A stretch of 64,000 bases of DNA from assembly GCA_963740085.1 (NCBI GenBank), contig CAVUCU010000001.1, positions 576,001-640,000 on the forward strand, given 5' to 3'. Position 1 is the first letter of the stretch. Every line of letters starts with the position of its first letter. The position numbers and the translations under genes are program-made. Positions 1 to 64,000 of this stretch are shown one piece after another. This DNA is from Nitrospirota bacterium. GTDB taxonomy: Bacteria > Nitrospirota > UBA9217. The notes below the pieces were generated by a model. It was given only the letters and a program-made list of their open reading frames with translations, was not told the DNA's origin and made no database searches.

Positions 1-234
1 GGCGGAACCGATCGGCTTGCCAGGCGGTGACGGTGTCGGTCCGGTGTAGTACAGGATCTGGCCTTTGAGATCGAACGGCAGTTTCTCGCCCTTTTGGTGA
101 CCTTCCACCATATACTTGTGAGCCATGTCCCTCCCGGTATAGATCCCGCCCGTGATAAGCACGCGATCGCCGGCTTTCAGCTTCATGATGACGTCGTCGG
201 TCAAAGGTGGAGATATTTTTACAGGACTGGTCAT
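1..234 (-). CDS. Fe-S fumarate hydratase/tartrate dehydratase beta subunit (5' part; runs off window)
   Basis: Manual translation from ATG at 234: MTSPVKISPPLTDDVIMKLKAGDRVLITGGIYTGRDMAHK...ILYYTGPTPSPPGKPIGSA. RBS AGGTGA; lies downstream of the alpha subunit. Confidence 0.9.
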   Translation of the reverse strand, partial: MTSPVKISPPLTDDVIMKLKAGDRVLITGGIYTGRDMAHKYMVEGHQKGEKLPFDLKGQILYYTGPTPSPPGKPIGSA

Positions 235-262
235 TGTTCACCTTATATTGATGATAAGCACC

Positions 263-332
263 AAATCCCAAGGAACAAATTACAAACAAGGACTCAATTT
301 ATTTGAAATTTGGGATTTGTCACTTGAAATTT
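263..332. repeat. inverted pair of heptamer arrays (AAATNNC type)
   Basis: AAATCCC AAGGAAC AAATTAC ... GAAATTT GGGATTT GTCACTT GAAATTT. Confidence 0.65.
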
Positions 333-355
333 TCAGCTCACGCCTTCTAACAAAT

Positions 356-1195
356 CTATAAAATGATCGTCTTATGCCGCGCAGCATGGCAATTCATGTT
401 CACCGCGACCGGCAGACTCGCGATATGGCAGGGGAAGCTTTCGATATGAACTGCCATGGCCGTAACCTTGCCGCCGAAGCCTTCCGGACCGATCCCCGTC
501 TTGTTCACGGCCTTGAGCAACGTTTCTTCCAGTCTTGCAAGTTCAAGTTTTGGATTCGGGCTGCCGACGGACCGAAGAAGCGATTTTTTCGCGAGCAGCG
601 CGGCCTTCTCGAAACTTCCTCCGATGCCCACTCCGATCACCACCGGCGGACAGGGATTTGCCCCGGCTTTTTGCACGCATTCCAGCACAAAGTTCCTGAT
701 GCCCTCCACTCCCTCGGTGGGCCGCAGCATCCGGATCGCACTCATGTTCTCGCTTCCCGCGCCTTTGGGCATGAACGAGATCTTGAGCTTGTCGCCGGGT
801 ACAAGCTCAGTGTAGATGATCGCAGGCGTGTTGTCCCCGGTGTTCTTACGCGTGAGCGGATCGACCACGGACTTCCGGAGATAACCTTCCTTATACCCCT
901 TGCGCACACCCTCGTTGACCGCATCGACAATGAAGCCGTTCTTGATCCTGAGGTCCTGCCCGATCTCAACAAAGAAGACGGCAATGCCCGTGTCCTGGCA
1001 GATCGGGATGTGCTCTTCTTTCGCAATGCGGGCGTTCTCCTTCAGGAGTTCAATGATCTCTTTGGCGCCGGGAGCGGTCTCGGTCTCGATCGCCCGGTCA
1101 AAGGCGGTGATCACGTCCTCGCTCAGGTTATACGCCGCGTCGAGGCAGATCTGTGCGATATTGTCCCTGATCTCGTCTACATGAATTTCGCGCAT
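356..1195 (-). CDS. Fe-S fumarate hydratase class I, alpha subunit
   Basis: [38 protein letters not shown] motifs. Confidence 0.92.
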
Positions 1196-2100
1196 CCCTG
1201 CCTCACCGCATCCACGGACCTCATGAACGCCGCCTTTTCATCGGAACTCAGTTTGATCTCCACCACCTGCTCCATGCCCTTTTCGCCGAGCTTTACCGGC
1301 ACACCGGAATAGATCCCCTTCACACCGTACTCACCGTCGAGGTACGCGGAACAAGGCAGGATCTTCTTCTTGTCCAGCAGCACTGCCTCGACCATTTCGA
1401 GCGCGGCCGCGGAAGGCGCATAATAGGCGCTTCCGGTCTTGAGCAGGGCGACGATCTCGGCCCCGCCGTTCCGCGTGCGGTCCACGAGCTTGTCGATCGT
1501 CTCTTTGCTCATCAGTTCCGTGATCGGGATGCCTGCTACGGTCGAATAACGCGGCAGCGGCACCATGGTGTCGCCGTGCCCGCCGAGCACAAAGGCATGG
1601 GTGTTCTCCACGGACACGCCGAGTTCCATGGCAATGAAGGTGCGGAACCTCGCCGAATCAAGCACCCCTCCCATGCCGACCACCCGCTCCCGGGGGAAGC
1701 CACAGGCCTTCATGGCAACATACGCCATCACATCCATGGGGTTCGTGACCACGATCATGAACGCCCCGGGTGAACGCTTGCCGGTTTCCACTGCCACTTT
1801 TTTAACGATTTCACCATTCGCGGCGAGGAGATCGTCGCGGCTCATCCCCGGCTTGCGTGCCAGCCCTGCGGTGATCACGATGATGTCCGACCCCGCGGTC
1901 TCGTCATAGCTGTTCGTACCGGTCACCCGGGAATCGTACCCCATCACCGGTCCCGCTTCCAGGAGATCGAGCCCCTTGCCCTGCGGCACGCCCTCGACCA
2001 CATCCATCATCACCACGTCCGCGAACCCGGACTCCGCGATCCGCTGCACCAGGGTCGCGCCCACATGACCCGCACCGACAACAGTCACTTTCTTCCGCAA
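1177..2100 (-). CDS. mdh: malate dehydrogenase (LDH-like)
   Basis: GAGHVG Rossmann fold, [27 protein letters not shown]; TTG start with GGAGG RBS. Confidence 0.95.
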
Positions 2101-2128
2101 AATACACCTCCAAGGTAGGTCAATCTCT

Positions 2129-2244
2129 AAATCCGAATATCGAAATCCTAAGCAACCTCAAATTTCTGAATTTCAAAGAATTTTTAATTTATTACTTTGA
2201 ACATTCACGCTTGTTTAGGATTTAGAAATTAGAATTTCGTGTTT
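2129..2244. repeat. inverted pair of heptamer arrays (AAATCCG type)
   Basis: AAATCCG AATATCG AAATCCT AAGCAA ... TTGTTT AGGATTT AGAAATT AGAATTT CGTGTTT. Confidence 0.7.
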
Positions 2245-2250
2245 GCTTCA

Positions 2251-3528
2251 TCACAGCTTCGATATCTTCACCTTGCTGATCTTCCTGCCTTCCAGCTCAA
2301 TGACCTCCAGCTTGAGATCCCGGTATCTGAGTTGCTCGCCCACCTTCGGCATCCTGCCGAAAAGCCCGAACACGAACCCGCCGAGTGTGTTGAATTCCGT
2401 TGACTGGAGGCTGGTGTCGAGCATCTCATTCACTTCATCAAGCGCCGACTGGCCAGAGACCACGAAATTTTTCTCGTCCACGATCTGAACATCCTTATCC
2501 CCGGCCTCAAGCTCGTCGTGGATGCTGCCGACGATCTCCTCGATCAGGTCTTCAAGCGTCACCAGACCAGCGGTACCGCCGTATTCGTCGATGACAATGG
2601 CGATCTGGAATCGTTCCCGCTGCATCTCAGACAGGAGTTCGCTTACCCGTTTGTTCTCGGGGATGAAGTAGGCGGGCCTGATGAACCGCAGAATGCCGTC
2701 CTCGCGCTTCACTTCACCCGACGCCATGGCCACAAGGATGTCCTTGATATACAGGATGCCGATCACCGTGTCGACCGTGTCCTCGATCACGGGGTACCGG
2801 GAATAGCCGAACTCCGACACCAGGGTCAGGACCTCCTGCAGGGTCACGCTCGACGGCACGCTCACGATCTCGGTCCTCGGCCGCATAGCCTCTGATGACA
2901 CGGTATCACCGAACTCAAATACCTTATGGAGCAGTTCTTTCTCCTCTTCCTTGAGCGAGCCACTGTCCTCTCCAAGATTGATCAGGGCCTTGATATCCTC
3001 TTCCGTGACCACCGCAGTGCAGGACATGCCCTGCGGTCCCGGCCCGGCGATAAGGTCCGCCATAGCCGCAAGCGACCGGGACAGCGGCGACAGAAGCTTC
3101 ATTACCAGCTGAAGAGGCGCGGAGACAATAAGGGCAAAACGGTCGGGATTCCTGCAGGCTACCCCTTTTGGGGCAAGTTTGGCAAAGATCACGATGGCAA
3201 GAGTTACGGCAAGGACGGTGACTGCCACTGCCAGCGGCATCTGCGGGATCAGTTTTACAATAGTGACCATGCCAAGAACCGCGGTAAGAACGATGAAGAA
3301 ATTCTCGGCCAGCAAAAGCGTGGAGTGAAGACGATCACGCTCCTGCATCAGAAGAATGACCCTCCCTGCCCGCCTATCACCCGATTCTGACAACGCCCGG
3401 ATATGAGCCTTGTTGGAGAACACGATAGCGGTTTCCGCGGCCGCAAAAAAGGACGCGAACAGAACGCCCGCACCTGCGCCGACAATCAGCGGCCAGGAGT
3501 CCGATATGAAGGAGCTAAAGGTGTCCAT
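2251..3528 (-). CDS. HlyC/CorC (CNNM-CBS) family Mg/Co transporter-associated protein
   Basis: N-terminal TM FAAAETA, CBS pair (YSRYPV, VIDEYGGTAGLVTLEDLIEEIVG), CorC C-terminal domain. Confidence 0.9.
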   Translation of the reverse strand: MDTFSSFISDSWPLIVGAGAGVLFASFFAAAETAIVFSNKAHIRALSESGDRRAGRVILLMQERDRLHSTLLLAENFFIVLTAVLGMVTIVKLIPQMPLAVAVTVLAVTLAIVIFAKLAPKGVACRNPDRFALIVSAPLQLVMKLLSPLSRSLAAMADLIAGPGPQGMSCTAVVTEEDIKALINLGEDSGSLKEEEKELLHKVFEFGDTVSSEAMRPRTEIVSVPSSVTLQEVLTLVSEFGYSRYPVIEDTVDTVIGILYIKDILVAMASGEVKREDGILRFIRPAYFIPENKRVSELLSEMQRERFQIAIVIDEYGGTAGLVTLEDLIEEIVGSIHDELEAGDKDVQIVDEKNFVVSGQSALDEVNEMLDTSLQSTEFNTLGGFVFGLFGRMPKVGEQLRYRDLKLEVIELEGRKISKVKISKL

Positions 3529-3534
3529 GTGTCG

Positions 3535-3599
3535 ATTGCAGATTGTAGATCGCGGAATGCGGATTTAAAATCTCAAATCTAAAATCCGAAATCCGCAAT
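3535..3599. repeat. inverted pair of heptamer arrays
   Basis: GATTGCA GATTGTA GATCGCG GAATGCG GATT ... AATCTCA AATCTAA AATCCGA AATCCGC AAT. Confidence 0.7.
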
Positions 3600-3605
3600 G
3601 TACGT

Positions 3606-5402
3606 TCACATCTTCTCCCCCGTTACCCTGATGACCTCATCGAAGGTCGTCTCGCCCTTCAGCATTTTCAGGACCGCGGCCTCGCGCAGTCCGACCATGC
3701 CGTCCGCAACCGCCGCCTTCCGGATGATCTCCGCATCGGACTTGTCGTGTATAATGGCCCTGATCCCGTCGTTCATTTCCATGACCTCGAAGATGGCGGT
3801 GCGCCCCAGGTAGCCGGTGCCGCGGCACTTGGGGCATCCCTCACCATACTTTACGACGACCTTCCGGTCCTTGCTCGATGCGAGTCCCACGGTCTGCGCC
3901 TCTTCGGGCAGCAGTTCATAGGACTTTTCGCACTGTTTACAGATCTTTCTTACCAGCCGTTGGCCCATCACGCCGATGATCGTTGAAGAGAGAAGGTATG
4001 ATGGCACCCCCAGGTCCATAAGCCTGGTAATCGTGCTCGGGGCATCGTTCGTGTGGAGCGTGGAAAAGACAAGATGGCCGGTGAGAGCGGCCTGGACCGC
4101 GTTCTCCGCCGTTTCGAGGTCTCTGATCTCGCCGATCATGATGACATCCGGGTCCTGGCGCAGGATCGTCTTAAGCGTGCTGCCGAAGGTAATGCCGATA
4201 GCCGGCTGGATGCTCACCTGGTTGAACTTGTCATGGACCATTTCAACGGGGTCCTCGATGGTCACCACGTTCACCTCGGGCGTGGCAACGGACTTGAGGG
4301 CTGAATAGAGCGTCGTGGTCTTGCCGCTGCCTGTGGGACCGGTAACGAGGATAATGCCGTTCGGCCGCGTAATAAAGGAACGAAACAGCTCGTATTCCCG
4401 GGGCGAGAAACCTATCTCCTCGAGGTCTTGAAGCAGGATGTCGGGATCAAAGATCCTGATCACCACCTTCTCGCCGAAGGCGGTCGGCATGGTGGACACG
4501 CGGAGCTCGACCTCGCGGGACTTGTATTCGGTCTTGATCCTGCCGTCCTGGGGACGCCGCTTCTCGGCTATATCCATGCGCGAGAGCATCTTGATTCTCG
4601 ATACGAACGCGGAATGCACGGCCTTGGGAGTTCGGTGAATAGTGACGAGCATCCCGTCTATCCGGAGCCGTACCTCGCTGGCGTCACGCTTGGGCTCGAT
4701 ATGGATGTCGCTCGCCCGCTGGTCGAAGGCATAGCGAAACAGGAACTCCACGGCGTTCACGATGTGTTTGTCCGTGGCTTCGATCTCGGACACGGACTTC
4801 ATCTTCACGAATTGCTCGAGATTGCCGAGGTCGACCTCCGCCGTCATCTCCCTGGCTGCGGCGGTCACGGACGACCGGAACCCGTAGAATTCCGTGATGA
4901 TCTTGAGAATGTCCGTCTGCGGACAAACGATGCGCTTGACCTTATATCCCATCCGCTCGACGTTCTCAACAACTTCTATATTATAGGGGTCCGCCACGGC
5001 AAGCGTAAGCGTATCGTTTTCCCGTTCGATCGGGACGGAGATGCATCGCCGCGCGAAGGCCCGCGAGAGGATTTGCGTAACGATCTCCGGATTCAGCTTG
5101 AGTGGGTCGATCTTCTTGAACGGCAAGCCTGCATGCTGCGCTACCACCTCGCTGATGATATCCTCGGTCAGGACCTGGCCCGGCGCTCCGGGCATTTCTA
5201 AATTAAGTGAGGCGGCAACCTCGATGGACGAAACCTCGTCCTCAAGACGCATCCTGCCCCGATGCAGGGTCTCGCCACGGGACTTGAGTGCCTTCATTCG
5301 CTGGACGTCCTGCTTTATCTTGATCTCGCGGGCCTGTTCAGAGCTCAGTTTCCCCGATTTTACCAGGATCTCGCCCAGTAAATCCGTCGTTAATTTTGTC
5401 AT
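3606..5402 (-). CDS. GspE/PilB family secretion/pilus assembly ATPase
   Basis: ASDIHIEP, PQDGR, Walker A GPTGSGKT, RQDPDVIMIGEIRD, TGHLVFSTLH, CxxC...CxxC zinc site. Confidence 0.92.
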   Translation of the reverse strand: MTKLTTDLLGEILVKSGKLSSEQAREIKIKQDVQRMKALKSRGETLHRGRMRLEDEVSSIEVAASLNLEMPGAPGQVLTEDIISEVVAQHAGLPFKKIDPLKLNPEIVTQILSRAFARRCISVPIERENDTLTLAVADPYNIEVVENVERMGYKVKRIVCPQTDILKIITEFYGFRSSVTAAAREMTAEVDLGNLEQFVKMKSVSEIEATDKHIVNAVEFLFRYAFDQRASDIHIEPKRDASEVRLRIDGMLVTIHRTPKAVHSAFVSRIKMLSRMDIAEKRRPQDGRIKTEYKSREVELRVSTMPTAFGEKVVIRIFDPDILLQDLEEIGFSPREYELFRSFITRPNGIILVTGPTGSGKTTTLYSALKSVATPEVNVVTIEDPVEMVHDKFNQVSIQPAIGITFGSTLKTILRQDPDVIMIGEIRDLETAENAVQAALTGHLVFSTLHTNDAPSTITRLMDLGVPSYLLSSTIIGVMGQRLVRKICKQCEKSYELLPEEAQTVGLASSKDRKVVVKYGEGCPKCRGTGYLGRTAIFEVMEMNDGIRAIIHDKSDAEIIRKAAVADGMVGLREAAVLKMLKGETTFDEVIRVTGEKM

Positions 5403-5435
5403 GGTGTTTCCGTATGACTCCGCACTTTCAAAATA

Positions 5436-5463
5436 TAAAAGGCCCCCGCAGAACGGGGGCCGT
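5436..5463 (-). terminator. intrinsic terminator
   Basis: GGCCCCCG-ttctg-CGGGGGCC hairpin followed by TTTT on the minus strand. Confidence 0.7.
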
Positions 5464-5494
5464 GCTTACAATACAAGGTTGAGCGCATACGGGG

Positions 5495-5692
5495 CTATTT
5501 CTTCGCCGGTTTTGAAGGGGCCGGTGCAGGCATCGGAGCAGACGCCGGTGCCGGAGCAGGCGCCGGAGCAGGCGCCGGTGTCACGACGGGCTGCGCAGGA
5601 GGAGGTGAAGCAGCCTGTTTCTTCTCACAACCGAAAAAAGCAACAGTAGCAATGATGACCAGGACCAGAATGGTTACAAAATACCTTTTCAC
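5495..5692 (-). CDS. small Pro/Ala-rich lipoprotein
   Basis: GTG start after AGGAGGT; hydrophobic signal ending FFGC; (PA)n tail. Confidence 0.65.
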   Translation of the reverse strand: MKRYFVTILVLVIIATVAFFGCEKKQAASPPPAQPVVTPAPAPAPAPAPASAPMPAPAPSKPAKK

Positions 5693-5769
5693 GAAGTAAT
5701 ACCTCCTTCTTGAGTTTAGATCGCACCGCAATAAACGGAAGCGTGTATTTGACAAAGGCTGCAGGGTGA

Positions 5770-5997
5770 TCAGATGATCCGGGTGGCAATCGAGCGCGTC
5801 ACCGTCAGTTCCCGGACTTTCTGTCCGAGCTTTTCTTCAAGGACCTTTTGCTGCTCTTCGCTGAGGCTCAGTCGGAAGACCCGGAGCTTATTCAAGGAAC
5901 GCTTGGTAAGGTAGATCTCGTGCAGCTCAAATCCGATCTGTTTTTTAATATCTGAACGCTGCTGCGGTGACAATTCAAGTAAGACAGTCTCTTCCAT
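5770..5997 (-). CDS. hypothetical 75-aa protein with internal duplication
   Basis: GGAGGG RBS; two copies of LxLSxxQxxxIxxxxGxxxxEIxxT. Confidence 0.6.
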   Translation of the reverse strand: MEETVLLELSPQQRSDIKKQIGFELHEIYLTKRSLNKLRVFRLSLSEEQQKVLEEKLGQKVRELTVTRSIATRII

Positions 5998-6196
5998 CGA
6001 GCGAACCCTCCATCAGATTTGATTATAGGCACTTTAATTCGGAATTTCAAGTTTTTTTTGAGGTTGCTTTTTTCGATTGCTGTTTAACAACTATTACCTG
6101 TTCCACGATGAATAACATGGGATAAGGTTTAGGGCCTGGAATACCACGTGAAATCGACAAGGAGCAAGCTCTTTACTCTGTGCGGCTGCCGAATAC

Positions 6197-7894
6197 TTAC
6201 GTTTCCAGAATAAGCTTCTTCGCTACCGTCTCCACCGCCTTTTCGATCTTCACCTTCTCGACCTGCCCGGTCTTCCGCTCTTTCAGTTCCACGAGCCCAT
6301 CCTTGAGATTCTTCTCGCCGATGATGATCCGATGGGGGATGCCGATAAGGTCCGCGTCCTTGAACTTGACTCCGGCACGTTCGTCGCGATCGTCCATCAG
6401 GACCTCAAAGCCCATTTTTTCCAGGGCCGCGTACAGCTCTTCCGCAACATCCATGGATTTCGCGTCTTTCGAGTTCACCGGGATAATAAGGAGCTGGTAC
6501 GGCGCTATCGCAGGCGGCCAGATGATTCCGTTCTCATCGTTCCCCTGCTCGACCGCCGCGGCTGCGATGCGCGCCGGGCCGATTCCGTAGCTGCCCATGA
6601 CTATCGGCTTCTCCGCGCCGCTCTCGTCCAGATAGTTCGCCTTCAGCGGCACCGAGTACCTCGTTCCAAGCTTGAAGATATTTCCGATCTCTATCACCCG
6701 CTCGATGCGGAGGGGTTTGCCGCACTGCACGCAGGCATCTCCCGCCGCAGCAACGTGAATATCGGCAAACTCTGCATCGCTGAAGTGTTTGTCGGCACTG
6801 ACCCCTTTTACGTGATACCCTTCTTTGTTCGCCCCTGCTACGTAGAGGCCCTGCTTGAGCGTGGGGTCCGCTATTTTTCTTATTGTGGCCGCATGGTCCA
6901 TCGGTCCTATAAAGCCTGCCGGGACACCGAGCGCGGCCTTCACTTCGTCCTTCTGCGCAGGCTTGTAAGGTCCAATGAGCTTCGTAAGCTTCTTCTCATG
7001 CAAAGTCTGGTCCCCGCGTACCAGGGCAAGCACGGGTCCCTTATCGCTCATGAGGAGAAGGGACTTGATGAAAAGGTTCGGCGTCAGTTTCAGAAATCCT
7101 GTCACCTCCTGGATGGTACGTTTCTCCGGTGTCGCCACTTCTTCAATCTGCCACGCGGGGAACGGCGGCGACAGAGGGGCCGATTCCGCAAGCTCCACAT
7201 TCGCCGCATATCCGCAGCCGTCACAGAGCGCCACCTCGTCCTCGCCGGCCGGAGACGGCGCCATGAACTCATGCGCGCCCGTGCCGCCCATCATGCCCAT
7301 ATCGCTCTGCACCACGGCGAATTTCAACCCGCAGCGGCTGTAGATCTTCTTATATGCTTCGAGATGAACATCGTAGGATCTGTCGAGTCCCGCCTCGTCC
7401 CGATCGAAGCTGTAGGAATCCTTCATGATGAACTCGCGCGTGCGCAGGATGCCGCTCTTGGGACGGGCCTCATCGCGCAGTTTGGTCTGGAACTGATACC
7501 AGATCTGCGGCAGGTCGCGGTACGACCGCAGGTCGTGCGCCGCGAGCCAGGTCATGACCTCCTCGTGCGTCATGGCAAGGCACATGTCGCGGCCGCCGCG
7601 GTCCTTCAGCCGGAACATCTCGTCGCCGATGGTGTCCCACCGTCCGGTCTGCTGCCATATCTCTGCCGGGTGCAGCACCGGCATGGTCACTTCCTGGCCG
7701 CCGATGGCGTTCATCTCCTCCCGGATGATCCGATCTATCTTGTCCATCACCCGCTGGCCGAGAGGGAGATAGATATAGAGTCCGGCAGCCAGCTGCCGCA
7801 CGAATCCCCCGCGCACCATGAGTTTGTGCGAGACAGCCTCGGCCTCGGCCGGAGCCTCTTTTAATGTTGGGACGAATAAACGGGAATAACGCAT
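6197..7894 (-). CDS. proS: proline--tRNA ligase
   Basis: Start MRYSRLF with GGAGG RBS; LRDEARP..REFIMKD, editing insertion, IEIGNIFKLG, GSYGIG, KFKDADLIG. Confidence 0.96.
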   Translation of the reverse strand: MRYSRLFVPTLKEAPAEAEAVSHKLMVRGGFVRQLAAGLYIYLPLGQRVMDKIDRIIREEMNAIGGQEVTMPVLHPAEIWQQTGRWDTIGDEMFRLKDRGGRDMCLAMTHEEVMTWLAAHDLRSYRDLPQIWYQFQTKLRDEARPKSGILRTREFIMKDSYSFDRDEAGLDRSYDVHLEAYKKIYSRCGLKFAVVQSDMGMMGGTGAHEFMAPSPAGEDEVALCDGCGYAANVELAESAPLSPPFPAWQIEEVATPEKRTIQEVTGFLKLTPNLFIKSLLLMSDKGPVLALVRGDQTLHEKKLTKLIGPYKPAQKDEVKAALGVPAGFIGPMDHAATIRKIADPTLKQGLYVAGANKEGYHVKGVSADKHFSDAEFADIHVAAAGDACVQCGKPLRIERVIEIGNIFKLGTRYSVPLKANYLDESGAEKPIVMGSYGIGPARIAAAAVEQGNDENGIIWPPAIAPYQLLIIPVNSKDAKSMDVAEELYAALEKMGFEVLMDDRDERAGVKFKDADLIGIPHRIIIGEKNLKDGLVELKERKTGQVEKVKIEKAVETVAKKLILET

Positions 7895-7907
7895 GGAACC
7901 TCCATAA

Positions 7908-7985
7908 GACAGGAGACAGGAGACAGGAGTCAGGGGAAAAGCTCTACCTGCTCTCCTCTGGCTTCTGGCTCCCGGCTCCTGACTT
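7908..7985. repeat. inverted pair of heptamer arrays (CAGGAGN type)
   Basis: CAGGAGA CAGGAGA CAGGAGT CAGG ... CTCTGG CTTCTGG CTCCCGG CTCCTGA. Confidence 0.75.
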
Positions 7986-9053
7986 CTTCTCATCAGCTAG
8001 TTTTTCAACCTCACCTACAAGCACATCCGCCAGGTCCTTCTCGTCGAATTTCTTTGAGATCTCGCCGCGTTTGAAGAGCAGTCCGACACCCTTGCCGCCG
8101 GCAATGCCAACGTCTGCCTCTCGCGCCTCGCCGGGTCCGTTCACCACACACCCCATGACCGCTACCGTGATCGGCGTCTTGATATGCGCCAGTCTCTTTT
8201 CTACTTCCTGTGCAAGACCGATGATGTTGATCTCGGTCCTTCCGCAGGTGGGACAGGAAATGATATTCACCCCGCGTTGGCGGATCTTGAGCGACGCCAA
8301 TATCCCGTAAGCAGCGCGTACTTCCTCAACCGGGTCAGCGGTGAGAGAAACACGCATGGTATCACCAATGCCCTCCGCCAGCAGGATGCCGAGTCCGACG
8401 CTCGATTTGATCGTGCCTGAGAAAAGCGTTCCCGCCTCCGAGATGCCGATGTGCAGCGGATAATCCGACTTTATCGAGAACAGCCGGTAGGACGCAACCG
8501 TAGTCATCACATCCGAGGCCTTGAGCGAAACCTTGAGATTGGCGAAGTTCAGGTCTTCGAGGATGCGGATGTGACCAAAGGCGCTCTCAACGATCGCCTC
8601 GGGAGTGGGGTGCCGGTACTTTTCGAGCAAATGCCTTTCAAGGGACCCCGCGTTCACCCCGATGCGAATCGGGATGCCTTTGTCCTTGCAGGCCCGCACT
8701 ACCTCGGAAACCTTGTCCTTTCCGCCGATGTTGCCGGGATTGATCCGGAGCCCGTCCACGCCCTGTTTAACGGACTCAAGCGCCAGACGGTGGTCAAAGT
8801 GGATGTCGGCGATGAGCGGAAGCCTCGTGCCCTTTCTGATCACACCGAGTGCCCTCGCGGCTTCTTCATCCGGCACGGCGAGCCGTACGATCTCGCACCC
8901 GGCCTGTTCCAGGCGGCTGATCTGATCGAGCGTCTTGGCGGTGTCACGCGTGTCCGTGTTGCACATGGATTGAACAGCGACCGGTGCGTTGTTGCCGATC
9001 GTGACGGACCCGAGGGTGATCTGTTTGGTCTTTTTTCTAATGATACGTTCCAC
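7944..9053 (-). CDS. ispG: HMBPP synthase
   Basis: VQSM, IADIHF, RINPGNI, RIGVNAGSL, SCPTCGR, MGCVVNGPGEA; GTG start at 9053 is approximate. Confidence 0.95.
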   Translation of the reverse strand: MERIIRKKTKQITLGSVTIGNNAPVAVQSMCNTDTRDTAKTLDQISRLEQAGCEIVRLAVPDEEAARALGVIRKGTRLPLIADIHFDHRLALESVKQGVDGLRINPGNIGGKDKVSEVVRACKDKGIPIRIGVNAGSLERHLLEKYRHPTPEAIVESAFGHIRILEDLNFANLKVSLKASDVMTTVASYRLFSIKSDYPLHIGISEAGTLFSGTIKSSVGLGILLAEGIGDTMRVSLTADPVEEVRAAYGILASLKIRQRGVNIISCPTCGRTEINIIGLAQEVEKRLAHIKTPITVAVMGCVVNGPGEAREADVGIAGGKGVGLLFKRGEISKKFDEKDLADVLVGEVEKLADEKKSGAGSQKPEESR

Positions 9054-9085
9054 GATGAACAGATACCTGATAAGCAAAAGAATTT

Positions 9086-9162
9086 ACCGCGAAGGCGCCA
9101 AGAGTGCAAGGGAACCTCAATTTCAGGCATTAATCCTTCGCGTTCTTCGCGTCCTCGCGGTT
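9086..9162. repeat. inverted pair of nonamer arrays
   Basis: ACCGCGAAGGCGCCAAGAGTGCAAG ... CTTCGCGTTCTTCGCGTCCTCGCGGT. Confidence 0.7.
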
Positions 9163-9182
9163 CAAGGTTTTCTGCTTTACTT

Positions 9183-10466
9183 TTACTTGCTGAAGAACAT
9201 CCTCATGACATCGTTATACGACACCACGGCGATCAGGGTGATCAACAACCCGGCTCCTATGCTCTGCGAAACCTCCATCACCTTCCTGCTGAGCGGCTTT
9301 TTGCGGATCGCCTCGATCACGAGGAACAGGATCATTCCGCCGTCGAGCACCGGGATGGGCAGGAGGTTCAGCACTCCGAGCGAGATGCTGATCATGGCGA
9401 GGAGCGACAGGAACGCCGACAATCCGGCGGCCGCCGCCTGGCCCGACATCTGCGCGATCATCACCGGCCCTCCGAGCGTCTTGATCGAGAGGTCGAACGT
9501 AATAAGCTTCTTGAGCGTGATGAGCGTCAGGTCAACGGACTCGATGGTCTTGTCGAAACCGAGTCGCAGGGATTCGACAAATCCGTATTTCTTGAATACC
9601 AGCAGCGGGACCGGCTCAACGCCGATCACGTATCTGCCGCCGTCCTCTTTTGGGGTAACGATCTTCTCCAGGCGCTTGCCGTTCCGTTCGACCGTAAGCG
9701 TGAGCTTGTCCCCCTTGCTCTCGCGCACAAGCGTGGAGAACTGGTACCAGTTATAGATTGTCTTCCCGTCAACAGCGATGACCTTGTCGTTCACCATGAT
9801 CCCGGCCTGCTCAGCAGGGAATCCCGGCTTCAGTTTTCCTATCTCCGCCGAAATATCGGGGGCCAGACCGGACTTTCCGATCCTGAGCTCTGTCGCCAGG
9901 TCAGGCCGGAGCGTCAAGGTCTTTTTTTCACCCTGCCGCTCGACGATGACCGTTACGTCGGTATCGGGGTTCACCGCGATCAGGGTCAGCGCCTTGGTCC
10001 AGTCGCTGATGCTCCTGCCGTTGATCTCCTCGATCACGTCGCCGGCCATAAAACCGGCCCGCGCGGCAGATGAACCTGTCTCAACATAACCGACCTTGGC
10101 CGGGCCCTCGCTGTACGTCCCGACCATGAAGACGAACGGCATTATGATGAAAGCCAAGACGATGTTCGTAAGCGGTCCCGTTGCCGCTATCTTCGCGCGT
10201 TGCCACACGGTCTTGGACTGGAACTCGTCCGGAGCCCCCGTGGGTTCCTCGTCCGGGTTCTCTCCCGCCATCTTCACGTACCCGCCGAGCGGCAGCGCGG
10301 AGAGGACATACTCCGTATCACCCTTCTTGAAGCCGAAGAGCTTCGGACCCATGCCGAGCGAGAACTTCTCTACCCGTACACCTGCCCGTTTTGCCATGAG
10401 GAAGTGACCGAATTCGTGTACGAACACGAGAATTCCGATCACGACCAGAAAATATACGAATGTCAT
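9183..10466 (-). CDS. rseP: RIP metalloprotease with two PDZ domains
   Basis: HEFGH, LGGYVKM, NLLPIPVLDGG. Confidence 0.95.
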   Translation of the reverse strand: MTFVYFLVVIGILVFVHEFGHFLMAKRAGVRVEKFSLGMGPKLFGFKKGDTEYVLSALPLGGYVKMAGENPDEEPTGAPDEFQSKTVWQRAKIAATGPLTNIVLAFIIMPFVFMVGTYSEGPAKVGYVETGSSAARAGFMAGDVIEEINGRSISDWTKALTLIAVNPDTDVTVIVERQGEKKTLTLRPDLATELRIGKSGLAPDISAEIGKLKPGFPAEQAGIMVNDKVIAVDGKTIYNWYQFSTLVRESKGDKLTLTVERNGKRLEKIVTPKEDGGRYVIGVEPVPLLVFKKYGFVESLRLGFDKTIESVDLTLITLKKLITFDLSIKTLGGPVMIAQMSGQAAAAGLSAFLSLLAMISISLGVLNLLPIPVLDGGMILFLVIEAIRKKPLSRKVMEVSQSIGAGLLITLIAVVSYNDVMRMFFSK

Positions 10467-10515
10467 GCTGACTCCTCTTAAGACACAGATTTATAACATT
10501 ATAAAAAGCTCTCAG

Positions 10516-10604
10516 GAGAAATGGTGATGAAGGGAGAAATGGAGAGAACTATAATAGGGGTAAATTCTTTCCCCTTTTCTCCGTTATTCCCTCCCCCTTT
10601 CTCC
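10516..10604. repeat. inverted pair of purine/pyrimidine octamer-like arrays
   Basis: GGAGAAAT..GGAGAAATGGAGA ... TTTTCTCC..CTTTCTCC. Confidence 0.6.
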
Positions 10605-10616
10605 TAAATATTTTTT

Positions 10617-11807
10617 TTATTTAGCTTTCCCCTGGACCCTTGACCCTATTATTTTCTCCGCTTCCTGTCGCGCCCAGAGGTCCGCCTTGAGCGCATCTTC
10701 CACGGTCTTGATATTCATCGGCGTATGGACGTCCATCGTTGTCCTGATCACACGGGCAATGTCAGCGTAACCGATCTTCTCTTCGAGAAAATACTTGACC
10801 GCCACCTCGTTCGCGGCCGAGAGCACCGCGGGCATGCTGCCTCCCGATTTCAATGCATCGAAGGCATAGACAAGGCAGGGGAACCGGTCCAGATCCGGCT
10901 CTTCGAAGGTAAGCGTGCCCACGGTGGCGAGGTCGAGTGCCGGAGACACATCCGAAAGCCGCTCGGGATACGACAGCGCGTAGGCGATCGGTCCTTTCAT
11001 GTCCGGTATGCCGAGCTGCGCCACGACCGCCCCGTCATGATATTCCACCATTGAATGGACAATGCTTTGGGGATGGACAAGCACCTTGATCTTCCCGGGG
11101 ACGACGTCAAAGAGCCACCGCGCCTCGATCACCTCGAGCCCCTTATTCATGAGCGTTGCGGAATCGATCGTGATCTTCCTGCCCATGCTCCAGTTCGGGT
11201 GTTTGAGCGCCTGCGCCAATGTCACGTTCGCAAGATGTTTTTTTGTAAATGCACGAAATGGACCGCCGGACGCCGTCAAAACCAGTTTCCTGATATCCGT
11301 GCTCGCGCCGGCAAGCAGGCACTGGAAAATAGCGCTGTGCTCGCTGTCCACCGGAAGGATGCGAACGCCCCGGGCCCGGCACTCGGCCATGACCAGTTCG
11401 CCCGCGGTCACGAGCACTTCCTTGTTCGCAAGCGCTATGTCCTTGCCGGCACGAACGGCCGCCATGGTCGGCACGAGCCCTGCGGTCCCCACGATCGCCG
11501 AAACCGTGATATCCGCCTCATCGGCAGCCGCGACCTGGATCATGCCCTCGACGCCGGAGAAGATACGTATGCTAAGGTCACTGCACCGCTGCTTCAGGTC
11601 CGCCGCTGAACGCTCGCTCAACACTGACACAATCGACGGACTGAACTGCCGGACCTGTTTTTCTAACAGCTCGACATTATTCCCCGCCGCAAGCGCAACC
11701 ACCGTGAATCGCTCCGGGAATTTTTCAACCACCGAGAGCGTTGACTGTCCGATCGAACCTGTAGAACCCAGTATGGATATTTTTTTCAAGCTGTCCCGTT
11801 CAGGCAC
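10617..11807 (-). CDS. dxr: 1-deoxy-D-xylulose-5-phosphate reductoisomerase
   Basis: [31 protein letters not shown]; start approximate. Confidence 0.96.
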
Positions 11808-11821
11808 GGCGCACCGAGCCC

Positions 11822-12628
11822 CTACCCCCGCATTCTTAAATAGTAGAACAATACCGGCGCGGCAAACAGCATGCTATCCATGCGGTCGAGGATCCCGCCG
11901 TGACCGGGGATGAAATCACCCGAATCCTTGACCCCTGCTGCGCGCTTGAACAGCGACTCAGTTAGGTCGCCGATAGTTCCTGCAACCCCGAGCATGAGGG
12001 CGACCGCGATCGCTTCGCCCACACCGATGGGCGGCATGAACCAGACCCGGCACAGGAGCGCCATGGCAGAGGACGCAACCAGCGCGCCAAGAAGCCCCTC
12101 AATGCTTTTCTTCGGGCTCACCTTCTCATAGAGCCGGTGCTTCCCGAAGGGAATGCCGACGGAATAGGCGCCGATGTCCGATGCCCAGATGATGAAATAG
12201 AGGAACACAAGCCATTGTTTCCCGTCATCGCCGGTCCGGATCGCCACCTGGAACGCGAACAGCATGGCCACGTAGAACACACCCAGGAAAGTGGCCGCCA
12301 CGTCCTCGAGCGCGCCGTCAACAGGCCGGGATGAGAAAAGCCGCGCGATCATGATCAGAAGCATGCCGGCGGCTACCTGAAAGGAACTCCCCCCCGGCAC
12401 CGGAAGCTGGGGATGATAGAAACCCAGTACGATCAGCGCGCCGAGAACGATCCCGAGCACAACATCGGGATGCGACCCCCTGGCCTGCGCCATGCGGTAA
12501 AACTCATACTGTCCCACGGCCACGGCTGCCAGCACCATCGCGGTGAAATAAATCGGCGGAAGGTTCCAGGCGAAGAGGTAGAAGATGGGCAGGAACAGCA
12601 GTCCTGAGATCACTCTTTTATACAACAT
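11822..12628 (-). CDS. cdsA: phosphatidate cytidylyltransferase
   Basis: [35 protein letters not shown]; start MLYKRV after GGAGAC. Confidence 0.94.
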
Positions 12629-12840
12629 GCGTTGTCTCCCTGAAATCCGGGGCAAATCCGGCAAACGGCAGATTCTCCTGATGAACGGAATGTCCTCCTC
12701 GAATCCTGAGCGACCCGACTGGTTTCGCCGAGGTCCTGTCGAAGGATCGTGAAGACCGTCTTCCCTGCAGTAAGAACCGGTCCCGCTCAAATTCAATGCG
12801 GAAAAGGCGCAATGGCGACTTCAACCTCCGCGCAACTCCG

Positions 12841-13599
12841 TCACTTCAGCATCTGCTGTTCCTGCGTCAGGCCAAACCGGCGCTGACGCCCCTGATAATC
12901 CAGAAGCGCGGCCAGGAGGTCCCGCTCTTCGAAATCGGGCCAGAGGGTGTCCGTGAAATAAAGTTCGGCGTAGGCAGCCTGCCAAAGAAGAAAGTTGCTG
13001 ATGCGTTTCTCGCCGCTCGTGCGGATGATCAGGTCCAGGTCGGACAACCCCGCCGTGTCGAGGAAGGAGGAAAAGATCTCTTCCGTGACATCCGCTGCCG
13101 CGATATTCGCCGAGCGCAGGCGCTTGATCGCTTCCAGTATCTCGCCGCGACCGCCATAGGACAGCGCCACGTTCAGAACCATACCGGTGTTCTTTTCCGT
13201 CTCTGACAAGGCCCGTTCGATCCACGCCTGTACCGATGCCGGAAGCCGTTCGGTCCTGCCGATGGTGCGAAACCGGATCCCGTTTGCCTTCATGGTCGTG
13301 ATCTCGGCCTTGAGAAAGGCCCCGAGCAGGTCCATGAGAAAACCCACCTCTTCCCTTGGCCTGCCCCAGTTCTCGTCGGAAAAGGCAAAGAGCGTCAACA
13401 CCTGGATACCGTACTGCCGGCACTGTTCCGTGATACGGCGCACCGTGTCCACACCCCTCTTATGTCCGGCGACGCGCGGCAGGCCATGGCGCTGCGCCCA
13501 ACGGCCGTTGCCGTCCATGATGATGGCAATGTGCTTCGGCAGGGCGTTCATATCCAGCCGGGCGCGAAGCTGATCAAGTGTCTGATTTTTGCTTTTCAT
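12841..13599 (-). CDS. uppS: undecaprenyl diphosphate synthase
   Basis: IIMDGNGRWA, FSDENWGRP, RTSGEKRISNFLLWQ, RRFG; start approximate. Confidence 0.94.
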   Translation of the reverse strand: MKSKNQTLDQLRARLDMNALPKHIAIIMDGNGRWAQRHGLPRVAGHKRGVDTVRRITEQCRQYGIQVLTLFAFSDENWGRPREEVGFLMDLLGAFLKAEITTMKANGIRFRTIGRTERLPASVQAWIERALSETEKNTGMVLNVALSYGGRGEILEAIKRLRSANIAAADVTEEIFSSFLDTAGLSDLDLIIRTSGEKRISNFLLWQAAYAELYFTDTLWPDFEERDLLAALLDYQGRQRRFGLTQEQQMLK

Positions 13600-13661
13600 C
13601 CCCTTGTGAATCTCCATTCGTCGCTCATGCAACCTGCAGGGTGACCGCAGTCAACTTATTT

Positions 13662-15422
13662 CTACTTCGCGGCATAGCTCATCACGCGAACGCGATCGGC
13701 CGCGAACAGCCCGCCGGGAGTCATCACAAGCGCCAGAATCTGAGCACCGGCACCCTGCCGGATGATCTGATAATCCAGGACCGCGCCCGGGATGTCCTTG
13801 ATGCTCCACCGCTGCTCGAGCCTTGCGCCTGTCCAGCCCAGGTCTATGAACTCGGCGTTTGTGTAACCGGGCAGGATCTTCCCGCCGCTGTTCTTCGGCA
13901 GCAGGATCTCATCTTTGCCGTCTCCGTTCAGGTCCGCCGTACCCACCCGTCCGCGTATCCTCACCTTCCGCGACTTGTCGATCTCGGCAGGCGGCGAAAT
14001 GACGGCCTCGATCCCGGTCAACGGTTTTATCACGATCGTTCCGACCGAGGGATACGTCTCCTCACTCTTCCAGATAGACGCCCCGTTGGAGAAAACAAGC
14101 AGCTGGTCCTTATCGCTGAGCGCGACAAGAAGGGGGCTGGTTTCCCCTGCGTCGACATACGCAAACCCGTAGAGGTCCACCCCTTTAGGCAGCGGGAACT
14201 CCGATGTAGGGACATATTTCCCGTCAAGCCAGACATATTGCTTCGGCTGTCCGACAAAGAACGAAACAGGGTCGTAACCCTGGCCGAGCAGAACGACCTC
14301 CTTCCGGGAAGAGACGACGACCCGGAGGAACCCCGGCACGTCGGCGATCCGCTGGTAGACGCCGTCCTTGAACTCTATGACGTACGAAATAACGGTGCCT
14401 TTCAGCATGCCGGTCACAAAGATCTCCGGTCTGCCGTTTCCGTTGATGTCCGACACATCGAGGTTGAAGTGCTGCATCTCGTCGGACGCGTAGGTAATGT
14501 TCTCGACCCATTCCTCCCGCCATCCCGAAGGCCCCTGCTTGAAGATATGAAGCTTTGCACCGTCGGAAAAAATATACTGCAGCGAGCCGGTCCCTTCAAG
14601 GTCGGCAGCAGCGAACAACTGTGCATTGAAGGGCAGGTACGCGGTCTCCCGTTTTTCCTCCATCGGCGGAGCGAAGAACGGTTTGACTTCCCCGAGTGCG
14701 TCCCGCTTGGTCCTGAGATCGAGCATGGCGACGATCGTATCGAGAGGTCTGGCATCATCAGCATAGTATAACCCCGCGGTCACCAGATATTTGCCTTCCG
14801 AGGGAAGGATCTCGATCGTCAGGACCATATCGAGATTGAAGGTCTTTCCCATCTCCTTGATCAGGGAGGCATCGCGCTGCTTTTTATCGCTCAGAAATGC
14901 CGCCCCCTTTTCGCTGTCGAGCACGGTGAACCTGCCGGTCTCCGTCAATCGCTCGGCAAGACCCTGGATGATCTCGGGATGTTCCGTCCGGAGCGGGATT
15001 ATCGCGAGTCCTATCTTTTTCGGCGTGATCCGCGCCTTGTCCCCGACCCTGGGCTCCTTCAGTTTATTCTTCATTACTCCGGTGGACGTCGTCTCGCCCG
15101 GAACGGTCACCTCGAGGGTGCCGACCTCTTCCTCGAGACGGCCTATCACCTGATTCGTTACGGGGTGGCGTATCTCCTTGCCGTCCCTCCATACCGTAAG
15201 GTCAACGCCTTGCCGAAGCCCGTCCTTGGTCCCGAGCGTTATCGTAATCACGTCCCCCTCAACGGACTTCACCTCACCCTGCACCTTGGGGAAGTATGAC
15301 GAGATCGCTGTCGCAAGTTCGTCCACAGAGGTATATTCCTTCACTCCGAGCGATTTCTCCGCGGCAACGGCGCCGGTGACGAGCAGCAGGGTCAGCAGAC
15401 ACGGTAAGATCACTTTTTTCAT
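13662..15422 (-). CDS. secreted FG-GAP/VCBS repeat protein
   Basis: Signal peptide MKKVILPC; DINGNGRPEI and DLNGDGKDEI Ca-binding repeats; N-terminal FlgT-like beta region (inferred). Confidence 0.75.
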   Translation of the reverse strand: MKKVILPCLLTLLLVTGAVAAEKSLGVKEYTSVDELATAISSYFPKVQGEVKSVEGDVITITLGTKDGLRQGVDLTVWRDGKEIRHPVTNQVIGRLEEEVGTLEVTVPGETTSTGVMKNKLKEPRVGDKARITPKKIGLAIIPLRTEHPEIIQGLAERLTETGRFTVLDSEKGAAFLSDKKQRDASLIKEMGKTFNLDMVLTIEILPSEGKYLVTAGLYYADDARPLDTIVAMLDLRTKRDALGEVKPFFAPPMEEKRETAYLPFNAQLFAAADLEGTGSLQYIFSDGAKLHIFKQGPSGWREEWVENITYASDEMQHFNLDVSDINGNGRPEIFVTGMLKGTVISYVIEFKDGVYQRIADVPGFLRVVVSSRKEVVLLGQGYDPVSFFVGQPKQYVWLDGKYVPTSEFPLPKGVDLYGFAYVDAGETSPLLVALSDKDQLLVFSNGASIWKSEETYPSVGTIVIKPLTGIEAVISPPAEIDKSRKVRIRGRVGTADLNGDGKDEILLPKNSGGKILPGYTNAEFIDLGWTGARLEQRWSIKDIPGAVLDYQIIRQGAGAQILALVMTPGGLFAADRVRVMSYAAK

Positions 15423-15483
15423 TTCGATGATAACCTCTTTAATCCAAAATTTTTTATCACACTCAAAGACAATGTCCAATATT

Positions 15484-17658
15484 TCATTCGATCTTCACCC
15501 GGATCTCGGTTTCCCACGACTTTTCCGGAGGAAGCGAGAGCCGCCAGATCGGCATCACCATCGAGCTCTGATATACCCGCTCGAACCCGGCCTCGGATTG
15601 CGAGACCGTTTCAACCGGCGCGCGCCAGAGGCTTGCGGACCGGGAGAATGCGAGGGTGAGCTTGAGTTTGAGCCATTCGTCCACAAGGCTCACCTGGCTC
15701 ACATTGTTCGTTTCGCCGGTGGAGGCGAGGTTTCGCTTTTCGAGCACGTGGTCAGGGATGACATAGTAGCGGTCGTCGGCATTCCCCGCGAGGAGTGAAA
15801 AGTTAAACTCGCTCCCGAATGAGGTGTTCAGCTCTTCCGCACTCAGGTTCACGATCTCATAGCGCACGATAAATTCCGATGCGCCCTGGTGCAGAGCGAT
15901 TTCTTTTCTGATCCGGACAGCGAGTCCGGCAACATTCCCGCGACGCTCCAGCGCAAGCGTCGCAACTCCCCCCTGTTTTCTCTGTTTCAGATCAAAGGCC
16001 CCGAGCACAAAATCGCCGGCCTCGTGGTATTCGGACCGCATGAAACCCGGTAGATCGATGCCGGACTCGAGAAAATGATCGAGGAGCGATCCCCGCTTGT
16101 ACCAGTCGTATTGGAGGTGCCCATCAAGCCCTTCCTCCTTGACCACCACCCGCTCATGGATCGTCTGTGCGCCGCACGCGTCCTGGTCCCTGCCCGCCGT
16201 GCAGATCTTGTCGTGATACCCTTCATGCCTGCGCGTGAGGGTGTTCATAAGGTTGAACGAACGCGGCTTCCAGTCAAACTCCGAGATCCTGCCGCCCTCC
16301 GCCGGATCGATGAACAGGTTCATGCGTTCTGAGTTCAGCATGACCTCCTCGCTCCCGTCCATATCGAAGTCGCCCCTTTCGATTTCAAGCCAGGATGGTT
16401 GAAAACTTGCCTTTGGTTTCCCTCGTCCCTCGTCCCTCGTCTCTCGTCCCTTCAGCGCTTGATCGGCCATGAACTCCGCCTGTATCAAATGCTCATACAC
16501 GGCAGAGCGTAAATGCGGCAGGTAGAGCCCCCCGAAAACGCCGTGCCAGTACGAATCATTGCACTGCGACTGATAGAGATGGTCGAGCATCCGCGCCGTC
16601 TCTGCATTTTTTTTCGTGCCCGGCGCATCGAGAACATCATGCACCTTCCGGCTCACCATCATCATTCGTTTGTGCATGTGGTTGCTCTCGGGATACTTGG
16701 CCAGGAAGTTCCGCCAGAACCCGCCCTTGATGAAAGGCCTCAGTCCCGCAAACTCGGGAGAATCCTTCACCTTTGCCAGCGCGTCGTCATACTCCTTCAT
16801 GGCGCGCGTCGGGAGCGCCCACTCACCCATTTCCATGTACGAGGCCGTGGGGAGATAGACCCTGCCGAGCGTCGGCTCCTTCGTGAGGTACTCCGAGAAC
16901 GTGGTGGTCTCAAGCCATTCACTGTTCTGTTCGAGCAAAGTGAAAAACCGTTCAAGCCAGCCTTCCTCGTACACGGAGTGATACGTGCCGGGCCAGATGC
17001 CGAATTTTTCACCATCGTCCGCCATCGTCATGAGCCTGTTCCTCTCCGTCGAGCGGAAAGAGGACAGGTGATTGATCGTCTCCTCCGGCGGATGGAACGG
17101 GATCAGATATCGGAGCAGTTCGTTCCCCGGGAAGATGCGAAGTATACTATCCTGCTCTTCGGTGAGATAATACCCGTCAAGCTCGTCATCCCGGAGCCCG
17201 GCCATCTTGAAATGGAAGTCGTCGACGACCACGTGGTTGATCCCGGCTGCGGCAATGGTCTTGGGAAGGTGCGGCTCCCAGACCCGTTCCGCGAGCCACA
17301 GACCCTGCGCGACGTAGCCCAGCACGCGCTTTACATAGTCCGTGAGCGCGCGGACCTGGCCTATCTTGTCTTCATCAGGCAGCACGGCAAGGATCGGCTC
17401 GTAAAATCCGCCGGAGAGGACCTCGGCCCGGCCTTGAGCCACGAGTTTCTTGAGCATGTCGATGAATTCAGGATGGTGTTCTTCAAAAAAATGGTAGAGG
17501 ATCCCCGTGTAGTGCAGCGTGACCTTGAGCGATGGATGGCGCTCGAGCACCGTGATAAAGGGCAGATACGCTTTCTGATAGGCATCCTCGGCCACGAAGT
17601 CGAAATTGCCGACCGGCTGATGGTTGTGGACGGCGAAGATGAATTGTACTTTCGGCAT
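15484..17658 (-). CDS. GH57 alpha-amylase/4-alpha-glucanotransferase
   Basis: HNHQP, GLWLAERVW, DDGEKFG, GFWRNFLAKYPESN, QCNDSYWHGVFGG, SQSEAGFERVYQ. Confidence 0.92.
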   Translation of the reverse strand: MPKVQFIFAVHNHQPVGNFDFVAEDAYQKAYLPFITVLERHPSLKVTLHYTGILYHFFEEHHPEFIDMLKKLVAQGRAEVLSGGFYEPILAVLPDEDKIGQVRALTDYVKRVLGYVAQGLWLAERVWEPHLPKTIAAAGINHVVVDDFHFKMAGLRDDELDGYYLTEEQDSILRIFPGNELLRYLIPFHPPEETINHLSSFRSTERNRLMTMADDGEKFGIWPGTYHSVYEEGWLERFFTLLEQNSEWLETTTFSEYLTKEPTLGRVYLPTASYMEMGEWALPTRAMKEYDDALAKVKDSPEFAGLRPFIKGGFWRNFLAKYPESNHMHKRMMMVSRKVHDVLDAPGTKKNAETARMLDHLYQSQCNDSYWHGVFGGLYLPHLRSAVYEHLIQAEFMADQALKGRETRDEGRGKPKASFQPSWLEIERGDFDMDGSEEVMLNSERMNLFIDPAEGGRISEFDWKPRSFNLMNTLTRRHEGYHDKICTAGRDQDACGAQTIHERVVVKEEGLDGHLQYDWYKRGSLLDHFLESGIDLPGFMRSEYHEAGDFVLGAFDLKQRKQGGVATLALERRGNVAGLAVRIRKEIALHQGASEFIVRYEIVNLSAEELNTSFGSEFNFSLLAGNADDRYYVIPDHVLEKRNLASTGETNNVSQVSLVDEWLKLKLTLAFSRSASLWRAPVETVSQSEAGFERVYQSSMVMPIWRLSLPPEKSWETEIRVKIE

Positions 17659-17854
17659 ATCGTTGCAACCCCGTGTTTTCCTGATATTTTCGATGAGAAT
17701 ACAGACTCGAATATTAGCCTTCCGGGTCTGAAAAGTCAACCGAAAACGGGATTTTGGGCTTTGTTGCAGATGCATTTATACAAGTTACCTGCGTTCACGA
17801 ACGGTACGCATCGCAACCGGCATTTTCTGAGGTCATTCGAAAGGAAGATATTTT

Positions 17855-17964
17855 TCTCGCAGAGGCGCAGAGTTCGCAGAGAAAAGCTTAAAAAGTGTTA
17901 TGCGTTAAAACAAAAAACTTAAAGGTTTGGATTTTACTCTGTGTCCTCCGCGTGCTCTGCGAGA
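17855..17964. repeat. inverted pair of nonamer arrays
   Basis: TCTCGCAGAGGCGCAGAGTTCGCAGAG ... CTCTGTGTCCTCCGCGTGCTCTGCGAGA. Confidence 0.78.
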
Positions 17965-18028
17965 GAACGCCCTTTAGTTCCTGTTCTTCCAGGGTCTGAC
18001 AGAACATCCGATAAGTGTTTAATCCGTC

Positions 18029-18760
18029 TCATCCAGTCCTCTTCACCAGCCGGCCTGCGACGAAAAAGAACACCACCGCGTATGCCGCCAGCACGACCAG
18101 GGAACCCGGAGCAAGATCATTGCCTGACGCCAACGCTCGCAGCAGAATGCTCGCGTGCGTGAGCGGATAGACCAGGATGAGGCTCCTGAACGGCTCCGGC
18201 AGTTTGTCCGGTGAAAAGAACGTGCCTGCCAGGAACGACATGGGGAGGATGAAGAAGCTGTTGAAGTTCGCCATGTCCTCGTGCGTGCGTGTGATCATTG
18301 CCGCCGCCACGCCCGCTGCGCCGAAACAGAATGCCGTGAGAAACAGTATCGCGAAAAAGGAAACAGATAAATGCAAATGCACACCGGAGATGATCCCCAC
18401 CAGCATGAGCATAAGCGCGGAGAACGACCCGCGTGCAAGACCGGTGAGCGTCCTGCCGAGAGCGATGTCCCAGGGGCTCACGGGAGAGACGAGCACCTCT
18501 TCAAGGGTCTTGGTGTAGAGCTTGCTTATATTAAGCGACGTCGAGACCGGGGTGAAGCTGTTGTTCATGGCCGAAAGCGCGAGGATGCCGGGCAGAACGA
18601 ACTCGAGATACCTGCCTCCGCCAACGTTCATGCCCCTGCCGAGGCCCCAGCCAAAGGTCACGAGATAGAGGATCGGCATGACCATGCTCGAAGCAAGGAA
18701 CCGCCAGGGTTTCTTGCGGATGAGCAGCAGCTCTTTCCAGATGATCGGATAAAAATTCAT
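18029..18760 (-). CDS. ABC-2 type transporter permease
   Basis: Six hydrophobic segments, YLEFVLPGIL, PMSFLAGTFF, YPLTH. Confidence 0.88.
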   Translation of the reverse strand: MNFYPIIWKELLLIRKKPWRFLASSMVMPILYLVTFGWGLGRGMNVGGGRYLEFVLPGILALSAMNNSFTPVSTSLNISKLYTKTLEEVLVSPVSPWDIALGRTLTGLARGSFSALMLMLVGIISGVHLHLSVSFFAILFLTAFCFGAAGVAAAMITRTHEDMANFNSFFILPMSFLAGTFFSPDKLPEPFRSLILVYPLTHASILLRALASGNDLAPGSLVVLAAYAVVFFFVAGRLVKRTG

Positions 18761-18878
18761 ATTAATTTTATAAAAACCGTACTTCCCGCGCGGCACTGTT
18801 AGAGGTGACACTTGAAAAAACCGCCGCCAATAGCTCCGCCAGGCAAGGAGCGTTTTGATGATCTTGTCTGCCGGCCTT

Positions 18879-19718
18879 TCAGTTCTCGATTCGCTCTCCG
18901 GTCAAACTGATGAACACATCCTCAAGCGTAACGTCCCGTATCATGATATCAGCGCACATGGCGCGGCTGTCATCGATCGCTTCTTCACGCGTTTGAAAGA
19001 AACGTCGCGGTATATCATGTCTCCCTATGCATTCAAGCGCGAACTTGCCCACGCGTTCCTTGAGCGCAGCGGGCCTGTCCAGCGCGATGATCTTCCCCGC
19101 ACGCATGATCGCCACCCGGTCGCAGAGCGCATCCGCCTCTTCGATATAGTGCGTCGTAAGCAGGACCGTGACCTTGTCCCGCTTCAACGATTCGATCAAT
19201 CCCCAGATCATCCTTCGAGCCTGCGGGTCCAGCCCGACCGTCGGTTCGTCCATACATACGACCCCGGGCCGGTGCATAAGTCCCCTGGCTATCAGCAGTC
19301 TTCTGCGCATGCCGCCCGAAAGATGGTCCACCGGCGTATCCTTTTTATCCCAGAGCCCGACGAAATGAAGAAGCTCTTCGATGCGTGCGGTCCGGTCCGC
19401 GGGTTCCATCTTGTGCAGCCGTCCATGATACTCGAGATTCTCGGCGCAGGTGAGATCGACGTCGAGGTTCAGCATCTGCGGTACCACGCCGATCGCCCGT
19501 TTGACACGGAGCGGATCAGCCTGAACATCGTATCCGGCGACCGATGCGGAGCCCGATGTCGGAGAAAGAAGCGTGGTCAGCATGCGCAACGTCGTGGTCT
19601 TTCCCGCGCCGTTCGGACCGAGGAGGCCGAAGACCTCCCCTTTGCTCACGGAGAAGCTGATGGACTGGACCGCGCCGAGGTCACCGAAATATTTTGTGAG
19701 GTTATTGGTGTCGATCAT
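18879..19718 (-). CDS. ABC transporter ATP-binding protein (DrrA/NodI-like)
   Basis: GPNGAGKTT, LSGGM, DEPTVGLD, LTTHY. Confidence 0.92.
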   Translation of the reverse strand: MIDTNNLTKYFGDLGAVQSISFSVSKGEVFGLLGPNGAGKTTTLRMLTTLLSPTSGSASVAGYDVQADPLRVKRAIGVVPQMLNLDVDLTCAENLEYHGRLHKMEPADRTARIEELLHFVGLWDKKDTPVDHLSGGMRRRLLIARGLMHRPGVVCMDEPTVGLDPQARRMIWGLIESLKRDKVTVLLTTHYIEEADALCDRVAIMRAGKIIALDRPAALKERVGKFALECIGRHDIPRRFFQTREEAIDDSRAMCADIMIRDVTLEDVFISLTGERIEN

Positions 19719-19848
19719 TGATATCGTGTTGCACAGAAATCATACGTGGCCAAAACCAGAATCAAATTCTATGACACTGATCAGGGACGATTAAGAACCT
19801 TTACCAGGCTGATCATGCAATAAGTCATTTTTAAAGTCAACAACTTGG

Positions 19849-19937
19849 AACCGCAAAGACGCAAAGAGCGCGAAGAAAAGCTTGAATCTCCATTTAAAAT
19901 CTTTAAAAAACTTTGCGTTCTTCGCGCCTTCGCGGTT
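19849..19937. repeat. inverted pair of nonamer arrays
   Basis: AACCGCAAAGACGCAAAGAGCGCGAAG ... CTTTGCGTTCTTCGCGCCTTCGCGGTT. Confidence 0.78.
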
Positions 19938-19956
19938 CAACGTTTTCGTAATCGGC

Positions 19957-21327
19957 TCAGTCCTCTATCTCTATGCCCAGCGCCTTGATCTTCCGGTGCA
20001 GGTTGCTCCGCTCCACGCTGATTGCTTCGGCGGTCTTGCTCACGTTGCCGTTGTTTTCCTTGAGCTTCCGGGTGATAAATTCGCGCTCGAAATCCGCGCG
20101 GGCTTCCCTGAGCGATGCAAATCCGCCGGGCGTCCGCTCCCGCCCTTTCCGGTCTGCATGAGCGCTCCTGACCGGAGGCGGAATGTCGGAAAGCCTGATC
20201 ACGGGTCCGGGGGCCATGATGAGCAATCGCTCGATGATATTGCGAAGTTCCCGCACATTTCCCGGCCATTGATACTGAACAAAAAGCGCGAGCGCATCGT
20301 CCTCGATGGCCTTGGGCTTCTGGCCGTACTCACTCGAAAACTCCCTGAGAAAGTGGTGAACAAGGCGCGGGATATCATCGGGCCGCTCGCGGAGCGGCGG
20401 TACTTCGAGTGGGATGACGTTCAAACGATAATACAGGTCCTCGCGGAAGGAGCCCTTCCTGATCTCGTCGGCAAGGTTCCTGTTCGACGCGGCGATCACC
20501 CTCACGTCGACCTTGAGCGTCCGGGTGCCGCCCACGCGTTGAAACTCCTGCCCCTGGAGCACTCGCAGCACCTTGGCCTGTGTGGCCAGGCTCATGTCGG
20601 CGATCTCGTCAAGGAAGATCGTGCCCCGGTCGGCAAGCTCGAACTTCCCCCGCTTCATTCCCGTCGCGCCGGTAAACGACCCCTTTTCGTGCCCGAACAA
20701 TTCGCTCTCGATCAGTTCCTGCGGGATCGCCGCGCAGTTCACTTCCACGAAGGAATTGCCGGCCCTTTTGCTTGCGCGGTGAATTGCGCGCGCCACGAGC
20801 TCCTTGCCCGTGCCGCTGTCGCCGTGGATCAATACCCAGCCGTTCGTTGGTCCGGCCAGCGCGATCTGCTGCTTGAGCGCCTTGATAACGTCGCTCTCGC
20901 CCACGATATCAGAGCGTTTTTCGATGCTCTTTTTAAGGGCCTCGTTCTCTTCGCGAAGCCGTGACTCCTCCAGCCCGTGTTTGACCACCAGTGTCAGATG
21001 CGCCAGCCCGGGAGGCTTCACCATGAAGTCGTAGGCGCCCATCTTCGTGGTCTTAACGGCAGTCTCGATTGTGCCGTGGCCCGTGACCATGATCACCGGC
21101 ATGTCGGGCCTCATCTCCTGGAACCTCCTGAGAACCTCGATCCCGTCCATCCCGGGCATGGCAATGTCGAGCAGCGCCAGGGAGGGCTGCGTTTCGCTCA
21201 GCAGGTCGATCCCTTCCCTGCCCGAGGAAACGGCCACGACGTCATAGCCTTCGTCCCGCATGACATCGGCAAGGCTCTTCCGCACGCTTTCTTCGTCGTC
21301 GACTATGAGTATGGTTTCACCGGACAT
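19957..21327 (-). CDS. sigma54-dependent response regulator (NtrX-like)
   Basis: Receiver domain, GDSGTGKE, GSFTGA, WPGNVREL, HTH ERSNLHRK. Confidence 0.9.
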   Translation of the reverse strand: MSGETILIVDDEESVRKSLADVMRDEGYDVVAVSSGREGIDLLSETQPSLALLDIAMPGMDGIEVLRRFQEMRPDMPVIMVTGHGTIETAVKTTKMGAYDFMVKPPGLAHLTLVVKHGLEESRLREENEALKKSIEKRSDIVGESDVIKALKQQIALAGPTNGWVLIHGDSGTGKELVARAIHRASKRAGNSFVEVNCAAIPQELIESELFGHEKGSFTGATGMKRGKFELADRGTIFLDEIADMSLATQAKVLRVLQGQEFQRVGGTRTLKVDVRVIAASNRNLADEIRKGSFREDLYYRLNVIPLEVPPLRERPDDIPRLVHHFLREFSSEYGQKPKAIEDDALALFVQYQWPGNVRELRNIIERLLIMAPGPVIRLSDIPPPVRSAHADRKGRERTPGGFASLREARADFEREFITRKLKENNGNVSKTAEAISVERSNLHRKIKALGIEIED

Positions 21328-21416
21328 ATCGTTTTTTGTGCTTCAATGTTCAAAGTTGAGCGACTTAATGAATTGAGCCGCTGTAGCGGCTCGAAGGACT
21401 TGTTGGACTGATCTTA

Positions 21417-21446
21417 TCGGGTTTCGCTACGCTCTACCCGACCTCC
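21417..21446 (-). repeat. REP-like palindrome
   Basis: Minus strand GGAGG-TCGGGT-AGAGCGTAGCGAA-ACCCGA: tetranucleotide head plus imperfect hairpin. Confidence 0.5.
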
Positions 21447-21472
21447 TTACTGAACCCACGAAAAGATGATTG

Positions 21473-22598
21473 TTATTTAAGATTCCGCTTCAACGTATCC
21501 ACGACCTCATCGATCTCCGCCTCTGCTGTTTCTCTCCCCAGGCTGAAGCGTATCGCGCCGCGGGCGAGCGCGGGGTCCGTGCCCATGGCGACCAGAACGT
21601 GCGACGCGTTCACCGTACTGCCGTGGCACGCGGCCCCCGGAGAGACCGCGATATCTCTTCCCAGTGCCTCCATGACCGCGATCGAATCGGACCCCTCAAA
21701 GCTGATGTTCCAGGTGTTCGGCAGCTTCTTTATCAGGATGCCCGTTCAGATGGACCTTCAGTCCCGCGCGCTTCAATCCCTCAAACAAACGCCGTCCGAG
21801 TTTTATCTGGCGCGACCCCTCAGTATCCATTATCTCCACGGCGATCATGCATGCAGTGCCCAATCCGACGATGAACGCCGCGTTCTCCGTGCCCGGCCGC
21901 AGCCCGCGCTCGTGCCCTGCCCCGTTCATCAGCGGCTGAAGCTTGCGACCGTTCTTGATATACAGCGCGCCAATGCCCTTCGGCGCATAGAACTTGTGCC
22001 CGGCAATGGTCAGAAAATCCGCGCCGAGGTCTTTTACCTTCACGGGCACCTTGCCCACGCTCTGCGCCGCGTCGGTGTGGAACAAGACCCCGCGGGACGC
22101 GGCGATCCCGGAAAGAACTTTGATGTCCTGTATGGTTCCCACCTCGTTATTCGCATGCATGATCGAAACGAGCGCGGTCTTCGGCGTGATCGCCTGTTCA
22201 AGATCTTCGGGATCCACGAGTCCCTGTTCATCAACGCGCAGATAGGTGACCGCATGACCGTGACGCTCCAGATAACGGCACGGCTCGAGCACAGCCGGGT
22301 GTTCGATGCGGGACGTGATGATGTGGCTGCTCTTCGGCGCTAAAGCTGCCACCCCTTTTATCACCATGTTGTTCGATTCCGTTGCCCCGCTCGTGAAGAT
22401 GATCTCTGATGCCTCGCAACCCAGAAGGGCCGCGACACGCTCGCGCGCCTGTTCAATGCCCGCCTTGAGCGCGACGCCGTAGGGATGACTGCTCGACGGA
22501 TTGCCGAACTTTTCCTTCAGAAATGGCAGCATCTCCTGAAGGACCTGTGGAGCGACCGGGGTGCTTGCGTTATAATCGAGATAGATGGGGCTTGTCAT
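21473..22598 (-). pseudogene. cysteine desulfurase (IscS/NifS family), frameshifted near 21730
   Basis: YLDYNAS, GNPSS, FTSGATE, HTDAAQ, GHKF in ORF 21696..22598; a +1 shift restores KLPNTWNISF...VSPGAACHG...AIRFSLGR. Confidence 0.85.
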
Positions 22599-22640
22599 AG
22601 AATTATCCTGACCAGGAAAATCCGGAACCGAAAGGGCGTC

Positions 22641-22746
22641 TCTCGCAGAGGCGCAGAGAACGCAGAGTTAAATCAAAACTTTCGAGTCTTGGTTCTATCC
22701 CAGAACGGTTTAAACTTTTCTCTGCGAACTCTGCGCCTCTGCGAGA
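22641..22746. repeat. inverted pair of nonamer arrays
   Basis: TCTCGCAGAGGCGCAGAGAACGCAGAG ... CTCTGCGAACTCTGCGCCTCTGCGAGA (25/27 complementary). Confidence 0.85.
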
Positions 22747-22773
22747 AATATTTTCCCCGCTTTAAGATGTTCA

Positions 22774-23706
22774 TCACTTCTCCCGCCGTTCAAATATTCC
22801 CATCGTCAGATACCGCTCCCCGACATCGGGCAGGATCGTGACGATGCGCGCGCCCTTGCCGAGACGTGCCGCCACCTGGAGCGCCGCCCAACATGCCGCG
22901 CCGGACGAGATGCCCACAAGCAAGCCTTCCTCGTGCGCAAGCCGCCGTGTAGTATCCGCGGCGTCATCCTGCCCGACCTTGATGATTCCGTCGTACACCC
23001 TGGTGTTCAGAATCGCGGGAATGAACCCCGCTCCGATCCCTTGTATGGGATGGGGGCCGGGCTGGCCCCCCGAGAGCACCGGTGAGGCCGCGGGTTCAAC
23101 GGCAAAGATGGTGATGTCCTTGTATTTTTTTCTGAACACTTCGCCGACACCCGTGATCGTCCCGCCCGTGCCGACGCCGGCCACGAACGCGTCCACTTTT
23201 TTCGCGCCCATCTGTTTGATGATCTCTTTTGCCGTGGTGCGGCGGTGGACCTGCGGGTTCGCTGGATTGCCGAACTGGTCGGGCTTGAAATATTCCCTGC
23301 CCGACGCAACGATCTCGTCGGCCTTTGCGATCGCGCCCTTCATGCCTTTTTCTGCGGGTGTGAGTACAAGCTCGGCTCCGTAGGCTTCAAGCAGTCTGCG
23401 CCGCTCGACCGTCATGGACTCGGGCATGGTCAGGATGATCGTATAGCCCTTGACCGCGGCGACCATGGCAAGACCGATGCCCGTATTGCCGCTCGTGGGC
23501 TCCACGATCTTCATCCCTTTTTTGAGGATCCCCTTTTTTTCCGCGTCCTCGATCATGGCGAGGGCCGGCCGGTCCTTGACACTCCCCCCGGGGTTGAATC
23601 CTTCAAGCTTTGCCCACACCTCTGCGTCGCCCGGACCCGGCAGTTTATTAAGCCGAACCAAAGGAGTGTTCCCGATCAGATCCAGCACTGTTCTAATCTT
23701 CAGCAT
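22774..23706 (-). CDS. cysK: cysteine synthase A
   Basis: [34 protein letters not shown]. Confidence 0.93.
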
Positions 23707-23761
23707 AGCCGTCCTTTCCTGTGAATTTACTACGAACTCCGCACTCCGAACTCCTGACTTA

Positions 23762-25462
23762 TCACGCGGTGCCCCGCTCGATCATCTCCTCGGCATGCTT
23801 GACCGTGGCCTCGGTGATCGTCTTTCCTCCGAGCATACGCGCGATCTCCTCCACCCGTTCCTGCCTGTCGAGCAGCCGCACCTCGGTGCTCGTCCGTTCC
23901 TTTTTTACGGACTTGGTAACACCGTAGTGGCTCCCGGCCATGCTCGCGATCTGCGGCAGATGCGTGATGCAGAAGACCTGTCGTTTCGTTGCCACGCGTT
24001 TGAGCTTTTTACCGACCTCTTCCGCAACCGCGCCGCCGATGCCCGCGTCCACCTCGTCGAACACGAGCGTGGGGATGCTGTCGCCTTCCACCAGGATGGT
24101 CTTGAGGGCGAGCATGATGCGCGACAGCTCTCCACCCGAGACGATCTTCGCGAGCGACCGCGGTTCCTCGCCCGCGTTCGGCGAGATGAGGAACTCCACG
24201 CGGTCCGCGCCGCGCGGCCCGAGCTTCAGTCCGTCAAACGTGTCTCCTCCGGGCTCCTGCGTGATCTTCAGCGTAAAGGTCGTTTTCTTCATCCCAAGAT
24301 GGTTAAGCTCGGCCTCGACCTTCTTCTCGAGCTCAGCGGCCGCCGCCCTTCGCTTCTTCGTCAGCTGATTCGCCTTGTCGGTCAGTCCGAACTTGATTTC
24401 CTGGATCGCGGATTTCAGTTTTTCGATCTCCTCCGTGCTCCTTTCCATAAGTTCGAGAGCGGCCGTCGCTTTCGCTCCGAAATCGAGGATCTCCTCTATC
24501 GTGTTCCCGTACTTTTTTTTGAGCTTCTGGATCACGTCCAGCCGGTCCCCGATCTGCTCCAGCCGCTGGGGATCGGACTCAGCGCGATTGTGGTACGAGG
24601 TGACTTCCCAGGCGGCCTCTTCGATCTGCGCGCGGCCCGACTCGCAGAGATCAAGCGCACCCGCGAGGGTGTTGTCGACTTCAACCATCTCTTTCAGCCC
24701 GTTGATCGCTTTTTTCAGGTTTGCGAGCGCCGAACCGTCGGAGGAATAGAGAACCTCATCGACCATGGCTGAAAGGGCCGCGAGCTTTTCGGCATTTGCC
24801 ATGACCTTTTGCGCATTCACAAGTTCTTCAACCTCGCCCGGTTTGAGCTGGGCCGCTTCTATCTCATTCTTCTGGTATCGCAGCAGGTCCTCGCGCTGCG
24901 CCCGGTCGCGCTCTCCCTCCTGCAGCCGTGCCAGGTCCTTTCGAATGTCAAGCAGCCGGTGATACTCGGCTGTCACCTCATCGCGGAGCGTGCCGAGCCC
25001 GCCGAAGGTATCGAGCATCTCCATCTGGCGTTCGAGTGAAAGCAGCGATTGGTGCTCGTGCTGGCCGTGGATATCGGCAAGATTCGCGCCAACGGCCGCG
25101 AGCGTGGTGAGATTCGCCAGTCTTCCGTTGATATAGACCTTGTTCTTGCCCGAGGACGAAAGCACGCGGCGCACGATCAGGTCTTCCCCCGGGTCCATCT
25201 CAATGCCCTGTTCCGAAAGCAGCGCAGTCACTTCCGCCGCTCCGTGGCTGTTGAGATCGAAGGCGGCCTCCACTACGGCCTCCTGAAAGCCGCTGCGGAT
25301 CAGGTCAATGCTCGCCCGTTCGCCGAGAGCCAGACTGAGCGCGTCGACAACGATGGACTTGCCGGCCCCCGTCTCGCCTGTGAAGACGTTCAGCCCCGGC
25401 GCAAACTCCACCCGAAGCTGGTCGATGATGGCAAAATTTCTTATATTGAGTTCTTTCAGCAT
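23762..25462 (-). CDS. recN: DNA repair protein RecN
   Basis: [40 protein letters not shown]. Confidence 0.96.
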
Positions 25463-25476
25463 GATTTAACGGCAGG

Positions 25477-25560
25477 CGCCAGGGTTCAGGTGCCAGGGTA
25501 CAGAAATTACTTAACCCTGGATCCCGGACCTGTGTCCCTTGACCCTTGACCCCTGTCCCC
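25477..25560. repeat. inverted pair of heptamer arrays (CAGGG type), empty
   Basis: CAGGGTT CAGGTGC CAGGGTA CAG ... CCCTGGA TCCCGGA ... CCCTTGA CCCCTGT CCCC. Confidence 0.72.
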
Positions 25561-26115
25561 TTTTTTTACTGCATTCGCCTTCTTCATCGCGAAGCGTTCC
25601 TGCGTTGATATTCCTTTCCCACCCGCCTTGCGGTACAGCACCGCTGCCTGATCTTTCCTGCCCATGCGTTCGCTCGCCCTGCCGGCCCAGTAGTACGCGG
25701 TGCCGACCAACATCCCGGAGGTTGGATAGCTCTCGGGTATTTTAAGGAATTCGGCCACCGCCTCGGAGTTCCTGCCGAGGAGAAGGACGCAGAACCCTAT
25801 CCAGTACTGGGTCTGCGCCCGCTCACCGGGCTTCTGCTCTTGCAAAGCCCGATGGTATGCATCGAGGGCATGCTGGTAATCGGCCAGACGGAAAAAACTA
25901 TCGGCGATGCGGGTATGGAGAAGGCCCGGGGAAATAGCCCGGGACGGAGAGGAAAGTACTGCTTGATACAAACGAATCGCGTCCGGGTACCGGCCTTGCG
26001 AGAACATCTGGTCCGCTTTTATATATTCGCGGGGAACACGTTGCCCGCTCGCTGCATGCGGCAGGCCGGAGAGCGCCAGGAAAATAAGGGGGACAAATAT
26101 CAATTTCGCTTTCAT
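25507..26115 (-). CDS. secreted tetratricopeptide repeat protein
   Basis: Signal peptide MKAKLIF; several TPR-like helical repeats. Confidence 0.75.
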   Translation of the reverse strand: MKAKLIFVPLIFLALSGLPHAASGQRVPREYIKADQMFSQGRYPDAIRLYQAVLSSPSRAISPGLLHTRIADSFFRLADYQHALDAYHRALQEQKPGERAQTQYWIGFCVLLLGRNSEAVAEFLKIPESYPTSGMLVGTAYYWAGRASERMGRKDQAAVLYRKAGGKGISTQERFAMKKANAVKKGDRGQGSRDTGPGSRVK

Positions 26116-26394
26116 GATGATCCCTTCCCGAGACTGTGTCAAATTTAACACAAAGCATGGGTCTATTCAAGGACATATTTCTTATGAGAATTCAGGCGGT
26201 GAAAAAACAGAGGTACTTCGCAAGGATGGCATGAAAAACCGGAATAAAAATCAGAAGGTCGGAAGCAGGACGTATGCGATCGTGTCGTCCTTCGCTCCCT
26301 TCATGAGAGAGGAGATCAAGCAGGTGGGAATAGAGACTTATACCGCTCACCGTGATATTTTCAATCGCTAATTTTAATTCGATCGCGGGCTTAC

Positions 26395-27744
26395 CTACCG
26401 TTCCCTCGGGATCCCCCACTTCTTTCTCTTCTCCCAGAGCGATTTCCGGGTGATCCAGAGCATGTCCGCAAGCTGCTGTTCGTTGAACTGGCCCTGGTAT
26501 CTCTGGATGAATGCCTTGGTGTATTCCTCGATGGAAAGCTTTTTGTCAAAGACCTCCGCCTCGAACGATGCCGCCGCCGTGAGCCCCGCGGGCAGATGTG
26601 CGGGGGCGATGACGTCGCCGTCGGAAACAAGGATGGCGCGCTCGATGACGTTCTGGAGCTCACGGACGTTCCCCGCCCACTCGTAGTTCATCATGAGCTC
26701 CAGGGAATCGGGCGCGAGCTCTTTGACGGGTCTCCCCATCTCGTGAGAGTATTTCTCCAGATAGTGCGTTACCAGCGCCTTGATGTCTTCTTTCCGTTCC
26801 CGGAGCGGCGGGATCTGGAGCGAGATGACATTGATCCGGTAATAGAGGTCCTCGCGGAAGGCGTTCTGCTTTACCGCTGTCTTCAGGTCCTTGTTCGTCG
26901 CGGTGATGAACCGGATGTCGACCTTGCTGCCTTTGGTGCTGCCGACGGGGCGGATCACCTGGTCTTCGATGACCCGGAGCAGTTTGGCCTGGAGCGAGAG
27001 GCTCATGTCGCCGATCTCGTCGAGGAACACGGTGCCGCCCTCGGCTTCTTCGAGGATGCCTTTCTTGGTGGCGACCGCGCCGGTAAAGGCCCCGCGCACG
27101 TGGCCGAAAAGCTCGGTCTCGAGCAGGTTCTCGGGGATCGCGGAGCAGTTGATGGGGACAAAGGGCATGTCGCGGCGGGAGCTGTTGTGGTGGATGACCC
27201 GGGCAAAGAGCTCCTTGCCGGTGCCGGTCTCGCCGAGCAGCAGGACGCTGCTCTTGGCGTCCGTGACCTTCCGGACCTCGTCGAGGATGGCCCGAAGCGC
27301 CGGGCTCTCGCCGATGATGCTGCTGAAGTCGTGCTCCTTCCCGATCTCGCGCTTGAGCAGCACGTTCTCGGCCTGGAGGCTCTTCTGACGGAGGGCGTTC
27401 CGGACGACCTGCTTGATCTCTTCGTGGATGACCGGCTTCATGATGTAGTCGTAGGCGCCCGCGCGGAGCGCTTTGATGGAGGTGTCGAGCGACGCATAGG
27501 CGGTGACGACGATGACGATCTGGTCCGGGTCCTGTTCCCGCACCCGGGTGAGCATCTCGATGCCGTCCATGCCCGGCAGGATGATGTCCGTCAGGATGAC
27601 GTCGTACACGCCGGTTTCAAGGAGGGCAAGGCCCTTCTCCGCCGACTCGGCGCCGTCCACCGTGTACCCTTCCTTGACAAAGATGCGCTTGATGGACTCA
27701 CGCAGCGTCTCCTCGTCTTCTACGATCAAGATGTTCCTGGACAT
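26395..27744 (-). CDS. sigma54-dependent response regulator (NtrC/AtoC family)
   Basis: Receiver domain, GETGTGKE, GAFTGA, WAGNVREL, short C-terminal HTH. Confidence 0.92.
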   Translation of the reverse strand: MSRNILIVEDEETLRESIKRIFVKEGYTVDGAESAEKGLALLETGVYDVILTDIILPGMDGIEMLTRVREQDPDQIVIVVTAYASLDTSIKALRAGAYDYIMKPVIHEEIKQVVRNALRQKSLQAENVLLKREIGKEHDFSSIIGESPALRAILDEVRKVTDAKSSVLLLGETGTGKELFARVIHHNSSRRDMPFVPINCSAIPENLLETELFGHVRGAFTGAVATKKGILEEAEGGTVFLDEIGDMSLSLQAKLLRVIEDQVIRPVGSTKGSKVDIRFITATNKDLKTAVKQNAFREDLYYRINVISLQIPPLRERKEDIKALVTHYLEKYSHEMGRPVKELAPDSLELMMNYEWAGNVRELQNVIERAILVSDGDVIAPAHLPAGLTAAASFEAEVFDKKLSIEEYTKAFIQRYQGQFNEQQLADMLWITRKSLWEKRKKWGIPRER

Positions 27745-27764
27745 CGAAGCCTCATTCTTTTTTT

Positions 27765-27883
27765 ATCCGCAGATTACGCAGATTTCGCAGATGGAGGTCA
27801 GGATAAAATATTTTATTGCTTTACGTCCTGACTAAAGAGTCATTTCTTTTGTTTTTTCTGCGTATTCTGCGTAATCTGCGGAT
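27765..27883. repeat. inverted pair of nonamer arrays
   Basis: ATCCGCAGATTACGCAGATTTCGCAGA ... TCTGCGTATTCTGCGTAATCTGCGGAT. Confidence 0.82.
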
Positions 27884-27940
27884 CACCGACCGTCGTCTTG
27901 CTTGCATGCAGTGCCAGTTACTGCGGGATCGGGTATCAAA

Positions 27941-28423
27941 CTACCTCCCGAACCTCTTCTTCAACTTCGCCACCACCACCGCCGGCACAAGGCTCGACAC
28001 GTCGCCGCCGTAACTCGCGGCCTCCTTCACAATGGTAGAGGTAATGAACGAATATTCTTCACTCGGCATCAGGTACACCGTTTCAATAGTGTTGTCAAGC
28101 CTGCGGTTCATGAGGGCCATCTGCAGTTCATACTCGAAATCTGAAACCGCACGCAGACCCCGGATAATGCCGACCGCCCTCTTCTTTTTGACATAATCAA
28201 CGAGCAGGCCGTCAAACCCCTCGATCACGATGTTCTCATGCTTGCCCATTGCTTTTTTGAACAGGGCAACGCGCTCTTCAAGAGAAAAAAGCGGCGCCTT
28301 CCTGGGGTTCTCCGCGACGGCTACGATGACCGTGTTGAATATTCTCAGGCTTCGTTCAACGAGATCGATATGCCCGTTCGTGACGGGATCGAAGGTTCCG
28401 GGGTATACAGCGACGCGTTTCAT
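27941..28423 (-). CDS. coaD: phosphopantetheine adenylyltransferase
   Basis: YPGTFDPVTNGH, RGLRAVSDFEYE. Confidence 0.97.
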   Translation of the reverse strand: MKRVAVYPGTFDPVTNGHIDLVERSLRIFNTVIVAVAENPRKAPLFSLEERVALFKKAMGKHENIVIEGFDGLLVDYVKKKRAVGIIRGLRAVSDFEYELQMALMNRRLDNTIETVYLMPSEEYSFITSTIVKEAASYGGDVSSLVPAVVVAKLKKRFGR

Positions 28424-28445
28424 GGCAGCTCCTTCAATAAAGTGG

Positions 28446-28539
28446 TCAGGAGCCAGGAGTCAGTATTCAGAAGAGACCTAACCTCATGATGAAAAACCTG
28501 ACTACCGAATGCTCCTGACTTCTGACTACGGACTCCTGA
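28446..28539. repeat. inverted pair of heptamer arrays (CAGGAGN type)
   Basis: CAGGAGC CAGGAGT CAGTATT CAGAAG ... CTCCTGA CTTCTGA CTACGGA CTCCTGA. Confidence 0.75.
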
Positions 28540-29071
28540 ATCTATAAAATGCCAGCACCGTATCGCCATACTTCGCTTCTCGATAAAGCGTCAGACCGCC
28601 GGCACTCGCGGGTGACAATTGCTTCTTAAAGTGTTCGGCGATCACGATCGAATCAGGCTTCAGGATCCCCGCCCCTGCGATCAGTTCGAGCAAGGGCTGC
28701 ATCTCATCCGCGTACGGCGGATCCAGGAACACGATATCGTATGACCCGGACGGTTTTTTCAGGAATGACTCGACCTTCGACAGCACGGCCTGCGACCGAT
28801 CTTCGAAACCGGTCTGTTCGATGTTTTGCTTGACCACATTTAAAGAAGCACGCGACGCGTCAACGAAGACCACGCGACCCGCCCCGCGGCTGAGCGCCTC
28901 GATACCGATGCCGCCCGCGCCGGCAAAAAGATCAAGGAACAAAGAATCGGCCATCCTCTCCCCGAGGATGTTGAACAAGGCCTGTTTCACCTTGTCGGAC
29001 GTGGGTCTCACGCGGGACCCCGCAGGCGCCTTCAATCGGCGTCCTCTTCCTGTTCCTCCCGTCACTCTCAT
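28526..29071 (-). CDS. rsmD: 16S rRNA m2G966 methyltransferase
   Basis: RPTSDKVK, LDLFAGAG, IEALSRGA, DPPY, YGDT. Confidence 0.93.
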   Translation of the reverse strand: MRVTGGTGRGRRLKAPAGSRVRPTSDKVKQALFNILGERMADSLFLDLFAGAGGIGIEALSRGAGRVVFVDASRASLNVVKQNIEQTGFEDRSQAVLSKVESFLKKPSGSYDIVFLDPPYADEMQPLLELIAGAGILKPDSIVIAEHFKKQLSPASAGGLTLYREAKYGDTVLAFYRFRSP

Positions 29072-29178
29072 CACTAGCTCACACAAGCGATGCTACAGAA
29101 AAACTCATTCTGAGTCAAGCATTTCTTGACACTCATGGACAATGCGGATATACTTTTTCCATCTCTGAAAGGCATCCC

Positions 29179-30546
29179 ATGCGCTTACAAACGCGGTTCA
29201 TTCTTCTCTTTTCTCTTCTCCTGATCGTTGCCGGCGCGTTCGTTCTTGCGGTCGCTGCGGACACGAAGGTGCCGATAAATATCAACAAGCCGGCTCCCCC
29301 CGCGGCCGCGTCAGTTCCCTCCGCAAAGAAGATACACGTGATCGAGGTCGACGCGCCCATCACGCCCGTGGTTGCCGAGTACATTATTAAGTCCATTGAC
29401 CGCGCGGCGAAGGCTGATGCCGAGGCGATCATCATCCAGCTGAACACCCCCGGCGGTCTCGTAGACTCCACCCAGCAGATCGTGATGAAGATGATGGCCT
29501 CCGAAGTTCCGACCGTCGTCTACGTGGCGCCGAGCGGGGCCCGGGCCGCCTCCGCCGGCGTGTTCATCACGCTCGCCGCCAACATCGCGGCCATGGCGCC
29601 GACCACGCATATCGGTGCGGCCCATCCCGTCCAGATGCAGGGCAAGATGGACGAAACCATGGAGAAGAAGGTCGTGAACGACCTTGCCGCCTTTGTACGC
29701 GGTATCGCGGAAAAGCGGGGCAGGAATGTGAAGTGGGCGGAGGATGCCGTGCGGCACAGCGTTTCCATCACCGAGACCGAAGCCCTCAAGAAGAAGGTGA
29801 TCGATCTCGTCGCTCCCGATATCCCCTCGCTCGTCAAGGCGATCAACAACAAAACCGTTGACCTGGTCATCGGGAAAAGGACGCTCAAGACCGCCGGCGC
29901 CGAAGTGGTCATGATGAAGATGGGGCTCCGCAGCAAGCTCCTCGGCATCATCAGCAATCCCAACATCGCCTATATCCTCATGATCCTCGGGTTCTACGGC
30001 CTTTACTTCGAACTCTCGAACCCCGGCGCCATCTTCCCCGGCGTGGCCGGCGCCATCTGCCTCATCCTTGCCTTCTACGCCCTCCAGACCCTGCCGATCA
30101 ACTACGCGGGGCTCCTGCTCATTATCCTCGCCATCGCGCTGTTCATTGCGGAAGCCTTCATCACGAGCCACGGGGTCCTCGGCGTCGGCGGGACCATCGC
30201 CATGCTCATGGGCTCGGTCATGCTCATCGACTCCCCTGACCCGTCGCTTCAGATCTCATGGGCAGTGATCGTCCCCGTCGTGGGACTGTCGGCATTGCTG
30301 TTCATCATTACCGTCACCGTCGCTCTCCGGGTGCACCGGGAAAAGACCGATACGGGCAAGGAAGGGCTCATCGGAAAACAGGCGCGGGCGAGATCGGAAC
30401 TTAATCCCACGGGCCTGGTGTTCATCCACGGCGAAAACTGGACCGCGCGGAGCGACGAGCCCGTTCATAAAGGCGAGAAGGTGATCATCGTCGGCATGGA
30501 CGGACTTACCCTCATCGTGAGGAAAACGGAGAACAATGAGAAATAG
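29179..30546 (+). CDS. NfeD family membrane serine protease
   Basis: LNTPGG, AASAG, IGAAHPV, TM region, C-terminal OB-fold (HGENWTA). Confidence 0.92.
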   Translation: MRLQTRFILLFSLLLIVAGAFVLAVAADTKVPININKPAPPAAASVPSAKKIHVIEVDAPITPVVAEYIIKSIDRAAKADAEAIIIQLNTPGGLVDSTQQIVMKMMASEVPTVVYVAPSGARAASAGVFITLAANIAAMAPTTHIGAAHPVQMQGKMDETMEKKVVNDLAAFVRGIAEKRGRNVKWAEDAVRHSVSITETEALKKKVIDLVAPDIPSLVKAINNKTVDLVIGKRTLKTAGAEVVMMKMGLRSKLLGIISNPNIAYILMILGFYGLYFELSNPGAIFPGVAGAICLILAFYALQTLPINYAGLLLIILAIALFIAEAFITSHGVLGVGGTIAMLMGSVMLIDSPDPSLQISWAVIVPVVGLSALLFIITVTVALRVHREKTDTGKEGLIGKQARARSELNPTGLVFIHGENWTARSDEPVHKGEKVIIVGMDGLTLIVRKTENNEK

Positions 30547-30615
30547 ACCTTTGTCTTTTTATCTTCCGAAATGCACATCTGCGGTTCTCTCTAATCTCTA
30601 ACAAGGAGGCGTACA

Positions 30616-31389
30616 ATGCAAGTTTACGGGCTTGGGTTCATGATTTTCATTTTTTTAGGCGGGTTCTTTCTCTTTAACACGCTCAAGATCCTGAAACAAT
30701 ACGAGCGGGGCCTTATCTTCACCCTCGGCAAGGTCAGCCTGGAGCACGGCGTGAAGGGACCGGGACTGATCGTGCTGCTTCCCGGCATCCAGAAAATGGT
30801 GCGGGTGAGCCTGCGGACCGTGACCATGGACGTCCCGTCGCAGGACGTGATCACCAAGGACAACGTTACCGTGAAGGTGAACGCCGTGGTCTACTTCCGG
30901 GTCATTGACCCGCGCAAGGCCGTTGTCGAGGTCGAGGATTTCTACTACGCGACGTCGCTTATCGCCCAGACCACGCTCAGGAGCATCCTCGGCCAGAATT
31001 CCCTCGACGACCTGCTCTCGAACCGCGAGGCCATCAATGTCGAGCTGCAGAAGGTGATCGATGACCAGACAGAGCCGTGGGGTGTGAAGGTGACCACGGT
31101 CGAGGTGAAGAACGTCGACCTGCCGGCCGAGATGCAGCGCGCGATCGCGATCCAGGCCCAGGCGGAGCGGGAACGCCGGGCGAAGATCATCCATGCCGAA
31201 GGCGAACTCCAGGCATCGGCAAAGCTGGGTGAAGCGGCAGCGGTCATCAGCAAGAACCCGATCGCGCTCCAGCTCCGGTACCTCCAGACACTCACCGAGA
31301 TCGGTACGGAAAAAAACACGACCATCGTGTTTCCTTTGCCGATCGATATTTTCACGGCGTTCCAAAAGCTGGTGGACAAGCAGACCTAG
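30616..31389 (+). CDS. SPFH/stomatin-like (slipin) protein
   Basis: [34 protein letters not shown]; canonical partner of NfeD. Confidence 0.93.
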
Positions 31390-31422
31390 AGGAGATGATC
31401 GGATTTCAGATCAACCCGGGGA

Positions 31423-31450
31423 AGGCGGCCATCAATGGCCGCCTTTTTTT
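31423..31450 (+). terminator. intrinsic terminator
   Basis: AGGCGGCCAT-ca-ATGGCCGCCT hairpin plus T tract. Confidence 0.8.
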
Positions 31451-31629
31451 ATGCGCGAACACCCGGGATAAAACGAGGTATAATGTCGGTAGGAGAGATC
31501 GGAGCGGGGATCGAAGTCTTGAAAAATCAGGGTACTTCGCGGAACGTTGAAACGCCGCGAGTGTCATGTCACGACATGCTGCGCGCAAGGCATCAACGTC
31601 CACGCGTTTCTTACCCCTGATCCGGTTGG

Positions 31630-31770
31630 TCAGGGGTGTGGCGGCAGTGGCAATCCGTGATGGGGCCCCGGCAAACCGGGTCCGTGACGAAACGGAAAGC
31701 AGGATGAAAGCGAAAGGACAAATACCAACAAAACAAGAACTAATGCCGTTATTCGGAATCTTTTTTTCAT
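31630..31770 (-). CDS. 46-aa His/Pro-rich lipopeptide (not in the ORF track)
   Basis: GGAGGAG RBS; MKKRFRITALVLVLLVFVLSLSSC-FPFRHGPGLPGPHHGLPLPPHP*. Confidence 0.7.
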   Translation of the reverse strand: MKKRFRITALVLVLLVFVLSLSSCFPFRHGPGLPGPHHGLPLPPHP

Positions 31771-31966
31771 GATACTCCTCCTTTTCGGGAATACATTGAA
31801 TGGACTAATTTATCATACTTACAACATCTTTACAACTATCCTGAAACAAGAACCGGCAAGGATTTTTTTCCTGGTGCCATCAGGATGAAGAAACCGTTAA
31901 CGTGATAATATAATAAATGTTCGACGCGGGAAATGAATCACATACGATTTACCTGGAGGAGGCACA

Positions 31967-32575
31967 ATGAAAATGATCATTCTTTCAATGATGGGGCTGT
32001 CAGCCATGCTTATCGCGAGCACCACGGTCACGGCTGCAACGAATTTTGAGAAAGCGACCTTCGCAGGCGGATGCTTCTGGTGCATGGAGCACCCCTTCGA
32101 CGAAATTCCCGGTGTGGTGTCGGTCACCTCGGGCTATACCGGCGGACAGAAAAAAAATCCCACCTATGAAGAGGTCTCGGCCGGTGGGACGGGACACGCT
32201 GAGTCCGTTCAGATCGTTTATGACCCTTCACGAGTGACCTACGAAAAGCTCCTTGAAGTTTTCTGGCACAACATTGACCCGACTGTCAAGGACCGGCAGT
32301 TCTGCGATACCGGGCATCAGTATCGCAGCGCCATCTTTTATCATAATGAAGAACAGCACCGGTTGGCGCTGCAGTCGAAGGCCCTCCTGGAGAAGAGCAA
32401 GCCCTTCAAAGAACCAATCGTAACCGAGATCGTGCCGGCCACCGAGTTCTACCCTGCCGAGGATTATCACCAGCACTATTACAAGAAGAACCCGATCCGG
32501 TACAAATTCTACCGCAGCCGGTGCGGTCGGGACAATCGTCTTAAGGAGCTGTGGGGCAGTGCGGCAGGGCATTGA
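31967..32575 (+). CDS. msrA: peptide methionine sulfoxide reductase A, exported
   Basis: Signal peptide, GGCFWC, SGYTGG, QYRSAIF, AEDYHQ. Confidence 0.95.
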   Translation: MKMIILSMMGLSAMLIASTTVTAATNFEKATFAGGCFWCMEHPFDEIPGVVSVTSGYTGGQKKNPTYEEVSAGGTGHAESVQIVYDPSRVTYEKLLEVFWHNIDPTVKDRQFCDTGHQYRSAIFYHNEEQHRLALQSKALLEKSKPFKEPIVTEIVPATEFYPAEDYHQHYYKKNPIRYKFYRSRCGRDNRLKELWGSAAGH

Positions 32576-32653
32576 CGAGGGGTTGAAGATCAGGAGCCAG
32601 GGCTCGGAGTGCTGAATATCGAGTCTATCGTAACGGAGTCTATAGTAGTGTCC

Positions 32654-32669
32654 TTAGGGTCACCCATTT
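32654..32669. repeat. 16-bp direct repeat, copy 1
   Basis: TTAGGGTCACCCATTT, identical to 35841..35856. Confidence 0.85.
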
Positions 32670-33073
32670 AAAGGATATTGTCAAGGGCACAGTACTCTCC
32701 CCTGATGAGAAACGACTCTCATTGAGTTTTTTCGTTATCTTCATCTTCACCATTGCCGCAGTTTCATTCGGTTTCGGTGTCAGTCTCTACTGCACCAGTC
32801 ACCCCTCAGGATTAAGGTCATGATGGTGAAGCATTGATCCATTGACCCTTTCCGCCTCATGGCGGACCAGAAAATCTTCGGTTAAGGCCGTGTCCAAATG
32901 TTTGTTCAGGTCTAGTGGTTGTTAGCCAGCCCCAAGATGGCTCACGGCATGGGCAAAAGATGCTGATAACGTTATAGCGCTCGAACGCTTGTTGTAAGTA
33001 TACCAGTGTTAGATCTTTCAGGCATGTCGGGTAGGTGCCCTTTATATGATTATCAAGTCTTGCGACTTGACAT

Positions 33074-33926
33074 TTAGCGTTCACCCTTCGCAATCCTGCT
33101 GACTGTAGAGTAATGAAGACCTAGATGATCAGCAATCTCACTCTACAGATTACCATACTGTTCCACCGCCTTGACGATCGCACCCCGCCTCTTCCCCGGA
33201 TTCATCCGTACCTTCGAACTGAAGAGCTTCTCCAGCGACGGACGATTCGAATATCGCTGGCTCCGGGGAATGCTCAGGAATATCCTTGTGCTTTTTGAGA
33301 TGGTCGACGAGCTTATCAACGAAGCCTTCCTCCCCCAGAAGAGCCTGACCCCTTACCTCGGCCCAGATGGAATTCTGCCCGATCCCCGATTGAACGAACG
33401 TTCGGTACTCTTGCTCCGCCTTACCCCGTTTCCGGCTGAACTGGCCCAGCACCCAGTCTGTAGTCAGGCACAAATGGGGCTTTGCTTTGCCCGCAGTAGC
33501 CAGGTAACTTGACCATTTCCATTCCTCCGGCTTCTCGACCATCCTGGCCCGCACGGGATTCAGGACGACGTACCGGCAAACCTCCAGGAGATGACTGTCT
33601 TTCTGGATCAAGATGGCCTTGTACCTGCCCTGAAAGAGATGGCCTGTCCTTCCATGCCATTTATTGAAGAGCTGGGTATAGACACCGTTCAACTACCGCA
33701 TGCCGAGGGACAGATTGCCGTCAGGGGTCTCAATGAGAAAGAGATAGTGGTTCGTCATGAGACAGTAGCCATGGCAAATCCAATTATAGCGTTTATTAAA
33801 GTGCTGGAGGGTGTTCAGGAAGTTTTCGCGGTCTGTGTCATCCTTGAAGACCGGCTTCTTCTCGTTTTCCCGAGAAGTGACATGATAAACTGCGCCGGGA
33901 TATTCTATGCGGAGGGGGCGAGAGAT
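33074..33926 (-). pseudogene. decayed REP-associated tyrosine (Y1/HUH) transposase
   Basis: (M>I)SRPLRIEYPGAVYHVTSR, damaged HUH (NHYL), GHLFQGRY, RYVVLNPVRA, WSSY; two in-frame TAGs, a frameshift, and a C-terminal HTH EIADHLGLHYSTVSR. Confidence 0.85.
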
Positions 33927-34389
33927 GAAGCAAAAGAGAACACAAATGCCAAACCGCAAGACAAAGCCTTCGTGTTACTGAACCGGGGATAATCTATATT
34001 CAAGGATTATAATATTGCAGATCCGGCCACCAGAACTAATCAAATAGTGCTTGCGTGCCACAAAAAGAGCGAAGGAACTTCCCCCGCTCTTTCTTTAGTT
34101 TTCCATAATACATTAATTCTTTATATTTCAGAACATTATGGCAATAACTATTTAAATTGACATATCAAATTATTTAGGTTATTATTAACCTAGAAATTAT
34201 TGTTTTTACCAATAAATTAATTCTAATCTGAGAATCGTCCAAGGAGGAGATAACATGATTGGAATATGCGGAGAAGATAAGAGAAAGAGTGGTAGCCATC
34301 ACATGAAAAGAAGCCTATCGCATGCATAGGTTAACTGAAAAATAGTAACAGTTATTTGCATCTACTTGATGTCGCATTGATATTCGTTA

Positions 34390-35781
34390 ATGAGAATAAC
34401 CCATATCGACATGCTCACTAAATTTAACAGCATCAGAGTCAAAATTACCGGCATGGTGCTCTTCCTGCTCATCATCTCCGCTGTTTCATTCTACACGACC
34501 ACCCTCACGATCATGAATCATTATCTCCTCAATGAGGTGCTCAAGAAATCCGAAGCGCTTTCGAAAAGTGCCGCGGCATCTGCGGGTTACAGTCTGCTCT
34601 CGAAGGACTTCCTCGGTCTTGACAATATGGTTTTCAAGATGCGCGAGTCAAATCGTGATATAGAGTCGGTAGCGATCGTGGGTCCCAATATGAAAATCAT
34701 AGCGCACAGCGATATAGACAAGGCCGGAAAGATATTGTCGTCCCCTCAGGGGCGATTACTCCTGCAAGGCGGTGACGGAACCACGGTAAAGGAATCAATG
34801 AGTTCGTCCGCTGCCGGTTTTGAAATCGTAAGCCCTATCGTCATATTCAATAAGCGGAAGGGTTCGGTCATCCTCAGCGTGAACAAATCGGCGGTGCAGG
34901 ATGCCCAGCATGCGGCGCGAAAGAAGATCATGGTGATCTTTACGGGAATTCTCCTGTTGGGCATTGCCGGCAGCGTGGTCCTTTCCTCGTTTTTGACAAA
35001 GCCGATTCAAGAGCTTTCCGATGGCATGGATGACCTCAAGGAAGGGAAAAAAAATCGGCGGCTCAAAATCTACTCGCATGACGAGTTCGGAAGATTGACT
35101 GCGAGCTTCAATGAAATGATGGTAGTCATAGACGAACAGAGCGGCAGGCTTCACAAATACGCCAAAGATCTGGAGGACTCTTATGTCTCCACGGTGAGAG
35201 TGCTTGCCGCGGCGATCGATGCAAGAGACCCCTATACCCACGGGCACTCAATGAGGGTTTCGAGGCTTTCTCTTCAACTCGGGAGGGAAATCGGCCTGAA
35301 CAATGTTTCACTGGAGGAACTCGAGGTCTCGTGCCTGTTCCATGATATTGGAAAGATCAAAACACCGGACGCGATCCTCCGGAAAAGAGACAAGCTGACC
35401 GTCTTGGAGTACAAGGAAATGATGCGCCATACCGAATATGGGGCTGCTATTCTCAGTAAAGCACCGTCGCTGCAAAAATACATACCACCGGTCAGACATC
35501 ACCACGAGTGGTTTAACGGCAAAGGATATCCCGATGGACTGAAGGGAGAGGAGATCCCCCTGTTTGCCGCCATCATCGCCATAACTGACACCTATGACGC
35601 GATGACGTCGAACAGACCCTATCGCGACGCCATTTCTGAAATGGGGACGCTGGAGGAGCTCATGAAGTGCGCCGGCAAGCAATTTAATCCCGACCTCGTG
35701 AAGGTCTTCACGAGGATCATGGATAAGCGGATTGCCGAGGAATTGCAAGAGGTGCAAGAGATGCAAGAGATGCGAGGGTAG
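34390..35781 (+). CDS. membrane-bound HAMP + HD-GYP c-di-GMP phosphodiesterase
   Basis: Two TMs, HAMP domain, DARDPYTHGHS, HDIGK, HHEWFNGKGYPDGL, RPYR. Confidence 0.92.
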   Translation: MRITHIDMLTKFNSIRVKITGMVLFLLIISAVSFYTTTLTIMNHYLLNEVLKKSEALSKSAAASAGYSLLSKDFLGLDNMVFKMRESNRDIESVAIVGPNMKIIAHSDIDKAGKILSSPQGRLLLQGGDGTTVKESMSSSAAGFEIVSPIVIFNKRKGSVILSVNKSAVQDAQHAARKKIMVIFTGILLLGIAGSVVLSSFLTKPIQELSDGMDDLKEGKKNRRLKIYSHDEFGRLTASFNEMMVVIDEQSGRLHKYAKDLEDSYVSTVRVLAAAIDARDPYTHGHSMRVSRLSLQLGREIGLNNVSLEELEVSCLFHDIGKIKTPDAILRKRDKLTVLEYKEMMRHTEYGAAILSKAPSLQKYIPPVRHHHEWFNGKGYPDGLKGEEIPLFAAIIAITDTYDAMTSNRPYRDAISEMGTLEELMKCAGKQFNPDLVKVFTRIMDKRIAEELQEVQEMQEMRG

Positions 35782-35840
35782 ACGAACATGCAGCATCTTT
35801 CCCGAGGAAAAATAACAACTCACCATGCGGCCTTAGAACA

Positions 35841-35856
35841 TTAGGGTCACCCATTT
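35841..35856. repeat. 16-bp direct repeat, copy 2
   Basis: TTAGGGTCACCCATTT, identical to 32654..32669. Confidence 0.85.
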
Positions 35857-36032
35857 GATGCAAAGAAATTTATCTATAACAAATACAGGAATAACTGTTT
35901 GACTAAACAATTTTATCACATGTACATATTTCATTCAGTATTTATTTAGCAACAAGGGTTATTTTTTGTGTACTTTTTGAAAAGTATTCTCACCATAGCG
36001 CAGAATGTCGCGGGTCGGCAACAGCCACCGAC

Positions 36033-36066
36033 AAAAAAAAGGGGGCCGGTTATTCACCGGTCCCCT
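36033..36066 (-). terminator. intrinsic terminator after ferredoxin 2
   Basis: GGGGACCGG-tgaataa-CCGGCCCCC plus T8 on the minus strand. Confidence 0.8.
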
Positions 36067-36092
36067 GCTCAATTGATTTGCTGCTGATACTG

Positions 36093-36278
36093 CTATATCT
36101 CCGTGACGGTAATTGCCTGCTGCGGGCAGTTCTCAACGCAGGTCAGGCAGCTGATGCACTCGGACATGTTCTCCGGCTCGGACTTTTCGCTTGCCATCTT
36201 GAACACGCCCTGGGGGCATACGTTCACGCAGGCGCCGTCGCCGTCGCACTTTGCCTTGTCCACTGTTACCATATACAT
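36093..36278 (-). CDS. dicluster ferredoxin (copy 2)
   Basis: CDGDGAC...CP and CISCLTC...CP; AGGAGG RBS. Confidence 0.93.
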   Translation of the reverse strand: MYMVTVDKAKCDGDGACVNVCPQGVFKMASEKSEPENMSECISCLTCVENCPQQAITVTEI

Positions 36279-36369
36279 GTGTCTGTTTTCCTCCTTCGAC
36301 AAAAATATGAATCCATCCAGCGAAGTGACATATTACCACTCCGAAGTTTAAAATCAAGTGAGAAATAAG

Positions 36370-36403
36370 AAAAAAGGGGCCCACCCTTGCGGTGTGGACC
36401 CTT
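36370..36403 (-). terminator. intrinsic terminator after dsrP
   Basis: GGGTCCAC-ACC-GCAA-GG-GTGGGCCC hairpin plus T tract. Confidence 0.7.
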
Positions 36404-36425
36404 GTCAAGTAACTATCGGTTTTTA

Positions 36426-37598
36426 TTAATGCTCCAGCTCGATCCCCGCTGTTTCTTCCCTGACCGTGATCGCGATCTTGTAGAGCAGGGTCAGCACCAG
36501 GAACCCGATCGCCCAGATGCCGATGGTGATCAGGGTCTCCGGCTGAGTGGGCCAGTAGGGATGCACTTCCTCAAAGGGGTTCGGCACGAAACCGCCGATG
36601 ATCAGACCGAAACCCTTGTCGATCCAGAGGGAGACGAAGAGCATGATGCACGCAAGCGCCAGGGCCGCCTCGCTCTTCCGTATCTTCGGGACCCAGAGCA
36701 TGAACAGCGAAATCGCCGCAAAGATCGTTGAGACCCACATGAGCGGAACCAGTTCCGTATGCCCGTCAAGCCCGGAATACAGATAGAGTAAGGAACTCCT
36801 ATGACTGGGAATGCCGCTGTAGAATGCGGTGAAGAACTCCAGTCCCAGGAAAAAGACGTTCGCGAACATGGCATACGACACGATCTTGCCCACTGCCTGG
36901 ATGGCCTCCTTGCCTGCATCGAACTTGCTGATCTTCCGCACGATCAATGCCAGAATGATCAGGAGCGCCGGACCGGCGGCAAAGGCCGAGGCCAGGAACC
37001 GCGCTGCCATGATCGCGCTGAGCCAGAAATGACGCCCCGGGATACCGGCATAGAGAAATGCCGTGACCGTATGGATGCTGATCGCCCAGGGGATCGAGAG
37101 ATAGATGAAAAATTTTATCCACTTCGGCGGGGCAATCCCCTTCCGGTCGGAGCCGAGGGTGACCCAGCCGACCAGGAGGTTTATAAAGAGGTAACCGTTC
37201 AGCACGACCGTGTCCCAGAACACCATTGCGGTCGGCGTGGGGTGCAGAAATATGTTCATGACCCTCATGGGCTGTCCCATGTCCGACAGGATGAACAGCA
37301 TGCACATGACCACCGCCGAAATGGCGAGGAACTCACCAAGGATCACGATCTTCCCGAACGTCTTATAATCGTGCAGATAATAGGGTATCACGAGCATTAC
37401 GGCCGAGGCCGCAACGCCGACCAGGAACGTGAACTGACCGATATACAGGCCCCAGGTCACGTCCCGGTGCATGCCGGTGAGTCCCAATCCGTATGAGAAC
37501 TGATGGAGGTAGTTGATCACCCCAACCGTAGCCAGGACGCCGAGAAACAGGATCCATGCCCAGTATTTTTTACTTCCCACCAATGCCTTCTCAAGCAT
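36426..37598 (-). CDS. dsrP: DsrMKJOP complex subunit P (NrfD family)
   Basis: TGMHRDVTWGLYI, DMGQP, SIHTVTAF, WIDKG; position in the operon. Confidence 0.93.
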   Translation of the reverse strand: MLEKALVGSKKYWAWILFLGVLATVGVINYLHQFSYGLGLTGMHRDVTWGLYIGQFTFLVGVAASAVMLVIPYYLHDYKTFGKIVILGEFLAISAVVMCMLFILSDMGQPMRVMNIFLHPTPTAMVFWDTVVLNGYLFINLLVGWVTLGSDRKGIAPPKWIKFFIYLSIPWAISIHTVTAFLYAGIPGRHFWLSAIMAARFLASAFAAGPALLIILALIVRKISKFDAGKEAIQAVGKIVSYAMFANVFFLGLEFFTAFYSGIPSHRSSLLYLYSGLDGHTELVPLMWVSTIFAAISLFMLWVPKIRKSEAALALACIMLFVSLWIDKGFGLIIGGFVPNPFEEVHPYWPTQPETLITIGIWAIGFLVLTLLYKIAITVREETAGIELEH

Positions 37599-38421
37599 GT
37601 TCGCTCCCTCCTACGATGTAATAAATCCCCGGGCCGGTACCCAGGTCGGATTTTCGCCGGATCGTGTACTGGTTCTCGACGATCTTCCGGACCTCGGAGT
37701 TGGGGTCTTCCAGATCGCCGAAGAGCAGGCCGCCTTTGGGCGCGGCTTCGACACATGCCGGCAGTTTCCCCACCGCAAGCCGCTCGGTGCAGAAGGTGCA
37801 TTTTTCCACCACGCCTATCGCCCGGGTCGGGTAGTGCCTGTTCATGGTCTCGGGCTTGATGGCCGGCCGGGGGTCCCTCCAGTTAAAGCTCCGGGCCCCG
37901 TAAGGACACGCAGCCATGCAGAAGCGGCATCCGATGCAGCGATGCTCGTCCTGCATGGTGATCCCGTCCGGGAGTTTGAAAGTCGCCTGCGTGGGGCAGA
38001 CCCGGACACAGGGGGGGTTGTCACAGTGGTTGCACGCGACGATGAACTTCATGTCCTTCACGTGCTCGCTCATGTACTTGTTTTCCTGGCCCGGGAACGC
38101 GTGTTCGTACGGCGCTGTCCAGATCCATTTTATCTCGTCCTTCTTGTTGACGGTGCCATCGGCGTTCCGGAAGTCGGGAACGTTGTGCGTCAGGTGGCAG
38201 GCATCAATGACCTTCTTGATGTCATCCTCGGTCTTGAACTTGCTCATATCCACGACCATGGCCCAGCGCTTCGCAAGCAGCGCTTCCTTGTTCTTGTCCA
38301 CCTGCTCCGGACCCAGACCTTTTACCCAGAGATTATGGGTGGCTGATGCAGCCGTTGCGCCGAGTCCCAGAACGGAGGAGATACCGGCTATTTTGAGGAA
38401 TTGTCTCCTGTCCATGCTCAT
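37591..38421 (-). CDS. dsrO: DsrMKJOP complex subunit O (periplasmic Fe-S protein)
   Basis: Tat signal DRRQFLK; CNHCDNPPCVRVCP, CIGCRFCMAACP, KCTFC. Confidence 0.93.
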   Translation of the reverse strand: MSMDRRQFLKIAGISSVLGLGATAASATHNLWVKGLGPEQVDKNKEALLAKRWAMVVDMSKFKTEDDIKKVIDACHLTHNVPDFRNADGTVNKKDEIKWIWTAPYEHAFPGQENKYMSEHVKDMKFIVACNHCDNPPCVRVCPTQATFKLPDGITMQDEHRCIGCRFCMAACPYGARSFNWRDPRPAIKPETMNRHYPTRAIGVVEKCTFCTERLAVGKLPACVEAAPKGGLLFGDLEDPNSEVRKIVENQYTIRRKSDLGTGPGIYYIVGGSEHA

Positions 38422-38846
38422 GATTTGTTCTCCTCCTTTTCCACCGGTGCTATATGGCAGTTCCAGCAATACGGTTGAACCGCCATGTAGTTGTGACATT
38501 CGTCGCAGAATTTCTTTTTATTGGAATGGCAGACCATGCAGCCGTTCTGGATGCTCATGTTGAACCGTTTGTGGTTCGAGTTGCTCAGGTAACCCCGGTT
38601 GTCCTGACGCACCACCATATCCCGCCAGTCGTTCAGGAGCTGCATGTGGTCGGCCCGCATGAACTCTTTGGACTCCACGCACTCCTTCTTGCCATACTGT
38701 TTCTCCCATTCCTGGATCGCGGGCGTGTCCACCTTCGGGTCGGGCTTGGCATTCACCCTCCCGATATTGTAATAAAACGGGAAAGCCGCAATTGCCACGA
38801 ACACCAGGATCCCAATGAATATTTTACCGACGTCATAGAGTTTCAT
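38418..38846 (-). CDS. dsrJ: DsrMKJOP complex subunit J (triheme cytochrome c)
   Basis: CVES..MRADHMQLLNDWRD; three CxxCH motifs. Confidence 0.94.
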   Translation of the reverse strand: MKLYDVGKIFIGILVFVAIAAFPFYYNIGRVNAKPDPKVDTPAIQEWEKQYGKKECVESKEFMRADHMQLLNDWRDMVVRQDNRGYLSNSNHKRFNMSIQNGCMVCHSNKKKFCDECHNYMAVQPYCWNCHIAPVEKEENKS

Positions 38847-40465
38847 TAGGCTTTATCCTCCTTCGCTTCGACTCCTGGAAGAGGTTCACCGCGCATGTTG
38901 GTCGTTCTTTCCTTCTCGCCCGTCATGATCATGGCATTCGCCACGAGCTCATGAATGCCGGTCACCTTTACCCCCGGGACCCAGTAGTCCATGAGCGGCG
39001 GAAGCGTCGCACGGTCGATGGCGCAGATATTCGCAAGCATGTTCACCCCATAGTGTTCATGCACGAACTTGACGGCATTCGCGCGGGGGAAGCCGCCCTT
39101 CATGCGGAGGTCCAGGTCCTCCGAGGCGTTCAGACCGGAGCCGCTGCCGCAGCAGAAGGTCTTTTCTCTGATCGTGTCTTCCGGCATCTCATAAAAGTGG
39201 TTGCAGACCTTGTTAATGATATATCGCGGCTCCTCGAGGATGCCCATGCCGCGCGCCGTGTTACAGGAATCGTGGAACGTCACCTTGAGATTGTCGTTCC
39301 TCTTCGGGTCGAGCTTGAGTTTGTTGTTCCTGATCAGATCGGCGGTAAATTCAGCGACATGAACCATCTTCATGGACCTGGTATTTTCAAAGACCGTTCC
39401 GGTGATCGGCGATTTCGGGACTTCCAGAAAATCCGCCGGGCCGTTCCACGTGTCCATGTACTGGGTCAGAACGCGCCACATGTGTCCGCATTCCCCGCCG
39501 AGGATCCACTTCACGCCGAGCCGCTTGGCCTCCGCGTAGATCTTGGAATTGAGCCTTTTCGCCATCTCATTGGACGTGAAAAACCCGAAATTGCCGCCCT
39601 CGGAGGCGTATGTGCTCCACGTATAGTCGAGCCCCAGTTCTTCGAACAACATCATGTATCCCATTGCGGTATAGGTCCCCGGGTCGGCGAACAGGTCTCC
39701 TGAAGGAGTCACGAACAGGATCTCGGCGCCTTTCCGGTTGAACGTCGGCTTTATCTTTTTGCCGGTGATGGTCTCGATGTCGTCGAGCATATACTCGATA
39801 TTGCTCGTGATCGCATGGGGTTCGAGACCCAGGTGGTTCCCCTTCATGTAGCAGTTCGCCACCGGACCTGCGATCCATTCGATATTCAATCCCAGGAGAT
39901 TCAAAAGCTCACGGCCGATGATGGTTATCTCCGCCTGGTCGATGCCGTACGGGCAGAAGACCGAACAGCGTCGGCACTCGGTGCACTGGAAAAAGTAGTA
40001 CCACCACTCCTTCAGCACATCCAGCGTGAGCTCGCGCGCGCCGGCCATTTTGCCGAAGAGCTTGCCGGCAAGGGTGAATTCTTTTCTATAGACCGACCTG
40101 ATCAGCTCGGCCCTGAGCACCGGCATGTTCTTTGGGTCGCCCGTGCCGATAAAGAAGTGGCATTTGTCCGCGCATGCGCCGCAGCGCACGCAGATGTCCA
40201 TGAAGAGCCGGAACGACCGGTATTTTTCGAGCCGCTCGGCGATCCCCTTCAGCAGAATCTCTTTCCAGTCCGCGGGGAGCTTCCAGTCCGCGTCCATGGG
40301 TCTCCAGTCCCGCGGGTTCGGAAAGCTGATGGTCTCGAGGCTTTTCGGCTTCGCTCCATGACAGAACATCCCTTCTTTTAACACGACGGGCGTGTCCATC
40401 CACCCCGTCTTCGGCGGCGCGTAATCTATCTTCGACAGCTCTTCTGGCTTCGGAAGTTTTGCCAT
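38846..40465 (-). CDS. dsrK: DsrMKJOP complex subunit K (HdrD-like)
   Basis: CVRCGACADKC, CTECRRCSVFCP, GECGH, HDSC, CCGSG. Confidence 0.95.
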   Translation of the reverse strand: MAKLPKPEELSKIDYAPPKTGWMDTPVVLKEGMFCHGAKPKSLETISFPNPRDWRPMDADWKLPADWKEILLKGIAERLEKYRSFRLFMDICVRCGACADKCHFFIGTGDPKNMPVLRAELIRSVYRKEFTLAGKLFGKMAGARELTLDVLKEWWYYFFQCTECRRCSVFCPYGIDQAEITIIGRELLNLLGLNIEWIAGPVANCYMKGNHLGLEPHAITSNIEYMLDDIETITGKKIKPTFNRKGAEILFVTPSGDLFADPGTYTAMGYMMLFEELGLDYTWSTYASEGGNFGFFTSNEMAKRLNSKIYAEAKRLGVKWILGGECGHMWRVLTQYMDTWNGPADFLEVPKSPITGTVFENTRSMKMVHVAEFTADLIRNNKLKLDPKRNDNLKVTFHDSCNTARGMGILEEPRYIINKVCNHFYEMPEDTIREKTFCCGSGSGLNASEDLDLRMKGGFPRANAVKFVHEHYGVNMLANICAIDRATLPPLMDYWVPGVKVTGIHELVANAMIMTGEKERTTNMRGEPLPGVEAKEDKA

Positions 40466-40467
40466 GA

Positions 40468-41466
40468 TTACTCCTTTTCTACCGGCAGGCCGGCTTTTTT
40501 CATTTTGTCCCTGAACTCGTCCTCATACTCGGCATAGGTGTGGACATGGACCGGATAGTTCCAGGGATTGATGTGCCTCTTCGCGCGGTTATTGTTCGCC
40601 AGATTGCGGGTTGGGCTCATGAAGACGCCTGCCATATGGACCAGCTTGCTGAACGGAAAATAGGCGAACAGGGTGCAGATGAGGAACAGGTGGATGTAGA
40701 AGATCGCCCCGATCTTTCCGAGCACGGTCGGGTCCGGCTTAAAGCTTACTAAGGACATGGTGATGATCTTGACGCTGATGATGTCCGTCTTATAGAAATA
40801 TCTCATGAGCACGCCGGTCAATGCAATGCCGAAGATGAGGAAGAGCGGGAAGTAATCTGCGATGAGCGAAATGTACCGTACCTGCGAAAGGGCCGCCCTC
40901 CTGATGAAAAGATAGGTGACCGCCGCCAGGAGCACTAGGTCGGTCAGGTACAAAAGCGGCGTTCCCACCTGGAGGAAGCTGTCCAGCGCCGAAATCGTCT
41001 GGATCGCCTCGGGCACCGGCGTCATAAAGAACCGCAGGTGTCTGATAAGAATGAGGAGGAATGAATAGTGGAATGCCATGCCTGCGAGCCAGAGCCACTT
41101 TGCCTCTCCGTAGGTGAGCCTGGCCCCGTCCTGCATTTGCGTTTTCAAGTTCCGGAAGAGCGATCGGAAGAAGAACACTTCCAGGGCCATCCTTCCGAGA
41201 ACACCGAGCATGCCCGAGGGATTTTCGAGCTTGCTCTGTTTGATCCAGGGAAGCGATTTCTGCTGTCCGCAGGTCGTGGGGATTCGGAACGGCACGGGTG
41301 AGCTGCCCCACTTCAGGACGCGGAAGATAATGCCGCCGATAAAGAGGAGGACCGCCAGATAGGGGATCACGATCCCGAAGACATACTGCGCGTTCAACAC
41401 CGTCACTCCCGCGTAGGCAATCAGTACAAGGAGCAGTACTGCGATGAAAGAAAATAAGGCTTTCAT
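40468..41466 (-). CDS. dsrM: DsrMKJOP complex subunit M (NarI-like cytochrome b)
   Basis: FRIPTTCGQQ, FRSLFRN, FH...RH, FSKLVH, PTRNLANNNR. Confidence 0.95.
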   Translation of the reverse strand: MKALFSFIAVLLLVLIAYAGVTVLNAQYVFGIVIPYLAVLLFIGGIIFRVLKWGSSPVPFRIPTTCGQQKSLPWIKQSKLENPSGMLGVLGRMALEVFFFRSLFRNLKTQMQDGARLTYGEAKWLWLAGMAFHYSFLLILIRHLRFFMTPVPEAIQTISALDSFLQVGTPLLYLTDLVLLAAVTYLFIRRAALSQVRYISLIADYFPLFLIFGIALTGVLMRYFYKTDIISVKIITMSLVSFKPDPTVLGKIGAIFYIHLFLICTLFAYFPFSKLVHMAGVFMSPTRNLANNNRAKRHINPWNYPVHVHTYAEYEDEFRDKMKKAGLPVEKE

Positions 41467-41510
41467 GTCGTTACCTCTCTTCGTTTAGTTACGTAATGTC
41501 AAAACCTTTC

Positions 41511-41638
41511 ACCGCAGAGGACACAGAGAAAGGCTTAAATCTCAGGGTTAAATCCTAAAAATTGATTTTGATGTTGACACCTTCGCGACCTTCGTTTATG
41601 GCCGCGTTCTGGCGACAGCAGGCTACGCCTTCGCGGTT
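41511..41638. repeat. inverted pair of nonamer arrays with an interrupted right arm
   Basis: ACCGCAGAGGACACAGAG ... CCTTCGCGACC[insert]CCTTCGCGGT, between dsrT and dsrM. Confidence 0.6.
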
Positions 41639-41661
41639 TGAGCGGACCTGCCTCATGGTTA

Positions 41662-42183
41662 CTAGTCCTGACCATCAACGATAATACGCGCCTGCTGCAA
41701 GAGCCTGAAGGTCATGTTGGTAGCTTCCTTCGCCTTGAGCTCGTAGATCTTTTCCCGGCACGTCATGTAGATATCGAAGGAGAAAAGGGCCAGATCGTCG
41801 ATTGCCGAATCAAAGGACGCCAGTTCCTCGATCATCCGTTGCTGCTGCAAGACTTCGCTCCCGAGCTCCTGACGCACGATCCGCTTGAGCTGGAAGATGA
41901 AGGTGACCGCCTCGGACGGCGAAAACTCCTGGATCGCCCGGATCCTGACAATTCCGTCAAGATGCGTCTTAACGGTATCAGGGATCATCCCCTGCAGCAG
42001 CGCATCGAACAGGCCGTCCAGTCCCTCTGCGAGGGTGTAGCCTACCGGGTTCGCGAACTGTGCCTTTTTCTTCTTCAAAAAACCGGAGGTATTCTCCGGG
42101 TACGTGTCCGCGACCGCATCGAACCATTTCTTCAGGATCGCGGGTTTCTTTTTCATCAAATGCTGTTTGAGGTCCATGTTCAT
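41662..42183 (-). CDS. dsrT: DsrT (RsbRD N-terminal-like protein)
   Basis: FANPVG, IVRIRAIQEFSPSEA, FDIYMTCREKIYELK; directly upstream of dsrM; start approximate. Confidence 0.88.
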   Translation of the reverse strand: MNMDLKQHLMKKKPAILKKWFDAVADTYPENTSGFLKKKKAQFANPVGYTLAEGLDGLFDALLQGMIPDTVKTHLDGIVRIRAIQEFSPSEAVTFIFQLKRIVRQELGSEVLQQQRMIEELASFDSAIDDLALFSFDIYMTCREKIYELKAKEATNMTFRLLQQARIIVDGQD

Positions 42184-42243
42184 CATCAATGACCAATCCG
42201 GGGAAAATAGGACCCTGCAGCAATCGCCGCAGGGCTTCATCTG

Positions 42244-42660
42244 TTAGAAGAACAGCAGGTGCTTCACCGACTCCATCTCCTTCTGAATATCCGCGAAAGA
42301 AACGAACTTGGTGCTGATGTCCGCGCCGCCGATATCATCGGCGTCTTTGATCATCTGGTCCTCTTTCAGGCCGAGGCGCTCCATGTCCTCCTTGCAGACC
42401 CAGATCGGCACATCCACCTGAAGGGAACTCTTGATGTGGCTTTCGGTGCTGGTCACTCCGTAGATCTTCATGGCCGGCTGGTTTTTCACCGCGTTCAGAA
42501 CACCGTCGCCGACGAACACAACGGTCGGGACGACTGAATCGCCTTCATCCATGTAGATCTCAGCGGTCTGGCTTGAGATCGCATGGGTGAGCGCCAGGCG
42601 GGGGTTCTCGCTCTTGTAGGGTGGTCTCTGAACAACGAACAGTAATTTTACGGCGCCCAT
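42244..42660 (-). CDS. DsrF/TusC-like sulfur relay subunit
   Basis: LFVVQRPPY, VFVGDGV, VCKED, ends LLFF. Confidence 0.7.
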   Translation of the reverse strand: MGAVKLLFVVQRPPYKSENPRLALTHAISSQTAEIYMDEGDSVVPTVVFVGDGVLNAVKNQPAMKIYGVTSTESHIKSSLQVDVPIWVCKEDMERLGLKEDQMIKDADDIGGADISTKFVSFADIQKEMESVKHLLFF

Positions 42661-43020
42661 TTACTCACCTCCGATATGAAGCAACTTGTCGGTCTTGACG
42701 GTCTTTGCCAGGTACCAGTCCATGCTGGCGCGTTTCATCCCTGCGGGGACATCTTCCTTGTGATATCCCCGGGCCTCGGCGCACGCCTCGCACACGGTGA
42801 TCTCCATGCCCTTGCCGATCAGCTCCATCATCTTTTTTTCATTATGCGAATAATCCTTGAACGGCTTTTGCCCCTTCTTGGCCATCATCACCGCGTTGCC
42901 GGACAGCCACATATTGACCTTGTGGCCCTTTGCGATCGCGGCCTCGGCAAGCCTGAACGAAAAGTCAAGTGACATCGAGCCGACCAGCGAGGGGAACACT
43001 CCCAGTGTTAATTCTCCCAT
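42661..43020 (-). CDS. DsrE/TusD-like sulfurtransferase subunit
   Basis: AEAAIAKGH, WLSGNAV, VCEACAEARG (active-site Cys); GGAGGAG RBS. Confidence 0.78.
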   Translation of the reverse strand: MGELTLGVFPSLVGSMSLDFSFRLAEAAIAKGHKVNMWLSGNAVMMAKKGQKPFKDYSHNEKKMMELIGKGMEITVCEACAEARGYHKEDVPAGMKRASMDWYLAKTVKTDKLLHIGGE

Positions 43021-43048
43021 AATCTCCTCCTTCGTTAATGCAGACACG

Positions 43049-43142
43049 AAATCCGAATGCCTGAATCCTAAACAAATCGATACTGACTTTTAATTTGAGA
43101 CTTTGATATTGTTTGGGATTTCGAATTTCGATATTAGAATTT
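43049..43142. repeat. inverted pair of heptamer arrays (AAATCCG type) inside the dsr operon
   Basis: AAATCCG AATGCCT GAATCCT AAACAA ... TTGTTT GGGATTT CGAATTT CGATATT AGAATTT; same family as 2129..2244. Confidence 0.72.
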
Positions 43143-43147
43143 GTCCC

Positions 43148-43447
43148 TTACAGCCAGGCCGTCTTCTCATAGTCGTTCATAATGAGATCGACTATATCAC
43201 CGTAGCTGATGACCTTCACCTTGGCGTTCACATTCGCCGCGGTATACCCTCTGATCTCAAGATCATCGGCCAAAACGTAGTAACTTGCTCCTGCCTTGGA
43301 AAGCACGGATGAATCTTTGCCATTCTCCTTGACCACGGCATGATAAACGCCGTTGCCAACGAGGACCACCCCCATTTTGTCGGCCTTCAATCGTTCAAAG
43401 CTGTCTTCGGTCCTTCTCCAGTCGCTTAGAAATACTGCTAATTTCAT
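43148..43447 (-). CDS. DsrH/TusB-like subunit
   Basis: LVGNGVY, YVLADDLEIRG, ISYGDIVDLI, terminal W. Confidence 0.78.
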   Translation of the reverse strand: MKLAVFLSDWRRTEDSFERLKADKMGVVLVGNGVYHAVVKENGKDSSVLSKAGASYYVLADDLEIRGYTAANVNAKVKVISYGDIVDLIMNDYEKTAWL

Positions 43448-43472
43448 CGTATCACCTCCCTGAGACATCATG

Positions 43473-43511
43473 AAAATAAAAAACAGGGGATAAGTTATTC
43501 AATTATCCCCT
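43473..43511 (-). terminator. terminator-like hairpin between ferredoxin 1 and the dsrH-like gene
   Basis: AGGGGATAA-ttgaataac-TTATCCCCT plus T tract. Confidence 0.65.
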
Positions 43512-43533
43512 TCGGTTGACGTCTGCTATCGCA

Positions 43534-43719
43534 TTAGATCTCGGTCACCGTGATCGCCTGCTGCGGGCAGTTCTCCACGCAGGTCAGGCAGTTGATGCAC
43601 TCGGACATGTTCACCGGCTCGGACTTGCCGTTCTCCAGTTTGAACACCTGCTGGGGGCAGGCATCCACACAAACGCCGTCGCCGTCGCACTTTGCCTTGT
43701 CCACTGTTACCATATACAT
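43534..43719 (-). CDS. dicluster ferredoxin (copy 1)
   Basis: CDGDGVC...CP and CINCLTC...CP; AGGAGGT RBS. Confidence 0.93.
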   Translation of the reverse strand: MYMVTVDKAKCDGDGVCVDACPQQVFKLENGKSEPVNMSECINCLTCVENCPQQAITVTEI

Positions 43720-43889
43720 GATTACGCGTACCTCCTTCTGTCAAGTCATACTGCACTCTTCGGCGCACCCTGATCCTTCGTTGGACGGAAACACCCGGCG
43801 CGTCACACGTGGTCGCGGCCTTCCGCGCACGGACAGTATGCGAACGTCACGCGGTGCCAGCACGTCGCGAAACAAAAAAACGGATCTGA

Positions 43890-44225
43890 CTAAACGCAGC
43901 CTGTCGGCTTCGGCAGACCGGCGATCTTGCACGCCTGCTTTGCCGGGCCGCCCGGATACAGCTCATAGAGATACTTGGTGTTGCCCTTGTCAGCCCCGAG
44001 CTTTTTGCCGATCTCTTTGACCAGGATCTTGATCATCGGCGCGATCTGATACTGTTTGTAGTATTCGCGGAGGAAATTCACGACTTCCCAGTGCTGTTCG
44101 GTCATATCGATACCCTCGACCTGCGCGAAGTAATTCGCCACATCCATATTCCAGTCATCCAGGTTCGCTAAAAAGCCATCCTCGTCCACTTCGATCGTCT
44201 TTCCTTTTACGTCAACTGTTGCCAT
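43890..44225 (-). CDS. dsrC: DsrC sulfur-carrier protein
   Basis: DEDGFL, GPAKQACKIAGLPKPTGCV with both C-terminal Cys (CX10C). Confidence 0.96.
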   Translation of the reverse strand: MATVDVKGKTIEVDEDGFLANLDDWNMDVANYFAQVEGIDMTEQHWEVVNFLREYYKQYQIAPMIKILVKEIGKKLGADKGNTKYLYELYPGGPAKQACKIAGLPKPTGCV

Positions 44226-44333
44226 TGTTGTTTCCCCTTTCGTTCATTAAAATATTCGGGCGCTGCATCAGCGTCCGTCTCTTTATCATTGCCGGTTCAG
44301 CAACCGGCAGTTACGCGTTTATCCCGACAATCG

Positions 44334-44696
44334 CTATTGTTTCTTTTTTACTTTAATAAAATATAAGCGGCCATGGCGATCCATGAAGCTCCTTGGCTCT
44401 CCTGATGACCGGTGTGTCCTCCAATCATAACTCAGGATCACATCATCATAATCTTCCCCGGCGATCATATCCGAGGCCTCTTTGGAAAGCTCCCGGCTTG
44501 CAAGATCAAGGGCCTGCAACATCACTTCCCCCACGTTCCTGCTCGTGGGATCAACGATATACAGAGCGCCACACGAACCGCATTTGCCGCCGAGGATCCG
44601 CTCCATCGGGCTTATCTTGATCTCGGCCGGCCGTGCGAACCTGCTGCGGCAAAACGGACAGACCGGCTCGACACCTTCCCTTGCTTCTGTCCTCAA
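44334..44696 (-). CDS. hypothetical zinc-ribbon-like protein in the dsr operon
   Basis: CPFC...CGSC; TTG start; between dsrN and dsrC. Confidence 0.7.
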   Translation of the reverse strand: MRTEAREGVEPVCPFCRSRFARPAEIKISPMERILGGKCGSCGALYIVDPTSRNVGEVMLQALDLASRELSKEASDMIAGEDYDDVILSYDWRTHRSSGEPRSFMDRHGRLYFIKVKKKQ

Positions 44697-44711
44697 ATGG
44701 AAACCCGCCTC

Positions 44712-46109
44712 CTACGCCGCCTGCCTGCTTTTCCGGTATTCGTGGGCCTTTTTAACCAGAGCCTCGGACCACTCCGGCGTACCGAGCGCATGGAGATGAG
44801 TGTACGCGGCAAGCACATTTTTATACACTATCCCGTCGCTCTTGCCGTCTATCCCGTGACCGCGGGTCATATGATACGCCATCGGTTGCAGCTCGGCACC
44901 GATCACCGGACGGGAATAGTGGAATTCATGGCCTTTTATTATAACACCCTTGTCAAGGAACGGACTTTCGATCCCTGTTTCCAAAACAGTATACCCATGC
45001 GCCTGCGGCCTTTTTTCGAGAACAAAGTCGATCGGCAGAACCGACGTCATGGGATAGCTCTTTTCATTGACCGTCAGGCTCCTGCCGAGATAAATAAGAC
45101 CGCCGCACTCGGCATATATGGGAAGCCCGTCTTCTGCCGCGGCCTTGACCGATCTGCAAAAATTTTCGTTCGCGGCCAATTCCGCGGCCTGCGTCTCGGG
45201 AAAGCCTCCGCCTATATAAAGGGCGTCTATATCAGGGAGCGACCTGTCATGAAGTGCGTTGATCTCCCTGAGGAAGGCTCCGTGCTGTTCAAGCGCCTCC
45301 AAATTATCAGGATAGTAGAACTGAAACGCGGTATCCCTGATAACTCCGATCACTGCGCGTTCTTTTTCTCCCGAAAACCGGTCCGGAGAAACAACGGCTG
45401 CCGGGACATCCAGTTCCGGCGCATCACAGATGATCTCCCATAACCCGGGGAGATCAAGATATTTTTCCGCTGCTGCTGCTGAAGCGCTGATCGCCTGATC
45501 GACTTCAGGATGCTCATGGAACGGTGTGAGACCCATGTGACGTTCGGGGAATTCACCGTTCCTCTGCCGGGGCATCGCGCCGACGACCGCAATGCCGCTG
45601 CTCTGTTCAATGGACTTCCTGATCACCGACTCGTGCCTGCCGGGCGATACATTGTTCAGAATGATCCCCCTGATGTCGACTTCGGGATCATACGTCCGGC
45701 ATCCCAGGACAACGGCCCCGATGGTGCTTGAGGCCTTGGTGCAATCCACGATAAGGAGGACAGGCGTTTTGAGCAGTTTTGCTAATCGCGCCGTGCTGTA
45801 GCGCCCGGATTCGTCAATGCCGTCAAAGAGGCCCCGGTTGCCCTCGATCAATGCCGCATCAGCGCCATTGGTATGCTGCTGAAAAGAGCGGAGGATGCTT
45901 TCTCCCTCCATCATGAAGAGATCCAGATTGTAGCACGGCCTGCCTGCCGCCTTACCAAGCCATCCCGCGTCAATAAAATCAGGGCCTTTTTTAAAGACCG
46001 CTACCTGTCTGCCCTGTCTGCGCCACGCAGCGGTGATGCCGATCGCGATGGTAGTCTTGCCCAGTCCCCCCCGTGTTGCGGAAACGACCAGCCTCGGGAT
46101 CTTCCGCAT
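44712..46109 (-). CDS. dsrN: siroheme amidase (CbiA/CobB homolog)
   Basis: GGLGKT, FKKGPDFID, IEGNRGLFDG, PERHMGL, YAECGG, GHEFHYS, YTHLH; dsr context. Confidence 0.9.
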   Translation of the reverse strand: MRKIPRLVVSATRGGLGKTTIAIGITAAWRRQGRQVAVFKKGPDFIDAGWLGKAAGRPCYNLDLFMMEGESILRSFQQHTNGADAALIEGNRGLFDGIDESGRYSTARLAKLLKTPVLLIVDCTKASSTIGAVVLGCRTYDPEVDIRGIILNNVSPGRHESVIRKSIEQSSGIAVVGAMPRQRNGEFPERHMGLTPFHEHPEVDQAISASAAAAEKYLDLPGLWEIICDAPELDVPAAVVSPDRFSGEKERAVIGVIRDTAFQFYYPDNLEALEQHGAFLREINALHDRSLPDIDALYIGGGFPETQAAELAANENFCRSVKAAAEDGLPIYAECGGLIYLGRSLTVNEKSYPMTSVLPIDFVLEKRPQAHGYTVLETGIESPFLDKGVIIKGHEFHYSRPVIGAELQPMAYHMTRGHGIDGKSDGIVYKNVLAAYTHLHALGTPEWSEALVKKAHEYRKSRQAA

Positions 46110-46116
46110 GAGCGCG

Positions 46117-46353
46117 TTATGATTGAGGATTGGCCGAACCTTCCGTGTGCGGGATCTCAACAGCCGTGCCGCCGAAATACGAGTACACCAGCTTGCCGCC
46201 GTCAATGAGCACACGAAGCGCCGCTTTTGTCTCGGCCTGGGTCGCGCCTTCAGCCTCCATGGCGTTGCTGATGTCCTTGGGCTTCAGTTTCTTTTTCCCC
46301 TGGCTCTTCTCCACCAGGGCATACACTTTTTTCTGCAGTTCTTCGGCATCCAT
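46117..46353 (-). CDS. dsrD: dissimilatory sulfite reductase D protein
   Basis: 78-aa basic winged-helix-like protein (KKKLKPKD, LIDGGKLVYSYFGG) immediately after dsrB. Confidence 0.82.
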   Translation of the reverse strand: MDAEELQKKVYALVEKSQGKKKLKPKDISNAMEAEGATQAETKAALRVLIDGGKLVYSYFGGTAVEIPHTEGSANPQS

Positions 46354-46386
46354 ATTCATCCCCTCCATTAGGTTGTTCAGGTCATA

Positions 46387-46420
46387 GAAAAACCGGCCCC
46401 TGTATCTTCCCGGGGCCGGT
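46387..46420 (-). terminator. terminator/attenuator hairpin between dsrB and dsrD
   Basis: ACCGGCCCC...GGGGCCGGT followed by TTTT. Confidence 0.65.
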
Positions 46421-46434
46421 ATGACAGTATCCTG

Positions 46435-47508
46435 CTATTCCCACTTGAAGGTCGGGGTCATTCTGAACGTGTCACGCGCAAAGGTGAAGTCATCGATGTG
46501 CTGATACGTGAACGGTATCCCGGTCAACTTGAAGAAACGCTCCCAGCCGATACGCTCGATCCACTCGCCCACGCGCTCGTGCATATGCGCATCCTTGGCA
46601 TAGACCTCGACCAGGTGCTTCACTGCCTGCACGACCTCGGGCCAGCGCGGCGGATTGTTGGGGAGGAACGGGATGGCCAGCTTGGACATGCGGGGAACGC
46701 CGCGTGCGTTCGAAACTTTGCCACCCACATAGATGGAGATACCGTCGCCGTGCGCATCTGCGAGCGGCATCGCGGGACACATGGTGTAGCAGTTGCCGCA
46801 GTACATGCAGCGCTCTTCCTTGATCTTCACCGACTTTGCAGCCGGGTTCGGGGCAATAGCGCCGGTCGGGCAGGATGCGATGGTCGTGGGGATCTCGCAC
46901 TGATTGCCTATCAAGGACTCGTTCACCTTCGGCGGCTTGCGATGAATGCCGAGGATGGAAATATCGGAGCAGTGTACCGCTCCGCACATATTCAGACAGC
47001 AGGCGAGCGCGATCCTGACCCTCGCCGGAAGCGTCTTCGTGGTAAAGTACTCGTGGAGCTCATCCATCACGGCCTTCACGACTCCCGAGGCGTCAGTGGC
47101 CGGCGTGTGACAATGGACCCAGCCCTGGGTGTGCACTACGTTGCTGATGCCGTACCCGATGCCGCCGACCAGATGGCCGCGTTTCTTGAGTTCTGCCTGG
47201 AGAGGATCTAAATTAGCCTTGTCCGGGAAGAACTCGACGTTGTTCCGCGTGGTGAAGCGAAGATGTCCGCCGCTGAACTTCTCGGCAAGATCGCATATTT
47301 CGCGGATAAAATCGGTGCTCACCAGACGGGGTGATGCCATACGCACGGTATAGAGTTCGTCGCCGGTCTCGGAAACGTGCTTCATGGCGCCCTTATTGAT
47401 TATTTCGTGGTACTTCCATTTCCCGTAGTTCTTCGTGATCACGGGAGGCAAAAATTTGCTAAAGTGAGGAGCTCCAATATCGGTTATTCTCTTCGGTTTG
47501 TCAGCCAT
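46435..47508 (-). CDS. dsrB: dissimilatory sulfite reductase beta subunit
   Basis: [49 protein letters not shown]. Confidence 0.97.
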
Positions 47509-47528
47509 TCTAAGTTATCCTCCTTAAG

Positions 47529-48707
47529 TTATTTCACGTCTTCCGCGGACCAGAATACGTACGGGTTCGACCTGGGGGCTTTCACCATCTGCGCCACGGG
47601 CGGCAGACCGGTTGATTCGAGCATGGACCGCATTCCCATGCGGTCGACGAGTTCGCCGATACGCTCGCGGTTCTTGCCGTGCTCATCCCACCACTCCCAC
47701 AACTTGCGAATGAGGTCTTCCAGGTTATCGTACGGTTTCTCGAGCTTCATGAAGGGGACAATGACCCAGCTCATGAGAGCGCCGGTCACGATCGGGGCCT
47801 TGCCGCCGAGCATGATCGTCGCGCCTTTTTCCTTGCCCGGGCGCAGCGCCTTTGGCATCCGGTTGATGCAGTTCATGCAGCGGCTGCAATCCTTCCCGTT
47901 GATCTTGAGCGCGGAGCCATCAAAGCTCATGCACTTGGTCGGACACATATCGATGACCTCGGACTGGATGTTCATTTCCGAGGCATACTTCTTCACCTCT
48001 GCCTGATCGATCCGGATGGAGTCTCTCCAGGTGCCGATGATGGACATGTCGGCGCGGGCGATCGCAGCGACGCAGTCGTTGGCGCAACCGGCAACCTTGA
48101 TCTTGAACTTGTAAGGGAACGCGGGACGATGAAGCTCATCCTGGAACTTATGCGTGAGGACGTCGCAGATTTCCATCGTGTCTATGTTGGCAAATTCGCA
48201 ACGGGACATACCCGCGCAGCAGCTCGGGGTACGGAGGCAGGAGCCGGAACCGCCGAGGTCCCAGCCCTTTGCAGTTGTTTCCGCGAAGATGGCCTCAAGC
48301 TTATCGGTCTGGGTGCCGAGGAGGACCAGGTCGCCCGTCGAACCATGCATGTTGGTCAGGCCGCTTCCATATTTGTCCCATATGTCCATCAGTTCACGAA
48401 GTGCGCTGGAAGTGTAATAGAAACCGGAAGGCTGATTAATACGGACGGTGTGAAAGTGCGCGACTCCCGGGTATTCCTCGGGCAGATCGCAGTAGCGGCC
48501 GATGACGCCGCCGCCGTAACCGAGCACGCCCACGATGCCGCCGTGCTTCCAGTGGGTAACCTTATCACGGTATGATCGCTCAAGGATGTTAAGCAGATCT
48601 TTTGCCGTATTACTTTTCACGGCAGCCTTCTTGATCTCTTTCACGAAACTAGGCCATGCGCCCTTTTCCAGATCGTCAAGCATTGGTGTCTTGCCATCTT
48701 TGCTCAT
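47529..48707 (-). CDS. dsrA: dissimilatory sulfite reductase alpha subunit
   Basis: WPSFV, HWKHGGIVGV.GYGGGVIGRY, HGSTGD, CAGMSRCE, YKFKIKVAGCANDC, PRSNPY. Confidence 0.97.
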   Translation of the reverse strand: MSKDGKTPMLDDLEKGAWPSFVKEIKKAAVKSNTAKDLLNILERSYRDKVTHWKHGGIVGVLGYGGGVIGRYCDLPEEYPGVAHFHTVRINQPSGFYYTSSALRELMDIWDKYGSGLTNMHGSTGDLVLLGTQTDKLEAIFAETTAKGWDLGGSGSCLRTPSCCAGMSRCEFANIDTMEICDVLTHKFQDELHRPAFPYKFKIKVAGCANDCVAAIARADMSIIGTWRDSIRIDQAEVKKYASEMNIQSEVIDMCPTKCMSFDGSALKINGKDCSRCMNCINRMPKALRPGKEKGATIMLGGKAPIVTGALMSWVIVPFMKLEKPYDNLEDLIRKLWEWWDEHGKNRERIGELVDRMGMRSMLESTGLPPVAQMVKAPRSNPYVFWSAEDVK

Positions 48708-48971
48708 TTAGGAAATCCTCCTTATAGAATTTTCTGGCTAACTTAAAGATTCGTTCAAAGTCATCGGATCGGAACCATGCTTCAATAAAACGGAATACGC
48801 TCAGCGGAATCCATAACGCTCTGCAACCTGCGGGATACGGTTTATGTTATTCGGAGTGATGTCCCCCTTTCAAAATAAAATGAAAAAAAATAGTGCGAAC
48901 CTGATGGATTGATATGGAAATATTATCGTTCAAGACTTGACGTGCGACGTATAATAATGTTGAGACATGAG

Positions 48972-49000
48972 ATTGTATGGGTAGTTACTCTTTTAGTCAA
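48972..49000 (-). promoter_or_regulatory. putative sigma70 promoter of the dsr operon
   Basis: TTGACT-17 nt-TACAAT on the minus strand, in an AT-rich intergenic region. Confidence 0.6.
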
Positions 49001-49426
49001 ATAAATAATACTAATTGAACCATAATCGAAAATAATTTGCAATGCTTCGAAGATACTATTTCAATTATTAAGTAGTCTATAGTTGCAATTATGGTTAAAC
49101 TGAAATACTGAGAAGCTGACAATGGATGCAATATGGCGGCCACCAGCATGTTCGCAATAAAAAAAATAAACTATTTAAATAATAAAAAGTTAGACGTCAT
49201 GATAACTTAATCCATAATAGTGTTTTATGGTACAATCACCAAAACATAATATTGATAAAATTACAATAAATTGTTTTTACATAATAATAATGCAAAAGAA
49301 GCATGTTTTGGTCATTTTACCAATATGGTCATCTCCATCGTTCATCCGTGTGTTCATCCGTGCGTTGACTCTGCTGATGAGTTCTGCTACCATGATACTG
49401 CTCTTTCCTCGATTACGGAGAAAAAT

Positions 49427-49843
49427 ATGGTCAAAGCAAAAGTAACCTTGCTGAACAATATGCAGTTTACGGGAACAGCATCGTCAGGTCATACCCTGAT
49501 CATGGATGCGGACGATCAATCAGGCGGTCACAACGCGGGCTTCAGACCCATGGAACTTCTCCTCGTGAGCTTCGGCGGTTGCACGGGTATGGATCTTATC
49601 TCCATTCTCGAGAAGAAGCGGCAGCCGGTCACCGGTCTCGAGATCAATGTCACCGGAGAAAGGTCGGACACGGCTCCGAAGATATACAAAGAGGTCCACA
49701 TTGAATATGTGGTGAAAGGCAGAGATGTGGAAAAGAGGGCCGTCGAACGCGCCATCCACCTCTCGCTGGAAAAGTATTGTTCTGTAGGCGCAACGCTTGC
49801 CAAGGCAGGGACCATCACGCACAGCTACAGGATCGTGGAGTAG
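49427..49843 (+). CDS. OsmC/YhfA family protein
   Basis: RPMELLL, GGCTG, SLEKYCSV; start MVKAK after GGAG. Confidence 0.9.
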   Translation: MVKAKVTLLNNMQFTGTASSGHTLIMDADDQSGGHNAGFRPMELLLVSFGGCTGMDLISILEKKRQPVTGLEINVTGERSDTAPKIYKEVHIEYVVKGRDVEKRAVERAIHLSLEKYCSVGATLAKAGTITHSYRIVE

Positions 49844-49912
49844 GTTCCTGTCCCTTTTCCATTTTCAAACTCTGCGCTGAACTCCGAACTATTTTTATGC
49901 CATGACGCCGGC

Positions 49913-50533
49913 TCACCACTCCAGGCTCAGGAGGGCGAGGATGCCCGAGGCGATAATGATGCCGCCGGAGATGAAGTTCACCCAGCGAAGCTGATGGGAG
50001 TGGAACCGTCTGCGGAAAATGCTGAAAATGCCCACCAGGAATACCCACCAAAGCGCCGAACCGAGGAAGACGCCGAGGATAAGGGCGCCCGAGGAAAAAA
50101 AACTTCCCTTCACTCCGGCGAGTCCGAATCCGGCAAAGACCGCAGCAAAGGAGAAGATCGTCATGGGGTTGGTCAAGGTCAGAAAAAAAGTGGAGGAATA
50201 CATGCCGGCGAATTTTTTGAGGGTCTTGGGGTAATCGAGTTTCGCGGCCGGTGCAGCAACCAGCGCCTTAACGCCCAGAAAGCACAAGAGCGACCCGCCC
50301 ACGAGCCTGAGGAGCACGTTGTGGCCGATGAGAAAGTCCGACACAAGTGTCAGGCCGAAAGCAGCCACAAAACCGTAGATGGCGTCGGCCGTCGCCGCGC
50401 CCATACCGGAAAAGAACCCGGCCCTCCTGCCGAACATGAGCGTGCGGCGGGCGCAGAGGATGCCGATGGGGCCGACCGGGGCCGCGATGACGAAACCAAT
50501 AATGAGTCCTTTGAGAAAAAAAGTCGTTTCCAT
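49913..50533 (-). CDS. LysE family translocator
   Basis: AAPVGP, GAATAD, LTLTNP, GSALWW. Confidence 0.9.
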   Translation of the reverse strand: METTFFLKGLIIGFVIAAPVGPIGILCARRTLMFGRRAGFFSGMGAATADAIYGFVAAFGLTLVSDFLIGHNVLLRLVGGSLLCFLGVKALVAAPAAKLDYPKTLKKFAGMYSSTFFLTLTNPMTIFSFAAVFAGFGLAGVKGSFFSSGALILGVFLGSALWWVFLVGIFSIFRRRFHSHQLRWVNFISGGIIIASGILALLSLEW

Positions 50534-50798
50534 ACCGAAAAAGTTGGGACTATTCTACCCTGCGGCAGTTACTTTGACAACGGAATTTTCCACATTCCCC
50601 AAAGGATGCATCTCAATCAGTTGATCTCAGGCCATCAGAGAGTGCGGGACCGTCATCGGGTCAAGGACCAATAAGCGATTCACAGGCTCTCCGGTCAAAA
50701 GTGAAGCATTCAAGCACTGAACCTGCCGTGTGATCCGGCAGTACTCTTATACAGTCTCTTAACGGCTCAGTGAAGTGAAACTACTTCGGGACGAAGTC

Positions 50799-51353
50799 AT
50801 GGCGCTCAAATCGACCGTATTCAAAGCAGAGCTGCAGATATCAGACACCTGCCGCGGCTACTATCATGACCACAGCCTTACCATCGCCCGCCATCCATCC
50901 GAGAATGACGAGCGCATGATGCTGCGGCTTTTGGCCTTCGCCCTGCACGCGAATGAGTCGCTGGTCTTCGGCGACAGCATCGGAAACGAGGATGAGCCCT
51001 CACTCTGGCAAAAGGACCTTACCGGCGCGATCGGGGTCTGGATCGATGTGGGCCAGCCTGATGAAAAAAGGATCCGCAGGGCCTGCGGACGCGCGGAACA
51101 GGTATTCATTTATACCTACGGCGGCCACGGCGTCGAAGTGTGGTGGGGCCAGATCCGTCAAAATCTCGAACGCTTCGGAAACCTGACCGTGATAGCGCTG
51201 CCCGCACATACCCTCTCAGCACTTGCCGGGATGGCGAAGCGCGGCATGAAGCTGCAATTCACCATACAAGAGCGGCAAATCTGGGTGACTGACGACGTGA
51301 AGACGGTGCATCTGGACCTGACCGGTGCAGAGCTCCTGTCAAGTTCTCCGTAG
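50799..51353 (+). CDS. yaeQ: YaeQ family protein
   Basis: MALKST.FKA, ARHPSEND.RMM, WIDVGQPD. Confidence 0.9.
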   Translation: MALKSTVFKAELQISDTCRGYYHDHSLTIARHPSENDERMMLRLLAFALHANESLVFGDSIGNEDEPSLWQKDLTGAIGVWIDVGQPDEKRIRRACGRAEQVFIYTYGGHGVEVWWGQIRQNLERFGNLTVIALPAHTLSALAGMAKRGMKLQFTIQERQIWVTDDVKTVHLDLTGAELLSSSP

Positions 51354-51398
51354 TTCCGAGCAGCTGACTTTATGCGTTATGGATCCCGGGCAGTCTGC

Positions 51399-52031
51399 TC
51401 ACCGCCGGGTGACCAGCAACGTGCGCCGTTCGCCGTTCTCCGCCGCCTGCTTCACCTGGGTCCCGCACCCCTCGCCGTACACCAGCTCGATCGTCTCGAC
51501 AAAGCCGGGGCTCAGACTGCGCGAACCCCGCGCTTTCCGGGTATTGCAGTTGAACTGAAAGGCATCGCTGATCACGGCCAGGACCTCTTTGCCTTCCGAG
51601 AAGTGCAGAGGCCAGAGCAGGCAGACCTTCGGCTTCACCTGCTCCAGCGGCAGACCGAGCGCCGCTGCGACGGTGTGCAGGGAGCAGTGCAGCCGGTGAT
51701 GGGACCGGTAGGCGAAAAGACAGAGTCCGTCCTCGTTCGTGTCGATGGAAAAAAGCCCGGGTTCCTCTTCCTCGAACACGTTGTCGTATCCTCCCGCGGT
51801 CAGGAGATGGGGGCAGAACGCGGCGACCTCGGGCAGGACCTTGATGATCCGCTTGACCTCCGCGGTGGTGACGCAGACCTCGTACGAGGAGCAGCAGCAC
51901 CGCTCGCCCCTGGCGCAGCCGTTGCATCGGTTCTCGAGCGACAGGAGCGACTCGACGTCGACCTCCACACTGCTGCGATGATGCTGCTGCGGCCTTTTCT
52001 TGCGGCTCTTTTCCGGACCGTTCGATCTCAT
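51399..52031 (-). CDS. cysteine-cluster protein (DUF3109/YkgJ-like)
   Basis: CNGC...CCC, GLCLF, CSLH, KPKVCLLWPL. Confidence 0.7.
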   Translation of the reverse strand: MRSNGPEKSRKKRPQQHHRSSVEVDVESLLSLENRCNGCARGERCCCSSYEVCVTTAEVKRIIKVLPEVAAFCPHLLTAGGYDNVFEEEEPGLFSIDTNEDGLCLFAYRSHHRLHCSLHTVAAALGLPLEQVKPKVCLLWPLHFSEGKEVLAVISDAFQFNCNTRKARGSRSLSPGFVETIELVYGEGCGTQVKQAAENGERRTLLVTRR

Positions 52032-52083
52032 AGGAGTTATGGAAGCGGGGTCGGCATCATGCTGAGTTCAGGGACAGGGGGGC

Positions 52084-52740
52084 TCACTTCTTGTTTTTAA
52101 GAATATCCAGTTCCTTCTTCAACGTGTCGATCTGGACCTGCAGTTCGATCAGGCGATCCGCGATGGGATCGGGAATATTGATGTGGTCCATCAACGCCTC
52201 GTCGGCCACGCGCTCATCCTTGATCCTGACAATTCTCCCCGGTATCCCGACCACGGTTGAATGGTCCGGCACATCCTGAAGCACAACCGAGTTCGCGCCG
52301 ATCTTCACGTAATCGCCGATCCTGATGGGGCCAAGCACCTTGGAGCCCGCGCCCACGACCACGTGGCTGCCGATCGTGGGATGGCGTTTGCCCCTCTGTT
52401 TCCCCGTCCCGCCGAGGGTCACGCCCTGAAACAGGGTGACGTTGTCGCCGATCTCGGTGGTCTCGCCGATCACCACGCCCATACCGTGGTCGATGAACAG
52501 GGCTGAACCGATGACGGCCCCCGGATGGATCTCGATGCCGGTGAGGAGCCTCGCAAACTGCGACAATGCACGGGGGAAAAAAGGAACGCGCTTTCTGCTC
52601 AACCAGTGCGCGAACCGGTAAAAGAGGAGCGCATGGAAGCCGGCATAGGTAAGGAAAACCTCGACCCTGCTCGTGGCTGCCGGGTCCATGGAGAGCGCCG
52701 CGTTAAAGTCTTTTTTTATTTTTTGAAAGGTTTCGAGCAT
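52084..52740 (-). CDS. cysE: serine O-acetyltransferase
   Basis: DPAA, TGIEIHPGA, FIDHGMGVVIGET, GVTLGG, RHPT, VGIPGR. Confidence 0.95.
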   Translation of the reverse strand: MLETFQKIKKDFNAALSMDPAATSRVEVFLTYAGFHALLFYRFAHWLSRKRVPFFPRALSQFARLLTGIEIHPGAVIGSALFIDHGMGVVIGETTEIGDNVTLFQGVTLGGTGKQRGKRHPTIGSHVVVGAGSKVLGPIRIGDYVKIGANSVVLQDVPDHSTVVGIPGRIVRIKDERVADEALMDHINIPDPIADRLIELQVQIDTLKKELDILKNKK

Positions 52741-52829
52741 CCCTGGTTTCGAATTGCCGAAATACGTGCCTGGTTTGGTTTTTGGCTTCTGCTCAGCGAT
52801 CTGCAATCCGAACTCCGCAATCGCTGGCC

Positions 52830-53408
52830 CTATTCTCTCAGCCATCCCGGCGGAATGCCCGCCTTCCGCGCCTGCTCCGGGATATCAACGTTGATATCCT
52901 TTCTGGCATCGTCAATCTCCTTCTGCACATCCTTCATCTCCTGCTCAACCTTGTCCGCCTCGATGCGTTCATCAAGCCTGCCGGACGCCGGACCTCCCCA
53001 ACTCCGAATCAGTTCGTCTCTTCGCCCGACGAGTTCCTGGTATCGTTTTTCAGAGTCTGCAAGCCGCTCCCTCGCATCCCTCATGCGCTGCTGCCATGCG
53101 GCTTTAGCCGCAGCATCTGCAGCCTCGGATGCAGCTTCCGATGGATAGCCTGACTCCTGGGGCTTATTCTGCCCTTGATCAATGTCTTCCTCTGTCGGCT
53201 GTCTTAATTTTATCGCCTTATCGCGGTATTTCTTCGGGACCTTACCCAGACCATCGGTGATATGAACAACGCCCTTTGAATCGGTCCATTGATAGAGGAA
53301 GCTTTTTTTGAGTTCCTTGTCCTCGGTCGGCGCCTGCTGGCCGGTTTGAGCATGGACCGTGAGTGCAAAGCTCATCAGCATCAGTATGAAAAGAAGACTT
53401 TTCGACAT
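52830..53408 (-). CDS. secreted DUF4124-domain coiled-coil protein
   Basis: Signal peptide; YQWTDSKGVVHITD; ends ARKAGIPPGWLR. Confidence 0.8.
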   Translation of the reverse strand: MSKSLLFILMLMSFALTVHAQTGQQAPTEDKELKKSFLYQWTDSKGVVHITDGLGKVPKKYRDKAIKLRQPTEEDIDQGQNKPQESGYPSEAASEAADAAAKAAWQQRMRDARERLADSEKRYQELVGRRDELIRSWGGPASGRLDERIEADKVEQEMKDVQKEIDDARKDINVDIPEQARKAGIPPGWLRE

Positions 53409-53411
53409 AGA

Positions 53412-53891
53412 TCACTCTACCTTCCTGATCAAGGCCACGGCATACGCTGCCATGCCCTCGTCCCTTCCCGCGAAGCCGAGTCCCTCGGTCGTCGTGGCCT
53501 TCACGTTGACGGCGGACCGGTCCACCTTGATCGCCTCGGCGATGTTCGTGACCATGGCGGGGATATGCGGCGCCATCTTCGGCTTTTCTGCGACGATGGT
53601 CGCATCAACGTTGTGCACCCGGAACCCGGCCTCGGCAAGCAGCCGCCGCACCTCTTCGAGGAGCATGAGGCTTGAGATGTCCTTGTATATCGGCGCCGTG
53701 TCGGGGAAGTGCCTGCCGATGTCCCCGAGACCGGCTGCGCCGAGCATCGCATCGCAGATTGCGTGGAGCAGCACGTCCGCGTCCGAGTGCCCGAACAGCC
53801 CCTTTTCACAGGGAATGTCCACGCCGCCGAGCATCAGTTTCCTGCCCGCTACAAGGCGGTGGACGTCATAGCCGGTTCCAATCCTCATCAT
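53412..53891 (-). CDS. ispF: MEcPP synthase
   Basis: GYDVH, GHSDADV, DIGRHFP, KATTTE. Confidence 0.96.
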
Positions 53892-54580
53892 TGCCTTCTC
53901 TTCAGGATCTCCTCCGCGAGGATCAGGTCCTCGGGCGTGGTGATCTTGATGTTCTCGTAGCTCCCCATGATCACCCGCACCGTGCCGCCCGTCCGCTCCA
54001 CGAGCGTGGCATCGTCGGTCCCGAACATTTTCAGCTTGTATGATTCCTCGTAAGCGCGCCTGAGTATCTTGACCGGAAAGGCCTGCGGCGTCTGGATCGC
54101 CCAGAGACTCCCCCGCTCCAGCGTGCGGCGCACGATCTTGTTCTCATCCACTTCCTTGATCGTGTCCTTGATCGGCACGCCCACGGCGATGCATTCGCCT
54201 TTTTTCGCGAGATCGACGGCTTCCCTGATCATTTCAGGTGACACAAAGGGCCGTACGCCGTCATGAACGAGCACGACTGCCGTGTCCTTCCCGATCTTCT
54301 GCAAACCGTGCAGCACGGAATCCTGTCGCTCCTTGCCTCCCACGACCAAGGTCTTTACCTTGGTGATCTGGTACGGTTCGATCACATCGCGCAGACAGCC
54401 CTCCACGTCTTCCCGGGAGAGAATGGGGATGATCTCATCGATCTCCGAAGCTCGTTGGAACGCGAGCAGGGTATGTGCCAGCAAGGGCTTGCCGCCGAGC
54501 AACAAAAACTGCTTCGCCACGGTCTTGCCCATCCGCCTGCCCGTGCCCGCCGCCGGTATAAGTACGGTCACCTTCGACAT
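53888..54580 (-). CDS. ispD: MEP cytidylyltransferase
   Basis: [36 protein letters not shown]. Confidence 0.96.
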
Positions 54581-54629
54581 AGAACCTCATGAGGTGAAAA
54601 GCTCCAAATGACAAACGACAAATATCAAC

Positions 54630-54806
54630 GGGTTGTTGAAAAACAATGTTACGGTCACCCTGAACCCTTCACTTTGTCTTTCTGAAGGAGCGAAGCGACT
54701 GAAGAATCTCTCGTTCAGGGTAAACCCGGGAAGGACCTCTCCTCTGCCTGGAAGCGAGATTCTTCGCTGCGCTCAGAATGACAAATCAGGCGATTTTCAG
54801 CTTCTT
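54630..54806. repeat. nested palindromic (REP/MITE-like) element
   Basis: ACCCTGAAC...GTTCAGGGT pair; TGTCTTTCTGA..GAAGAATCTC paired with GAGATTCTTC..TCAGAATGACA; outer GTTGAAAA/TTTTCAGC. Confidence 0.65.
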
Positions 54807-54863
54807 ACGAGTGCATCCTGATGGATGAGCGCGATTTGATGATATCCGCAGCTTCGGCAGTAT

Positions 54864-55790
54864 TTACTTCTTGTAGTTCTTCACCGTGATCTTGAACCGC
54901 TTTGCGATCGGCACTTCCATGTCGATCGCGACTCGGATCTGAAACTGGTCCTCCCGGTTTCTGCTGGCCACATCAAAAGGCAGGATGATGATCTGGCTGC
55001 CCTCCATAAATGGCTTCCCCAAATCCACCTTTATCCCCGCGTCCACGGCCTTTTCGAGCGCCGCCATCTCCGGTTTGGCCTCTGCCATGGGCGCGCCGGG
55101 CATTGACGGCTCCTGCGGGGGCATAGTCGACTTGAGCTCCGACGGCGGGAGCGGTTTTCCCTCTTCCTTGCCGAGAATGTCACCGAGCGTGAAGTTGTGG
55201 TGCTCGGGATGTTTCTGCATGTCCTGGAGCACCTGTTTGGAAATAGCGGTGAAGGTTTTCAGTACACCCTCGCCGGTCGTCGCGACCGCCTCGTAGAAGG
55301 GTACATGGCGGGGATTTATCGCCGCATTCAGTTTCTCGACCGAGAGGATGTCAGGAAGGTCCCGCTTGTTATACTGGATCACCATGGGGAAATTGGACAA
55401 GTTGATCCCCTGATCGTGTAAATTATCGCGGAGGTTCGCGATGCTCTCGAGGTTCGCATCGAGCATGGCGGTTTGCGAGTCGGCAACGAAGATCACGCCA
55501 TCTGCCCCTTTAAGCACGAGCTTGCGCGTCGCATTGTAGAAGACCTGGCCCGGTACGGTATAGAGATGGAATCGCACCTTGTAGTTCTTGATCGTGCCGA
55601 GCTCGACGGGGAGAAAGTCGAAGAACAGCGTCCGGTCCGTTTCGGTCGCAAGCGAGATCAGCTTGCCGCGCTGTCCGGGGGCAATGCGATGGAAGATCAT
55701 ATGGATGTTCGATGTCTTGCCGCAGAGCCCCGGTCCGTAGTAAACGATCTTCGCGTTGATTTCCCGTGTTTGATGATTAACTAATGCCAT
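54864..55790 (-). CDS. MglA-family small GTPase with C-terminal extension
   Basis: KIVYYGPGLCGKT, DRTLFFDF, TVPGQV, NKRDL, EAVA. Confidence 0.88.
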   Translation of the reverse strand: MALVNHQTREINAKIVYYGPGLCGKTSNIHMIFHRIAPGQRGKLISLATETDRTLFFDFLPVELGTIKNYKVRFHLYTVPGQVFYNATRKLVLKGADGVIFVADSQTAMLDANLESIANLRDNLHDQGINLSNFPMVIQYNKRDLPDILSVEKLNAAINPRHVPFYEAVATTGEGVLKTFTAISKQVLQDMQKHPEHHNFTLGDILGKEEGKPLPPSELKSTMPPQEPSMPGAPMAEAKPEMAALEKAVDAGIKVDLGKPFMEGSQIIILPFDVASRNREDQFQIRVAIDMEVPIAKRFKITVKNYKK

Positions 55791-55848
55791 GGCCTCATAA
55801 TTACATAAAAAAAAAGGGATGTCAATACTGGGAGTCGATACCCGGGGA

Positions 55849-56667
55849 TCAGGGCCGTCGGGACGCGAGGATGTTCAGCGCCATTACGTGCGTCGCATCG
55901 TTCTTGCTTGCGAGCAGCGGCGCGGTCCGTCCGAGTCCCGCGACAATGTGGTCGAGTGATGTGCCTTCGAGATCGGTTATCACGCCGTCCGCTTCTTCAA
56001 GGATCAGCATCCCTGCCGCGTAATCAAAAGCGCGAGAGGCCGTTGCCGTGGCGAACACGCTGATGGCTCCGGAAGCGAGGTAGGAAAGGTCGAGGGCAGT
56101 GGACCCGAAGCACCGTGTGCGCTTAGCCTCCGTGAGAAGCGGCATGAGGACAGGCAGGTCGGTCTTCGGCGATGAAGCTTCGTAAGCCACGATGGTGATG
56201 CCCTGAGTGGCCGCGGTCCTGATCCGCTTGCCGTTCTTGTACGCACCCTGGGCGCGTACGGCCCAGAACTCGTCGCCCACGGCGAGATTGACGACATACC
56301 CCACGGCCAGCGTGGAAAGCGTTTCATCGTTCAAGAGCGCCAGCGACGTGGAAAAGAACGGGATCCCGCTCTTGGCATTGTTGCTCCCGTCAATGGGGTC
56401 CACGAGCACGATCTTCTTTCCGTCGCCGAACTTCCTGATGCCGAGCTCTTCGGAGATAAGCGTAAAGGATTCGCCCTGCCGGTGCGCCTTTACGAGCGCG
56501 GCAATGACGATATCCTCGGCCCACTTGTCCACGGGGAAGGTCTTGTCCCCGCCGGCGCCCTTCCCGAGCGGTACCATGCCGCCTTCTCTCGCGAGGATGA
56601 CGGACAAACCGTCGCGCATTTTTTTGCCGATGCCTTTGAATACTTCCAGCCATCCGTTATCAGTCAT
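55849..56667 (-). CDS. inositol monophosphatase/fructose-1,6-bisphosphatase family protein
   Basis: VDKWAE, SEE, VDPIDGSNN, FDYAAG. Confidence 0.88.
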   Translation of the reverse strand: MTDNGWLEVFKGIGKKMRDGLSVILAREGGMVPLGKGAGGDKTFPVDKWAEDIVIAALVKAHRQGESFTLISEELGIRKFGDGKKIVLVDPIDGSNNAKSGIPFFSTSLALLNDETLSTLAVGYVVNLAVGDEFWAVRAQGAYKNGKRIRTAATQGITIVAYEASSPKTDLPVLMPLLTEAKRTRCFGSTALDLSYLASGAISVFATATASRAFDYAAGMLILEEADGVITDLEGTSLDHIVAGLGRTAPLLASKNDATHVMALNILASRRP

Positions 56668-56700
56668 TGATAAACTCCTTGTTGGGTGAAGGTAATTGTG

Positions 56701-56730
56701 GGTACAGGGTTCAGGGTACAGGGGTCAGGG
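56701..56730. repeat. heptamer tandem array, left arm (CAGGGNN)n
   Basis: CAGGGTT CAGGGTA CAGGGGT CAGGGTA. Confidence 0.85.
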
Positions 56731-56751
56731 TAAAGCGACGACAGACAATAA

Positions 56752-57114
56752 TCAAGATAATGATTTAATCAGCCCTTGAAGCATTTTCATCGTTTCATCT
56801 CTCGTAGTATTTATTTGATCAAACTCTGTGACTGGTATATAGCCGATATCTCGTGCTAACAATAAATAAGTATCAAGTTCTCCTAATGAACCCTTTGCAA
56901 TAAATAAGAATTGAAGATACTCTTTTCTATGATTCCGTTCATAACCCTCTGCGATATTAGCCGGAACTGACGCCGCAGCTCTCCGAATCTGAGATGTTAA
57001 GCTGAAAATCTCCTCTTTCGGGAATTTCTTTGTTGTACGATATAGGTTAAGTGTCAACTCATAGGCGCGCTGCCATACCTTCAAATCCCTGAATCCCGTT
57101 ATTTTCTTCTCCAT
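56752..57114 (-). CDS. four helix bundle protein (23S rRNA-IVP/bAvd-like family)
   Basis: FRDLKVWQ, FPKEE, QIRRAAASVPANIAEG, GSLGEL; AT-rich relative to its neighbours. Confidence 0.93.
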   Translation of the reverse strand: MEKKITGFRDLKVWQRAYELTLNLYRTTKKFPKEEIFSLTSQIRRAAASVPANIAEGYERNHRKEYLQFLFIAKGSLGELDTYLLLARDIGYIPVTEFDQINTTRDETMKMLQGLIKSLS

Positions 57115-57139
57115 CGCCTCACCTGCGTATGAAAATTTT

Positions 57140-57208
57140 CCCGAACCCTGTCCCCTGCACCCTGAACCCTATGTTTTCCTGTCCCCTGCGCCCTGAACCC
57201 TGACCCCT
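57140..57208. repeat. heptamer tandem array, right arm (NNCCCTG)n
   Basis: AACCCTG TCCCCTG CACCCTG AACCCT ... TCCCCTG CGCCCTG AACCCTG ACCCCT; inverted relative to 56701..56730. Confidence 0.85.
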
Positions 57209-59022
57209 CTATAGTAGTTCGTTATTCCTTCTGCTGCTTTCTTCGACATCCCCTTTACTGCGGCCAGTTCATCGGTGGTTGACTGCTTGATCTTCTCCAG
57301 ACTCCCGAAATGGCGAAGCAGCGCCTTTTTCCTTGCCTCGCCGATGCCGGGAATATCGTCAAGCTCGGACTTGATAGCCCGCTTCTCGCGCAGCTTCCGG
57401 TGGTAGGCGATCGCGAAGCGGTGCGCTTCGTCGCGCACACGCGCGACCAGGTGTGTGGTCTGGCCCGTGGGCTCGAGGATGATCGGCTCGTCCACGCCGG
57501 GCAGGAAGACCCTTTCGAACTCCTGCTCAAATCCCTCCCGCCCGCTCCGCGCCTTGGCAAGACCGATAACATCGGGCCCTTCGATCCCGAGCTCCCTCAG
57601 CACCTCGAGCGCCGCGTTCAACTGGCCTTTGCCGCCGTCGATCAGGATCAGGTCAGGCAGTATACCCTCTTCTTTTGCCCTTGTATAGCGCCGTCTGATC
57701 ACCTCTGCCACGCTCGCGAAGTCATCCTGGCCCTGGACGCTCTTGATCTTGAACCGCTTGTAGTTCCGCTTGTGCGGCAGGTTGTCCTCGAAGGACACCA
57801 TGCTGGCGACCGCTTCGGTGCCCTGGATGTTCGAGATGTCGAACGCCTCGATCCTGCGGGGAAGGTTCCTGAGCCCCAGCTCTTCCTGGAGGCGCAACAG
57901 GACCCGCTCCTTGCTCTTGCGCGAGAGCAGGTGCTCGCGAAGCGACTGGCCCGCATTGTCCGATGCCATCTGGACCAGTTCGCGCTTCCTGCCCCGCTGC
58001 GGCACGAGAACCTCCGCCTTCGCTCCGCGCTTCTCCGTGAGCCAAACCTCGAACAGCTCCCGGTCAGGCACGTCAAAAGGGAGAAGCACCTCCGCGGGCA
58101 CGATCATCTCCTTTGCGTAGAACTGGCGCAGAAAATCGGCCATGACTTCCTCGTCCTCCATGCCGTGCACGTCGGGGATGGTGAAATCTTTTCTGCCGAG
58201 CAGCATGCCGTTCCGGATAAAGAGCGTCTGGATGTTCGCGTGGCCTCCTTCAGAGACCATCCCGATCACGTCCTGGTTCTCAAATCCCGGCGAGATGATC
58301 TTCTGCTTTTCAAAGGCCCCTTCGATCTTCGCGATCCGGTCACGCAGCTCCGCCGCGCGCTCATACTCCATCATTTCCGATGCCACTGCCATGCGCTGCT
58401 TCAGCAGGTCGAGCAGGTCCCGATTCTTGCCTTCGAGGAACAGGCGCACCTGGCCGACCACGTCGCGGTACGCTTCCTTGTCCACCTCACCCGAGCACGG
58501 CGCCATGCACCTGCCGATCTGATTCTGCACGCACGGTCGCTCGGGCCTGTCTTTTTTGAACTCCTTCCTGCACGTTGCGAGAGGGAAAGTACGCCGGATC
58601 AGCGAAAGCAGCTCCCACATTCCTCCCGCGGGGACATAGGGGCCGTAGTAGAGCGCGCCGTCCTTCTTCAGGCCCCGGACCACGTCGAGGCGGGGATACT
58701 CTGCCTTGATGTCGAACCGGAGATAAGGATAGTTCTTGTCGTCTCGGAGGATGATGTTGTAACGGGGGTGGTGCTTCTTGATAAGGGTGGACTCCAGGAT
58801 CAGCGCCTCGAGCTCGGTGTGGGTAATAATGGTCTCGATGTCGGCGATCTGGCGGACCAGCATCTCGGTCTTTTCTCCCACGGCGCCCTTCTGAAAGTAC
58901 GAGCGCACCCGGTTCCAAAGGGAGAGGGCCTTGCCGATGTAGATCACGTGACCCTTTACATCCTTCATGAGGTAGACGCCCGGCGAATCCGGAAGATTCT
59001 GAAGTTTTTCTTCGAGGTTCAT
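57169..59022 (-). CDS. uvrC: excinuclease ABC subunit C
   Basis: PGVYLM, YIGKA, PRYNI, IEAFDIS, IDGGKGQ, RDEAHRF, HhH. Confidence 0.97.
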   Translation of the reverse strand: MNLEEKLQNLPDSPGVYLMKDVKGHVIYIGKALSLWNRVRSYFQKGAVGEKTEMLVRQIADIETIITHTELEALILESTLIKKHHPRYNIILRDDKNYPYLRFDIKAEYPRLDVVRGLKKDGALYYGPYVPAGGMWELLSLIRRTFPLATCRKEFKKDRPERPCVQNQIGRCMAPCSGEVDKEAYRDVVGQVRLFLEGKNRDLLDLLKQRMAVASEMMEYERAAELRDRIAKIEGAFEKQKIISPGFENQDVIGMVSEGGHANIQTLFIRNGMLLGRKDFTIPDVHGMEDEEVMADFLRQFYAKEMIVPAEVLLPFDVPDRELFEVWLTEKRGAKAEVLVPQRGRKRELVQMASDNAGQSLREHLLSRKSKERVLLRLQEELGLRNLPRRIEAFDISNIQGTEAVASMVSFEDNLPHKRNYKRFKIKSVQGQDDFASVAEVIRRRYTRAKEEGILPDLILIDGGKGQLNAALEVLRELGIEGPDVIGLAKARSGREGFEQEFERVFLPGVDEPIILEPTGQTTHLVARVRDEAHRFAIAYHRKLREKRAIKSELDDIPGIGEARKKALLRHFGSLEKIKQSTTDELAAVKGMSKKAAEGITNYYRGVRVQGAGDRKT

Positions 59023-59310
59023 GGCGGGGTTATTTTACCATGGATTTTCCCGAGAGAAACTAAGATATTTTGAGTAAATACGAATAAATTACGGGGTGTA
59101 TCCGGATTACCTCCCGCTGTCCGGCGCTGTTTAATCTCTCATCGGACATTCGTCGTAAGAAGGTACAAAATTGTCGAAGTCATAAAAAATAACAAAATCA
59201 AAATGTTGATCAAGAAAGACCGGAAAACCAATCGACATTTTTTTCCGGCCACTTCCTCGCCTAGGCATTAATAATACATGGAAATACTGCAAAACCAGTA
59301 CGTTATGGGT

Positions 59311-59327
59311 TTGGCACGTATGTTGTA
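59311..59327 (+). promoter_or_regulatory. putative sigma54 promoter
   Basis: TTGGCACG-TATG-TTGTA (-24 GG intact; -12 GT instead of GC), about 35 nt before the rhodanese ATG. Confidence 0.55.
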
Positions 59328-59361
59328 ATAGAAAGGACAAAGAGAACATTCCGGAGGGAAT

Positions 59362-59700
59362 ATGTTTTTCAACAGCAGCCAAAACAGGAACATCGGGCCC
59401 GACGAACTTAGCAAACGATTGAATGCAGGTGAGGATATTCTTCTGCTCGATGTACGCACACCGCAGGAGAACGCCTCGCAGGCGATCGCGGGGTCTTATC
59501 TGATCCCCCTCCAGGAACTCGGGCGCCGAATGGACGAACTGCCTAAAATGAAAGAGATCGTGGTGTATTGCAGGATCGGGAACAGAAGCGCCTATGCGTG
59601 TTCCTTTCTTGAGCGCATGGGATACAAGGTAAAAAATCTTGAAGGCGGGATCATGACATGGAATTTTTCCGAAAATGTTTCGATAACCAGGGCATCATAA
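59362..59700 (+). CDS. single-domain rhodanese (sulfurtransferase)
   Basis: LDVRT, YCRIGNRS active-site loop, LEGGI..W. Confidence 0.92.
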   Translation: MFFNSSQNRNIGPDELSKRLNAGEDILLLDVRTPQENASQAIAGSYLIPLQELGRRMDELPKMKEIVVYCRIGNRSAYACSFLERMGYKVKNLEGGIMTWNFSENVSITRAS

Positions 59701-61052
59701 TAAAGGGCCGCACGTGCAGGATCACGGTATTCTCCGTCTCACTCGTACTGTTCCTGATGCTCATGCTGTCCGTTGTGGTTTACAGCTACGCCGCGGAAAC
59801 GCTCACGCTCGATCAGGCGATCGACACGGCGCTCAAGAACAACCCCCGGCTCAAGGCCGCCGATGCGCAGGTCGAATTCACTGATGCCGGCGTGCTCAGG
59901 TCTGTTTCGGGATTTTTACCCAAGGTGACGGTGTCGGAGACCTGGAGCAGGACGGACAACCCGCTCATGGCGCTCGGCACAAAGCTGAACCGGGAGATCG
60001 TGACTCCCGCGGATTTTAATCCCGCGGTCATAAACGATCCCGATCCCATCTCGAGCTATAACACGAGGCTGGCGGTCGTGCAGCCCGTTTTCAACGGCGG
60101 AAAAGAATATGTCGGAAGAAAACAGGCGATACTTGCCAGGGAGGCATCGGTCCAGGACCGCGAACGGACCCGTCAGGAAACGATATATAATGTAGTAAAG
60201 GCATTCTACGGCGTACTGCTTGCCGAAGAATTGCACAAGGTAGCGCTCCAATCGCTCGAAACGAGCGAGGCAAACGTGAACCTTGCCCAGGCGCGGTTCA
60301 CGGCAGGGGCCGTTCTCCAGTCCGACCTTTTGCGGGCAAAGGTGCAGCGCGCCGAGGTACAGGAGATGGTGACACGTTCCCGGAACGGAGTACGGCTCGC
60401 AACGGCCGCGCTCAACTTCAACATGGGCGTGCCGCAGGGCATTGAGAATGATTTTTCCGGGAAACTTTCGGCACAGGACGTGAAGGCCGACATAAACGCC
60501 GTGCTCGATGAGGCGGCCGCGAAGCGGCCTGACCTGATATCCATGGAACTGAACCTCAGGAATGCCGAGAAGTCGGTGACGATGGCGCGCTCCGATTATC
60601 TTCCGAACCTGAACCTCATGGGCCAGATGGACTGGAACAGCGACAAGCTTGCCGGCAATGACGCAAAAAGCTGGGCCGTGATGGCTGTGCTCCAATGGAA
60701 CCTCTTCGACGGTCTCGTGACGAGATCAAAAGTGAAGGAAGCGCTCGCGACGAGCAGCAGAATGAAATCGCTCGAAGAACAAACGCGATCAGGAATTGAG
60801 CTCCAGGTCCGTCAGGCCTATTACAATCTTACCGCATCCCTCGACCGTATCTCGGCATCGGCATCGGCGGTGCAGGAGGCCGAAGAGGGCCTGCGGATCG
60901 TCCAGAAGAGGTATGAGACGGGTATGACCACCTTTGTCGATGTGCTCGGCGCCGAGAGCGCGCTCATCCGCGCGCGTACCAATGCCCTCCAGGCGCTTTA
61001 TGATAACAACATTACGCAGGCGGAGCTGAAACTGGCTGTGGGAACGCTATAG
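59658..61052 (+). CDS. TolC family outer membrane efflux protein (true start probably slightly downstream)
   Basis: LTLDQAIDTALKNNP, FLPKV, WNLFDG, RYETG. Confidence 0.88.
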   Translation: MEFFRKCFDNQGIIIKGRTCRITVFSVSLVLFLMLMLSVVVYSYAAETLTLDQAIDTALKNNPRLKAADAQVEFTDAGVLRSVSGFLPKVTVSETWSRTDNPLMALGTKLNREIVTPADFNPAVINDPDPISSYNTRLAVVQPVFNGGKEYVGRKQAILAREASVQDRERTRQETIYNVVKAFYGVLLAEELHKVALQSLETSEANVNLAQARFTAGAVLQSDLLRAKVQRAEVQEMVTRSRNGVRLATAALNFNMGVPQGIENDFSGKLSAQDVKADINAVLDEAAAKRPDLISMELNLRNAEKSVTMARSDYLPNLNLMGQMDWNSDKLAGNDAKSWAVMAVLQWNLFDGLVTRSKVKEALATSSRMKSLEEQTRSGIELQVRQAYYNLTASLDRISASASAVQEAEEGLRIVQKRYETGMTTFVDVLGAESALIRARTNALQALYDNNITQAELKLAVGTL

Positions 61053-61058
61053 GCACGG

Positions 61059-61090
61059 GAGTCAGAAGACAGAAATCAGAAGTCAGAAGA
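61059..61090. repeat. single heptamer array
   Basis: CAGAAGA CAGAAAT CAGAAGT CAGAAGA. Confidence 0.6.
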
Positions 61091-61127
61091 GAGCATTTAT
61101 GTTTATTGTTCGGCAAAGGAGATCACA

Positions 61128-62348
61128 ATGAATATCGCCATGATACAAGATAAGATCAAGACCGTGGACAAAAAGATCGTTTACGGCATTTCAATTATTG
61201 CGACCATCGCGGTGCTCGGAGCAGGATATATGATCTTCGGAAAAGAGAACAGCTATGCGGAGACCCCGACGGCTGAAGCGCCGATGTCCGTGGCCGCTGT
61301 CACTGTGGAACCGAGGACCATTGACTCCGAGGTAACCGCGGCCGGCGCCTTGAGCTCCAGGAACACCTCGGTGCTGTCGAGCAAGGTCATGGGCAGGGTG
61401 GTCCGCCTCAGCGTGCAGGAAGGCGATCAGGTTGCCGCAGGCAAACTATTGATGAAGATCGACAGCGGCGAGATCACGGCCCAATTGATCCAGGCCCGGG
61501 CAACGTACCACAACGCCAGGCTCCAGTATGACCGCTTCAAGAGCCTCTTTGACGCGAAGGCATCGACCCAGATGGAGATGGACCAGGCGACCCTCGGGCT
61601 GGAGAACGCGCAGGCCGGGCTGCAGGCGGCAAAGGCCATGGAAAGCTATACCATCATCACCGCGCCCATCTCAGGCCAGATCGTGGAGAAGCGCATCAAC
61701 CTGGGTGAGATGGCGCTGCCGGGCCAGCCCCTCATCAAGATCGAGGACAACAAGAACCTGAGGCTCGAAGTGACGCTCAAGGAACAGGACATCCTCTCCA
61801 TTCAGCCCGGCAATCAGGTCAAGGTCCTGATCGACGCCATGCCCGGCACGCAGATCAGCGGCAGGGTATCACAGGTGGTCCAGGCATCCGATGTGCGGAC
61901 CCATTCGTTCATCGTTAAGATCGACATCCCGGCGAACAAGGGTCTCATCACCGGCATGTACGGCAAAGCCTGCTTCACCATCGGCAAACACGAGGCCATC
62001 CTGATCCCGAAGAGCGCCCTCGTAGATATGTCCGGCATCTCGGGCGTGTACCTCGTCTCCCCCGACCGGGGCGCAGTGTTCCAGATGATACAAGTCGGCG
62101 AAGAGCACGGAAACCTCGTGGAGGTGATCTCGGGACTCAAAAAAGGCGACCAGGTTATCAGCGACAAGCACCTCGGCAGAATGGAAGGGAAAAAGGTCGT
62201 CGTGGCGCAACAGAATGTAACCGAGATGATAAATTCGAACATAGTGCATAGCGCAGAGACGCGGAGTGCAGATCCGATTAGTAAATATCGCCATGCGCCA
62301 TGCTCTGTGCCGCCGTGCACTCGTGGTAAAGGCCGAAGGTTAACATGA
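61128..62348 (+). CDS. RND efflux periplasmic adaptor (MFP)
   Basis: N-terminal TM, VQEGDQV, ITAPISG, SGLKKGD. Confidence 0.9.
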   Translation: MNIAMIQDKIKTVDKKIVYGISIIATIAVLGAGYMIFGKENSYAETPTAEAPMSVAAVTVEPRTIDSEVTAAGALSSRNTSVLSSKVMGRVVRLSVQEGDQVAAGKLLMKIDSGEITAQLIQARATYHNARLQYDRFKSLFDAKASTQMEMDQATLGLENAQAGLQAAKAMESYTIITAPISGQIVEKRINLGEMALPGQPLIKIEDNKNLRLEVTLKEQDILSIQPGNQVKVLIDAMPGTQISGRVSQVVQASDVRTHSFIVKIDIPANKGLITGMYGKACFTIGKHEAILIPKSALVDMSGISGVYLVSPDRGAVFQMIQVGEEHGNLVEVISGLKKGDQVISDKHLGRMEGKKVVVAQQNVTEMINSNIVHSAETRSADPISKYRHAPCSVPPCTRGKGRRLT

Positions 62349-64000
62349 AACTCAATATCAGCGGCAAGATAACCCAGTACTTCATCAATTCCCAGCTTAC
62401 CGTGCTGCTCATGGCGGCAACGGCCATACTCGGGCTCTTTGCCCTCATCTACACGCCCCGTGAGGAGAATCCCCAGATCGTGGTCCCTGCGGCGAACGTC
62501 ATGGTGATGATGCCGGGCTCGTCGGCCAAAGAAGTGGAAGAGCTCGTATCCAAGCGGCTCGAGTCCATTCTCTGGGAGATCCCCGGCGTAGAGGACGTCT
62601 ACTCGGTCTCCATGAACTCGATGTCCGTGGTGACCGTGAAGTTCTTCGTTGGACAGGACAAAGAGCGGTCCATGGTAAAGCTCTACGACAAGATCATGTC
62701 CCATATGGACTTTGCCCCTGCCGGGGCATCCCAGCCGCTGATAAAGCCCATTGACGTGGATGATGTGCCGATCGTTGCGATCACGCTCTCTCCGGAAGCC
62801 GGAAGCGCCTATGACGATGCGCAGCTCAGGCTCGTGGCCGACAACGTGCTCGACGAGCTCAGGAAGGTCCCCGGCGTCGGCACCACAACGATCATCGGCG
62901 GACGCAGCCGCCAGGTGCGCGTGGTCCTCGACCCGCTCCGCATCGCAGGCTACGGTCTGTCGCCGCTCCAGATCGCCGGGGCCATTACCCTTTCGAATAC
63001 CAATCTGCTTTCGGGTGAACTTGAGCAGGGCAGCAGGAAGATCACCCTCGAGACCGGAGGCTTCTTTACCAGGGCAAGTGATGTACGGAACGCCGTGGTC
63101 GGCGTTGCGAACAACAAACCCGTCTATCTCGGTGATGTTGCCGATATAACGGACGGCTTCGAAGAGACGGTGAAACTCACGCGCATCGCCTTCGGCACTC
63201 ATCATTCCACGCACACGGGCATCAAGGACAACAGCGGGGGTGCGTCAGACGAGCATCCCGCAGTGACTCTGGCACTGGCAAAACGGCAGAAGCTGAACGC
63301 TGTTAAGATCTCGGACCAGATCCTGGCAAAGCTCGATGTATTGAAAAAAACCAGCATCCCTCCGGGGATCAAGGTGACCGTTACCCGGAACGACGGCAGG
63401 ACGGCCAACAATGCGGTGAACGAGCTGGTCTTCCACCTCGCGGTCTCGATCATCGTCGTGATCATCCTGCTGTTCTTCACACTCGGCTGGCGGGAGGCTG
63501 CGATCGTGGCGCTCGCCATCCCGCTCACGCTCTTCATCACCCTTGCCATAGGCATGCTGGCGGGCCAGACCATCAACCGGATAACGCTCTTCGCGCTGAT
63601 CCTTTCCCTGGGTCTTCTGGTCGATGATGCCATCGTGGTGGTCGAGAACATCCACCGCCACTACAAGCTTCAGCAGCATTCGAGACTGCAGGGCGCGATC
63701 ATGGCCGTGAACGAGATCGGCATGCCCACGATCCTTGCGACGATAACCGTGGTGCTGGCGTTCATCCCCATGGCGTTCGTCTCGGGCATGATGGGCTCCT
63801 ACATGAAGCCGATCCCCTTTAATGTGCCCGTGGCAATGGTCACGTCTCTCTTTGTTGCCTTTATCGTGACACCCTGGGCAAGCTACCGGATCATGAAGAC
63901 CGATCATCAGGCCGCCCAACTGCCGCTGGAAGAGACAAAACTCTATAAGGGCTATAAGAAAATCCTGGGGCCGCTCCTGGAGAACCCGCGCAGGCGTAAA
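62345..64000 (+). CDS. RND efflux permease (AcrB/CzcA family), runs off window
   Basis: Manual translation MKLNISGKITQYFINSQLT...TPREENPQIVVP...LGLLVDDAIVVVENI. Confidence 0.92.
   Translation, partial: MKLNISGKITQYFINSQLTVLLMAATAILGLFALIYTPREENPQIVVPAANVMVMMPGSSAKEVEELVSKRLESILWEIPGVEDVYSVSMNSMSVVTVKFFVGQDKERSMVKLYDKIMSHMDFAPAGASQPLIKPIDVDDVPIVAITLSPEAGSAYDDAQLRLVADNVLDELRKVPGVGTTTIIGGRSRQVRVVLDPLRIAGYGLSPLQIAGAITLSNTNLLSGELEQGSRKITLETGGFFTRASDVRNAVVGVANNKPVYLGDVADITDGFEETVKLTRIAFGTHHSTHTGIKDNSGGASDEHPAVTLALAKRQKLNAVKISDQILAKLDVLKKTSIPPGIKVTVTRNDGRTANNAVNELVFHLAVSIIVVIILLFFTLGWREAAIVALAIPLTLFITLAIGMLAGQTINRITLFALILSLGLLVDDAIVVVENIHRHYKLQQHSRLQGAIMAVNEIGMPTILATITVVLAFIPMAFVSGMMGSYMKPIPFNVPVAMVTSLFVAFIVTPWASYRIMKTDHQAAQLPLEETKLYKGYKKILGPLLENPRRRK

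Follow-up and report, generated by a model that had tools for sequence, protein, structure and literature searches.

A four-helix-bundle gene framed by inverted heptamer arrays between uvrC and an inositol monophosphatase gene in a Nitrospirota bacterium

The junction between uvrC and an inositol monophosphatase family gene in a Nitrospirota bacterium carries a small AT-rich PF05635 gene that lies between inverted arrays of a 7-nt unit. We interpret the gene and its arms as an old, vertically inherited, promoterless cassette that would form a stem of the intervening-sequence (IVS) type in the transcript, a reading that we hold at a probability of about 0.55. The association of inverted arrays with PF05635 genes is far beyond chance, the gene and its arms are inherited together at the uvrC junction in at least five genomes, and the intact protein is under strong purifying selection. 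An earlier note on the window (the whole 64,000-nt stretch of DNA that was analysed) had taken the feature for a possible new mobile or RNA-level element, an interpretation that our results support in part.

Results

A PF05635 gene lies between inverted heptamer arrays downstream of uvrC

The features of the junction are listed in Table 1. The 120-aa product of the small gene matched PF05635 (23S_rRNA_IVP) over its full length (E-value 3.5e-40, 137 bits, cut-off 33.8) and TIGR02436 ('four helix bundle protein'; 131.9 bits, cut-off 24). Both scores exceed the curated cut-offs and place the protein in PF05635/TIGR02436, as claimed in the earlier note, which had linked it to the IVS protein and to relatives of Avd. 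The note's description of an AT-rich four-helix-bundle gene within inverted period-7 arms next to uvrC was likewise accurate. uvrC, the PF05635 gene and the Inositol_P gene are all encoded on the minus strand, and the site is outside any 23S rRNA gene.

Table 1. Coordinates of the cassette, its neighbours and the related gene-less hairpin in the window
Feature	Position	Strand	Remarks
Gene-less hairpin, CAGGGNN heptamer class	25473..25561		Between a TPR gene and a RecN-like gene
Inositol monophosphatase (Inositol_P) family gene, downstream neighbour	55849..56667	-	Own AAGGAG ribosome site
Downstream arm	56695..56735		(CAGGGNN)n on the plus strand, C-rich on the gene's strand; period 7, 4.7 copies
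Four-helix-bundle gene (PF05635 / TIGR02436)	56752..57114	-	Intact, 120 aa; 38.6% G+C against 59.8% in the flanks
Spacer	57115..57139	-	Shine-Dalgarno-like GGTGAGG, 4 nt ahead of the ATG
Inner upstream arm (block B)	57140..57170		Near-duplicate of block A; period 7, 4.0 copies
Outer upstream arm (block A)	57178..57212		(NNCCCTG)n on the plus strand; period 7, 4.4 copies
uvrC	57169..59022	-	UvrC_RNaseH_dom (5.5e-58), GIY-YIG, HHH

Read on the gene's strand, two G-rich heptamer blocks precede the gene and one complementary C-rich block follows it. Tandem Repeats Finder (TRF) delimited the period-7 arrays at 56700-56732 (GGGTACA, 4.7 copies), 57143-57170 (4.0 copies) and 57178-57208 (4.4 copies); the upstream arrays together form (NNCCCTG)n over 57140-57212, of which block A is G-rich (GGGGTCAGGGTTCAGGGCGCAGGGGACAGG) on the gene's strand. 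The array encodes the C-terminus of UvrC, i.e. its final 13 or so codons (RGVRVQGAGDRKT, 57169-57210). In relatives that lack arrays, UvrC ends in unrelated short tails. At the other end, the downstream arm stops about 30 nt short of the start of the Inositol_P gene.

The arms constitute terminal inverted repeats. Positions 56706-56731 are 92% complementary to 57145-57170 over 26 nt (inner pairing), and positions 56695-56729 are 80% complementary to 57178-57212 over 35 nt (outer pairing). In the predicted fold of the sense-strand RNA, the arm stem closes both the minimum free energy and the centroid structures (z -2.59), with block A in the closing stem. The fold predicted for the antisense strand, also with a closing stem, is at least equally stable (z -3.67). 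We found no sigma-70-like promoter on either strand between 56500 and 57400, no minus-strand terminator-like site in the cassette region, and no match to any Rfam family in 56400-57500. Logan DNA contigs of X1 and X2 matched the sequence exactly but were broken at the arms, and the Logan RNA contigs of X19 and X20, which derive from relatives (85-95% alike), span the two neighbours and not the cassette; no joint was listed among the matches.

Inverted arrays accompany PF05635 genes within the genome and across phyla

The genome to which the window belongs (7 contigs, 3.46 Mb, 98.5% complete) has Nitrospirota MAGs as its closest named kin and contains eight PF05635 loci. Inspection of the flanks by eye revealed inverted short-tandem arms at all eight, each with a different unit (e.g. 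CAGGGNN, GATGCGTN, GAGTTCG, AATGCAA and CTAAAGTG). Three of the eight genes are intact; the others are frameshifted (three), truncated (one) or interrupted (one), the last by an 84-aa GIY-YIG ORF. A role in defence was considered and rejected, as PADLOC matched none of three PF05635 copies. The six PDDEXK_3 (GxxExxY) genes of the genome were also all found by eye within inverted arrays, mostly of 8-9-nt units. Since these unrelated genes share the layout, the arms need not depend on the PF05635 protein, and the layout is not confined to four-helix-bundle genes.

To look beyond this genome, 80 PF05635 loci from many phyla were collected from genome_contigs with an alignment of family members, only two of which sit at a uvrC junction. 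For 78 of these loci (two were dropped for short flanks), the upstream flank was aligned locally with the reverse-complemented downstream flank, and flanks of different loci were paired to provide a null. Complementarity exceeded the 99th percentile of this mismatched-partner null at 38 loci, with a period of 7 in 29, 8 in seven and 9 in two. Local alignment replaced duplex energies computed from 160-nt flanks, which we discarded because the mismatched-partner null came close to them in stability (median -62 vs -82 kcal/mol). Using a stricter measure of periodicity on 82 loci, including the three intact copies of our genome, we detected arrays in both flanks of 42 loci, compared to 4 of 316 control intervals shifted by 800-1000 nt. 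The check proposed in the earlier note, whether homologous genes are enriched in flanking inverted periodic arrays, is therefore answered in the affirmative both within the genome and across phyla.

The arms of these loci measure about 32 nt. Median distances are 26 nt from the end of the upstream arm to the start codon and 16 nt from the stop codon to the downstream arm. The gene was poorer in G+C than its flanks at 79 of 83 loci. Both neighbours could be called with a longest-ORF rule at 42 loci and were co-directional at 37, and at 35 of these 37 sites the PF05635 gene was oriented in the direction of its neighbours. Furthermore, the arrays have a preferred handedness: the G-rich array was located 5' at 59 loci and 3' at five, with no skew at eight. 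Because a G-rich 5' array holds on both strands at once, this handedness is independent of the direction of the gene. The number of units per arm ranged from 2.6 to 19.6 (median near 4.3) without a sharp peak, and we rejected the idea of five units for a pentamer.

Gene-less hairpins of the same kind are dispersed in the genome

The earlier note had reported an empty inverted pair of the same heptamer class at 25477..25560. This pair is real and extends slightly further (Table 1). Both genes beside it are on the minus strand, and the TPR ORF runs into the arm. Its predicted fold has an energy of -45.3 kcal/mol (z -3.47), and none of 200 shuffled sequences was equally stable. In a TRF analysis of the whole genome, inverted array pairs within 1.5 kb numbered 53 and direct pairs 40, so that, as a crude count, inverted pairs are modestly in excess. 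The gap is 130 nt or less in 41 of the inverted pairs. The gene-less pairs have the G-rich array 5' in 34 cases, the reverse in three and no skew in four. We rejected hairpin polarity relative to the neighbouring genes (10/16) as a test of orientation, since 'G-rich arm first' reads identically on both strands and makes the test uninformative. nuoK, a tRNA and a HEAT-repeat gene were also rejected as cargo, because the arrays around each of them belong to two separate hairpins, each complete within its own adjacent spacer.

The unit, and not a specific pairing, is conserved in the arms

Alignments of the two arms at 59 loci contained 439 mispaired columns, 245 of them of the transversion type. 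G:U-type mispairs were not in excess on the sense strand (89 sense vs 105 antisense) and so nothing marks the stem as a feature of RNA; the earlier proposal of an event at the RNA level finds no confirmation here. Permuting the order of units within one arm lowered the complementarity with p ≤ 0.05 at only one of 30 loci, and the real score was above the shuffled mean at 15 of 30. Unit order is not mirrored between the arms of these loci, and the complementarity is accordingly that of any two inverted arrays of one unit. This behaviour fits the 'slip-tolerant' stem of the earlier note, in which the arms could pair in any register. Given that both tests gave null results, we conclude that what is conserved is the identity of the unit in both arms rather than a specific pairing.

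Arms that serve as arrays of binding sites fit these results equally well as a slip-tolerant stem. One could picture the two arms as convergent arrays bound, as single- or double-stranded nucleic acid, by an oligomer of the four-helix-bundle protein, with the gene-less hairpins as further sites. Besides the irrelevance of unit order and the lack of a G:U signal, such a partnership is favored by a unit that stays constant between the two arms and across orthologues even as its variable positions drift, and by the fixed polarity of the arrays at PF05635 loci and gene-less pairs alike. The two relatives of the protein with structures in the PDB, 2gsc and 2rld, were both deposited with five chains. 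Protein distance and unit distance are weakly correlated (Mantel r 0.144, a value that 24 of 2000 permutations attained). Unit distance averages 0.41 at protein identities of at least 60% and 0.50 below, and loci of different records whose proteins are 80-85% identical have a unit in common (e.g. L078 and L090). A precedent is provided by the Ssn nucleases, encoded by small genes flanked by their own dispersed target hairpins (PMC11893778, in the part consulted). However, units are unrelated below about 60% protein identity, and the best association between a residue and the unit core (mutual information 0.575) was barely above the 95th percentile (0.546) of the maximum in shuffled data, with kinship uncorrected. 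The PDDEXK_3 genes share the layout. Finally, gene-less units matched the arms of resident genes in 34 of 41 cases (control mean 26.3, maximum 32) in a test that is over-permissive and uninformative. Altogether, we consider it unlikely that binding by the protein is what the arms are for. An amino-acid-to-base code was rejected, the associations being weak and confounded by relatedness.

The cassette is old at the uvrC junction and has probably lost its gene in congeners

To reconstruct the history of the site, the junction was fetched from relatives with the Inositol_P gene as an anchor. uvrC and the anchor were both present at 21 loci, the states of which were assigned by eye (Table 2).

Table 2. 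States of the junction between uvrC and the Inositol_P gene
State	Loci	Number
Filled: PF05635 gene with CAGGGNN arms	own, G001, G020, G013	4
Gene-less hairpin of related heptamers, same genus	G003, G005, G006	3
Upstream arm only, still forming the uvrC tail	L021, L026, L033	3
Hairpin of another unit class	L031, L042	2
Unrelated ORF with CGCAGAG arrays	L022, L030	2
No arrays, spacers of 44-293 nt	L019, L023, L025, L029, L032, L034, L035	7

The MAG record behind L044 adds a fifth filled copy. The G001 copy is 74% identical in DNA, yet its protein could be aligned over residues 1-74 only, and the gene is thus apparently frameshifted. The G020 protein is 77.5% identical (tblastn), and the G013 orthologue has a hairpin of CGCAGAT units nested in it, which interrupts the gene. 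The filled copies, those of G001, G020, G013 and L044 included, all combine CAGGGNN arms with an upstream arm split by an A-rich linker. This shared peculiarity indicates a single ancestral insertion. Two intact orthologues (L043 and L044) gave a dN/dS of 0.055, and the comparison of our copy with L043/G020 gave a pN of 0.122 at a pS of 0.772, i.e. with synonymous sites saturated. These values show that the protein is kept by selection where it survives. Conversely, the gene-less alleles within the genus are most simply explained as deletions.

A search of our genome and 60 relatives revealed no near-identical second copy. The DNA matches above 80% identity were the locus itself and a 73-base piece of the G013 orthologue (84%); full-length orthologues are about 74% identical to our copy. 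There is accordingly no sign of recent movement, and no target-site duplication could be defined from the comparison of junction sequences; the mobility contemplated in the earlier note is not supported as a current event. Two other cassette sites have allele series of a similar kind. At the site of the PF05635 locus L007, G006 has a gene-less hairpin with the AATGCAA unit, G005 has identical arms around another filling, and G004 has other arms. The site of L002 is filled by a GATGCGT-armed cassette in our genome, G001 and G003, and is occupied in G004, G005 and G006 by AGTTCNG-type hairpins, i.e. by a different unit. These allele series show that such junctions were colonised repeatedly. The search for empty and filled alleles called for by the earlier note was therefore successful at the uvrC junction and at two further sites in congeners. 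Of its idea of a cassette gained and lost between heptamer arms, loss is borne out at the uvrC junction by the gene-less alleles, and gain is not, the insertion there being old and orthologous across genera.

The occupation of one junction by different unit classes among congeners would be expected of a mobile DNA element, in which the arms are the terminal inverted repeats of a non-autonomous cassette, the gene-less copies are miniatures, and both are moved in trans, e.g. by Y1 transposases of the REP-associated type. The nested insertions, namely the CGCAGAT hairpin in the G013 gene and the GIY-YIG ORF in one of our copies, point in the same direction, and our genome has four Y1_Tnp matches, one of which scores 76 bits on NF047646 (REP_Tyr_transpos), just under the cut-off of 80. 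Nevertheless, the inverted repeats beside the RAYT-like Y1 genes begin with GGGGTCA and are neither tandem nor dispersed (eight matches genome-wide, six of them beside Y1 genes). Cut-and-paste movement would not predict the sense orientation seen at 35 of 37 sites, unless antisense copies were rapidly lost, and it is further weakened by the lack of near-identical copies and of a definable target-site duplication. We regard transposition at the DNA level as quite improbable.

Quadruplex repeats and retroelement remnants explain less

Each arm contains four to five GGG tracts spaced by 7 nt. With at least four G3 tracts between aligned ORFs and near a stop codon, the arms may form G-quadruplexes, like the regulatory GGGAATC-type arrays known from Xanthomonas and Nostoc, which occur between aligned ORFs as convergent inverted pairs (PMC4692102, in the part available). 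If the arms were repeats of this kind, the gene would be between them by accident. Yet most units that flank PF05635 genes are incapable of forming quadruplexes (AATGCAA, GTGAATC, AGTAATA and others), and the gene is associated with arrays at 8/8 loci here and at 42/82 elsewhere (4/316 in controls), making this explanation very improbable. That the gene is the Avd of a decayed diversity-generating retroelement (DGR) is hardly credible: its matches to bAvd (PF22296, 29.9 bits) and DivGenRetAVD (NF033474, 36.4 bits) fall under the cut-offs of 40 and 80, the 98.5%-complete genome has no RVT_1 match and no template or variable repeat is apparent, and we rejected this identity.

Discussion

The junction holds a PF05635 ORF between two inverted arrays of one short, mostly 7-nt unit, and such loci are widespread. 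We propose that cassettes of this class insert sense-wise between co-directional genes, here onto the final codons of uvrC, and carry arms whose pairing, possible in any register, can close a long-range stem. No promoter or terminator is predicted for the cassette itself, and its transcription would be by read-through from uvrC. Once transcribed, its G-rich 5' arrays would pair with the C-rich 3' array. By analogy with the 23S IVS, the resulting stem may be a substrate of RNase III, which would separate the insert from the flanking messages. The PF05635 protein is related to Avd, a nucleic-acid binder, and might act on the units of its own arms. As the loci examined show, copies decay by frameshift, truncation, interruption or loss of the gene, leaving gene-less hairpins behind.

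A wider scheme can be built on this IVS-type cassette. PF05635 proteins would bind, with sequence specificity, the 7-nt units on either side of their own genes, and a gene with its arrays would form a self-perpetuating IVS-type element that colonises operon junctions and rRNA genes; its gene-less offspring would make up much of the long-noted bacterial excess of heptamer repeats, and the GxxExxY nuclease cassettes would be a parallel branch. We put this forward tentatively, as an idea more doubtful than probable.

The link between PF05635 and heptamers provides a testable hypothesis for both the family and the repeats. PF05635/TIGR02436 is a very large family (a single search returned 6,983 relatives of similar length) of uncharacterised function, for which the arms offer a candidate nucleic-acid target. 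For the repeats, the link offers a candidate origin of the class. The 'intervening sequence' design of rRNA genes would, with this link, reach ordinary operons as well. Furthermore, for annotation the link explains the odd repeat-encoded C-terminal tails of uvrC and other genes, the breaks of assemblies at cassette junctions, and the small AT-rich ORFs found inside conserved operons.

Comparison with known systems

Like REP/REPIN systems, the genome has many short intergenic hairpin repeats and RAYT-like genes. It differs in that its hairpins consist of tandem units of many classes, its cargo genes are not transposases, and its RAYT-like genes are flanked by other inverted repeats. The PF05635 protein shares its fold family with the DGR accessory protein Avd, and the structure paper on bAvd reportedly describes nucleic-acid binding and a pentameric form. 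Unlike in a DGR, the genome encodes no reverse transcriptase, and the Avd models score under cut-off.

We found no paper that ties PF05635 genes to inverted heptamer arrays outside rRNA in the literature searched, supplements excluded. In the parts of these papers that were available, PF05635 is equated with Avd in DGRs (PMC10053308), is merely named as a domain (PMC10910872), or, as 23S_rRNA_IVP, is called functionally uncharacterised and reported from insertions in the 16S and 23S genes of CPR bacteria (PMC11270868). TAACTGA heptamer arrays have been described in a paper whose available text has neither 'four helix' nor 'intervening' (PMC4679880).

On the side of the repeats, the available part of Rehm et al. 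(2015) describes GGGAATC-type heptamer arrays in Xanthomonas and Nostoc, with a preference for about four units, that are located between aligned ORFs, where they approach or overlap stop codons; most are transcribed, and each genome has 70-75 pairs in a convergent, inverted arrangement (PMC4692102). The authors state, citing a 2007 survey, that heptamers are over-represented among bacterial simple repeats, and call detailed literature nonexistent (PMC4692102, same part). Our arrays resemble theirs in the 7-nt unit with a GGG core, the roughly four units per array and the convergent pairs, as well as in their site between aligned ORFs and their overlap with the end of the upstream ORF; the convergent handedness of PF05635-associated arrays is the arrangement described for Xanthomonas in that part of the paper. 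The same text treats the arrays as quadruplex-forming simple repeats without a link to a gene family, and neither 's23' nor 'xcc0516' appears in it (PMC4692102). In contrast to those repeats, most unit classes that flank PF05635 genes lack G tracts.

The closest functional precedent is, by analogy, the Ssn/SRM pair. According to the part of Chenal et al. (2025) consulted, the products of the Ssn GIY-YIG nuclease genes bind a dispersed hairpin repeat (NTS/SRM), and 42% of the homologues are flanked by it on both sides (PMC11893778). Both systems, as far as that part goes, consist of a small gene with a hairpin repeat in both flanks that is also dispersed in the genome. Unlike Ssn, the PF05635 protein is not GIY-YIG, and it has a different fold and no known nuclease motif. 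Furthermore, SRM is one conserved motif in the text consulted, whereas the unit of PF05635 loci changes from locus to locus. Binding is established for Ssn in the same source, whereas PF05635 proteins are putative binders.

In the architecture of gene and arms, the cassette compares with the ORF-bearing 23S IVS of Coxiella burnetii, which has a 28-bp stem of terminal inverted repeats that is cleaved by RNase III in vitro, and three tandem GACAGAT heptamers, variable in number, ahead of its ORF; the Leptospira 23S IVS is cited as an ORF-bearing case in the same portion of the paper (PMC4990558). As in the 23S IVS thus described, a homologous PF05635 ORF is placed in the loop of an inverted-repeat stem, tandem heptamers of variable copy number precede it, and the ORF is decay-prone and oriented in the sense of the host transcript, in which the cassette is presumably included. 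Two differences stand out: the IVS is found in helix 25 or 45 of 23S rRNA and the cassette at an operon junction in mRNA, and both arms of the cassette are entire arrays of units. The cassette is best classed as one of the IVS type that lies outside rRNA; at the uvrC site it is old and was inherited vertically, and it has gene-less derivatives.

Handedness and reading of the arrays

Elements bearing inverted short tandem arrays show a fixed handedness, with the G-rich array lying 5' on either strand. This orientation was observed at 59 versus 5 of the four-helix-bundle (PF05635) loci collected across phyla and in 34 versus 3 of the gene-less pairs in the genome under study. The ORFs of two upstream genes, one encoding a TPR protein and the other being uvrC, run into a G-rich array, and therefore the repeat encodes the C-terminal tails of both proteins. 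The window contains three additional inverted pairs as well as lone arrays.

Array-bracketed and nested genes

By visual inspection, all six PDDEXK_3 (GxxExxY) genes of the whole genome are surrounded by inverted arrays, whose units are mostly 8-9 nt long (e.g., CGCAGAGG, GACACTGA, CGCGAAGA and GGAGAAA). This layout is that of the four-helix-bundle genes, though the proteins are unrelated. In two other genera (L022 and L030), the uvrC junction is taken up by an ORF, unrelated and about 200 aa long, that adjoins CGCAGAG-type arrays.

One four-helix-bundle gene of the genome (L008) is itself interrupted by an 84-aa ORF whose product matches the GIY-YIG catalytic domain model PF01541 at 57.9 bits, placing a small selfish-looking gene inside a second one. 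At the uvrC junction of a relative (L028, genome G013), an insert of about 190 nt containing CGCAGAT-type arrays as an inverted pair breaks the orthologous four-helix-bundle gene after the EYLQFL codons, suggesting that gene-less hairpins can enter new sites. Furthermore, nuoK, a tRNA gene and a HEAT-repeat gene each have a complete hairpin in both flanking spacers, with one unit class per gene, indicating that adjacent spacers can hold sister copies.

Coordinates of array-associated features in the window and in the genome (contigs C1, C4, C5 and C6).
Feature	Location	Details
TPR gene reading into G-rich array	window 25507-25561	
uvrC reading into G-rich array	window 57169-57210	
Inverted pair	window 7907-7987	AGACAGG/TCTGGCT
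Inverted pair	window 22644-22744	CGCAGAGAA/CTCTGCGAA
Inverted pair	window 27768-27880	CGCAGATTA/TTCTGCGTA
Single period-7 or period-8 arrays	window 16419, 17858, 19852, 23729, 61060	
PDDEXK_3 genes	C1:300665, C1:766507, C1:1186218, C1:550, C4:111294, C1:323030	
L008 gene	C4:482705-483267	
Spacer hairpins, nuoK	C1:974079-974480	
Spacer hairpins, tRNA gene	C5:99074-99295	
Spacer hairpins, HEAT-repeat gene	C1:946026-946953	
Y1_Tnp match	window 33567-33890	(-), in-frame TAG
Y1_Tnp match	C1:370350	
Y1_Tnp match	C5:70076	
Y1_Tnp match	C6:13188	

Y1_Tnp matches

The genome contains four Y1_Tnp matches, including the window copy, and the copies on C5 and C6 are identical. The best of them scored 76 bits with the REP-associated tyrosine transposase model, for which the cut-off is 80. 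Two of the four are flanked by inverted repeats starting with GGGGTCA, a 7-mer also found as one unit of the arms of the uvrC-junction cassette.
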